From positions 1 through 54,861 of the forward strand of contig CAYFPX010000004.1 in the NCBI GenBank assembly GCA_964344945.1: a stretch of 54,861 nucleotides of DNA, read 5' to 3'. The notes below the pieces were generated by a model. The model searched no databases. It saw only the letters and a list, made by a program, of their open reading frames with translations, and was not told the DNA's origin. This document shows, one piece after another, positions 1-54,861 of this stretch. Within the stretch, counting starts at the first letter, position 1. The number at the start of each line of letters is the position of its first letter. The DNA comes from an uncultured Enterobacterales bacterium (lineage in GTDB: Bacteria > Myxococcota_A > UBA796 > CAJQPC01). Both the position numbers and the translations under genes were made by a program.

Positions 1-309
1 CGCCGCCAGGTACTTGCCCAGCACGGCCTGGGCTTCGGTCACCGGCATGGTGAGCAGGAGCTCCAGGGACCCCGTGCGCTTCTCCTCGGCGAAGAGCCGC
101 ATGGTCACGGCGGGCACCAGCAGCGCCAGGAACATCGCCGTCCAGAAGAAGACGGTCCGCATGGTCGCCAGGCCCTGGTCGAAGATGTCGTTCAGGAACA
201 GGCAGAACACGCCCACCAGCGCCAGGAAGACCGGGATGACGATGGTGGCCAGCGGCGAGTTGAAGTAGCTGGCGAATTCTCGCCGGAAGATCGCGAGCAC
301 GACGCGCAT
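1..309 (-). CDS. ABC-2 type transporter permease, N-terminal part (gene runs off the left edge)
   Basis: Absent from the ORF track because it has no stop in-window. The reverse complement from ATG 309-307 reads MRVVLAIFRREFASYFNSPLATIVIPVFLALVGVFCLF...MRLFAEEKRTGSLELLLTMPVTEAQAVLGKYLAA. This is the typical N-terminus of GldF/NosY-like ABC-2 permeases. Confidence 0.65.
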   Translation of the reverse strand, partial: MRVVLAIFRREFASYFNSPLATIVIPVFLALVGVFCLFLNDIFDQGLATMRTVFFWTAMFLALLVPAVTMRLFAEEKRTGSLELLLTMPVTEAQAVLGKYLAA

Positions 310-400
310 CTGCGGCGGGTAGCCGGGGAAGGGGCGGGCGTCGAGGCCTGGGATCGGGACGGGGCTCGCTCTTGGTGAGCCGGTCGTGGTACGCCAGGGC

Positions 401-1297
401 ATGGCGACGCTCCTGGTCCTGTCCCTGCTCGGCTGCGGTGGAGGCTCCGACTCCTCCAGCTGCAACGCGTCCTTCGACCTCATCTTCCCGGACGGCTCCC
501 AGGCCGCGATGGACGTCTGCGAGCAGATCGAAGCCGTCGGTGCCTTCGAGTTCGATCCCGACGACCCGCCGGAGTTCCGCTCGACCACCCTCAAGCTCTC
601 GTCGTCGGCCGAGGTCGACAACGACTGCTGGTTCCAGATCTCCCTGAACGGCATCTGCGACGTCGGCCGCTACGAGATCGGAACCGGCTCCGAGATGTCC
701 TGGGCGACCAACGACTGCTCGGGCATCCCCGACGAGTACGAGGCCCAGTACGTGGCTTCCACCGGTGCCATCGACCTGACCCTGGCCAGCGCAGGCGACG
801 AGCTGGGCACGCCGGAAGAGACCACCGTGACCGCCTTCCTGGCGGGCAACGTCGACGTGGTCGCCGACGACGGCACAGGGCTGTCCGGGAGCTTCGACCT
901 GGTCCAGGACTTCACCTGGACCGACACCGAGGATCGGCTCTGCACGGAGCAGACCCTGCCCACGGACACCGGGCCGGTCGGTCCGGGGATCCTGAGCGTG
1001 AGCGTCTCCGCCCTGCGCTTCGGCAGCGTGTCGGTGGACACGGTGGCTGTGGAGAGCCTGCTGCTGGCGAACGTGGGCGAAGGGGACCTGTTCATCGAGG
1101 CCATCGACATCGACGAGCCGGCGTGGAGCTGGCGGGGCAACTCGGTGCCGCGGGTGATCAACCCGGGGCAGTCGAGCACGGTCTACGTGGACTTCTCGCC
1201 GACGGAGGCGGTGGAGTACGCGGGGTCGCTGGTGATCACGAGTGATGACGTGGAGACGCCGGAGTTTGTGGTGGAGCTGACGGGGACGGGCCTCTGA
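401..1297 (+). CDS. Lipoprotein with C-terminal Ig-like (ASH / choice-of-anchor-D-like) beta-sandwich
   Basis: ATG 401 gives MATLLVLSLLGC-GGGS, a signal peptide plus lipobox; the track ORF starts at an upstream GTG 386. The C-terminal ~100 aa (LSVSVSALRFGSVSVDTVAVESLLLANVGEGDLFI...VYVDFSPTEAVEYAGSLVITSDD) matches that Ig-like pattern. Confidence 0.6.
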   Translation: MATLLVLSLLGCGGGSDSSSCNASFDLIFPDGSQAAMDVCEQIEAVGAFEFDPDDPPEFRSTTLKLSSSAEVDNDCWFQISLNGICDVGRYEIGTGSEMSWATNDCSGIPDEYEAQYVASTGAIDLTLASAGDELGTPEETTVTAFLAGNVDVVADDGTGLSGSFDLVQDFTWTDTEDRLCTEQTLPTDTGPVGPGILSVSVSALRFGSVSVDTVAVESLLLANVGEGDLFIEAIDIDEPAWSWRGNSVPRVINPGQSSTVYVDFSPTEAVEYAGSLVITSDDVETPEFVVELTGTGL

Positions 1298-1479
1298 TCG
1301 AGGTCAGACAGGGAAAGCCTCACATTCCGACCGCTTGAGGCCCGGTGCGCCGTGATGATCCCCGTGACCATGGGGGTGTCATCGCCCTGACATCGGGGCC
1401 GCAGATGGGGGCCTGATGGGGGCCGAGCGGTGGTTCGGCTACATGGGGGCCAGGTGAGCCGTTCGCAGCTCGTGGTGCA

Positions 1480-3258
1480 ATGCGCCCGATGGCAGATCCC
1501 GTGACCCAAACCACCGCCTGCGAGGCAGGCGTCTTGGCTGTCGTGGACCAGCACGAGCTGGAACGACGAGTCCAGCAGCTCCTGCACTCGGCGGCGCCGC
1601 CGGAGGGTCGGAAGAGCCCCATCCGCACCAAGCTCGAGGCCAGGAAGTACCTGCTCAAGCTCTGGTTGGGGCGCCCGGGCAGCACCGCCGAAGCCGGCGA
1701 GCCCGACGACAACGGCGTGATCATCTACCCGGCCATCGGTGCCGTGGTCCTGCCGAACGACGAGGCTCGTCGGGTGTTCGGCCGCAACGCCCCTCGTCAC
1801 ACCTTCGCCCGGCCGCGCCGCTTCAGCCGACTGGCCATGCCCGCTGTGGGCTCGCCGACCTACCCCTGGCACCTGGACAAGCTCACGCTGCCGGGGTCTG
1901 GGGCAGGACTGCGCATCGGCATCGCGGACTCGGGCTTCGCCCCGGGCAAGTCCGGTGTGAAGCTGGCCGCCTTCGAGGCCTTCGATCCGGTGACCGGCGC
2001 GAAGCAGGGCATTGCGGCCAAGGACTTCGACACCAGCCTGCACGGCACCCAGGTCGCCAGCTTCGCCTGCAGCGAGAACGAGGGGGTCGCCCCCAAGGCC
2101 GAGGCGGTGGTGGCCGCGGTGCTGACCGAGAGCGGCGGCACCGAGGGCACGGAGATCCAGATCGCCGCGGGCCTGGACTGGTTGGCCCAGCAGGACCTGG
2201 ACGTCGTCAACTGCAGCTTCGGTGCGCCGGGCGCGGAGCCGACCTGGTACACCGCCATCCAGAACTTGCGGCTCATGGACGTGGTGGTCGTTGCGGCGAT
2301 CGGTAACAGACGGAATGACCCTCGCTTCCCGGCCCTGTTCCACAACGTTGTGGCGGTGGGCGCCTCTGACATCAACGACAACGAAGGGTTCTTCAGCGCC
2401 CAGGGCACGGCCTCCGACAGCGCCGGGAATCCCGTGGTCGGGCACAAGCCCGACGTGTTGCGACCGGGCGTCAACCTGTGGTGCAGCGTTCAAGGGGTCA
2501 CCACCAGCGGCACGAGCTTCGCCTCTCCGATGGCAGCAGCCCAGGTCGCCGTGAAGTTCGCCGGCCAGAAGAACCTCCCCGAGGATGCGTCGCTCATCGC
2601 GGCGCAGCTCAACAACCCCTCTGCCGGCCAGGCGGTCGGCCCCTCCACCGGTCAGTCAGGAGCAGACATGCCGAACACCGCATCCAGCCTTCAGGTAGAC
2701 GGCACCCTCGCCGGCTTCCGCATCGAGGACCACCTGGGCAACGTCCTGGGGACGCACTCGGGTGGTGGCGCGATCCACACCTTCGCGATGAACAACCACG
2801 GGCAGGCCGGGTTCGACGTCTGGCCCGGCTCGCCGGGTGGGCAGGCCGACCTCACCATGCACCCCGTGCCCATGGGGCAGGGGTTGGGGTGGACACCCCA
2901 GCACGCGGGCGTCCAGAACGCGCTGGGATCCCATTTCGAGAACTCGGCGACACAACAAGGCGTGCCCGACATCGGCGACGCCGCCGTGGGCGGTCCGTCC
3001 GTGGCCGGTGGCTCCGACCGCCGGTACCTCGTCAAGGCGCTCGGGGGGCAGCTCGTCGTGGCCATCCTGTACTGCCGGGCCGATGGTCAGGGGCGCATCT
3101 ACGAGTTCGGTCACCCTTCGGCGCTGGCAGACAATCGCCTCCCGCTGATTGGCGTCGGGCGCTACTACCCGTCCAACGACATCCTGTCCTTGCACTGCAT
3201 CAAGAACGACAACACCAAGACGCCGCAGTGGGGCAGCTACCTCAAGGTCGTCCCATAG
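1480..3258 (+). CDS. S8 (subtilisin-like) serine peptidase, no signal peptide, with unassigned ~190-aa C-terminal domain
   Basis: Asp/His/Ser triad motifs occur in order: RIGIADSGF, SLHGTQVASF, TTSGTSFASPMAAA. ATG at 1480 (alternative 1489). The 3' end overlaps the convergent kinase gene by 17 nt. Confidence 0.85.
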   Translation: MRPMADPVTQTTACEAGVLAVVDQHELERRVQQLLHSAAPPEGRKSPIRTKLEARKYLLKLWLGRPGSTAEAGEPDDNGVIIYPAIGAVVLPNDEARRVFGRNAPRHTFARPRRFSRLAMPAVGSPTYPWHLDKLTLPGSGAGLRIGIADSGFAPGKSGVKLAAFEAFDPVTGAKQGIAAKDFDTSLHGTQVASFACSENEGVAPKAEAVVAAVLTESGGTEGTEIQIAAGLDWLAQQDLDVVNCSFGAPGAEPTWYTAIQNLRLMDVVVVAAIGNRRNDPRFPALFHNVVAVGASDINDNEGFFSAQGTASDSAGNPVVGHKPDVLRPGVNLWCSVQGVTTSGTSFASPMAAAQVAVKFAGQKNLPEDASLIAAQLNNPSAGQAVGPSTGQSGADMPNTASSLQVDGTLAGFRIEDHLGNVLGTHSGGGAIHTFAMNNHGQAGFDVWPGSPGGQADLTMHPVPMGQGLGWTPQHAGVQNALGSHFENSATQQGVPDIGDAAVGGPSVAGGSDRRYLVKALGGQLVVAILYCRADGQGRIYEFGHPSALADNRLPLIGVGRYYPSNDILSLHCIKNDNTKTPQWGSYLKVVP

Positions 3259-5596
3259 AGCGGCCGGTCCGGAAGCCGATGACGAAGTAGCCGCGCTCCG
3301 GGCGGTTGGCGAAGCGGCTGGCACAGCGGCTGTGGCTCGTGTCTGGGGAGTGGAAGGAGCCCCCCCGAACGAAGACGTAGCGCTGGTCTTCGTCGTGGGC
3401 GGGTGTCTGACGGAAGTAGTCTGCGCACCAGCTGCGCCTGTTGCCGGCACAGTCGAGCAGGCCGTAGGGGCTGACGTCCTCGGGCAGGGACCCGGCGGCT
3501 GAGGGAGTCGGGTCCGGCTGGTGCCCGATCACGTTGGCGAACACCGGGTCGAAGGCGCTGCCCCAGGGGTACTGGCGCCCGTCTACGCCGCGGGCGGCCT
3601 TCTCCCACTCTTCGCTGGTCACGAGTCGCCGCGCGTTGAGGGCGGCGATCCGTGAGGCTTGCTCCCAGGTGGCGTAGGGCGCGACCTGGTCGCCGCTGTG
3701 GTCTGCGCCATGGAACGAACCCACTACCTCGGTCCGGTACGAGCCGTCCTGGCGAACGAAGAGAGGGGCCTGGGCATCTTCGCCGGGAGTCTGGACGAGG
3801 GGGACCAGGGACTCGGCCATCGCTGGTGGCTGCGCGTTGAGGGTTCGCAGGTACTGGCCGACGGTCATGTGCACCCGACTGACCGCGAAGCCATCGACCC
3901 AACTCCAGCGCCGAGGGGCCGGCTCCACAGCCCCCGAGTCCGGATCATCCCCCAACCAACACCACCCCGCCGGCACATAGCACTCGTCCTCCGCCAGCTC
4001 CCCCAGCCGCGGCAGGTACACCGGCTGGGTCTCGGTCTGCCCCGGCGGCACCGCATCCCAGTGCTCCAGTCGCCCCAGGTACACCGGGTAGCGCACCTCG
4101 TGGCAGCCCTCGGCCTCGATGAGGAACAGGTAGCTGCCTCGGTCCAGCTCGTGCTCCGCGAGCGGCGCCTGCAGGGTCTCCAACCTCACCGGCACCAGCC
4201 GGCGGCCCTGCTCCACGTACCGGTGGACGTGGATGGTGGCCCCCGGGGGATCGGTGCTCAGAGTCACCCGGCCCTTGCCGTCGAGCCACGCTACGTGGGC
4301 CCCCTGGTCGTGCAGGCGCACCAGCTCCTCGCACCGTTGGGCCTCGCCCCGGTCGTTCCGGGACTCGGCCCGCTCCAGCTGCCCCCGGTACCAGTCCGCC
4401 AGGTCCTGGTGGGCCCCCTCGAGCTCTGGATCCAGGTTGAGGGCCCGGCGGATCAGGCCCTCCCAGCGGCCCTCGAGCAGCGACGCCCGGCTCGCGAGGC
4501 CCTCGGCCTCCTCCTCCAGAGACCAGACCGGGAGCTTCTTGTCGATGGGGTCATAGGTCTCGATGCCCTCGGACAGGGCCTCGGCCTTGCGCCGCAGGGC
4601 CCGGGCCTCACTCCGCAGCTGCTGGGGCTCCAGCGCTGCCCGGCGGGCCAGGTCCAGGACCTCGATCGCCTCGGCCTTGCGCCGGGAGCCGTCGAGCCAG
4701 GCGTCGAGGGTGCGGGCGAAGATCGCCGCGCTGGGCCGGTCCTCGGGGGCCTGGGCCAGGGCGCGGTCCGAGAGCTGGATCAGCTCCCGAGGTGCTTCGG
4801 GGTTGCGGATGGGCAGGCCGCCGGGGGGCCGGCCCTCCAGCAGCTCGAACAGCACCGCGCCCAGGGCGTAGACGTCGCTCGCCGGGCTGTGGCGGGCGAC
4901 CTCGCCCCGGGCCTGCTCCGGCGCCATGTAGGCCGGAGTCCCGATGACCGTGCCGTCCATGGTGAAGGAGCCGCTGGGGTTCGAGGGCTCGGCATCGGCC
5001 TCGACCAGGTCCGAGGGCTCGCCCTGCAGCCGCGACACGCCCCAGTCCAGGACATAGACCTCGCCGAATTCCCCGACCATCAGGTTGTCGGGCTTCAGGT
5101 CCCGGTGGAGCACGCCCTGGCTGTGGGCGTAAGAGACGGCCCGGGCGACGGTGGCCATGGCCAGGATGAGCCGGTGCAGGGTCCAGCCGCTGACGGTCTG
5201 GCCCCAGGGCAGGCTGGTGGGCTCGAACAGCTCCTCGATCAGCTCGGAGAAGCGCTGGCCGCGCACGACCTGCATCGTGTACCAGATGCGCCCGTCGCTC
5301 AGCTGGCCCCAGTCGTAGAGCGGCACGATGTTCGGGTGCTGCAGGGCCGCCTGGGTCTTGGCTTCGAGCCGGAAGCGCTCCAGGGCCCGCGGGCTGACCC
5401 CGCGCACGATCTTCATCGCGACTTCGCGCCCCAGCTCCCGGTCCTCGACCAGCCGCACCTCGCCCATACCGCCCTCGCCGAGCAAGGGCCCCGGTCGGTA
5501 GCGGACTGGCAGCCCCAGCTCGCCCTCGACCGGGAGCTCCTCGGTCGGCTCCCCGTCGCGGGTCGCCTCGGTGATGAGGATGGTGTCCTGGGCCAC
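3242..5596 (-). CDS. Ser/Thr protein kinase fused to a C-terminal FGE-sulfatase (SUMF1-like) domain
   Basis: GTG 5596 lies 9 nt after the upstream gene's stop; the 1066-aa track ORF extends further only as antisense of the 5964 gene. Hanks motifs: GEGGMGEV, VAMK, HRDLKPDN, DWG, GTPAYMAPE. FGE-type motifs: RLVTSEEWEKAARGVDGRQYPWG ... RGGSF...RCASR. Confidence 0.85.
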   Translation of the reverse strand: MAQDTILITEATRDGEPTEELPVEGELGLPVRYRPGPLLGEGGMGEVRLVEDRELGREVAMKIVRGVSPRALERFRLEAKTQAALQHPNIVPLYDWGQLSDGRIWYTMQVVRGQRFSELIEELFEPTSLPWGQTVSGWTLHRLILAMATVARAVSYAHSQGVLHRDLKPDNLMVGEFGEVYVLDWGVSRLQGEPSDLVEADAEPSNPSGSFTMDGTVIGTPAYMAPEQARGEVARHSPASDVYALGAVLFELLEGRPPGGLPIRNPEAPRELIQLSDRALAQAPEDRPSAAIFARTLDAWLDGSRRKAEAIEVLDLARRAALEPQQLRSEARALRRKAEALSEGIETYDPIDKKLPVWSLEEEAEGLASRASLLEGRWEGLIRRALNLDPELEGAHQDLADWYRGQLERAESRNDRGEAQRCEELVRLHDQGAHVAWLDGKGRVTLSTDPPGATIHVHRYVEQGRRLVPVRLETLQAPLAEHELDRGSYLFLIEAEGCHEVRYPVYLGRLEHWDAVPPGQTETQPVYLPRLGELAEDECYVPAGWCWLGDDPDSGAVEPAPRRWSWVDGFAVSRVHMTVGQYLRTLNAQPPAMAESLVPLVQTPGEDAQAPLFVRQDGSYRTEVVGSFHGADHSGDQVAPYATWEQASRIAALNARRLVTSEEWEKAARGVDGRQYPWGSAFDPVFANVIGHQPDPTPSAAGSLPEDVSPYGLLDCAGNRRSWCADYFRQTPAHDEDQRYVFVRGGSFHSPDTSHSRCASRFANRPERGYFVIGFRTGRSMGRP

Positions 5597-5604
5597 GCCG
5601 CATC

Positions 5605-5916
5605 CTACGACGGCTGGTCGGCGGCCTCCTCGATGAGCGCCACGACCACGAACGGCTGCACGATCGCCGCCCGGAAGCGGCGCTTCGCCCACCGGGTCCA
5701 CTCCGGGCCCTCCACCCGCCGCAGGTGTCCGGAGCCCAGCCAGGCCTCGACGATGCGGGTCTGGTTCTCCGCGATCGCCAGGGCCGCATCGACCACCTGC
5801 AGGCCTTCGCACACCGCGAACAGCGCACCCCGGGCCTGGTGGGGCACCAGGACCTCCCAGGAGGTCTCCAGCAGCTCCGCGGTGATGCGCTCGCGCAGAG
5901 TGGGGTCGTCGGACAT
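5605..5916 (-). CDS. DUF2288-like small protein
   Basis: Clean 103-aa ATG ORF directly upstream of the kinase. Coding-like composition. The pattern ...ALFAVCEGLQVVDAALAIAENQTRIVEAWL...VVVALIEE resembles DUF2288; the family is recalled from memory. Confidence 0.55.
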   Translation of the reverse strand: MSDDPTLRERITAELLETSWEVLVPHQARGALFAVCEGLQVVDAALAIAENQTRIVEAWLGSGHLRRVEGPEWTRWAKRRFRAAIVQPFVVVALIEEAADQPS

Positions 5917-5963
5917 GGGCCGCAGCTAACAGGCCCTCACGAGCCCGCGGTAGGCTCGTGCCC

Positions 5964-7307
5964 ATGCTGTGGCTCGCCTGGCTGTTGGCCTGCGAGGGAG
6001 ACCCGCCGCCCACGCGGCCGGCCCCGGCGAAGCCCTTCACGGCCCCTGCACCGCAGCGCCTCGACCGGGACCCTGGGCCGCCCGAGGGCCTGGCGCCCGA
6101 CCCGCGCACGCTGCTGCTGTTCCTGGCCGACACCGTGCGGCAGGACCGGCTCTCGGTCTGCGGCCACGCTCGCCCGACCACCCCCACCCTGGAGGCCCTG
6201 CGCGACGGCGGTGCCCAGGTTCGGTGCGACGGGGTCTCCACCAGCTCCTGGACGGTGCCGGCGGTCGCCAGCATGCTGACCGGCCTGAGCCCTTGGGAGC
6301 ACGGGGTCCACCGGCACACCCGTGCGCTCGGCGACTGCGGGTACGAGCTCGAAGGGGCCCTGATCCCCGAGCTCAAGGCCCGGACCTGGCTGGAGGAGCT
6401 GCGGGACCAGGGCTGGCGCACGGTGTGCGTGGTCGAGAACAAGCTGATCAGCGCGGACTTCGGCCTGACGCGAGGCTGTCAGACCTGGATCCAGGTGCAC
6501 AAGTGGGCGGACCTGACCCCGGGGTCCGAGGACCTGCTGGACTTCGTCACCGAGGCGGTCTCCAAGGCCGACCCACGACCCCTGGCGCTGCTCGTCGACG
6601 CGATGGACGCGCACCGCCGGCTGCCGGACATCCCCGAGGGCCACCCCTTCCTGGCGGCCCAGGTCGGGCCCGGTCACGGAGAGACCTGGGACGAGCTGCG
6701 GGTCGACCCCGAGGGTCCCCTGCGCCAGCGCTACGACGACCACTACGACATGGGTGTCTGGCGCATGGACCGCAAGCTGGGGCAGGTCCTCGCGGCGGTG
6801 GCCGAGCACCGGCCGGGGCCCCGCACCCTGCTGTTCGCCTCGGACCACGGGGAGATGCTCGGGGAGTCGGGCTTCGTGAGCCACGGCAACGGGATCTGGG
6901 ACCCGCTGGTCCGGGTCCCGGTGGTGGTGGACGGCTCGCCCCATGCCTTGCCGGAGGGGCCTTTCTCCACGGCTGTGCTGCACGACCTGGCCCTGGACCG
7001 GCCGCCGACGGCGCGGGCTCCGAGGGCTCTGACCACCGGCAGCCTGTTCTGGCACGACCGCTTCTACCCGCCCCACTCACGGCACGTGGAGGTCGTGGAG
7101 TACACACCGACCGCCCGCCTCGCCTGCCGCGAGGCCGGCTGTACCCAGGAGGTCTGGCCCGGGCCGCCGCTGCAGGACGGGGCCGCGGTCGAGGCGCTGG
7201 AGCTGGCGAGGCTGCGGTCCGAGCTGCCGCGGGCGCTGGACTGCGACGTGATCGGCGACGCCGCCCGCAAGGGGCAGCTGCTGCAGGAGGTCGGCGCCGG
7301 GGAGTGA
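5964..7307 (+). CDS. Sulfatase-like hydrolase/transferase (alkaline phosphatase superfamily) lipoprotein, Thr-type nucleophile position
   Basis: ATG 5964 gives MLWLAWLLAC (lipobox). LLLFLADTVRQD ... TSSWTVPAVASMLTGL occupies the place of the sulfatase C/S-x-P-x-R signature but has no Cys. DHGEMLGE motif lies downstream. Confidence 0.7.
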   Translation: MLWLAWLLACEGDPPPTRPAPAKPFTAPAPQRLDRDPGPPEGLAPDPRTLLLFLADTVRQDRLSVCGHARPTTPTLEALRDGGAQVRCDGVSTSSWTVPAVASMLTGLSPWEHGVHRHTRALGDCGYELEGALIPELKARTWLEELRDQGWRTVCVVENKLISADFGLTRGCQTWIQVHKWADLTPGSEDLLDFVTEAVSKADPRPLALLVDAMDAHRRLPDIPEGHPFLAAQVGPGHGETWDELRVDPEGPLRQRYDDHYDMGVWRMDRKLGQVLAAVAEHRPGPRTLLFASDHGEMLGESGFVSHGNGIWDPLVRVPVVVDGSPHALPEGPFSTAVLHDLALDRPPTARAPRALTTGSLFWHDRFYPPHSRHVEVVEYTPTARLACREAGCTQEVWPGPPLQDGAAVEALELARLRSELPRALDCDVIGDAARKGQLLQEVGAGE

Positions 7308-7311
7308 CCCG

Positions 7312-7701
7312 CTACTCCGGGTGGGTCTCTCCGGTGTACTCCCCGAAGGTCGCGCGGAGCCAGGCCAGCAGGTCGGCGCTCTGCTGGGGGCTGGTGTCCT
7401 GAGCGGGCATCTCTCCCTGACCGTTGATCACCACGCTCAGCACCTCGAGATCCGTGTGGTAGGGCACGTGTCCACTCAGATCTGCGCCCAGGTCGGTCCC
7501 CGAGCCGTCGTCGCCGTGGCAGCCGGCGCAGGCGGTGGCGAACACCTCGCCACCGCACCAGGCCGAGCCGTCGAGCACGAAGGGCGACTCGCCTTCGTCG
7601 GAGCCGTCGTAGACGCAGTCTGGGGCGGTGTCGCCCGGCGCTGCGGTGTCCGCTGTGGTGCCCTCGGCGCCGCAGGCCAGGAGGACCAGGAACCAGCTCA
7701 T
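7312..7701 (-). CDS. c-type cytochrome lipoprotein
   Basis: MSWFLVLLAC leader; single haem-binding CAGCH motif; distal ...GQGEMPAQ (Met ligand region). Confidence 0.75.
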   Translation of the reverse strand: MSWFLVLLACGAEGTTADTAAPGDTAPDCVYDGSDEGESPFVLDGSAWCGGEVFATACAGCHGDDGSGTDLGADLSGHVPYHTDLEVLSVVINGQGEMPAQDTSPQQSADLLAWLRATFGEYTGETHPE

Positions 7702-8192
7702 GTCAGCTCCTCGATGGTTCGCCGCGTGAACGCCGTGCTCTTCGCCTGGTTGTCCCGGGTCATCGCCTCCATCGCCTTGGCCACGCGGCCGCCGATGCCC
7801 GGGAGGCGCACGCGCACGTCGACGTCGCAGGAGCGGGTGACGCCCTGATCGGAGGGCGCCACCCAGAGCTCGCCGTGGACCTGGATCCGGTCGCCCACCT
7901 TGGCCGGCTGCACGAGGAAGGTCCAGCGGCGGCGCACCGGGTCGTAGCGGCCGGTCTCGGTGTAGCCCACGCCGCCCAGGACCTTCTGCAGCACACCGGG
8001 CAGGTTGCCCGGATCGACCTGGATGACCCGCTCGATCGCGCCGTCCGGCCCGGTCTCCTGTCGCACCAGCCGGTAGCTGCGGAAGCCCATGCCCTCGGTG
8101 TGGTTCCGCCGCTGGTAGTCCTCGACCAGAAACACCCGGTCCCAGAAGGTGTCGACGTCGACGGCGAAGGTGTCGCGGATCTGGAGGGGCAT
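7698..8192 (-). CDS. SRPBCC-fold (DUF2505-like) protein
   Basis: 164-aa ORF whose stop overlaps the cytochrome c start by 4 nt. Sequence pattern is compatible with START/polyketide-cyclase-like DUF2505; weak by-eye assignment. Confidence 0.5.
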   Translation of the reverse strand: MPLQIRDTFAVDVDTFWDRVFLVEDYQRRNHTEGMGFRSYRLVRQETGPDGAIERVIQVDPGNLPGVLQKVLGGVGYTETGRYDPVRRRWTFLVQPAKVGDRIQVHGELWVAPSDQGVTRSCDVDVRVRLPGIGGRVAKAMEAMTRDNQAKSTAFTRRTIEELT

Positions 8193-8212
8193 CGGGCCCG
8201 GCTAACGCGCGC

Positions 8213-9619
8213 TCAGGAGCAGTCGGGCAGGTCCAGCCACTGGCCGGACACCAGCGTGTCGAGCTCGGCGATCATCGCTGTGAGCTGGGTCGGCTCCGTC
8301 GCGCTGAGGTCGGTGGCCTCGAAGCGGTCCGTGGCCAGGTCGTAGAGCTCGTAGCTGGTGCGGCAGCCCATGACCGGGCTGGCCTGGACGATGAGCTTCC
8401 AGTCGCCGCTGCGCAGGGCCGCGGCGCCGGTCTGGCTGCGGTACTGCTCGCTGTAGACCGAGCGGGGAGACTTGAGTGACCCGAAGCGGGTGGCCCAGGT
8501 GAGGGTGTGGGAGTCGGTGCCGGTGCTGTCGTCGCCGCCCATGATGTCGGCGATGGTGGCGAAGAGGTCGGTGGTGTGGACCGGGTCCGTGACCACCGTG
8601 CCGGGGGTGCCCACGATGTTGGGGCCGGTCAGGGCGTGGCCGCTGATGGCCTCGAGCCAGTCCTTGCCGTCGGTGATGATCAGCGGGACCCGCAGGCCGG
8701 TCTCGTACACGCTTCCCTTGCCCTGGCCGTCGTCGAAGAGGTCCTCGGCGATGTCCTTCTGGCTGCCGTTGTCGGCCATGAAGATGACCACCGTGTCGTG
8801 CAGGTCGCCGATGCCGTCCAGCAGGCGGCCGATCTCCATGTCCAGGCACTCGGTCATGGCCTGGAAGGTGGCCAGATCGCTGCTGGTGTCACCGGTGTAG
8901 CCGCAGCCGGAGGGAGGGGCCTCGAGCGGCCCGTGGGGGGCGTGGTAGTTCACGACCGCCAGCCAGGGGCCGGTGCGCTTGTCGATCCAGTTCAGGGCCC
9001 GATCGGTGGTGACCTCGGTGGCGTAGGAGGTGCGCTCGGTGGCGATGGCGTGGGCGTTCCAGCGGTCGACGCTGCGCAGCTCGAGCCAGTCGTAGTAGCC
9101 GGCGTCGCCGATGCTGCTGATGGTGCCGAAGAAGGCCGGGTAGCCCAGGCCCTTGGCCGGCAGCTCCACGGCGATGAACTCGTTGAGGTAGTCGGTCCAG
9201 GACTCGCCCTCGGCCCACGCGGCGGGCAGCTCGCCCTCGCCCAGGTGCCACTTGCCGAACAGGCCGCTGCTGTAGCCGGCATCGGTCGCCACGTGGGCCA
9301 GGGTGGTCGCGGAGAGGTCCAGGTCGGGGGTGTCCGGCGCACCGACTCCGTGGCGCATGGGGTGCTGACCGGTCTGGAGGCTTGCCCGGGTCGGGCTGCA
9401 ATTCGGGTTGGCCCAGGCATCGGAGAAGCGCACGCCGGCGTCGGCCAGCTGGTCCAGCACCGGGGTCTGGGGCAGGGCCGTGGCTCGGCTCGGGTAGTCC
9501 GGATCCGCGTCAGAGGCGAAGGCGCCCACCTTGTCGACGCCAAGGTCGTCGGCGACGATCAGCAGGACGTTCTGACCGGTTCCGGCCAGCGCGACGGGCC
9601 AGGCGAGGAGGGCGAGCAT
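8213..9619 (-). CDS. Cys-type arylsulfatase
   Basis: Signal peptide MLALLAWPVALAG. VLLIVADDLGVDK and the signature ANPNCSPTRASLQTG (C-x-P-x-R) are present. Confidence 0.85.
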   Translation of the reverse strand: MLALLAWPVALAGTGQNVLLIVADDLGVDKVGAFASDADPDYPSRATALPQTPVLDQLADAGVRFSDAWANPNCSPTRASLQTGQHPMRHGVGAPDTPDLDLSATTLAHVATDAGYSSGLFGKWHLGEGELPAAWAEGESWTDYLNEFIAVELPAKGLGYPAFFGTISSIGDAGYYDWLELRSVDRWNAHAIATERTSYATEVTTDRALNWIDKRTGPWLAVVNYHAPHGPLEAPPSGCGYTGDTSSDLATFQAMTECLDMEIGRLLDGIGDLHDTVVIFMADNGSQKDIAEDLFDDGQGKGSVYETGLRVPLIITDGKDWLEAISGHALTGPNIVGTPGTVVTDPVHTTDLFATIADIMGGDDSTGTDSHTLTWATRFGSLKSPRSVYSEQYRSQTGAAALRSGDWKLIVQASPVMGCRTSYELYDLATDRFEATDLSATEPTQLTAMIAELDTLVSGQWLDLPDCS

Positions 9620-9677
9620 GCTTCGAGCTTAGAGAAACCCAGGCCGGATGCCGATGTCAACCCGATGTCACCGACCG

Positions 9678-10385
9678 TCAGAAGGTCCGTCGGACGGCGG
9701 CTTCGGCGAGGGCCTTGGCGCCGGTGGCGATCGGGCGCCCGTGGGCACCGACGAAGGCGTCGAAGGGCAGCGCCAGCAGGCGCTCGTAGTCCGGGAGCAG
9801 CGTGCCGCCCCTGGGGGTCATGAAGCGGCGCCACGGGGGCCCGATGACCACGGGGTGGCGGGTGAAGCCGACGACGGTGTTCACCGCCCTGGCCGCGACG
9901 GAGCAGCGCTCGGGTCCGGACCAGGCCTGCAGGCTGTCGCAGGCGATGAGCAGGCCCGCTCCTCGGGTGTCCAGCAGGGCGGACTCCGGCTTGACCGTGT
10001 GCTGGAAGGTGAAGGCCTCGAGCCAGGGGATCGGGGTGGGCTCGCCTTCGGCCAGCACGCCCTCCGCGGTCAGGCCCTTCCACTGTTGTCCCGCCTGGGC
10101 CCACGGCCGGGCGCCGAAGGTCTCGGCGTAGAAGGGGTCGTCCGCGCCGTGGGTGCCGATCTTGACGACGTGGGCGATGCGGCCCAGGGCCCGCAGCGCC
10201 GCCAGGCCGTCGTCGTCGAGGCGGATGCTGTTGATCAGGGTCAGCTCGCCTTCGTGGCGCAGGACGACCATGACCCGGTTGATGCGCAGGCCCGGGCCCA
10301 TGTCGAAGGTGCCCTGGACCCACCAGGCGTCGTCGCGGAGGGGCTCGAGGTCGCCGTGGGGGGTGACCGCTGGGAAGTCCGCCAT
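9678..10385 (-). CDS. Hypothetical protein (possibly MBL-fold/DUF4336-like)
   Basis: 235-aa ATG ORF with coding-like composition; no catalytic motif that I can name with confidence. Confidence 0.5.
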   Translation of the reverse strand: MADFPAVTPHGDLEPLRDDAWWVQGTFDMGPGLRINRVMVVLRHEGELTLINSIRLDDDGLAALRALGRIAHVVKIGTHGADDPFYAETFGARPWAQAGQQWKGLTAEGVLAEGEPTPIPWLEAFTFQHTVKPESALLDTRGAGLLIACDSLQAWSGPERCSVAARAVNTVVGFTRHPVVIGPPWRRFMTPRGGTLLPDYERLLALPFDAFVGAHGRPIATGAKALAEAAVRRTF

Positions 10386-10387
10386 GG

Positions 10388-10729
10388 CTACTTCCGCTTC
10401 TTGGGCGGCAGTCCGGCGGCATAGTCACGGCCTCGGCCCACCCAGGTCTCGAGGACCGTGTCGTCGGCCAGGGTGGCGTTCTCGACCAGGAGCCAGCCGG
10501 ACATGGGCTTGCCGCCCCGGCGCATGGCGTCGCAGCCGGGCTCGGCCATCAACGCGTCCATGTCCTCCTTGGCGCAGCGGATCATCAGCTGGCCGTCGTT
10601 GTGGGCGCCGCAGGCCATGTGGCCCCCGATGGTCCAGCCGATGCCGCCGAACATCTTCTTCTCCACCAGGCCCGGGGTGCCGGCCAGGAGGTCGCGGATG
10701 CGTTCGGCGAGGGCGTCGTCGTAGGGCAT
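10388..10729 (-). CDS. TfoX N-terminal domain protein
   Basis: MPYDDALAERIRDLL...EKKMFGGIGWTIGGHMACG...LMIRC... matches the TfoX_N pattern. Confidence 0.7.
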   Translation of the reverse strand: MPYDDALAERIRDLLAGTPGLVEKKMFGGIGWTIGGHMACGAHNDGQLMIRCAKEDMDALMAEPGCDAMRRGGKPMSGWLLVENATLADDTVLETWVGRGRDYAAGLPPKKRK

Positions 10730-10791
10730 GGCTTCGGGCTATCGTCCCGGGCCCCGGGCGGCGACGCCCGGGCCCTGACCCGGAGACACCC

Positions 10792-12534
10792 ATGGCCGAT
10801 CCCGACCGCGGCTTCATGCGAGCCCTGTGCCTGGGCCGCATCGACGCCGACCTCGTGCTGCCCTTCCCCGAGTTCGACGCAGAGCAGAAGGAGACGCTGA
10901 CCGCAGTCGTCGAGCTGATCGACGACCAGTTCGGCGGCCGCGACGAAGAGTTCCGCACCTGGGACGCCGAAGGACACCTGCCCGACGAGGTGGTCGAGGA
11001 GCTGCGCCAGTCGGGCCTGTTCAGCCTGGTCATTCCCGAAGAGCACGGCGGCCTGGGCTTCGGGCCGACCGCCTACTCGCGCACCCTGCAGCAGCTGGCC
11101 CGCCACGACGCCTCGGTGGCGGTCACGGTGGGTGCCCACAGCTCCATCGGCATGCGGGGACTGCTGCTCTTCGGCACCCGCGAGCAGCAGGAGCGCTGGC
11201 TGCCGGCCCTGGCCACCGGCGAGCAGATCGCCGCCTTCTGCCTGACCGAGCCCGGCGCCGGCTCCGACGCTGCCAGCCTCAAGACCACCGCGGTGAAGGA
11301 CGGCGACGACTGGATCCTCAACGGCTCCAAGCTGTGGATCACCAACGGGGGCATCGCGCAGTTCTTCACGGTCTTCGCCCGCACCGGGCCCGCCGAGGGG
11401 CGGGGCCGGCTCAGCGCCTTCATCGTGACCAGCGACATGGCGGGGGTGTCCATCTCCGGCCACGAGGACAAGATGGGCCTGCGGGCCAGCAGCACCACCA
11501 GCGTCTACCTGGACAACGTGCGGGTCTCGGCGGACCACCTGCTCGGCGAGCAGGACATGGGCTTCAAGGTGGCGATGGCCATCCTCAACAGCGGGCGCAC
11601 GGGCCTCGGAGGTGGGGCCGTGGGCGCCATGAAGGCGCTGCTCGAGCTGGCGACGAAGCAGGCCAAGGGCCGGGAGCAATTCGGCCGCCCGATCTCCGAG
11701 TTCGGGATGATCCAGAAGAAGCTCGGCCAGATGGTGGTGGAGTGCTACGCCGCCGAGAGCGTGGTCAACGTGGTCAACGGGCTGATCGAGCGCGGGGACT
11801 GCGACTACGCGGTCGAGGCGGCGATCAGCAAGATCTTCGCCTCGGAGGCCCTGTGGCTCATCGCCGACGAGGCCCTCCAGATCGCTGGCGGCAACGGCTA
11901 CATGCGGGAGTACCCCTACGAGCGCTTCCTGCGGGACTGCCGGATCAACCGGATCTTCGAGGGGACCAACGAGGTGCTGAGGCTCTTCGTCGCCCTGACC
12001 GCGATGAACGACGTGGGCTCGGAGCTCAAGGACGTCTCCGCCAGCGTGAAGGGCATCTTCGACGACCCGATCAAGGGCTTCGGCGTGCTCAGCGACTACG
12101 CCCGGCGGCGGGCCGCCATCGCCACCGGGGTGGGGCAGCGCAGCACGACCTTCCCGGGCCTGAGCGCTGAGGTCGCGCCCGTGGGCGAGGCCTTCGTCGA
12201 GGCCACCCGCAAGCTGGCGGCCGCGACCGACCGACTGCTGCGGAAGCACGGCAAGGGCATCATCGGCAAGCAGTTCGCCAGCAAGCGGCTGGCGGACATC
12301 ATGATCGACCTCTTCGTGCTGGCGGCGGTGATGAGCCGCGTGAACACGGCGATCGAGCGGGACGGTGCCGACGCGACCCAGCGGGAGCAGGACATCCTGC
12401 ACGTGTTCTCCCGGCACGCCCTGCGGCGGATCGAGGGCTGCTTCGCCCGGATCGACGACAACGAGGACGAGGCGATCAAGGCCCTGGCGGCCGACGTGCT
12501 GGAGGCCGAGGGCTTCCGGTGGGACAACATCTGA
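10792..12534 (+). CDS. Acyl-CoA dehydrogenase (long, ACAD9/VLCAD-like with C-terminal extension)
   Basis: ATG 10792 (MADPDRGFMRALCLGRID...); the upstream part of the track ORF is off-composition. Motifs: FCLTEPGAGSD, WITNGG, QIAGGNGYMREYPYERFLRD. Confidence 0.9.
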   Translation: MADPDRGFMRALCLGRIDADLVLPFPEFDAEQKETLTAVVELIDDQFGGRDEEFRTWDAEGHLPDEVVEELRQSGLFSLVIPEEHGGLGFGPTAYSRTLQQLARHDASVAVTVGAHSSIGMRGLLLFGTREQQERWLPALATGEQIAAFCLTEPGAGSDAASLKTTAVKDGDDWILNGSKLWITNGGIAQFFTVFARTGPAEGRGRLSAFIVTSDMAGVSISGHEDKMGLRASSTTSVYLDNVRVSADHLLGEQDMGFKVAMAILNSGRTGLGGGAVGAMKALLELATKQAKGREQFGRPISEFGMIQKKLGQMVVECYAAESVVNVVNGLIERGDCDYAVEAAISKIFASEALWLIADEALQIAGGNGYMREYPYERFLRDCRINRIFEGTNEVLRLFVALTAMNDVGSELKDVSASVKGIFDDPIKGFGVLSDYARRRAAIATGVGQRSTTFPGLSAEVAPVGEAFVEATRKLAAATDRLLRKHGKGIIGKQFASKRLADIMIDLFVLAAVMSRVNTAIERDGADATQREQDILHVFSRHALRRIEGCFARIDDNEDEAIKALAADVLEAEGFRWDNI

Positions 12535-12540
12535 CCTCGA

Positions 12541-13146
12541 TCAGCCAGCCTCGGGCCGCAGGTAGCGCACGACCAGCTCGGTGAGCTCCGTGGCGAGGGC
12601 GTCGCCTTCGACCAGCTCCGGCCGGTGGGTCAGGGCGTCTTCGACCACCCCGAAGACCGCGTGCACCAGCACGTAGGCGCCCAGGCCGACGTTCCGCGGT
12701 CGGATGTTGTCGGGGTCCAGCAGCATGCGGGCGGTGATCAGCTCGACCATGCGCTGCTGCCACCGGTGGTGGAGCGCCTGGCGAGACTCCCGGGGGCACT
12801 CGGTCAGCAGCACGTGGCTGAGGCGGGTGTCGATGCGCTGGGCCGCCAGCATCGCCCGGATCAGGTCCCGGACTCCCTCTTCCAGGTCCCGTTCGCGGGT
12901 GCCGGCGAGCTGCTCCAGCAGCACGGCGGTCTTGCGATCGATCACCTGCTCCACCAGGGCGTGCAGGACCGCGTCCTTGTCCTGGAAGTAGTGGTAGAGC
13001 GAGCCGACGCTCACCCCGGCCCGCTTCGCGATCCGGTTCGTCGAGGTGCGGGCGTAGCCCTCCTCGACCAGCAACAGGGCGGTCGCGTCGAGGATGGCCT
13101 GGACCGTGACCTGGGCCCGGTCCTGGGTGGGGGTGCGGCGAGTCAT
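12541..13146 (-). CDS. TetR family transcriptional regulator
   Basis: ATG 13146. HTH region ILDATALLLVEEGYARTSTNRIAKRAGVSVGSLYHYFQDKDAV. Confidence 0.85.
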   Translation of the reverse strand: MTRRTPTQDRAQVTVQAILDATALLLVEEGYARTSTNRIAKRAGVSVGSLYHYFQDKDAVLHALVEQVIDRKTAVLLEQLAGTRERDLEEGVRDLIRAMLAAQRIDTRLSHVLLTECPRESRQALHHRWQQRMVELITARMLLDPDNIRPRNVGLGAYVLVHAVFGVVEDALTHRPELVEGDALATELTELVVRYLRPEAG

Positions 13147-13165
13147 CCGGGAGAGGGTAGACACG

Positions 13166-13187
13166 AAACCGAGCGGTTGCTCGGTTT
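13166..13187. promoter_or_regulatory. Candidate TetR operator (perfect 9-bp inverted repeat, 4-bp spacer)
   Basis: AAACCGAGC-ggtt-GCTCGGTTT lies in the 162-bp divergent region between the TetR start (13146) and the P450 start (13309). Confidence 0.5.
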
Positions 13188-13308
13188 TTGTCGACTGGAC
13201 GCGCTGGAGGGGCCTGGGTGGCGGGTCTGTGGTCCCTGGGGAACCGAGCACCGGGCGAGTTTCCGGGGGCCCCGTGGCGCTCTACCTTCGAAGCACCCCG
13301 GAGGTGTC

Positions 13309-14658
13309 ATGTCCCGCCCGCTCTCCTCGCTGCCCGGCCCTGCGCCGCTGCCCCTGGTGGGCAACCTGTGGGAGCTGACCGGTGATCCCCTGGGCTTCTT
13401 GGAGCGCGGCACGGCGGAGCACGGCTCCGTCTGGCGCTTCCGGGTCGGCGCTCGGACCTCGGTGGTGGTGACGGACCCGACGCTCATCGACGCGGTGCTG
13501 GTGACCCACCGGAAGGCGACGGTGAAGGACCCGGTCACGGCGGGCCTGTCCGAGGTGCTGGGACAGGGGCTGCTCACCAACGAGGGCGAGTCCTGGCGCC
13601 AGCAGCGGCGGCTGATCGCGCCCAGCTTCCAGCCCCGACACCTCGCCGACCTGGGCGACGAGATGGTCGCCTGCACCGCCCGCGCCGTCGAGGGCATCGA
13701 CAGCGGCCCCCGGGACGTGCACCACGACATGATGGCGCTGACCCTGGACATCGCTGTGCGCACGCTGTTCGGCACGGTCCTGCACGACGTCGATCGCGTG
13801 GGTCCGCTGGTCGAGGAGCTGATGGTCGGGTTCCAGCGGCGGACCCAGACCTGGCGCCGTCTGCTGCCGGACTGGCTGCCCACCCTGGGCCGTGCAGCTG
13901 CGCGGCGCACCCAGGGCGAGCTCCACGGCCTGCTGCTCGAGCTGGTGGCCCAGCGGCGGGCCGAGGGCGCCGAGGGCTCCGACCTCCTGTCTCGCCTGCT
14001 GGCGGCCCGGGACGACGAGGGCCGGGGCATGGACGACGCCCAGCTGAAGGACGAGCTGCTCACCCTGTTCCTGGCCGGTCACGAGACCACCGCCCTGGCC
14101 TTGAGCTACGCGCTGCTGCTGCTCGCAGAGCACCCCGCGGCGCTGGCCCGAGCCCAGGACGAGCTGGGAGAGGTCGTGGGGGAGGGCCCTCTGACGGCCC
14201 GTCACAGCCGCCAGCTGCGCTGGCTCGACGCGGTGTTCCAGGAGGCGATGCGCCTCTACCCGCCGGCGTGGATGATCGGGCGCATGGCCGCCGAAGAGCT
14301 GGTCCTGGGCGATGTCGCGATCCCCGCCGGCACGGTCCTGCTCTGCCCGCAGTGGGTCGTGCATCGGGATCCCAGGCACTTCGCCGACCCCCTGGCCTTC
14401 CGGCCCGAGCGCTGGCTGGCGGAACCGACCTGGCCCAAGGCGGCGTTCTTCCCCTTCGGCGGTGGGCCGAGGGTCTGCGTGGGCAACCACTTCGCCCGGA
14501 TGGAGGCGGTGCTCGTGCTGGCCCGGTGGCTCCAGGCCTTCGACCTGGCACCCGTCGCGGGCTTCGAGGTGGCGGTGCTGCCGTCGGTGACCCTCCGGCC
14601 CCGGGCGGGTGTCTGGGTGGACCACCAGCGCCGAGATGGGCGCCGCCTGGCGGCCTGA
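13309..14658 (+). CDS. Cytochrome P450
   Basis: ATG 13309 preceded by GGAGG (13300-13304). I-helix LFLAGHETTA, ExxR EAMRLYPP, haem loop FGGGPRVCVGNHFA. Confidence 0.9.
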   Translation: MSRPLSSLPGPAPLPLVGNLWELTGDPLGFLERGTAEHGSVWRFRVGARTSVVVTDPTLIDAVLVTHRKATVKDPVTAGLSEVLGQGLLTNEGESWRQQRRLIAPSFQPRHLADLGDEMVACTARAVEGIDSGPRDVHHDMMALTLDIAVRTLFGTVLHDVDRVGPLVEELMVGFQRRTQTWRRLLPDWLPTLGRAAARRTQGELHGLLLELVAQRRAEGAEGSDLLSRLLAARDDEGRGMDDAQLKDELLTLFLAGHETTALALSYALLLLAEHPAALARAQDELGEVVGEGPLTARHSRQLRWLDAVFQEAMRLYPPAWMIGRMAAEELVLGDVAIPAGTVLLCPQWVVHRDPRHFADPLAFRPERWLAEPTWPKAAFFPFGGGPRVCVGNHFARMEAVLVLARWLQAFDLAPVAGFEVAVLPSVTLRPRAGVWVDHQRRDGRRLAA

Positions 14659-14693
14659 GTGCCTGTTAGGCTGGCCGTCACGGAGGTTGTCCC

Positions 14694-15083
14694 ATGCTCC
14701 TCGCCCTCGCGACCGGCCTCACCGCCCAGGCGGCTCCCGTCACCGTCGACCTGCTCACCCCGCCGACCTTGTCGACGCAATTCGAGCTGGCCGAGCCGAG
14801 CCTGGACTACCGGTCCATGCCGACCGCGACCAGCGCGGACTCCCCTGGCTGGGTCGTCACCGGCCTGGGCCTGATGGGCGGCGGCCTGGTGGTCATGGCG
14901 GTCGGTGGTGTCGGCATGGCGGCCACCGACGTCCCGGTCGTCGACACGGTCTTCGGCTGGGTCGGCCTGTTCGGCGCGATCCACTTCGTCGTGGGCGCCT
15001 CGATGCTCGGCATCGAGTTCATGGAGAACGACAACGGCCGGCGGCTGGTGTTCACTGGGAATGGGGTGGCTGGGCGGTTCTGA
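14694..15083 (+). CDS. Small membrane protein, hypothetical
   Basis: ATG preceded by GGAGG (14682-14686). Signal-like N-terminus and two Gly-rich hydrophobic helices. Confidence 0.45.
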   Translation: MLLALATGLTAQAAPVTVDLLTPPTLSTQFELAEPSLDYRSMPTATSADSPGWVVTGLGLMGGGLVVMAVGGVGMAATDVPVVDTVFGWVGLFGAIHFVVGASMLGIEFMENDNGRRLVFTGNGVAGRF

Positions 15084-15273
15084 GTCGGCTCAGGGGGCCC
15101 CTCCCCGGAGCAGGGAGGCGGTGCCTGGCAGGGAAGATCCGTCGCCGGGAGCGCCCACCAGCAGGTCGTTGTCGCCGTCGATGTCGCTGGGCCCCGCGAC
15201 CGACGCCGACGCGCTGCGCAAAGCGCGCCTCGCTGACACATTCACCCCCTAGACAGGGACCCACGGAGGTCCC

Positions 15274-16326
15274 ATGGCGCTCGGTTCCGCTCTGCGCTTG
15301 CTGCACGCGCTGTCGCGCGAGCGGGTTCCCCCGTGCCACGTGTCACTCGACCGGCTCGAGGCCCGGGGGGCCGGACCGGTCCAGGTCTACCGCTACGAGC
15401 CCAGCTCGCCGCCGGTGCGCGGGCACGTGCTGGTCGCCCATGGGCTGTCGCCGCGGGGGCCGCGGGATCCGCAGGTCGTGCGGGTGGCTTGTGCGCTGGC
15501 CGCCGCCGGGTACACCGCCTGGGTTCCGCGCCTGCCGGAGCTGGCGCAGCTCAAGCTGTCGGCGACCACCGCAGACCGCCTCGCGGGCCTGGTCGAAGCG
15601 CTCGCGGAGCGCACAGGCCAGCCCCTGGCCCTGCTCTCGACCTCCTGGACCGCGGGCCTGTGTCTGCAGGTGGCGTCGCGGGAGTCCGTGGGACACCGGG
15701 TCAGCGGGATCTGCGCCGTTGATGCCGTCACGGAGCTGGCCCCTTGGCTCGACTGGCTGCTCGCCGACCAGGCCTCGGACCCCCTCGGGCGGATCCTCGT
15801 GCTCCGCAACCTGCTGCCGAGGGTGCGAGTCCTTCCGGCGGCTGTCGCCGAAGCCCTCGAGGTGGGCGCCCGGGACCTGCTGCAGGCTCGGGCAGAGCCC
15901 GCCCTGCCCCGGTTCCTGGAAGCGGCGTCCCCGGAGTGTCGGGACCTCGTCCGGGCGCTCGCCGGCGATCTCGCGGTCCGGCGAGACCTGGTGGGGCCGC
16001 TGCTGGAGGCCTCGGCGGACCTGTCGCGGGCCTTGGACCACGGGCCCGCGCTGTCCCGACTGGAGACCCCCGTGCTGCTGCTGCAGGGGGGCGCCCTGCC
16101 CGCGGGCCACCTCCAGCGGCTCCACGACCGCCTGGCTGGTGCCGGCGTGCCCGTCCGCACAGAGGAGGGCTCCCTCGTCGGCCCGGCGGATCTGGCCACC
16201 CGGATCGCACTGTTCCGGGGGCTGCGCTGGTGGATCACCCGCCTGCGTAGGCCCCAGCGTCAGCGACTGTCAGATGTCGCTGGTCAGTACGAAGCGCCAG
16301 TCGGTGTCGTCCAGGCCTCGCTGTAG
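15274..16326 (+). CDS. Alpha/beta-hydrolase-fold-like protein with degenerate nucleophile elbow
   Basis: ATG preceded by GGAGG (15265-15269). HVLVAHGL... then LLSTSWTAG where G-x-S-x-G is expected. The 3' end overlaps the convergent gene by 57 nt. Confidence 0.5.
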   Translation: MALGSALRLLHALSRERVPPCHVSLDRLEARGAGPVQVYRYEPSSPPVRGHVLVAHGLSPRGPRDPQVVRVACALAAAGYTAWVPRLPELAQLKLSATTADRLAGLVEALAERTGQPLALLSTSWTAGLCLQVASRESVGHRVSGICAVDAVTELAPWLDWLLADQASDPLGRILVLRNLLPRVRVLPAAVAEALEVGARDLLQARAEPALPRFLEAASPECRDLVRALAGDLAVRRDLVGPLLEASADLSRALDHGPALSRLETPVLLLQGGALPAGHLQRLHDRLAGAGVPVRTEEGSLVGPADLATRIALFRGLRWWITRLRRPQRQRLSDVAGQYEAPVGVVQASL

Positions 16327-17073
16327 CAGGCTGGCCGTGGCTGCGGGCCGGATCCCCTCCTCTCGAAGTGCGCGTGCCAGCGGATCCACCGCCGCCAGGC
16401 AGAACATGTGGGTGTGCCCGGCCACCGGCTGGGAGGCCCCGACCTCGGCCCCTGGCCCGTGCTGGACGTGGATCAGCGGCAGCGGCGCCCCGGTGCTCTC
16501 CAGCACCAGGTCCTTGATGCCCCGCAAGGAGCGGTAGGTGAGGGGTCCCAGGTGCTCGGCCAGGCGGGGAGCCAGCGCGGCCATCGCAGGGGCCTCCAGG
16601 CTGTAGATCCCCAGGGTCCCCGCGAAGGTCAGTGGCGCGACGGGGAAGCGCTGGAACAGCGCCACGAGCGGATTCGGCCCCGGCCCGGGCGGGTCCATGG
16701 ACACCAGGTAGCCCCGGGGGCACCGTCGCAGCCCGTCGGCCAGCCCGGCGCGGAAGATGCGGAAGGGGATCCAGCGAGCCTGGGCGTCGGGGTGGACCTT
16801 GAGGTCCGCCAGGTACCAGCAGGGCACGGGTTCCTGGCCCACCCGGGGCGCGACGCGGCGCAGCATGCCCGCGCCCACGCCGACCACCCGGTCGCCGTCG
16901 ACGGCCGCGTAGTAGTGCAGGTCGCCCAGCCGGTGGAAGAAGGCGAAGTAGTCGTCGCCGTGGTCGATCTGGAAGTGGTCGTCGCCCAGGGGATAGCGGG
17001 CGATGGCCTCCAGGGCTGCGACACCCGGGCCCCACCGGACCTCCAGGTCCCGGGTGATGCGGTGGACCCTCAC
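16270..17073 (-). CDS. GNAT-like acyltransferase (weak) with C-terminal extension
   Basis: GTG 17073 overlaps the upstream stop (GTGA). Core ...AAVDGDRVVGVGAGMLRRV...WYLADLKVHPDAQ resembles the GNAT beta4-alpha3 region. Confidence 0.45.
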   Translation of the reverse strand: MRVHRITRDLEVRWGPGVAALEAIARYPLGDDHFQIDHGDDYFAFFHRLGDLHYYAAVDGDRVVGVGAGMLRRVAPRVGQEPVPCWYLADLKVHPDAQARWIPFRIFRAGLADGLRRCPRGYLVSMDPPGPGPNPLVALFQRFPVAPLTFAGTLGIYSLEAPAMAALAPRLAEHLGPLTYRSLRGIKDLVLESTGAPLPLIHVQHGPGAEVGASQPVAGHTHMFCLAAVDPLARALREEGIRPAATASLLQRGLDDTDWRFVLTSDI

Positions 17074-34896: not shown

Positions 34897-35085
34897 AGTG
34901 ACAGTGGCAGAGGTCGCTGTCGAGGGGTGGCCATGGACCTGAGGCTGCGAGTCCCGAACCGGTCTCGGGTGTGATCATCGAGTGATGTCGCGCCGAACGC
35001 CGGATCTCGGAACGCGAGCACGCACTCGGCGCCAGGCCTGTGACGTCGGCAGCGCGGGCCTCTCCGGAGGCCTGCGAGCCGACCC

Positions 35086-36549
35086 TTACGGGCTGGCTGC
35101 TTGAGAAGCGCCTCGGAGGGTGAGGTACAGCGCCCGGTAGCCCTGCGCCGGCCCCGCCCACCCCCAGTCCCGCCGCATCGCCGCCTGCCGCAGCCGGTGC
35201 CAGCCCGCCGGGTCCAGCCGGTACAGCCCCGCCGCCCGACCCAGGGCCCACGCCAGCCCCTCGACCGTCGGGTGCTCGAAGCGGAACCCGGTGCCCTCGC
35301 CGGCCATCAGGGCGGTGTCGCCGGGGTCGTGCACGGTGTCCGCCAGGCCGCCGGTCGCCCGCACCACCGGCACCGAGCCGTACCGCATCGCCTGGAGCTG
35401 CACCAGGCCGCAGGGCTCGAAGCGGCTGGGCACCAGGGTCAGGTCGCTGCCGGCGAGCAGGCGGCGGGCGAGCGCGCCGTCGAAGCCGATGAACGCCCGG
35501 AAGTGGTCGCGGAAGGCCCCCTCGAGCCAGCGGAAGCGGTCCTGCAGGGTGGGGTCGCCGCTGCCGAGCAGGATCAGGCGGGCACGGAGGTCTGCCAGGC
35601 GCGGCACGAGCTCCGCCACCAGGTCGAAGCCCTTCTGGTCCGCCAGCCGCCCGATGGCGCAGACCAGCGGCTCGCCGTCTGGGCAGGTCAGGTCGAACTC
35701 CCGCAGCAGGGCCGCCTTGCAGTGGTCCTTGGGACCCAGGTCCTCGGCGGTGTAGGTCGCTGGGATCGCCCCATCGGCACTCGGATCCCAGGCCCCCTGG
35801 TCCAGCCCGTTGCGGATGCCCACCAGCCGCCGCACCCGGTGGCGCAGCAGGCCGTCGAGCCCACAGCCGCCCTGTGGGGTCGTGATCTCCCGGGCATAGG
35901 TCGGCGAGACCGTGGTGACGGCATCCGCCAGCGCCAGCCCGCCCTTCAAGAAGCTCAGGTCCCCGTGGTGCTCGAAGGCGTCGGGGTGCAGCAGGTCTGC
36001 GGGCACCCCGAGGCTGTCCGCCTGCCAGAGCCCGGTGCGCCCCTGGTAGGCGAGGTTGTGCACGGTCAGCACGGTCCGTGTGCCTGGCCAGCCGAGCTCC
36101 CGCTGCACGACCAGCGGCGCCAGCGCAGCCTGCCAGTCGTGGGCGTGCACGATGTCCGGCGCCCGCCAGAGCAGCTTGGGCGCGGCCTGGAGCGCAGCCC
36201 GCACGAACCAGGCGTAGCGCCAGGGGTTGTCCCCGTAGGGCTGGCCCTGCCCGTCGTCGTAGAGCCCCGGCCGATCGAAGACCCCGGGGTAGTCGAGGAA
36301 GACCCACCGCACCCCCTGCCAGGTGGTCTCCAGCACCCGGTTGTCGTCCCAGCCGACCCGCACCCCGGTGTCGACCAGGTCCACCCCGAGCCGGCCGGCA
36401 GCCTGCCAGACCGACGGGTAGAGAGGGCACAAGACGAAGACCCGGTCGCCCTGGGCGGCCAGGGCCCGGGGCAGCGCGCTCGCCACGTCGGCCAGGCCCC
36501 CGGTCTTGGCGAACGGCGTGACCTCGCTGGCGAGGTGGACGACGTCCAT
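35086..36549 (-). CDS. glgA: Glycogen synthase
   Basis: MDVVHLASEVTPFAKTGGLADV..., HAHDWQAAL, SRFEPCGLVQLQAMRYG. The start overlaps the glgC stop (TGATG). Confidence 0.9.
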   Translation of the reverse strand: MDVVHLASEVTPFAKTGGLADVASALPRALAAQGDRVFVLCPLYPSVWQAAGRLGVDLVDTGVRVGWDDNRVLETTWQGVRWVFLDYPGVFDRPGLYDDGQGQPYGDNPWRYAWFVRAALQAAPKLLWRAPDIVHAHDWQAALAPLVVQRELGWPGTRTVLTVHNLAYQGRTGLWQADSLGVPADLLHPDAFEHHGDLSFLKGGLALADAVTTVSPTYAREITTPQGGCGLDGLLRHRVRRLVGIRNGLDQGAWDPSADGAIPATYTAEDLGPKDHCKAALLREFDLTCPDGEPLVCAIGRLADQKGFDLVAELVPRLADLRARLILLGSGDPTLQDRFRWLEGAFRDHFRAFIGFDGALARRLLAGSDLTLVPSRFEPCGLVQLQAMRYGSVPVVRATGGLADTVHDPGDTALMAGEGTGFRFEHPTVEGLAWALGRAAGLYRLDPAGWHRLRQAAMRRDWGWAGPAQGYRALYLTLRGASQAASP

Positions 36550-37949
36550 CAGCGGTCGCGGCCTTGCAGCACCAGGTCCTCGCCGCCGTAGCGCCGGAAG
36601 CGCGGCCCGGAGGACTCGTAGCTGTGGCGCACCTTGTCGGCGATGGTCCAGCGGCCCTCCAGCCGCGCCAGGGGGTCCCGGGTCGCCGGGTCCTGCTGGA
36701 GCTGGGTGGCCATGTCCCGGGCGAAGGCGATGGGCCCCTCGGCGGGCACGTGGGTGCCCTTGGGCAGACTCACCACCCCGCCCTCGCTGAGGAAGGGGAA
36801 GCGCTGGGCATCGGCGGCCGGGTCCAGGCCGATGGTCGCCCCGGGCGCCACGCTGCAGTTCTTGTCCAGGAGCACCTTGTGCAGCTGTGCGCCAGCGCCC
36901 ACGTTGCAGCCGGAGAACAGCACCGAGTCCACCACCTCGGCGCCGGCGTGCACGTAGCAGTCGTAGCCGAGCACCGTGCGCACCATGCGGGCGGCGCTGA
37001 CGATGCTGCCCTCGCAGACCAGGCACTCCTCGAGCTGGGGCGACCGCCCGTCGGGCCCTGCGATGAACCGGGCCGGTGGGTAGTCCCGCTGGGCGGTGCG
37101 CACGCGCCACCGGCGGTTGTAGAGGTTCACGAAGGGCTCGTTGGAGCGGACCTCCATGTTCGCGGCGACCAGGGAGTCGATGGTGCCGACGTCGCGCCAG
37201 TAGGGCAGCTGGCCCTCGGGCTCGCCGGGCAGGCGGTTGCTGCCGTAGTCGTAGACGTAGAGCGGGTGGTCGTCGGCCAGGAGCCTGGGGATGATGTCCT
37301 TGCCGAAGTCCCGCGAGCTGCCGCTCTGCTCGGCGTCCCGCTCCAGGGCGTCGACCAGCACGTCGGTCTGGAAGATGTAGTTGCCCATGCTGACCAGGCA
37401 GGTGTCCGGCCGACCCGGGATCGGGGTCGGGTCCGAGGGCTTCTCCTGGAAGCCGACGATGCGGCCCCCATCGTCCACCTCGATGACCCCGAAGGCGTGG
37501 GCCTCGGACCTCGGCACCGGGCAGGCGGCGATGGTCAGGTGCGCTCCCATGCGCTGGTGGTGGCGCTCCATCTGGTCGATGGCGCCGCCGAAGACCGCGA
37601 CCCGCTCCGACCGACTGTCGAGCACCAGGTTCAGGTTCTGGTACACGCTGTCGGCGGTGCCCAGGTACCAGTCGCCGCCGGTGCGCATCTGGGCGGGCAC
37701 GACCTCGATGAAGTTGTCGACGCCGCCCAGGTGCCAGTTGCGGTTGAGGTGCTTGATCAGGCTGCTGGCCATGTACTGGGTCAGCACGTAGATCCGGCGG
37801 TAGCCGCTGTTGAGGAAGTTCGACAGGACGAAGTCGATGATCCGGTAGCGACCGGCGAAGGGCACGGCGGGCTTGGCGCGGTGGCAGGTCAGGGGCGCCA
37901 GGCGACTGCCCTTGCCGCCGGCCATGATCATCACGACGGTCTGGCTCAT
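36549..37949 (-). CDS. glgC: Glucose-1-phosphate adenylyltransferase
   Basis: MAGGKGSRLAPLTCHRAKPAVPFAGRYRIIDFVLSN..., followed by a left-handed beta-helix C-terminus. Confidence 0.9.
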   Translation of the reverse strand: MSQTVVMIMAGGKGSRLAPLTCHRAKPAVPFAGRYRIIDFVLSNFLNSGYRRIYVLTQYMASSLIKHLNRNWHLGGVDNFIEVVPAQMRTGGDWYLGTADSVYQNLNLVLDSRSERVAVFGGAIDQMERHHQRMGAHLTIAACPVPRSEAHAFGVIEVDDGGRIVGFQEKPSDPTPIPGRPDTCLVSMGNYIFQTDVLVDALERDAEQSGSSRDFGKDIIPRLLADDHPLYVYDYGSNRLPGEPEGQLPYWRDVGTIDSLVAANMEVRSNEPFVNLYNRRWRVRTAQRDYPPARFIAGPDGRSPQLEECLVCEGSIVSAARMVRTVLGYDCYVHAGAEVVDSVLFSGCNVGAGAQLHKVLLDKNCSVAPGATIGLDPAADAQRFPFLSEGGVVSLPKGTHVPAEGPIAFARDMATQLQQDPATRDPLARLEGRWTIADKVRHSYESSGPRFRRYGGEDLVLQGRDR

Positions 37950-38017
37950 GGGGGGCCTCGGAGTGGACCTCCGATCTCACATGGTCGGGACTCGTCGGGG
38001 TGGCCGTTCGGCAACGA

Positions 38018-39421
38018 TCAGCGCTCGTCCTCGGGCGTGCCGGCGCATCGGTCCGGCTCCGGCAGCGCGCAGCTCGGCGTCCACGGCTCCCCGGCCAGCC
38101 GCGCCTCCATCCACGCGAGCTGCTCCGGCAGGGACCACAGGGTCGCCTCCGGGTGCGGTGCCCCCTGGCAGTGCAGGGTCTCCGCCTCCCAGCCGTCGGC
38201 ACAGAGCCGGTCGAGCCCCGGCCCCTGGAGCTCCGGCTGCACCAGGGTGTCCTCCTCCCCGTAGATCAGCAGGGTCGGCACCTGGTCGAGCCGGGGGATC
38301 GACGTGCTCTCCAGGCTGTTCTCGGTGATGAAGCAGCCCCACGGGTCCACCGCCTCCCAGTCCCCGACCGCCGCCGCGGCGATGAAGTCCGGGTGGTAGA
38401 TGTCGGCGACTTCGTCCACGTCGAGCTCGACGTCCTCGGGCTCGCAGGAGTCCGGCTCCTCGGTGAGCAGCTCGGCCAGGGCGTCGGCGAAGTAGTAGGG
38501 CTCCTCGTTGGTGAGCAGGGTCTCCAGGCCGTCGGGCACGCCGTACCAGGTCCACATCGCCCCCAGGCTCAGGGCGCTCAGGCCGCTGGCGTCGGACCAG
38601 GTGGTCACCCCGTCCTGGACCACCGCCCGCAGGTCCGCCGCCGCGGTGCTGGCCACCACGCCGACCACCTGGGCTTCGGGCGCGTAGTGGGGTGCGGCGA
38701 GGTCCATGAACAGCGCCGCGTGCCCGCCCTGGCTAGCCCCCCAGATGAGCAGGTCCTCGCGCAGGGGGTGGTCCAGCTCGTAGGCCAGGTCGCCGCCGAG
38801 CAGGGCCGTGCCCGCTCGCCAGGCGTCCCACGAGGCGATGGCCACCGGCTCCCCGATCAGCGGTGCGTGGGGCTCCGGCGACGGCTCCCCCAGGCCGGTC
38901 ATGCCCAGGTAGTCCGGCGCGATGACCGCGTAGCCCTGGCTCGCGAGCACCGCCGCGAGCCCCGGGCCGATGAGCGGCGTGGCGCTGGGGGCGCAGGCGT
39001 CGAAGGTGCCGGCGAAGCCGTGGAGCAGGACCGCCACGGGCCAGGCGTCGCCGTCGGGGGCGCCGCCCTGGGGCACGGCGATCAGCCCCGTGGCCTCGGT
39101 GGCCGCCCCGCGGTCCTGGGTGGTGTAGCGGAAGCGGTAGACCACCGCGCCGTGGGGCACCGGGGAGAGCGCCTCCAGCTCGAGCAGGGTCAGCAGGGAG
39201 TCCACCGCCGTCGAGGTGAGGTCGAAGCCGCTCACCACCTCGTGGTCCACGGGCTCGCCCAGGCCCGCGAGGGGCACGAGCGCGTAGTCGGCCATGCCGC
39301 AGTGGGAGACCGGCAGGGTCGGCGTGAAGGGGTCGGGCGTGGGCTCCGAGGTGGTGCAGGCGAGCAGGAAGGGCCAGAGGGTCACGCCCCCTTTTGCACC
39401 AGGGGGCTGTCCGGTGTCCAC
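38018..39421 (-). CDS. Alpha/beta hydrolase (secretory-lipase-like) lipoprotein
   Basis: WPFLLAC lipobox; VAVLLHGF; nucleophile elbow IWGASQGG. Start uncertain (GTG 39421 or GTG 39385). Confidence 0.7.
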   Translation of the reverse strand: MDTGQPPGAKGGVTLWPFLLACTTSEPTPDPFTPTLPVSHCGMADYALVPLAGLGEPVDHEVVSGFDLTSTAVDSLLTLLELEALSPVPHGAVVYRFRYTTQDRGAATEATGLIAVPQGGAPDGDAWPVAVLLHGFAGTFDACAPSATPLIGPGLAAVLASQGYAVIAPDYLGMTGLGEPSPEPHAPLIGEPVAIASWDAWRAGTALLGGDLAYELDHPLREDLLIWGASQGGHAALFMDLAAPHYAPEAQVVGVVASTAAADLRAVVQDGVTTWSDASGLSALSLGAMWTWYGVPDGLETLLTNEEPYYFADALAELLTEEPDSCEPEDVELDVDEVADIYHPDFIAAAAVGDWEAVDPWGCFITENSLESTSIPRLDQVPTLLIYGEEDTLVQPELQGPGLDRLCADGWEAETLHCQGAPHPEATLWSLPEQLAWMEARLAGEPWTPSCALPEPDRCAGTPEDER

Positions 39422-39448
39422 CTTCGTCCCGAGGGTCGCCGATGGCCC

Positions 39449-41212
39449 CTACTCCGCCAGCAGATCCTCGATCACCGTCCTGATCTCCGCCAGGTCGCTC
39501 TCCACGCTCAGGAAGCGCACGATCCCCTCTTCGTCCACGACCACGTGCACCGGGTACGGCCCGGTCCGGGTGCCCGCCTCGCTCAGGTCGTAGGCGTCCA
39601 GGACCGACCGGTCCGGGTCCAGCAGCACCGGGATCTCCAGCCCGTACTCCTGGGCGAACCAGGTCACCTCGCCCTTGGAGTCGGGGCTCGCGAGGAAGAA
39701 CTGCACCGGCTCGCCGGCGAGGGGCTCGACCAGGGCCTGGGGGATGTCCGGAGCCTCCAGACTGCAGATCTGTCAGCCGGGAGAGAACCAGTTGATGTAG
39801 CTGATCACCCCGTGCAGGTCGTCGTGGGTCACGACGCTGTTCACCGCGCTCGGCGGGGTGAAGGACTCCAGGGTGAACTCCGGGTGGGGCTGGCCGATGC
39901 TGGACTCGGCGAGGCTCAGCTGGAGCTCGCCGGTGGGCTCGTCGGGGTCGTTGCTGGTCCAGGGCACGGTGGCGTCGGTGGGCAGGCTCTCGGGCTTGAC
40001 CCGGAGGTCTTCGCGCTCGCCGGGAGGCAGGACCAGCTCCGGGGGCTCGACCGTCCAGCCCTCGGTCTGCTCGAAGGTCATCACCAGGTCCTCGGCCCCG
40101 CCGTTGAGCACGATGACCGTCTTGGCGCTGGTGTCGTCGGCCGCCCACCACCACTCGCTGCGCAGGTCCACCTCGGCCCCGGCCACGAAGTCCGTGCGCT
40201 CCAGCAGCGTGATCTGCTTCCACTCGGCCACCAGGACCTTGCCGCCGTCCAGGCTGCCCAGGGCCATCGCCGACTCGGCGCTGGGCTCGTGGCCGACCAT
40301 CACCGGCTCGTCGTCACCGAGCCAGGCGAGCATGGTCTCCGACCAGGCCGCCGCCCACAGGTAGTCGCCGTCCAGAGACACGCCGTAGACCCCGCCGGGG
40401 CTCGGCAGCTCACCCCGCAGGACCAGGGTGTCGTCGACCACCTGGAGCACCGCGACCCCTTCGGAGCCCTGGGCCACAGCGACGTGGGTGCCGTCGAAGT
40501 CCAGGTCCCAGCCGGTCACCCCCAGGGCGAGGCGGTCCAGCTCGACCGGAGCGGTGGGCTCGGACCAGTCGATCAGCACCACTTCGTGGGCGTCGGTGAT
40601 GACCGCGCGGCCCCCGACCAGGCCCGCCCCGACGGCCCAGCTCGCCGGGAAGATCGCCTGCACGTCCAGGTCGGCGTCGAGCAGGTAGGCGCCGTCGTCG
40701 TGGGCCGACACCAGGACCAGGCCATCTTCACAGTCCAGGTCCTCGGACCCGCTGGACCAGGGCTGGGTCTTGCGGGCGACGTAGGGGTCGTCGGGGTCGG
40801 AGACGTCCATCTTCCAGAGCTCGTGGATCTTGGTGGTGACCCAGGCGGTGTCGATGGTCGGGTCCCACTCGACGTGGAAGCCGTTGTGCTCGGGGGCCTC
40901 GCTGACGATCTCGCCGGTGGTGGTGTCCACGACCACGTTGCCGTTGTTGGCCACCACCAGGGCGCGATCGGCGCTGATCTGGGCGGCGTCGAGGGTCTCC
41001 CAGTGGCCCTTGGTGTGGGTGGTGTTCAGGGTGGCGATGGGGTCGCCGCGGGTGAAGCCGTCGGGGAGCTGGCTCTCCGTGTCCGGGGGTGTGCCGGTGT
41101 CGCCGGTGTCCGCGCTCGTCGCCGAGTCCGTGGTCCCAGGCCGGGTGCCGCTCGGTGGCGGGCTCGGCAGGTCCGAGGCGGTGCAGGCCAGCAGCAGGAG
41201 GACAGGGCTCAC
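39449..41212 (-). CDS. LVIVD-repeat beta-propeller lipoprotein fused to a TlpA/redoxin domain with in-frame TGA at the CxxC position (candidate selenoprotein, or nonsense-disrupted gene)
   Basis: Track ORFs 39773..41212 and 39449..39706 share one frame, separated by TGA and 22 sense codons. Read-through gives GQPHPEFTLESF...LHGVISYINWFSPG-U-QIC-SLEAPDI...FFLAS...EIPVLLDPD. The N-terminus VSPVLLLLAC is followed by LVIVD-like repeats. Confidence 0.6.
39746..39762 (-). promoter_or_regulatory. SECIS-like hairpin 10 nt downstream of the in-frame UGA
   Basis: The mRNA reads GUCUGGA-GGC-UCCGGAC: 7 bp including one G.U that would be a C.A mismatch on the other strand. The GG-containing apical loop starts ~17 nt after UGA. 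Confidence 0.35.
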
Positions 41213-41243
41213 CGAGCGGGGATGCCCGGCCGGGGCCGAGGCT

Positions 41244-41576
41244 TCACCGGGGGGGCCGCGGGGCCTGCACCGTGGAGTCCAGGAGGGCGCCGTCCGGGCC
41301 GTAGCGGTGGATCTCCCGCCGACCGCCGACCGCGGTGGACTCGATCCTGACCACCGGGATGCGCACGCCCTCGCGCGTCACCCAGGCGATGCCCTCGGGC
41401 ACCTCCGAGGCCGGGCGCGCCTCGGAGGTTCCGGCGTCGAGGTCGACGAAGGTGATGGTGCCGGGGTGCTCCCCGGGCGCCGAGGCCGCGGGAGGCGGAT
41501 CGGGGGGTGGCGACGCCGGCGGATCGGCCGACCGGGCGGGACAGGCCAGCAGGACCAGCAGCAGCGCGGGGCTCAC
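41244..41576 (-). CDS. Small lipoprotein, paralogue of 41573..41815
   Basis: GTG start overlaps the upstream stop (GTGA). VSPALLLVLLAC lipobox. Shares the HPGTITFVD...VPExIAW...YGxDGALLxSTVQ core with its neighbour. Confidence 0.55.
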   Translation of the reverse strand: MSPALLLVLLACPARSADPPASPPPDPPPAASAPGEHPGTITFVDLDAGTSEARPASEVPEGIAWVTREGVRIPVVRIESTAVGGRREIHRYGPDGALLDSTVQAPRPPR

Positions 41577-41815
41577 CGCCGGGGCCGGTGCTGGACCGTC
41601 GACGAGAGCAGGGCGCCGTCGGCCCCGTAGCTGCGGATGAGCCGCTGCTCCCCGCGCATCGAGGCGACGACGCGGGTGACGGGGGTGGCGGTGCCGTCGG
41701 GACCCGTGCTCCAGGCGATGGTCTCGGGCACGTCGCTGACGCTGCGCTCCCGGGAGCCTCCGTCGGGATCGACGAAGGTGATCGTGCCGGGGTGTGCGGT
41801 GCGGGTGTCGGACAT
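41573..41815 (-). CDS. Small protein without signal peptide, paralogue of 41244..41576
   Basis: ATG 41815 lies 6 nt after the upstream stop. 80 aa with the same conserved core as the downstream lipoprotein. Confidence 0.5.
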   Translation of the reverse strand: MSDTRTAHPGTITFVDPDGGSRERSVSDVPETIAWSTGPDGTATPVTRVVASMRGEQRLIRSYGADGALLSSTVQHRPRR

Positions 41816-41821
41816 CGGGAC

Positions 41822-42088
41822 CTACTTGAAGTGGGGGTCGAGGATCTTGAACCGCTCGGGCACGATCGCGCGGTACTCCTCGTGGGACGGGGCGCCCTTG
41901 GTGGTGTTGTAGACCTGGACCGTCTCGGCGACGTCTTCGGCGATCGCTGCGTCGGCGTAGCCGGAGACCGAGGCCTGGTCCTTGTCCATCGCGGCCTTCC
42001 AGCTGACCCAGCCGCCCTTGGTCTCGTCTTCGCCCCAGGTCTGGTAGGACCAGGTGTGGCCGGACTCGTGGACCATCGTGCCGGTCAT
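41822..42088 (-). CDS. HExxH zincin C-terminal fragment (probably the frameshifted C-terminus of 42085..43050)
   Basis: MTGTMVHESGHTW...AIAEDVAE... The HExxH lies only 7 residues from this ATG, too close for a standalone zincin fold. The same frame stays open upstream (TTSSGSTPSQDY). Confidence 0.5.
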   Translation of the reverse strand: MTGTMVHESGHTWSYQTWGEDETKGGWVSWKAAMDKDQASVSGYADAAIAEDVAETVQVYNTTKGAPSHEEYRAIVPERFKILDPHFK

Positions 42089-43050
42089 GTAGTCCTGGCT
42101 CGGGGTCGACCCGGAACTGGTGGTCCTTCGGGGGTCAGGCTGGCGACGGGCTCGTCGACGAGCTCCGGCTTGGCCTTGTCGCTGCTGAACAGGCCCTCCA
42201 GCGCCTTGGCCTGGTCCTCGGCGGAGGTACCGGACCAGCCGCCGTCGGAGGTGAGCCGCTCGAGCTCGGTGCGGGCAGCGGCGGACAGATCGTTGGTCTC
42301 GCCGCCGATCAGGGCTTCGAGCTGGCCCTGGGTGCCGGCCTCGACCTCGTCCCAGCCGTCGGTGGTCTTGAGGGTGGTCAGGCCGAGCTCGGCGTCGACG
42401 GGCCGCAGGCCGGTCAGGACCTCGGTGTTGGTCGGGAGGTCCCCCCAGGTGTCGTCCCAGATCAGGCTCACGACGGGCTGTCGGCCAGACGAGGTCTCCT
42501 CGGCCGCGAGCACCACGCTCGAGGCGGCGAAGGTCTGGCCCCAGCTCTCCACCAGGGTCTTCACCTCGCCGCGGCGGGTCCCGGCGCTGGCCTCGGTGGC
42601 GCCCGCGCCCCGGGCGAGCACGACGTAGGGCACGCACAGCTCGCCGGTGTCCCCGGCGGTGGGCAGGTCCGAGGCCGACGGGCCCGCTTCCTCGGCGGCC
42701 TCCTCGACCACGGGGCCGGTGGAGGTGTCCGGGGACACGGGGGTGGTGGGGATCACGAAGACCTGGCCGGGGTGGATCAGGTTGGGGTCGCCGCCGATCT
42801 CCTCTTTGTTCAAGGCGTAGATCTCGCGCCACCGCGGCCCGCTGCCCAGGTAGTCCTCGGCCAGCTGCCAGAAGGTGTCGCCGCGCTCGACCGTGTGCTT
42901 GAAGCCCTCCTCGGCGCCCGGCCTGGGCGAGCCGAGACCGCGCTGCTCCTGCATGGCGGCGTTGCCGGGGCCGCCCTGGTTGGCCGTCGCGCCCTCGGCC
43001 ATGGGCTTGCCGTGAGCGTGGTCGTGGACCTGCTCGTGACCCTGGCCCAA
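42085..43050 (-). CDS. LysM domain protein (N-terminal part of a probable LysM-zincin)
   Basis: TTG 43050 preceded by GAGGAG (alternative ATG 43002). LysM: HTVERGDTFWQLAEDYLGSGPRWREIYALNKEEIGGDPNLIHPGQVFVIP. Confidence 0.7.
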   Translation of the reverse strand: MGQGHEQVHDHAHGKPMAEGATANQGGPGNAAMQEQRGLGSPRPGAEEGFKHTVERGDTFWQLAEDYLGSGPRWREIYALNKEEIGGDPNLIHPGQVFVIPTTPVSPDTSTGPVVEEAAEEAGPSASDLPTAGDTGELCVPYVVLARGAGATEASAGTRRGEVKTLVESWGQTFAASSVVLAAEETSSGRQPVVSLIWDDTWGDLPTNTEVLTGLRPVDAELGLTTLKTTDGWDEVEAGTQGQLEALIGGETNDLSAAARTELERLTSDGGWSGTSAEDQAKALEGLFSSDKAKPELVDEPVASLTPEGPPVPGRPRARTT

Positions 43051-43170
43051 GGCGACTCCTCGGAGGGGACGGTGCCCGCGTCACCTCCGCACCAAGCCTA
43101 TCGCCGATCCGGTGCCCTCGGGGACATCGCCGGGCGGTAGCCTCACCAGGTCCCTCCACCCGGTGCACCC

Positions 43171-44298
43171 ATGACCTCCTGGGCCCTGCTCTTCGCCCTC
43201 GGCTGCGACCCCTCCACCAACACCGCCGACGTCACCCAGAGCGACCTCGACGCCCTGCTCGATCGCGTCGAGGCCCTGGAGGCCGACAACGCCCTGCTGC
43301 GGGAGGAGCTCGCCCAGGTAGCGACGGCCGAGGCCTTGGACGCCGTGGGCGAGCGCGTCCAGGCGCTGGAGGACGCCGACCTGGTCAGCGAGGCCTGGGT
43401 GCTGGACCAGGACTACGTCGCGGGCGACGACCTGGACACCGCCCTCGCCGAGCAGGACGCCGAGGACCAGGCGCTGTGGGCCGAGACGGAGGTGCTGGCC
43501 CAGGACATCGCGGCGCTACAGGCCGCGGACACCGCCACCAGCGAGAGCCTGGCCTCCCTCGAGGCGGCGGTCACCACCCTCCAGGAGACCGACGCCAGCC
43601 ACGAGCTCACCCTGGCCGAGCACGAGGACGGCCTGCAGGAGCTCGAAGAGGCCGATGCCGCCCTGCAGGTCGAGGTGGAGACCGTCGCGGCCGACCTGGA
43701 CACGACGGAGCTCGACCTCAGCGGGCTCGAGGACGACGTCGGCGGGCTGGAGTCCGAGCTCGATGTGGTCTCGGAGGACGTCGGTGCGCTGGAGACGGAG
43801 CTCCAGGTCGTCTCCGAGGACGTCGCCGGGCTGGAGACGAGCCTGGCCGAGCTCATCGCCGACGTGGACGACCTCGACTCCGCGGTCCAGGCCCTGGACG
43901 TCGCCCTCGCCCTGGTGGACCTGTCCCTCACCTCGCTGCTGACCTCGGTGGACGAGCTCTGGGACGCGGTGGGCGACGCGGCTGACCTGATGTCCTTCGT
44001 CGAGGTGGACACCGGGGCGTCGAAGGTCGTGTTCACCGGGGCCAACGTGTTTGTCCAGGACGGCTCGGGCGGTACCGCCAGCGCCACCGGCAAGGGCAAC
44101 CTGATCGTCGGCTACAGCGAGTCCGACGGCTCACAGACCCGCAGTGGCTCCCACAACCTCGTGGTCGGCGATCTGCACAGCTGGACCAGCTACGGCGGGT
44201 TCGTGGCCGGCGAGGACAACGCCGTCGAGGCGCCCTACGGCGCGGTGAGCGGTGGCACCGGGGAGACGGTCAGCACCGACCACGGCCTGGCGCCCTGA
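43171..44298 (+). CDS. Acidic coiled-coil lipoprotein with tail-fibre/adhesin-head-like C-terminus
   Basis: MTSWALLFALGC lipobox. ~260 aa of heptad-like L/E/D/A sequence. C-terminus carries repeated G-x-N-L-(I/V)-VG (KGNLIVGYSE, SHNLVVGDLH). Confidence 0.7.
   Translation: MTSWALLFALGCDPSTNTADVTQSDLDALLDRVEALEADNALLREELAQVATAEALDAVGERVQALEDADLVSEAWVLDQDYVAGDDLDTALAEQDAEDQALWAETEVLAQDIAALQAADTATSESLASLEAAVTTLQETDASHELTLAEHEDGLQELEEADAALQVEVETVAADLDTTELDLSGLEDDVGGLESELDVVSEDVGALETELQVVSEDVAGLETSLAELIADVDDLDSAVQALDVALALVDLSLTSLLTSVDELWDAVGDAADLMSFVEVDTGASKVVFTGANVFVQDGSGGTASATGKGNLIVGYSESDGSQTRSGSHNLVVGDLHSWTSYGGFVAGEDNAVEAPYGAVSGGTGETVSTDHGLAP
43756..43839 (+). repeat. Two tandem 42-bp in-frame repeats inside the coiled-coil gene
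   Basis: gagctcgatgtggtctcggaggacgtcggtgcgctggagacg followed by gagctccaggtcgtctccgaggacgtcgccgggctggagacg (ELDVVSEDVGALET / ELQVVSEDVAGLET). Confidence 0.6.
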
Positions 44299-44336
44299 AC
44301 CGGCACATTCAGCGGGGCCGAGTCGGGGGGTCACCG

Positions 44337-44502
44337 CACTCAGAGGGCCCCAGTTGGGGGATCTGCACCGGAGTACATGCCCGGTCGACACTCAGCCGGC
44401 CTGAGTTGGGTGATGGCGACCGCTTCGAGCCGCCGAACCGTTGGTCTCCCCCAACTCGGGTCCCTTGAGTGCAGGGTCCCCCCAGCTCGGACCCCCTGAG
44501 TG
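44337..44502. repeat. REP cluster, family B (two direct + two inverted ~25-bp units)
   Basis: Direct units: cactcagagggccccagttggggga (44337-44361) and cactcagccggcctgagttgggtga (44389-44413). Inverted units: tcccccaactcgggtcccttgagtg (44447-44471) and tccccccagctcggaccccctgagtg (44477-44502). Confidence 0.65.
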
Positions 44503-45122
44503 TCGAAGATCGGTCGACAGGTCGTCACCCCGAGGCCGCTCGATCGGCGCCGGGCCTGTGGACAGTGCCCGGCATCGGCCGTGCATCGGCGCCGGGCAAG
44601 CTGCGCCGGAACGAGCGCTACATCCACCTGAACCCCTGCCGGGCCCGGCTGATCGACGACCCGCTCGCCTGGCCCTGGTCGACTCACCGGGATCGGGTGG
44701 GCCTCGCCTGGCCTTGCGCCGTGCCCACTCGCACGGATCCGGCGGCCTTCCACCGCTACGTGAGTGCCGACCCGAGCGTGGCCGTCGACGGCACCCTCCT
44801 TCCCTGTCGGCTGGACGGCGGGACCGCGGAGCAGGTCTACGCCGCCGTCTCCGCGCTCACCCGAAGCCCCGCCGAGCGACTCCAGCTGCGCGGCCCGGCC
44901 CGCACCCTCTGGATCCAGTCCCTGCGGCTGCTCACCGAGCTCACCCAGCCAGCCATCGCCCGGGAGGTCGGGGTCTGCCTCTCCACGGTCCAGCGCCTTC
45001 CGCCGCGCTGGACCCCGGAGATCCGCCTGGTCCGCCGGGTGCTCGGCGATCGCCGCTTCCCAGCTCTGGACGACGGCGCCGCGGCCTGGGCCCGGCGCTC
45101 CCTCTGGAGCCCGAGGGCTTAG
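44469..45122 (+). pseudogene. Internally deleted RAYT-like (Y1/HUH) transposase copy lacking the HUH region
   Basis: From ...GKLRRNERYIHLNPCRARLIDDPLAWPWSTHRDRVGL... to its end it aligns with residues ~130-301 of the track ORF 46338..47243. The N-terminal ~95 aa, including the MPDHLHLL motif, are missing, although the 5' flank motif CCCCCTGAGTGTCGA is retained. Confidence 0.6.
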
Positions 45123-45129
45123 GCTCCGC

Positions 45130-46296
45130 CTACTTGGCGGTGGCTTCGGCGGCGGCGGGCGCGTCGTAGCGGGCCCACTTCTTGGCGGCCTCCCACCCGA
45201 TCGGCTGGTCCTTGCTGCGGCGCAGGGTCAGCCGGGCGGTGTCGAAGAAGCCCTCGAGGGTGCGGAACATGCTGCTGGTGTCGATCCAGCACGCCCGCAT
45301 GCAGCCCTCGCAGGAGCCGGCCTCCATCATGCGCTGGCGCTCGTACTCCGTGGACCAGAAGTACTCTTCGAAGCCCGGGTCGAGGATGTGGGTGTAGGAG
45401 TGGCTGGTCCGGTGGCAGATGGTCATCTGGCCGTTCGGGGACACGCTGAAGTAGAGCCGGCCGGCGTCGCAGCCGTCGGGGGGGAAGCGGCCGGTCTTCA
45501 GGTAGGTCCGGCTCGACGCCAGGTACGGGGTCGAGCTCAGGATCGGGTAGCCCTCTTTCTTCATGCGGATGAGCGTGTCGTAGCAGCGGTCGATCCGAGC
45601 GGCGACATCGCCTGTCGGGCCGGCGACCAGGCCCATCTCCGGGCGGTGGCGGATGAACCGGGCCTCCCAGTTGCGCACGCCGTCCTTGGGGGAGCTCAGG
45701 AGCTCGATGGGCAGGAAGGAGACGTGGAAGCCGATGGCCTTGGCGAAGCGGACGATGTCCGGGCACTCCTCCAGGTTCAGGTTGCTGACCACGCAGTTGA
45801 TGACGGGCATGCCGTCGGTGCCGTGGAGCTGCTCGCCGAGCCAGGCCATGTTCTTGACGGCGCCGGTCCAGGAGCCCTCCTGCTCGCAGATGTAGTCGAA
45901 GCGCTCCGGGTAGAGACTGTCCAAGGAGATCGAGAAGTTGCGGACGCCGTGGTCCAGGCACTTCTGCAGGCGGTCCCGGGGGACGTTGACCGCGTTGGTG
46001 AGCAGGCGGACGTTGATGCCGGCCTCGACGAAGAGCCGGCCGACCTCCTCGATGTCGTCACGGGCGAAGGGCTCGCCGCCGCCGATGCTCACCTGGACCA
46101 CGCCGAGGCGGTTGAAGAGCTGGGCCATCTGCTCGATCTCGGGCAGCTCGAGCTCTTCCTTGCGGTTCCCGTAGCGCCAGATCCCGCACATCTTGCAGGT
46201 CAGGTCGCAGCGGTGGGTGATGCCGTAGTGCGCGTAGACCGGGACCCTGCGCGTGAGGAAGGCCTTGCCGATGCGGGCGTAGTGCTGGGGCTTCAA
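45130..46296 (-). CDS. Radical SAM protein with SPASM/twitch-like C-terminal Cys motifs
   Basis: TTG 46296 is the only plausible start. CxxxCxxC: HRCDLTCKMCG. GGGEPF motif. C-terminal C-x12-G-x4-C (CDAGRLYFSVSPNGQMTIC) and CxxCxxxC (CEGCMRAC). Confidence 0.8.
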   Translation of the reverse strand: MKPQHYARIGKAFLTRRVPVYAHYGITHRCDLTCKMCGIWRYGNRKEELELPEIEQMAQLFNRLGVVQVSIGGGEPFARDDIEEVGRLFVEAGINVRLLTNAVNVPRDRLQKCLDHGVRNFSISLDSLYPERFDYICEQEGSWTGAVKNMAWLGEQLHGTDGMPVINCVVSNLNLEECPDIVRFAKAIGFHVSFLPIELLSSPKDGVRNWEARFIRHRPEMGLVAGPTGDVAARIDRCYDTLIRMKKEGYPILSSTPYLASSRTYLKTGRFPPDGCDAGRLYFSVSPNGQMTICHRTSHSYTHILDPGFEEYFWSTEYERQRMMEAGSCEGCMRACWIDTSSMFRTLEGFFDTARLTLRRSKDQPIGWEAAKKWARYDAPAAAEATAK

Positions 46297-46337
46297 GGGC
46301 GGTCCGTCGCCAGAGGAGGGGCGAAGTATAGCGGCGC

Positions 46338-47144
46338 TCAGGTGCGGTCGCGGTAGGCGAACCAGCGGGAGGTCCGGCGCAGGTCCCCCGGCTCCAAGGC
46401 CGGGAAGCGGTCGTCGCCGAGCACCCTGGAGACCAGGCGGGTGGCCCGGGTGTGCTTGAGGGGGACCCGGTGGACGGTGGCTCGCGCCAGCTGCAGCTCC
46501 GCGCCGATCTCGCGGCCCGAGAGAGTGGTGAACTGGCGCAGGCTCCGGAGCGCCAGGGAGCGCACCGGGCCCCGGCGGGTCAGGGCCTCTCGGGGGCTCC
46601 GGGTGAGGGCCAGGACGGCGTCGAGCACCGTGTCCCCGTCGGCCCCGTCGGTGCCGACAGGCAGGTCGGTGCCCCGCAGGTTCACCGACGGGTCGGCGCT
46701 CACGTACTGGTGGTAGGCCAGCGGGTCGGGATCCGCCGGGCGGGCGGCCGGCAGCGCCAGACCGACCCGATCCCGGTGGGTCGACCAGGGCCAGGCGAGC
46801 GGGTCGCCGACCAGCCCTGCGCGGCAGGGGTTGAGGTGGATGTAGCGCTCGGAGCGGCGGAGCTTCGTTCGGCCCTTGACCGGCTCGGGCGGGCCCGGGC
46901 GCCGCCAGAGGGAGCCCCGCACCCCCATGCGGTTGTTGCGCCACCGGGCGTAGCTGCGCAGGGCGATGCCGAGCGCAGCGCCCACGTCGCGGGCGTGCAG
47001 CAGGTGGAGGTGGTCCGGCATCAGGCACAGGGCCAGCGGGTCGGGGACCTCCCGCAGCACCGTGTCCCACAGGACGCGTGCCTCCAGGTGGGAGAGAAAG
47101 GCCAGGCGACTCGGCCGCGAGCGGACAGCATGGTGGTGTGGCAT
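46338..47144 (-). CDS. RAYT-like Y1 (HUH) transposase with C-terminal HTH (DnaA-C-like) region
   Basis: ATG 47144 (MPHHHAVRSRPSRLAF...). HUH motif MPDHLHLL; Tyr motif RSERYIHLNPCRAGL; C-terminal SLRQFTTLSGREIGAELQLARATVHR. REP-like sequence lies upstream. Confidence 0.7.
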   Translation of the reverse strand: MPHHHAVRSRPSRLAFLSHLEARVLWDTVLREVPDPLALCLMPDHLHLLHARDVGAALGIALRSYARWRNNRMGVRGSLWRRPGPPEPVKGRTKLRRSERYIHLNPCRAGLVGDPLAWPWSTHRDRVGLALPAARPADPDPLAYHQYVSADPSVNLRGTDLPVGTDGADGDTVLDAVLALTRSPREALTRRGPVRSLALRSLRQFTTLSGREIGAELQLARATVHRVPLKHTRATRLVSRVLGDDRFPALEPGDLRRTSRWFAYRDRT

Positions 47145-47218
47145 GGCCGGCGGCCCTGGCAAGGGGCATGCCCGCGGCACTGGGCCCATCCGCGAGGCAC
47201 CGGGTGTCGAAATCTCGA

Positions 47219-47249
47219 CACTCAGGGGGTTCGAGTGCGACACCCCCTG
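47219..47249. repeat. REP-B-like unit / hairpin upstream of the intact RAYT-like gene
   Basis: cactcagggggttcgagtgcgacaccccctg: cagggggt (47223-47230) pairs with accccctg (47242-47249). The first 17 nt match the family-B unit. Confidence 0.45.
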
Positions 47250-47431
47250 CAGTCAGAGGCCCTGGACATCACACCTGGTGGGTCCGGGCGCCTCCGGAGG
47301 GTATCGGGTGTGACGCTCGGCCCCCTTGTCTGCTGGTCTCGCAGCCGTTGGGCGCTGGGGTGTGACGTTCGATACCGCTGTCTGCGACGGTGTTGCGTTC
47401 GGACCCTCTGACTGCCCGCTACCATGCCGCC

Positions 47432-49612
47432 ATGCTCACCCTGCTCCTCCCCTTGCTCGCCTGCACCGACAAGGACACCTCCGCTTCGGGCGACACCGGT
47501 CTGACCGCGGACTGCGAGCCCGCGGTCGAGACCTGCAATGGCCTGGACGACGACTGCGACGGCGAGGTGGACGAAGAGGCCGACGACGCGGTCACGCTGT
47601 ACGCCGATGTCGACGGCGACGGCTTCGGCGACGACACCCTGGGGGTGCTCGCCTGTGCCGATGAGCCGGGACTGGTCTCGGAGGGGGGAGACTGCGACGA
47701 CACCGACGCCGCCGTGAACCCGGACGCCGCCGAGGTCTGCGACGGCGAGGACAACGACTGCGACGACCTGGTCGACGACGAGGACGACAGCCTGGACACC
47801 AGCAGCATCACGCCGACCTACCCGGACGCAGACGGCGACGGCTTCGGCGACGCGAAGAGCGAGACCTTGGTCTGCTCCCCGCCCCCGGACCACCTGACCG
47901 ACGGCAGTGACTGCGACGACGGCGACCCCTGGGTCTTCCCCGGCGCCCACGAGGTCTGCGACGGCAAGAAGACCGACTGCGAAGACCGGGACTGGTTCAG
48001 CGACGCCGGGCTCGCGAGCTTCTACAGCGACAGCGCCCTGGCCTGGACCGACCTGACCGACACCTTCGCCGCCGGCACCGAGGCCAGCCCGGTCTCCTGG
48101 ACGGCGGACGACGGCGGCGCCCTGTCCCTGTGCGAAGGCACCTGGCACCTGGACCTGAGCATCGAGCACACCATCCAGGTGGTCGGTGTCGACGGGGCCG
48201 AGGCCGTGGTGCTCAGCGGCGGCGACAGCCACCCCATCGTGACCATCGACGACCCCAGCGCCAGCGCCGTGCTCACCGCGCTGACCCTGGAGCGGGGCCT
48301 GGCCACGCACCTGCTCACCGTCGGCGACGACACCCGCACGGCCGGCGGCGCGGTCTGGTGCAGCGGCTCGGACCTGACCCTGGACCGCGTGATCCTGCAG
48401 GACAACACGTCCACCGGCTACGGCGGCGCCGTCGCCGCCCAGGGCTGCACCCTGTCGCTGACCGAAGTCACCGCCGAGGGCAACAGCGGCTACCACGGGG
48501 GCGCCTTCGCCTCCTTCGAGAGCGGCTTCACCCTCACCGGCGGGGCCCTGTCCAGCAACCACGCCGACGCCGAAGGCGGCGCGATCTACCTGGGCGGCGG
48601 GGTGACGTTCACGACCGACGGCGCCACCCTGGCCGACAACACGGCGGCCGAGGGAGGCGCCGTGCGGGGCGAGGAGCGGGGCCGGGCCGGCAGCAACACC
48701 ATCACCCTGGTGGACACCACCTTCTCGGGCAACCTGGCCAATGTGGGTGGGGCGGTCTCGGTGGACGACGGCGGCGAGCTGAGCTGCGAAGGCGGCACCT
48801 TCGAGGGCAACATCGCCTACGACGTGGGCGGCGCCATGGCCCTGGACATCCGGGGAGCCACGATCACGGGCACCACCTTCAGCGGCAACGAGGCCCTCGA
48901 CGACGGCGGCGCCCTGAGCCTGCAGATGGACGTCGTGGCGATCTCGGAGTGCGCGTTCACGGACAACCTGGGGGAGGACGGCGGCGCCATCGACACCGAG
49001 GCGAGCCGCAACGAGATCAGCAGCACCACGTTCACCGGCAACAGCGCCAGCCGCAGTGGCGGTGCCATCGCCATGCGCGACGCCGACGCCGGTCTCGACG
49101 GCACCGACCTGACCTTCGACGGCAACAGCTGCGAGCGCGACGGGGGGGCGATCTACGCCAGCGACGGCGCCCAGGTCTCCCTGGAGTCCAGCGCCCTGCA
49201 GGGCAACAGCGCGGGCCGCAGCGGTGGTGGGATCGCCGCCGATGTCGCCGACGTGGCCCTCCAGGACGCCACCCTGTCTGCGAACACCGCGGGCGGCAGC
49301 CGCCACGGGGGCGCCATCTGGGTCGAGAACGGCGAGCTGACCTGCGACGCGGTCTCCTTCGACGGTCACTCCGCCACCTACGGCGGTGCCCTCGCCCTCG
49401 AGCTCGCCCGGGGCTCCGTCGCCTCCTCGACCTTCACCGACAACAGCGCCGACGAGGGCGGGGCCGCCTGGCTGAGCCTGTCCGAGCTCGACGTGAGCGA
49501 CTCCGACTTCAGCGGCAACAGCCCCCACGACACCTACGTGAGCGACGTCACCCAGGCCACGAGCTGGGGCAAGGGGGCGAGCTTCAGCTGCACGATCGCG
49601 GGGTGCGAGTAG
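47432..49612 (+). CDS. Lipoprotein with MopE-like Cys/Asp 'putative metal-binding motif' repeats and Pmp-like parallel beta-helix repeats
   Basis: MLTLLLPLLAC lipobox. CNGLDDDCDGEVDE, DVDGDGFGD, GGDCDDTDAAVNPDAAEVCDGEDNDCDD. Followed by many GGA(I/V)-type repeats (GGAVW, GGAIYL, GGAMAL, GGAIDT...). Confidence 0.75.
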   Translation: MLTLLLPLLACTDKDTSASGDTGLTADCEPAVETCNGLDDDCDGEVDEEADDAVTLYADVDGDGFGDDTLGVLACADEPGLVSEGGDCDDTDAAVNPDAAEVCDGEDNDCDDLVDDEDDSLDTSSITPTYPDADGDGFGDAKSETLVCSPPPDHLTDGSDCDDGDPWVFPGAHEVCDGKKTDCEDRDWFSDAGLASFYSDSALAWTDLTDTFAAGTEASPVSWTADDGGALSLCEGTWHLDLSIEHTIQVVGVDGAEAVVLSGGDSHPIVTIDDPSASAVLTALTLERGLATHLLTVGDDTRTAGGAVWCSGSDLTLDRVILQDNTSTGYGGAVAAQGCTLSLTEVTAEGNSGYHGGAFASFESGFTLTGGALSSNHADAEGGAIYLGGGVTFTTDGATLADNTAAEGGAVRGEERGRAGSNTITLVDTTFSGNLANVGGAVSVDDGGELSCEGGTFEGNIAYDVGGAMALDIRGATITGTTFSGNEALDDGGALSLQMDVVAISECAFTDNLGEDGGAIDTEASRNEISSTTFTGNSASRSGGAIAMRDADAGLDGTDLTFDGNSCERDGGAIYASDGAQVSLESSALQGNSAGRSGGGIAADVADVALQDATLSANTAGGSRHGGAIWVENGELTCDAVSFDGHSATYGGALALELARGSVASSTFTDNSADEGGAAWLSLSELDVSDSDFSGNSPHDTYVSDVTQATSWGKGASFSCTIAGCE

Positions 49613-49621
49613 GGCGTGGTG

Positions 49622-49827
49622 GGCAGCCCCGGGTCGAACGTTCGTGCCCGGCGGCAGCCCCGGGGTGAACATTCGCCTGGCGCTCGCTGGACCACCGAGA
49701 CGCTGACGAAGGTCCGGAGGACGGACGTTCGTCGCCGCTCGGGCCCGTTGAGCGGCCGGGAGACCGACCGAGACGAACGTTCACCCCGGGGCTGCCCCGC
49801 GAGACGAACGTTCAACCCCGGGCTGCC
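49622..49827. repeat. REP cluster, family C (two direct + two inverted ~25-bp units)
   Basis: Direct units: ggcagccccgggtcgaacgttcgtg (49622-49646) and ggcagccccggggtgaacattcgcc (49653-49677). Inverted units: gacgaacgttcaccccggggctgcc (49772-49796) and gacgaacgttcaaccccgggctgcc (49803-49827). Lies between convergent genes. Confidence 0.7.
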
Positions 49828-49867
49828 CGGCTCACCCCCACCGCCCTCGTGAGGCCGCGGGGCGGCC

Positions 49868-50365
49868 TCACCGATCGCGGGGGAACAGCTGCCCCTGCGG
49901 CGCCTCGTGGGCCAGCAGCCACCGCTTGTGGTCCAGCCCCGGCCCGTACCCCACCAGCCCGTCGGTCCCGACCACCCGGTGGCACGGGATCACCAGCGGC
50001 AGCGGGTTCGCCCCGTTCGCGGCGCCCACCGCCCGGCTCGCGGCCGGGTTGCCCAGGGCGTGGGCGATGTCGCCGTAGGTCCGGGTCTGCCCGGCGGGGA
50101 TGACCCGCACCCGGGCCCACACCGCCTGCTGGAACGGGGTGCCCGGCACCGCCACCGGCAGTCTCCGCAGCGCGCCCAGATCCCCCTGGAAGTAGTCCTT
50201 CAGCGCCCGCAGGGACTTGTGGGGATCCCCGAGCTCCCGCTCCGCCGGCAGGCGCTTCTCCACCCGGTCGACCCCCTCACCGAAGGCCAGGCCGCACAGG
50301 CCCACGTCGGTGGACCACACGGTGATCTCACCGAGGGGCGAGTTCGTGCGGACCTCGTAGATCAT
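49868..50365 (-). CDS. ogt: Methylated-DNA--protein-cysteine methyltransferase
   Basis: ATG 50365 overlaps the DegT stop (ATGA). ...TYGDIAHALGNPAASRAVGAANGANPLPLVIPCHRVV (PCHR active site). Confidence 0.85.
   Translation of the reverse strand: MIYEVRTNSPLGEITVWSTDVGLCGLAFGEGVDRVEKRLPAERELGDPHKSLRALKDYFQGDLGALRRLPVAVPGTPFQQAVWARVRVIPAGQTRTYGDIAHALGNPAASRAVGAANGANPLPLVIPCHRVVGTDGLVGYGPGLDHKRWLLAHEAPQGQLFPRDR

Positions 50366-54861: not shown

Follow-up and report, generated by a model that had tools for sequence, protein, structure and literature searches.

An in-frame UGA at the active-site position of a redoxin domain in a predicted beta-propeller lipoprotein: a candidate selenoprotein gene of a Myxococcota-like bacterium

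The window analyzed here (the whole stretch of 54,861 nucleotides) carries on its minus strand a frame of 587 codons, which begins with a GTG at 41212-41210, ends with a TAG at 39451-39449, and is interrupted only once, by a TGA at 39775-39773. The original prediction held that the two open reading frames present in this region, 39773..41212 (479 aa) and 39449..39706 (85 aa), share the same minus-strand frame and that only this TGA and 22 sense codons separate them; both statements were confirmed on the sequence, as was the read-through peptide YINWFSPG-U-QICSLEAPD, which at the Sec position reads NWFSPG-U-QICSLEAPDIPQALVEPLAGEPVQFFLASPDSK. The GC3 values range from 0.94 to 0.98 along the whole frame, and for the 60 codons on either flank of the TGA they are 0.98 and 0.97. 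The features assigned to the locus are summarized in Table 1.

Table 1. Features of the candidate selenoprotein gene, with positions in the window
Feature	Position	Strand	Remarks
Complete candidate selenoprotein gene	39449..41212	-	587 sense codons including one Sec-UGA
Short signal peptide and lipobox M-S-P-V-L-L-L-L-A-C	41183..41212	-	From the sequence; Cys10 predicted to be lipidated
Pro/Thr/Asp/Ser-rich linker, predicted disordered	41057..41182	-	About residues 11-52
Seven-bladed beta-propeller (predicted)	40193..41050	-	About residues 55-340; AF2, Foldseek
Ig-like beta-sandwich domain (predicted)	39908..40165	-	About residues 350-435; AF2
ResA/TlpA-like thioredoxin-fold redoxin domain, split by the Sec codon	39452..39898	-	Residues 439-587; Pfam
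In-frame UGA, predicted Sec480, first position of U-Q-I-C	39773..39775	-	TGA in 30/30 Sec-type sequences
TGC, resolving Cys483 of UxxC	39764..39766	-	Cys in all relatives
Bacterial SECIS-type hairpin GUCUGGA-GGC-UCCGGAC	39746..39762	-	7 bp; apical loop 39755-39753

The LLLAC motif present at the N-terminus of the window protein is conserved in the family consensus. Since the signal peptide consists of only 9 residues ahead of the lipobox cysteine and has no basic n-region, the export and lipidation of the product, which this motif suggests, are not certain. In the AlphaFold2 model, residues 1-45 have pLDDT values below 50, the propeller is composed of 28 strands forming 7 blades of 4 (pLDDT >90), and the strands of the Ig-like domain extend over residues 353-434 (pLDDT of about 90-96). 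The modelled propeller was matched by Foldseek to the 7-bladed WD40/G-beta propellers with a target-normalised TM score of about 0.7. LVIVD-repeat (PF08309) cell-surface beta-propeller proteins were first described in PMC2447325, and the original prediction placed the N-terminal part in this group. The propeller itself is modelled with high confidence, PF08309 is found in the precomputed annotations of five homologues of this part (P0006, P0008, P0009, P0011, and P0014), with faint matches on further relatives, and the distant HMMER matches are long proteins hit in several stretches, as is consistent with repeats; the window protein, however, shows no Pfam match to PF08309 at E<=1. In the case of the Ig-like domain, a sandwich is likewise present in the model, but the Pfam match to the HYDIN/VesB-like Ig family is weak and not significant (E 0.16), and it is also weak on one relative (L037). 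The product is predicted to be a lipoprotein in which a disordered linker leads to a 7-bladed propeller, followed by an Ig-like sandwich and, at the C-terminus, by a ResA/TlpA-like redoxin domain with a UxxC site.

The C-terminal domain was matched by the Pfam families AhpC-TSA (PF00578; E 4.6e-14, 52.9 bits as against a cut-off of 26, profile positions 1-123 of 124) and Redoxin (PF08534; E 4.5e-10, 39.9 bits as against a cut-off of 26.6). These matches cover residues 439-574 and run across the TGA, which bears out the claim that the stop divides a thioredoxin fold. The best solved relative of the domain is the Bacillus subtilis ResA (1st9, E 3.8e-8): the aligned region takes in both the active site W-C-x-x-C and the segment F-P-V-L-L-D, and the TGA is aligned to the first cysteine of the CEPC motif (W-C-E-P-C). 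The proposed TlpA/ResA/AhpC-TSA layout, with the TGA at the nucleophilic cysteine, agrees with both the Pfam span and the ResA alignment. The columns T25 and G26 of alignment A2, which belong to the codon of the resolving cysteine, are invariant. In the AlphaFold2 model of a homologue carrying cysteine (P0075), a Trx-like fold is present and the CPVC motif is located between the strand 419-424 and the helix 429-443, at the start of helix 1.

ResA and the TlpA/CcmG-type oxidoreductases are membrane-tethered and extracytoplasmic, and the window protein, with its conserved lipobox but very short signal peptide, may be so as well. ResA differs from it in having cysteine instead of selenocysteine, in having only one domain, attached to a membrane anchor, and in acting on a known client, apocytochrome c. 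Since the score obtained with the NCBIfam ResA model (PRK03147; 26.3 bits, E 6e-6) is far below the cut-off of 170, the window protein was taken to be a relative of ResA proper and not an orthologue; none of the NCBIfam models reached its cut-off on this protein. Membership of the peroxiredoxins was also rejected. The criterion used was the PxxxTxxC/U motif, in which the catalytic Cys/Sec is preceded by Thr or Ser at position -3 and lacks a partner of the CxxC type; in the present family, the consensus ahead of U reads A-x-Y or A-x-F, without T-x-x, and the resolving cysteine is present at +3 (UxxC) in all the members.

The 29 distinct Sec-type relatives compared as DNA originate from genomes and metagenomes, show 30-72% identity, and all halt at the TGA column; TGA is present at this column in 29/29 of them, and in 30/30 when the window is included. 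The paralogues occurring inside one genome also carry it. In these relatives, the TGA is followed by x-x-C and then by 104-110 in-frame codons, so that the downstream half is always present and in frame, with a mean identity of 41% as compared with 38% upstream. In a word-indexed search, the 20 complete homologues recovered were all predicted proteins halting exactly at the TGA column (20/20). An exhaustive HMMER search yielded, at E<1e-30, the representatives of 60 clusters: the match almost always reaches the last residue of the protein or comes within about 25 residues of it, and only 3 of the 60 extend about 105-125 residues beyond. Only two downstream fragments were found when the redoxin domain alone was used in the homologue search. 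The family is also carried by the complete assemblies GCA_020632795.1 and GCA_018401435.1 and by the MAGs CAZFLE01 and JBLHNG01. Full-length forms with a cysteine codon are rare (three among about 60 representatives), namely P0050 (CLIC, TGT), P0074 (CGIC, TGT), and P0075 (CPVC, TGC); the full-length Cys homologues, 532-589 aa in length, have the same architecture as the window gene.

The stem of the hairpin proposed in the original prediction starts 10 nt past the UGA and its loop 17 nt past it, and one U.G pair is present; its sequence and its bSECIS-type spacing were confirmed. Taken alone, this hairpin has an MFE of -9.4 kcal/mol (z = -2.8; energies from -9.4 to -10.1 kcal/mol). Since the fold of the 66 nt after the UGA is no better than that of shuffled sequences (z +0.8), it is the short hairpin alone that is meaningful. 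The bSECIS consensus includes a stem of 4-16 bp, a loop of 3-9 nt with a G in the first two loop positions, a UGA-to-loop distance of 16-37 nt, and an MFE <= -7.5 kcal/mol (PMC13188914), and the window hairpin, with its 7 bp, its GGC loop, its 17-nt spacing, and its energy of -9.4 kcal/mol, falls within all these ranges. In the alignment, 87% of the cells of the hairpin columns are paired, as against at most 52.5% on sliding. Compensatory changes were found at the pairs 29-45 (GC 21, AU 2, CG 2) and 32-42 (UA 19, UG 5, CG 1), and the covariation score observed was reached in 0/500 shuffles, although, the hairpin being short and nearly invariant, it rests on few changes (2 pairs, 5 cells).

The codons used in the hairpin differ from those used elsewhere in these genes: Ser is always AGT (2.7% of the Ser codons elsewhere), Val is GTT in 22/23 cases (2.9% elsewhere), and Pro is CCA in 19/25 cases (8.7% elsewhere). 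In a distant subfamily, the peptide (P-S-E-V-S-D) and the stem are different, and a hairpin with a GGUC loop occurs at the same position. In the Cys forms, the peptide is kept, common codons are used, and the hairpin is gone (-1.8 to -4.4 kcal/mol). A covariance model of the UGA and the hairpin gave 53-72 bits with the Sec forms of the main family as compared with 17.9 bits or nothing with the Cys forms. These sequence patterns support the existence of selection on the hairpin at the RNA level, apart from the peptide encoded, even if the number of events is modest. No further copies were found with the covariance model in 261 kb of sequence, and no match was obtained in the window with Rfam at the gathering thresholds. 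Chance most likely accounts for two weak matches to the covariance model in the window (32371-32405 and 42382-42416; E 0.03-0.04).

The bacterial SECIS of the E. coli fdhF type is a stem-loop located directly 3' of the UGA, with GG or GU in a small apical loop. The window hairpin resembles it in its position 3' of the UGA inside the open reading frame and in its small GG/GU apical loop; the hairpin of the distant subfamily even carries GGUC, and the model of PMC13188914 allows for both the spacing and the stability observed. The differences are that the stem sequence is another one, that no bulged U is evident, and that the lower stem is weak or absent, and the hairpin can be regarded as a putative SelB site.

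From these comparisons of sequences, the TGA in the middle of the gene almost certainly encodes selenocysteine, in place of the active-site cysteine of a thiol-disulfide oxidoreductase domain. Of the checks named in the original prediction, all those that were run supported the placement of a Sec-UGA at the nucleophilic position of the redoxin CxxC, including those on the codons present in the orthologues, on the downstream half, on the co-variation of the hairpin, and on independent sequencing. It is very probable that the proposal holds as a whole, that is, that 41212..39449 on the minus strand is one selenoprotein gene in which the UGA is read as Sec via the SECIS hairpin.

An unlikely reading, which nevertheless fares better than the other alternatives, is that a suppressor or near-cognate tRNA (for Trp, Cys, or Arg) decodes the UGA at low frequency, independently of any SECIS, perhaps with stimulation by the hairpin, as downstream hairpins are able to stimulate read-through in other systems; the cell would then contain a mixture of the 479-aa propeller protein and a full-length protein devoid of selenium. 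In line with such a process, no Sec machinery was detected in the window ORFs scanned: Pfam scans of 40 of them showed no SelA, SelB, or SelD. No tRNA-Sec was found by ARAGORN in the window or in 29 loci. Around six relatives, the neighbouring genes included neither sel genes nor DsbD/CcdA, and none of the neighbours was conserved. However, the column on which the UGA falls is precisely that of the catalytic Cys, a position at which an active site requires Cys or Sec, and Cys is the sole alternative residue seen in the family. Furthermore, the loop sequence, size, and spacing of the hairpin are those of a bacterial SECIS, and it is lost exactly where the codon is Cys.

That two genes are present, a propeller/Ig lipoprotein ending at the TGA and an independent redoxin fragment, with the hairpin serving in coupling or regulation, is very unlikely. 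This is how the sequences are currently annotated everywhere, for example as 453 aa plus 100 or 105 aa (L001/L002) or as 476 plus 75 aa (L036), and the GTG start that the 85-aa piece was said to need does exist in the window, 22 codons past the TGA. But the split would occur inside one thioredoxin fold, parting the first beta-strands from the CxxC helix, and the downstream starts called vary from one locus to another (2, 7, 22, or more codons past the TGA), whereas the codons between the TGA and these starts (xxCSLEVPD) belong to the best conserved of the downstream codons, and the relatives of the Cys form are continuous single ORFs.

The original prediction named as its alternative a nonsense mutation. 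One base change is indeed sufficient to turn TGC or TGT into TGA, and a sequencing or assembly artefact would have the same appearance, but a pseudogene or an error of this kind is ruled out by the comparison with the relatives: the conserved TGA column comprises distinct sequences from unrelated samples and paralogues within one genome, the downstream coding conservation and GC3 are intact, and the TGA is retained in two independent assemblies of the gene, which come from two sequencing runs; one of these assemblies has 5 mismatches elsewhere. Although TGA-reassigned codes exist in a few bacterial lineages, the use of stop codons here refutes the idea that TGA stands for an amino acid (Trp or Gly) across the genes of this organism: it terminates 19/24 of the window genes with family matches and 7/25 of the genes of the propeller-redoxin family. 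When the window and the loci were scanned for further in-frame TGAs with coding signal on both sides, no second selenoprotein candidate emerged, and no other TGA in the window read as continuous protein.

If the UGA at 39775-39773 is translated as selenocysteine, as the sequence suggests, the hairpin 39762-39746, with its GGY apical loop, would act as the SECIS, bringing to the ribosome a SelB loaded with Sec-tRNA(Sec). If the chemistry is like that of ResA/TlpA and of other UxxC selenoproteins, the Sec480 selenolate would attack an extracytoplasmic substrate at a disulfide or at some other oxidised sulfur, Cys483 would resolve the mixed intermediate, giving an intramolecular selenenylsulfide, and a membrane reductant of the DsbD/CcdA type might then re-reduce the latter. 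The propeller and Ig module most likely selects or holds the substrate, but this is speculative; what is said here on the substrate, on the redox partner, and on the function of the propeller is entirely inferential.

UxxC redoxin selenoproteins are already known. Like the present gene, they belong to the AhpC-TSA/Redoxin Pfam families, have Sec in the first position of UxxC and a SECIS hairpin inside the ORF just past the UGA, and have Cys homologues. Here, in contrast, the redoxin domain forms the C-terminal fifth of a propeller/Ig lipoprotein of about 590 residues, and the Sec forms far outnumber the Cys forms. The propeller plus Ig plus redoxin architecture is new with respect to the 2026 catalogue, being absent from its list of 119 prokaryotic selenoprotein families; short environmental fragments of the family may already be filed in catalogued classes such as "Prx-like", "thiol-disulfide isomerase-like", or "redoxin family" selenoproteins, for which the catalogue representatives are WP_010940744.1, MGB1650493.1, and HEU0032618.1. 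In the literature searched, no paper was found tying a selenoprotein or a redoxin to LVIVD, and nothing relevant on selenoproteins and Myxococcota.

The gene is mis-annotated in nearly all of the approximately 60 clusters, the products of which end at the UGA; the named NCBI records are those of a "hypothetical protein", and the catalytic half is either missing or annotated as a small ORF of its own. With almost all of its copies split at the UGA, the family is hidden from current annotation, and the conserved 48-nt signature formed by the UGA and the hairpin could help annotation pipelines to detect and mend the split genes. For many catalogued selenoprotein families, Cys homologues are widespread (PMC1088965, Table 2). 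The fact that in the present family, unlike many of these, the Sec forms vastly outnumber the Cys forms suggests that selenium is hard to replace in the propeller-redoxin chemistry. The fused propeller might also provide a pull-down handle on the targets of an extracytoplasmic selenium oxidoreductase.

Lastly, we put forward tentatively, with a confidence falling somewhat short of even, that this gene is the founding example of an uncatalogued group of Sec-dominant extracytoplasmic "propeller-redoxin" lipoproteins occurring in GC-rich, mostly marine, Myxococcota-like bacteria. If so, the family would have several paralogues per genome, the 7-bladed propeller and the Ig-like domain would present a selenium-based UxxC site with a specific substrate, either of the envelope or external, and the near-invariant SECIS element would be a ready probe for the use of Sec in Myxococcota-like lineages.

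The gene under study comprises a 479-aa ORF starting with GTG on the minus strand (41212..39773) and terminated by a TGA codon (39775-39773), past which 107 further sense codons continue in the same frame up to a TAG (39451-39449). The 85-aa ORF listed in the TGA frame (39706..39449) corresponds to the stretch beginning at the first GTG, 22 codons beyond the TGA. On the two sides of the TGA, GC3 over 60 codons is 0.98 and 0.97, and the downstream piece has 0.96: the coding signal is unbroken across the TGA. Comparative evidence shows that 41212..39449 is one gene with a translated UGA and an accompanying RNA hairpin under selection.

When a Cys was put in place of the stop, the Pfam scan of the window protein yielded AhpC-TSA (E 4.6e-14, profile positions 1-123 of 124) and Redoxin (E 4.5e-10) at residues 439-574, spanning the TGA. 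The closest solved relative is the B. subtilis ResA (1st9, E 3.8e-8), and the TGA is aligned with the first Cys of its W-C-E-P-C motif. The AlphaFold2 model of P0075, a full-length homologue with Cys, has an additional thioredoxin-like fold, the first long helix of which opens with CPVC. The AlphaFold2 N-terminal model of the window protein, built on a 20-sequence alignment (mean pLDDT 86), contains a propeller matching the WD40/G-beta propellers (target-normalised TM ~0.7). The LVIVD label given to it in the original prediction holds for several homologues, on which Pfam LVIVD was found, but no significant match was obtained on the window protein itself. The lipobox in the N-terminus (M-S-P-V-L-L-L-L-A-C) is kept across the family; since the signal peptide is unusually short, we can only infer that the protein is exported and lipidated. 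Many family members have very short predicted lipoprotein signals (8-10 residues ahead of the lipobox Cys, without any basic n-region), and the window contains no alternative upstream start for the N-terminus at 41183-41212. Either these organisms tolerate short signals or some of the starts are mis-set.

Searching with the read-through protein gave 21 homologues (32-70% identity, one being a partial fragment), none of which was full-length, and all 20 complete homologues have as their last residue the one preceding the CxxC column (...FLAYWADY, ...FLAYFALY, ...YIAWFSPG). The DNA of relatives was obtained from GTDB genomes (12 loci), JGI/ENA metagenomes (16 loci) and individual look-ups; the stop was TGA in all 29 distinct relatives with a stop at this column (30 sequences including the window). 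It is followed there by (P/Q)-x-C and then by 104-110 in-frame codons completing the redoxin fold. The mean pairwise identity is 41% downstream of the TGA versus 38% upstream, and the two parts are equally conserved. Several genomes carry multiple copies, each with TGA: CAZFLE01 (a MAG; loci L003 and L008), JBLHNG01 (L007 and L013) and GCA_018401435.1 (a tandem pair). The MAGs of the relatives carry labels such as Myxococcota, Deltaproteobacteria and Oligoflexia. When 1.84 billion representatives were searched exhaustively with HMMER, 60 were obtained at E<1e-30; for almost every one of these, the match reaches the protein end or stops at most ~25 residues short. Three full-length representatives (532-589 aa) carry Cys (CLIC, CGIC and CPVC, with TGT or TGC codons); the presence of Cys forms beside TGA forms is the classical Sec/Cys pairing.

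In the JGI metagenome 3300024344, three family members occur on separate long contigs (L036, L030 and L037, the last from a distant subfamily with a GGUC loop), and, of these, L036 and L030 correspond to L003 and L008 of CAZFLE01. These matches suggest that there are two to three paralogues per genome. The ENA metagenome sample ERZ930065 contains both the window's Sec-form gene (L039) and the Cys form P0075 (CPVC, locus L034) on different contigs.

An error of sequencing or assembly was rejected, as the TGA is retained in two independent ENA assemblies of the same gene from different runs, one of which differs elsewhere (5 mismatches in 1527 nt). The reassignment of TGA to sense was ruled out: TGA terminates 19 of the 24 window genes with family hits, as well as seven of the 25 genes of the family itself.

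The predicted hairpin, GUCUGGA-GGC-UCCGGAC, is present at 39762-39746 on the minus strand (-9.4 kcal/mol and z -2.8 in isolation); the fold of a 66-nt stretch was not exceptional. The segment TGA CCG GTC TGC AGT CTG GAG GTT CCA GAC, in an alignment spanning 75 nt and 25 distinct sequences, is conserved far above expectation for proteins with a mean identity of ~38%, and it is made of codons which are rare elsewhere in these GC-rich genes (AGT, 2.7% of Ser; GTT, 2.9% of Val; CCA, 8.7% of Pro). The seven stem pairs are nearly always paired; with an optional eighth pair, 87% of the cells are paired versus 13.5-52.5% after sliding the partner. Covariation was detected at pairs 29-45 (GC 21, AU 2, CG 2, one AU resulting from a synonymous GAC-to-GAT change) and 32-42 (UA 19, UG 5, CG 1), where the U.G of the window is the intermediate state. 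In the distant subfamily (L037 and L038), the peptide following UxxC (P-S-E-V-S-D) and the stem (CGUCCGA/UCGGACG) are different, the loop is GGUC and the position of the hairpin is unchanged. The Cys forms retain the peptide (S/T-x-E-x-P-D in two of the three, G-Y-E-L-P-D in the other) with common codons, and no hairpin was found at the equivalent site of these three forms (-1.8 to -4.4 kcal/mol). A covariance model of the UGA and hairpin scored 53-72 bits for the main-family Sec forms, 39-44 for the distant Sec subfamily and 17.9 for the best Cys form. The hairpin is of the SECIS type: its values (7 bp, loop GG(C/U), 17 nt, -9.4 to -10.1 kcal/mol) lie within the published bSECIS model (stem of 4-16 bp, loop of 3-9 nt with G within the first two loop positions, 16-37 nt between UGA and loop, MFE of -7.5 kcal/mol or lower; PMC13188914).

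Features of the protein, the window and a relative
Feature	Location	Strand	Remarks
Disordered linker	residues 1-45		AlphaFold2 model
Seven-bladed propeller, 28 strands	about residues 55-340		AlphaFold2 model
Beta-sandwich	about residues 350-435		AlphaFold2 model
Tandem paralogues	L035 10001-13753 (GCA_018401435.1, JAGYJW010000006.1)		both TGA-split at the same column, both with hairpin
Ser/Thr protein kinase fused to FGE-sulfatase (sulfatase-modifying factor) domain	3242-6478	-
Three sulfatase genes	5886-7307, 8213-9628, 31180-33303
1749-codon ORF without Pfam match	23682-28928	-	terminated by TGA 23682-23684
Large ORF, two eCIS core domain stretches	27374-30775	-	PF13699, E 2.9e-32
Predicted lipoprotein (..FLLACTTSEP), secretory-lipase and alpha/beta-hydrolase domains	38018-39421	-	PF03583, E 2e-12
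Two small tandem ORFs, 110 and 80 aa, 4-nt overlap	41244-41576, 41573-41815	-	just upstream of the selenoprotein gene

The gene content of the window (Ser/Thr kinases, an FGE-sulfatase fusion, sulfatases, MopE-type repeats and CotH) is consistent with a Myxococcota-like bacterium. The two small ORFs, both without an assigned family, share the motif HPGTITFVD-x-D-x-G...E-x-IAW, and a lipobox-like sequence (LLVLLAC) occurs at the N-terminus of the first. The lipase-like gene lies directly downstream of the selenoprotein gene, whose frame it shares beyond the TAG, and is not conserved in the relatives. A comparison of L036 6710-7876 with window 45130-47268 shows partial, rearranged synteny: the selenoprotein gene of L036, which is the 70%-identical orthologue, has a radical-SAM gene directly upstream and a gene for a MopE/Chlam_PMP repeat protein close by, and in the window these two genes are located ~4-6 kb off, with LysM and coiled-coil genes intervening. 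Elsewhere, a 293-codon ORF (22803-23681) continues the frame of the 1749-codon ORF without a gap (GC3 0.93 on either side of the TGA), with a TTG two codons past the TGA and no Cys or redox context; these are probably two translationally coupled genes. The eCIS core ORF overlaps the 1749-codon ORF in another frame, and the gene boundaries there are ambiguous.

No conserved neighbours or redox partners were detected in six neighbourhoods of family members, nor were selA, selB or selD (among the ORFs scanned) or tRNA-Sec found within the window or the fetched loci. Sec would be inserted at the UGA in a SelB-dependent manner; the Sec480 selenolate might then attack an oxidised substrate selected by the propeller-Ig module, with Cys483 performing the resolution and a DsbD/CcdA-type system re-reducing the redoxin. 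Predicted UxxC thioredoxin-fold selenoprotein families, such as the Prx-like thiol:disulfide oxidoreductase, the thiol-disulfide isomerase-like protein and the redoxin family protein, are established (PMC13188914 Table 1; PMC1088965), and the window gene groups with them at the domain level. No propeller or LVIVD fusion is present in the 119-family catalogue (PMC13188914). The search of the literature library gave no connection between selenoproteins and LVIVD, none of the NCBIfam models attained its cut-off on the window protein, and the stop-ended products are named 'hypothetical protein' in NCBI records. The recoding mechanism is canonical; the novelty of this gene lies in its architecture and in its having been overlooked.

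Follow-up and report, generated by a model that had tools for sequence, protein, structure and literature searches.

A resident radical SAM gene flanked by two divergent RAYT-like genes, probably gained through separate histories

Introduction

The described systems closest to the locus reported here are those of TnpA_REP-type proteins. TnpA_REP subclass 2.1 (Quentin et al. 2018, PMC6006769) was equated in that study with the TIRYTs, or TIRtrons, of Di Nocera et al. 2013 (PMC3733652). In these systems TIRs flank the gene on both sides, many of them with the motif GGGGWSAS, and Koribacter versatilis is reported to have several different TIRYT-type copies in its genome, each accompanied by inverted repeats of its own (PMC6006769, PMC3733652). 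A second point of comparison is the classical RAYT or REPtron, with E. coli TnpA_REP (PDB 4ER8; Nunvar 2010, Bertels & Rainey 2011); there is typically one RAYT of a type per genome, and in the REPtron the gene is flanked on both sides by inverted REPs, and the cognate REP or REPIN family is spread over the genome in many copies. A third is the composite transposon, in which two near-identical ISs, one or both of them functional, bracket cargo.

The window considered here (the whole stretch of DNA that was analysed, 55 kb of its source genome) holds a radical SAM gene between two RAYT-like genes whose 3' ends face it, called the left and the right copy below. A sequence-only reading had left two explanations side by side: a composite-transposon-like unit, formed when a RAYT was duplicated in inverted orientation on either side of a captured gene, and separate insertions of two RAYT-like genes beside one gene. 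The features of the locus are collected in Table 1.

Table 1. Positions of the genes and repeats at the radical SAM locus of the window.
Feature	Position	Strand	Description
Lineage-specific 3.9-kb segment	41247..45129		present in the window, missing from the sister loci L018/L005
Long imperfect palindrome and proximal hairpin of the left copy	44305..44519	+	contains the left repeat arm 44492-44506
Truncated left RAYT-like copy	44598..45122	+	matches right-copy residues 94-253 (Tyr motif and HTH domain)
Radical SAM gene	45130..46296	-	388 aa, TTG start, motif CDLTCKMC
Right RAYT-like gene, intact, 268 aa	46338..47144	-	Y1 HUH/Tyr core and C-terminal DnaA-DBD-like HTH domain
Gene-proximal hairpin of the right copy	47204..47221	-	GTGTCGA-AATC-TCGACAC on the + strand; overlaps the right repeat arm 47215-47229
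Upstream repeat region of the right copy	47215..47415	-	reaches to about 16 nt from the PMP/MopE gene start (47432)
PMP-repeat/MopE-motif lipoprotein gene	47432..49612	+	conserved right neighbour of the radical SAM gene in L001 and L018

Results and Discussion

The gene assignments made from the letters alone are borne out by our searches. The right copy, read earlier as an intact RAYT-like gene, carries its HUH motif as MPDHLHLL and its Tyr motif as RYIHLNP, both conserved across 31 full-length homologs, and its start codon agrees with the homolog starts; the left copy had been read as lacking the HUH region, and the homology limits in Table 1 say the same. The distances of 7 nt and 41 nt from the central gene to the two RAYT-like 3' ends are also correct. 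Searched against Pfam with a limit as loose as E<=10, the two RAYT-like ORFs gave weak HTH_23 matches only. Within the family HTH_23 matches 11 of the 32 members (best 2.7e-5), and PF01797, which has no match in the window protein, reaches only 0.085 in 2 of the 32. The NCBIfam model NF047646 finds the right copy at 1.1e-9 but with 38.4 bits, under its cut-off of 80. A profile search against the PDB with the right copy retrieved 4er8 at 2.2e-6, and Foldseek, run with its AF2 model (pLDDT 95), retrieved 4er8 at 1.5e-5 with probability 1.0 and the DnaA DNA-binding domain 3pvp with probability 0.99. The family therein represented joins a TnpA_REP-like HUH/Tyr core to a DnaA-like HTH domain and resembles TnpA_REP subclass 2.1 or TIRYT.

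The likeness to subclass 2.1 extends over several features: the Y1 HUH/Tyr core is closest to TnpA_REP, the protein is longer than classical RAYTs by virtue of a C-terminal HTH domain (Bac_DnaA_C / HTH_23 / HTH_28 type), no typical high-copy REP family lies nearby, and several different copies occur per genome, each with its own inverted repeats. Unlike in subclass 2.1, the long repeat has its two arms on the upstream side and the neighbouring gene lies close against the 3' end, and the motif GGGGWSAS is not enriched (31 occurrences in the window vs 51 expected). The classical RAYT is the best match in sequence and structure, and it has in common with the present family the Tyr motif YIHLNP..AGLV, palindromic DNA beside the gene and vertical inheritance at a fixed site, which the right copy shows in the sister species. 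It differs in that the present family falls under the NCBIfam cut-off (38 vs 80 bits) without a Pfam Y1_Tnp match, has the extra HTH domain and is multi-copy, and in that its palindromes appear private to each locus, with none recurring in the rest of the 55-kb window or over 61 kb of the sister MAG; whereas the REPtron has inverted REPs on both sides of the gene, the repeats here are upstream only.

The sequence-only reading took RAYTs to be single-copy genes, a premise that fails for this family: the MAG CAZFLE01 has 7 loci, and CAZHIK01 and JAZAMN01 have 4 each. The paralogs are divergent, with 46-68% identity to the query, and other members of the family adjoin unrelated genes. A tblastn search of plasmids with the RAYT-like protein gave distant matches to the N-terminal half (30-37%) and no full-length relative.

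The 2.74-kb interval had been delimited by a perfect 15-bp inverted repeat, and this repeat is exact, with CCCCCTGAGTGTCGA at 44492-44506 and its reverse complement at 47215-47229; it extends to 21 nt at 95% complementarity (44486-44506 / 47215-47235). Since 8 of 300 dinucleotide shuffles of 44000-47700 (2.7%) produced a perfect inverted repeat of 15 nt or more whose arms were separated by 200 nt or more, its length alone is only modestly unusual. We regard the repeat as real because its arms lie at matching positions upstream of both RAYT-like copies and because it is conserved in other assemblies. The underlying motif CTGA[GC]TGTCGA, followed by a short hairpin (loop-TCGACA), is invariant in 5 loci, where it lies 70-110 nt upstream of the start codon, and it was found in several assemblies, at solitary family copies too. 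Two copies that point towards each other therefore form the 15-bp (21-bp) inverted repeat automatically from their conserved 5' motifs.

Beyond this motif each gene has a longer repeat structure. Upstream of the left copy, two 57-nt arms (44305-44361 / 44447-44503) are 79% complementary across an 85-nt spacer, the proximal hairpin TGTCGA-N7-TCGACA occupies 44501-44519, and the DNA fold z of the palindrome region is -4.9. The upstream repeat region of the right copy (z = -2.1) contains three direct 28-nt units (47306-47333, 47358-47385 and 47388-47415) and inverted units at 47249-47275 and 47223-47246. The palindrome at L011, with 58-nt arms and an 85-nt spacer, equals that of the left copy in geometry; across the family the upstream palindromes have geometry in common, not sequence. 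That the long palindrome lies upstream only and is private to each gene is the one unusual point. An upstream/downstream inverted pair was sought at the right copy of the window and at L011, L015 and L018, and none was found; the 3' ends of the RAYT-like genes abut the neighbouring gene at 1-72 nt. Further copies of the 15-mer or the upstream units gave chance-level matches only in the 55-kb window, and no copies of either were found in the 61 kb of the sister MAG. A scan of 44200-47500 for sigma-70 promoters yielded no sites, and the two terminator-like sites in the same interval both lie inside coding sequence.

It is proposed that each family member consists of a nuclease-HTH gene, the motif and hairpin 70-110 nt upstream, and a farther, private imperfect palindrome of about 200 nt. 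The proximal palindrome would be the family's own putative binding site, serving the HTH domain as an operator or the HUH domain as a hairpin substrate, and the large palindrome may be the family's counterpart of a REPIN or a TIR.

The central gene belongs to the radical SAM superfamily, as had been read: its product matches PF04055 with 73.7 bits (gathering threshold 29.5) and has the CX3CX2C cluster motif. It reaches no NCBIfam equivalog cut-off, the best being MoaA with 80.6 vs 284. The protein is richer in K/N/I/F/Y than its immediate neighbours, as the sequence-only reading had noticed (0.206 vs 0.05-0.10), and the DegT aminotransferase at 50362-51615 has a fraction of 0.194; this richness reflects the type of protein, not foreign origin. 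A foreign origin of the gene by composition was considered and ruled out by GC3, which at 0.977 is the top value among the window genes measured, and by the comparison with other enzymes of the window. Homologs number 397 at E<=1e-10, and orthologs with 57-91% identity occur at 80 metagenome loci, in 63 of which the DegT aminotransferase gene lies upstream.

The gene is syntenic in L001, L005 and L018. In L001, where the radical SAM protein is about 90% identical in amino acids, the flank rpe-fmt-def-DegT-ogt-PMP is the same as in the window, and only 74 nt, without a RAYT, separate the PMP gene from the radical SAM gene. The earlier reading named, as what would count against a captured gene, its presence at the syntenic site in RAYT-free relatives together with host-like composition; L001 is such a relative, and the window gene is host-like in GC3. 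Given the GC3, the RAYT-free site in L001 and the DegT synteny, the radical SAM gene is resident, vertically inherited and host-like, and is not cargo.

The right copy has an ortholog at the same site in L018/L098 (68% aa), and the radical SAM proteins of the window and the sister MAG are 91.5% identical. Because L018, L098 and L005 are collinear with the window at 80.6% nucleotide identity over 2055 nt spanning both the RAYT and the radical SAM gene, the right copy was inherited at its site from the ancestor that the window lineage shares with a sister species; by parsimony, the event would be a gain in the lineage of the window and its sister, not a loss in L001. At the sister loci L018 and L005 only 16 nt lie between the radical SAM stop codon and the ortholog of window gene 39773-41212, and the DNA between these genes in the window is the lineage-specific segment of Table 1. 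The left RAYT fragment and its palindrome share this segment with two small paralogous ORFs and with genes of a coiled-coil type (43171-44298) and a LysM-like type (42085-43050), and no homologs of the segment's genes were found among the loci compared. Neither the right-copy insertion nor the 3.9-kb segment is bordered by a target-site duplication recognisable at the present divergence.

We propose that the 2.74-kb interval is very probably not a mobile unit, and that a resident radical SAM gene gained a RAYT-like family member on either side by separate histories. Of the two explanations offered at the outset, the independent insertions were thus essentially right and are refined here, and the composite unit formed by inverted duplication falls away. 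The right copy, together with its upstream region (about 1.1 kb in all), separates the radical SAM gene from the divergent PMP gene and was already present in the ancestor shared with the sister species, and the left copy lies at the edge of the lineage-specific segment, which runs up to the stop codon of the radical SAM gene. The presence of two members within 3 kb, with their 3' ends facing one gene, may not be pure chance and may reflect a local targeting preference.

The left copy has lost codons 1-93, including the HUH motif, from about the position of the start codon, and is thereby unable to act as a nuclease. It is 57-60% identical to the right copy in amino acids, with DNA complementarity of 71-84%. 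Its nearest relatives all come from other assemblies (P0124, 67.6%; P0125, 66.9%; P0127, 62.9%; P0123, 60.6%), and because these four proteins (61-68%) are nearer to it than the right copy is (60%), the left copy seems to belong to another sublineage of the family and not to be a duplicate of the right copy. No synteny was found between the left copy and L011, the locus of its nearest relative P0124.

Loss of the nuclease motif need not have made the left copy a relic; it shows no sign of decay and may be functional. It is possible, albeit not the outcome we would expect, that it is expressed as an HUH-less derivative, with the Tyr helix and the HTH domain, which would bind DNA and regulate or inhibit the family. 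An open frame of 175 codons persists, with a GTG in frame at 44565, the upstream region is wholly retained, and 23 of the 23 invariant family residues within the covered part are kept. The dN/dS of the left copy against P0124 (0.37) equals that of intact pairs (0.40-0.41), but dS is close to saturation, and the same data fit a recent deletion. Against a regulator also stand the C-terminal tail, which is altered by a 5-residue gap and the loss of the GDLR...W..YR motif, and the fact that no further member with an N-terminal deletion at this boundary was seen.

A broader and rather doubtful extension is that the Myxococcota-type family as a whole is a one-sided variant of RAYT/TIRYT, in which the private palindrome of about 200 nt and the proximal hairpin serve as substrate or operator and the left copy is an expressed modulator. 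For such a variant it can be proposed that the HUH domain recognises these elements in hairpin form or that the DnaA-like HTH domain does so in duplex form. It can likewise be proposed that each paralog and its private palindrome would co-evolve.

The left copy could also descend from the right copy, by an ancient local inverted duplication that spanned the radical SAM gene, after which the copies diverged over a long time and the left one lost its N-terminal part. In favour of this history, the two copies are neighbours and have the most conserved 5' motif exactly in common. It would, however, have to predate the lineages of P0124, P0125, P0127 and P0123, to which the left copy is nearer, and the sister species has the right copy and no left copy, its next gene starting 16 nt after the radical SAM stop; we consider such a duplication hardly probable.

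A functional association, in which the RAYT-like proteins regulate or serve the radical SAM gene through their HTH domains and the right copy is possibly co-transcribed with it across the 41-nt gap, is very unlikely. The same-strand adjacency of the two genes is conserved in the sister species, and the right copy has its stop codon immediately ahead of the conserved GCTATACT box that precedes the radical SAM gene. The pairing is nevertheless confined to one clade: only 1 of the 80 radical SAM loci, that of the sister species, has a RAYT-like neighbour, only 1 of the 80 RAYT-like genome loci has a radical SAM neighbour, and elsewhere the family keeps to unrelated genes.

There is next to no chance that the interval is a composite-transposon-like unit whose inverted copies, bounded by the 15-bp repeat, captured and move a radical SAM cargo: the geometry fits, with inverted transposase-like copies around a gene, a perfect inverted repeat bounding them on the outside and little space between either copy and the central gene, but unlike the ISs of a composite transposon the copies are far from identical and one lacks the catalytic motif, the repeat is a family motif that solitary copies also have, the supposed cargo is host-like in GC3, syntenic with DegT and present at the same site without the right copy (L001) or without the left copy (L018/L005), and no second block was found, the whole block being absent from 160 related loci (80 RAYT-like and 80 radical SAM).

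Conclusions

Recognition of two separately gained genes beside a resident one removes the tempting reading of a RAYT that carries cargo. In a multi-copy gene family with a conserved 5' motif, a perfect inverted repeat arises whenever two copies face each other. The analysis also documents a poorly annotated family, without a Pfam match and below the NCBIfam cut-off, in which a TnpA_REP-like core is fused to a DnaA-like HTH domain. The family occurs in marine and soil Myxococcota-type MAGs with a consistent upstream palindrome architecture, and it may merit a dedicated comparative study of TIRYT-like elements.

Layout of the interval and origin of its inverted repeat

Each structural element reported by the sequence-only reading is present as claimed: a radical SAM gene separated by 7 nt and 41 nt from two RAYT-like genes, here the left and right copies, and a 15-mer inverted repeat spanning them (Table). 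The repeat can be extended to 21 nt with 95% complementarity. Of 300 dinucleotide shuffles of 44000-47700, 2.7% contained a perfect inverted repeat that was 15 nt or longer and had distant arms, so that the length of the observed repeat is by itself only mildly unusual. Alignment of the 150 nt that precede the start codon at five loci (both window copies, L011 encoding P0124, L018, and L014 encoding P0125) identified the 15-mer as the upstream motif of the RAYT-like family, CTGA[GC]TGTCGA, which is invariant at all five loci, lies 70-110 nt before the start codon and precedes a short hairpin (TGTCGA-loop-TCGACA). Since two family copies face each other, this motif necessarily forms an inverted repeat.

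Table. Features of the interval and its surroundings, and long upstream palindromes of the RAYT-like genes (z, single-strand DNA folding)
Feature	Position	Strand	Characteristics
Inverted repeat, left arm	44492-44506		CCCCCTGAGTGTCGA
Inverted repeat, right arm	47215-47229		exact reverse complement
Left copy	end 45122	+	no HUH region; matches right-copy residues 94-253, 57-60% identity
Radical SAM gene	45130-46296	-	PF04055, 73.7 bits; CDLTCKMC
Right copy	46338-47144	-	intact; MPDHLHLL, RYIHLNP
3.9-kb segment	41247-45129		left copy, its palindromic region and the next three entries
Coiled-coil gene	43171-44298
LysM-like gene	42085-43050
Two small tandem paralogous ORFs	41244-41576, 41573-41815		56% aa identity to each other
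PMP-repeat/MopE-motif lipoprotein gene	47432-49612
DegT/DnrJ/EryC1 aminotransferase gene	50362-51615
Palindrome, window left copy			arms 57 nt, 79% complementarity, spacer 85 nt, z -4.9
Palindrome, L011			arms 58 nt, 78% complementarity, spacer 85 nt, z -4.6
Palindrome, L015			arms 56 nt, 80% complementarity, spacer 75 nt, z -8.8
Palindrome, L018			arms 43 nt, 74% complementarity, spacer 91 nt, z -3.5
Palindrome, window right copy			arms 27 nt, 74% complementarity, spacer 113 nt, z -2.1

The radical SAM gene is a resident gene

The radical SAM gene is resident and not cargo. Its GC3 of 0.977 is the top value among the 14 window genes measured. The K/N/I/F/Y content (0.206) is indeed above that of the adjoining genes but matches that of the DegT aminotransferase in the window (0.194); it stands apart only from adjoining low-complexity, secreted-type proteins. 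A search at E<=1e-10 found 397 homologs; the 120 matches listed share 64-91% identity and come mostly from Myxococcota-type MAGs. In L001, a third relative whose radical SAM protein is about 90% identical, the flanking genes rpe-fmt-def-DegT-ogt-PMP/MopE are collinear with window 53615-47441, and the radical SAM gene is only 74 nt away from the PMP gene, with no RAYT-like gene in between. Of 80 metagenome loci retrieved with the radical SAM protein (57-91% identity), 63 carry the DegT gene upstream on the same strand and only one, that of the sister species, a RAYT-like gene; conversely, of 80 genome loci retrieved through the RAYT-like family, just 1 carries the radical SAM gene close by. Capture by a composite-transposon-like unit is therefore contradicted by a gene of host-like composition that is syntenic in the RAYT-less L001. 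As a composite transposon, the interval fails on every defining point.

The same-strand pairing (loci L099-L177) suggests that the radical SAM gene and DegT form a functional pair that is ancestral and may act in modifying sugars or cofactors; ogt and the PMP/MopE lipoprotein gene now separate the two in the window's clade. A probable -10 element, the box CCGCTATACT, is conserved some 30 nt ahead of the radical SAM start in the window (46297-46345), L001 (5960-5975) and the sister-species locus L005 (70-85). The window's RAYT-like gene has its stop codon 3 nt before this box, so any -35 element would be inside the RAYT-like coding sequence.

Histories of the two copies

The sister-species locus L018 (MAG CAZFLE01) and the same-species loci L098 and L005 are collinear with the window across the PMP gene, the upstream repeat region, the RAYT-like gene and the radical SAM gene. 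L018 and the window share 68% and 91.5% aa identity in the latter two, and sister and window share 80.6% nt identity over 2055 aligned nt of both. The right copy therefore occupied this site before the two species split; parsimony, with L001 and 78 more distant loci for comparison, makes it a gain of the window-plus-sister lineage. The PMP-repeat/MopE-motif lipoprotein (50-60% aa identity to L001 and L018) evolves much faster than the adjoining radical SAM protein (90-91.5%). The record titles give 'uncultured Enterobacterales' for MAGs CAZFLE01 and CAZCVP01 and Cognaticolwellia or Bifidobacterium breve for other loci; since these loci (L018-L024, L072, L002, L023) carry high-GC, Myxococcota-type genes, the record taxonomy looks unreliable.

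The left copy has a different history. At L018 and L005, 16 nt separate the radical SAM stop from the next gene, the ortholog of window gene 39773-41212; the window has the 3.9-kb segment interposed there, which is absent from the sister species and for which the fetched loci gave no homologs. Duplication of the right copy was rejected, because four proteins of other assemblies are closer to the left copy (P0124, 67.6%; P0125, 66.9%; P0127, 62.9%; P0123, 60.6%) than the right copy is (60%). The left copy is thus truncated and no sister of the inherited right copy. Its deletion removed codons 1-93 from about the start-codon position and kept the upstream region, and all 23 of the 23 invariant family residues in the covered part are retained. 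Its dN/dS against P0124 (0.37) equals that of intact pairs (0.40-0.41), so either the deletion happened recently or what is left of the gene is still in use; translation could begin at an in-frame GTG at 44565 and yield about 185 aa. That both copies lie beside the radical SAM gene with their 3' ends towards it may reflect chance, local targeting, or a rearrangement that imported the 3.9-kb segment.

The RAYT-like family and its upstream palindromes

Pfam gave only weak HTH_23 matches, and NCBIfam REP_Tyr_transpos scored 38 bits, below its cut-off of 80. Across the family, 11 of 32 members have an HTH_23 hit. The match of a 32-member profile to E. coli TnpA_REP (4er8, 2.2e-6) spans the HUH and Tyr motifs; 4er8 was also the best structural match (E 1.5e-5) of an AlphaFold model (pLDDT 95, pTM 0.91), whose predicted C-terminal domain resembles the DnaA DNA-binding domain 3pvp (probability 0.99). 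Single genomes carry several divergent copies of the family (7 loci in CAZFLE01), whose members occur in unrelated gene contexts; known plasmids yielded no full-length relative.

Beyond the proximal motif and hairpin, a long imperfect palindrome lies farther upstream of each gene at five loci (Table); three other window regions, folded as controls, gave z of +2.0 to -1.8. The geometry of the arms is kept between paralogs, their sequences being unrelated. A crude scan detected upstream inverted repeats with z>4 at 13 of 51 genome loci, about 10 of them 190-245 nt long, with their end 85-135 nt short of the start codon. Neither the rest of the 55-kb window nor 61 kb of the sister MAG contains further copies of the units, and an inverted-repeat search at the loci found no partner arm downstream of the RAYT-like genes. 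Within 47215-47431, the right copy's repeat region takes up everything to about 16 nt before the PMP/MopE start (47432), and the divergent PMP/MopE promoter must therefore lie inside it. At 3553-3760 of L018, a 55-nt stretch of the distal palindrome arm is repeated perfectly, in direct orientation, on both sides of some 100 N; these N are either masked sequence or a gap left in the assembly of a tandemly repeated unit.

The family's domain architecture fits TnpA_REP subclass 2.1, which carries a C-terminal Bac_DnaA_C, HTH_23 or HTH_28 domain, has no REPs nearby (Quentin et al. 2018, PMC6006769) and is equated there with Di Nocera and colleagues' TIRYT/TIRtron elements (PMC3733652). In those elements inverted repeats flank the gene, whereas here they lie upstream only, and GGGGWSAS is not enriched here. 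We propose that the protein may itself recognise the proximal palindrome, its HTH domain binding it as an operator or its HUH domain using it as a hairpin substrate, and that the long palindrome would be the family's REPIN/TIR counterpart. The upstream-only position of the palindromes is a minor point that may merit a separate look. The pattern itself is real and its explanation ordinary: a further RAYT-like gene of a known kind, without cargo.
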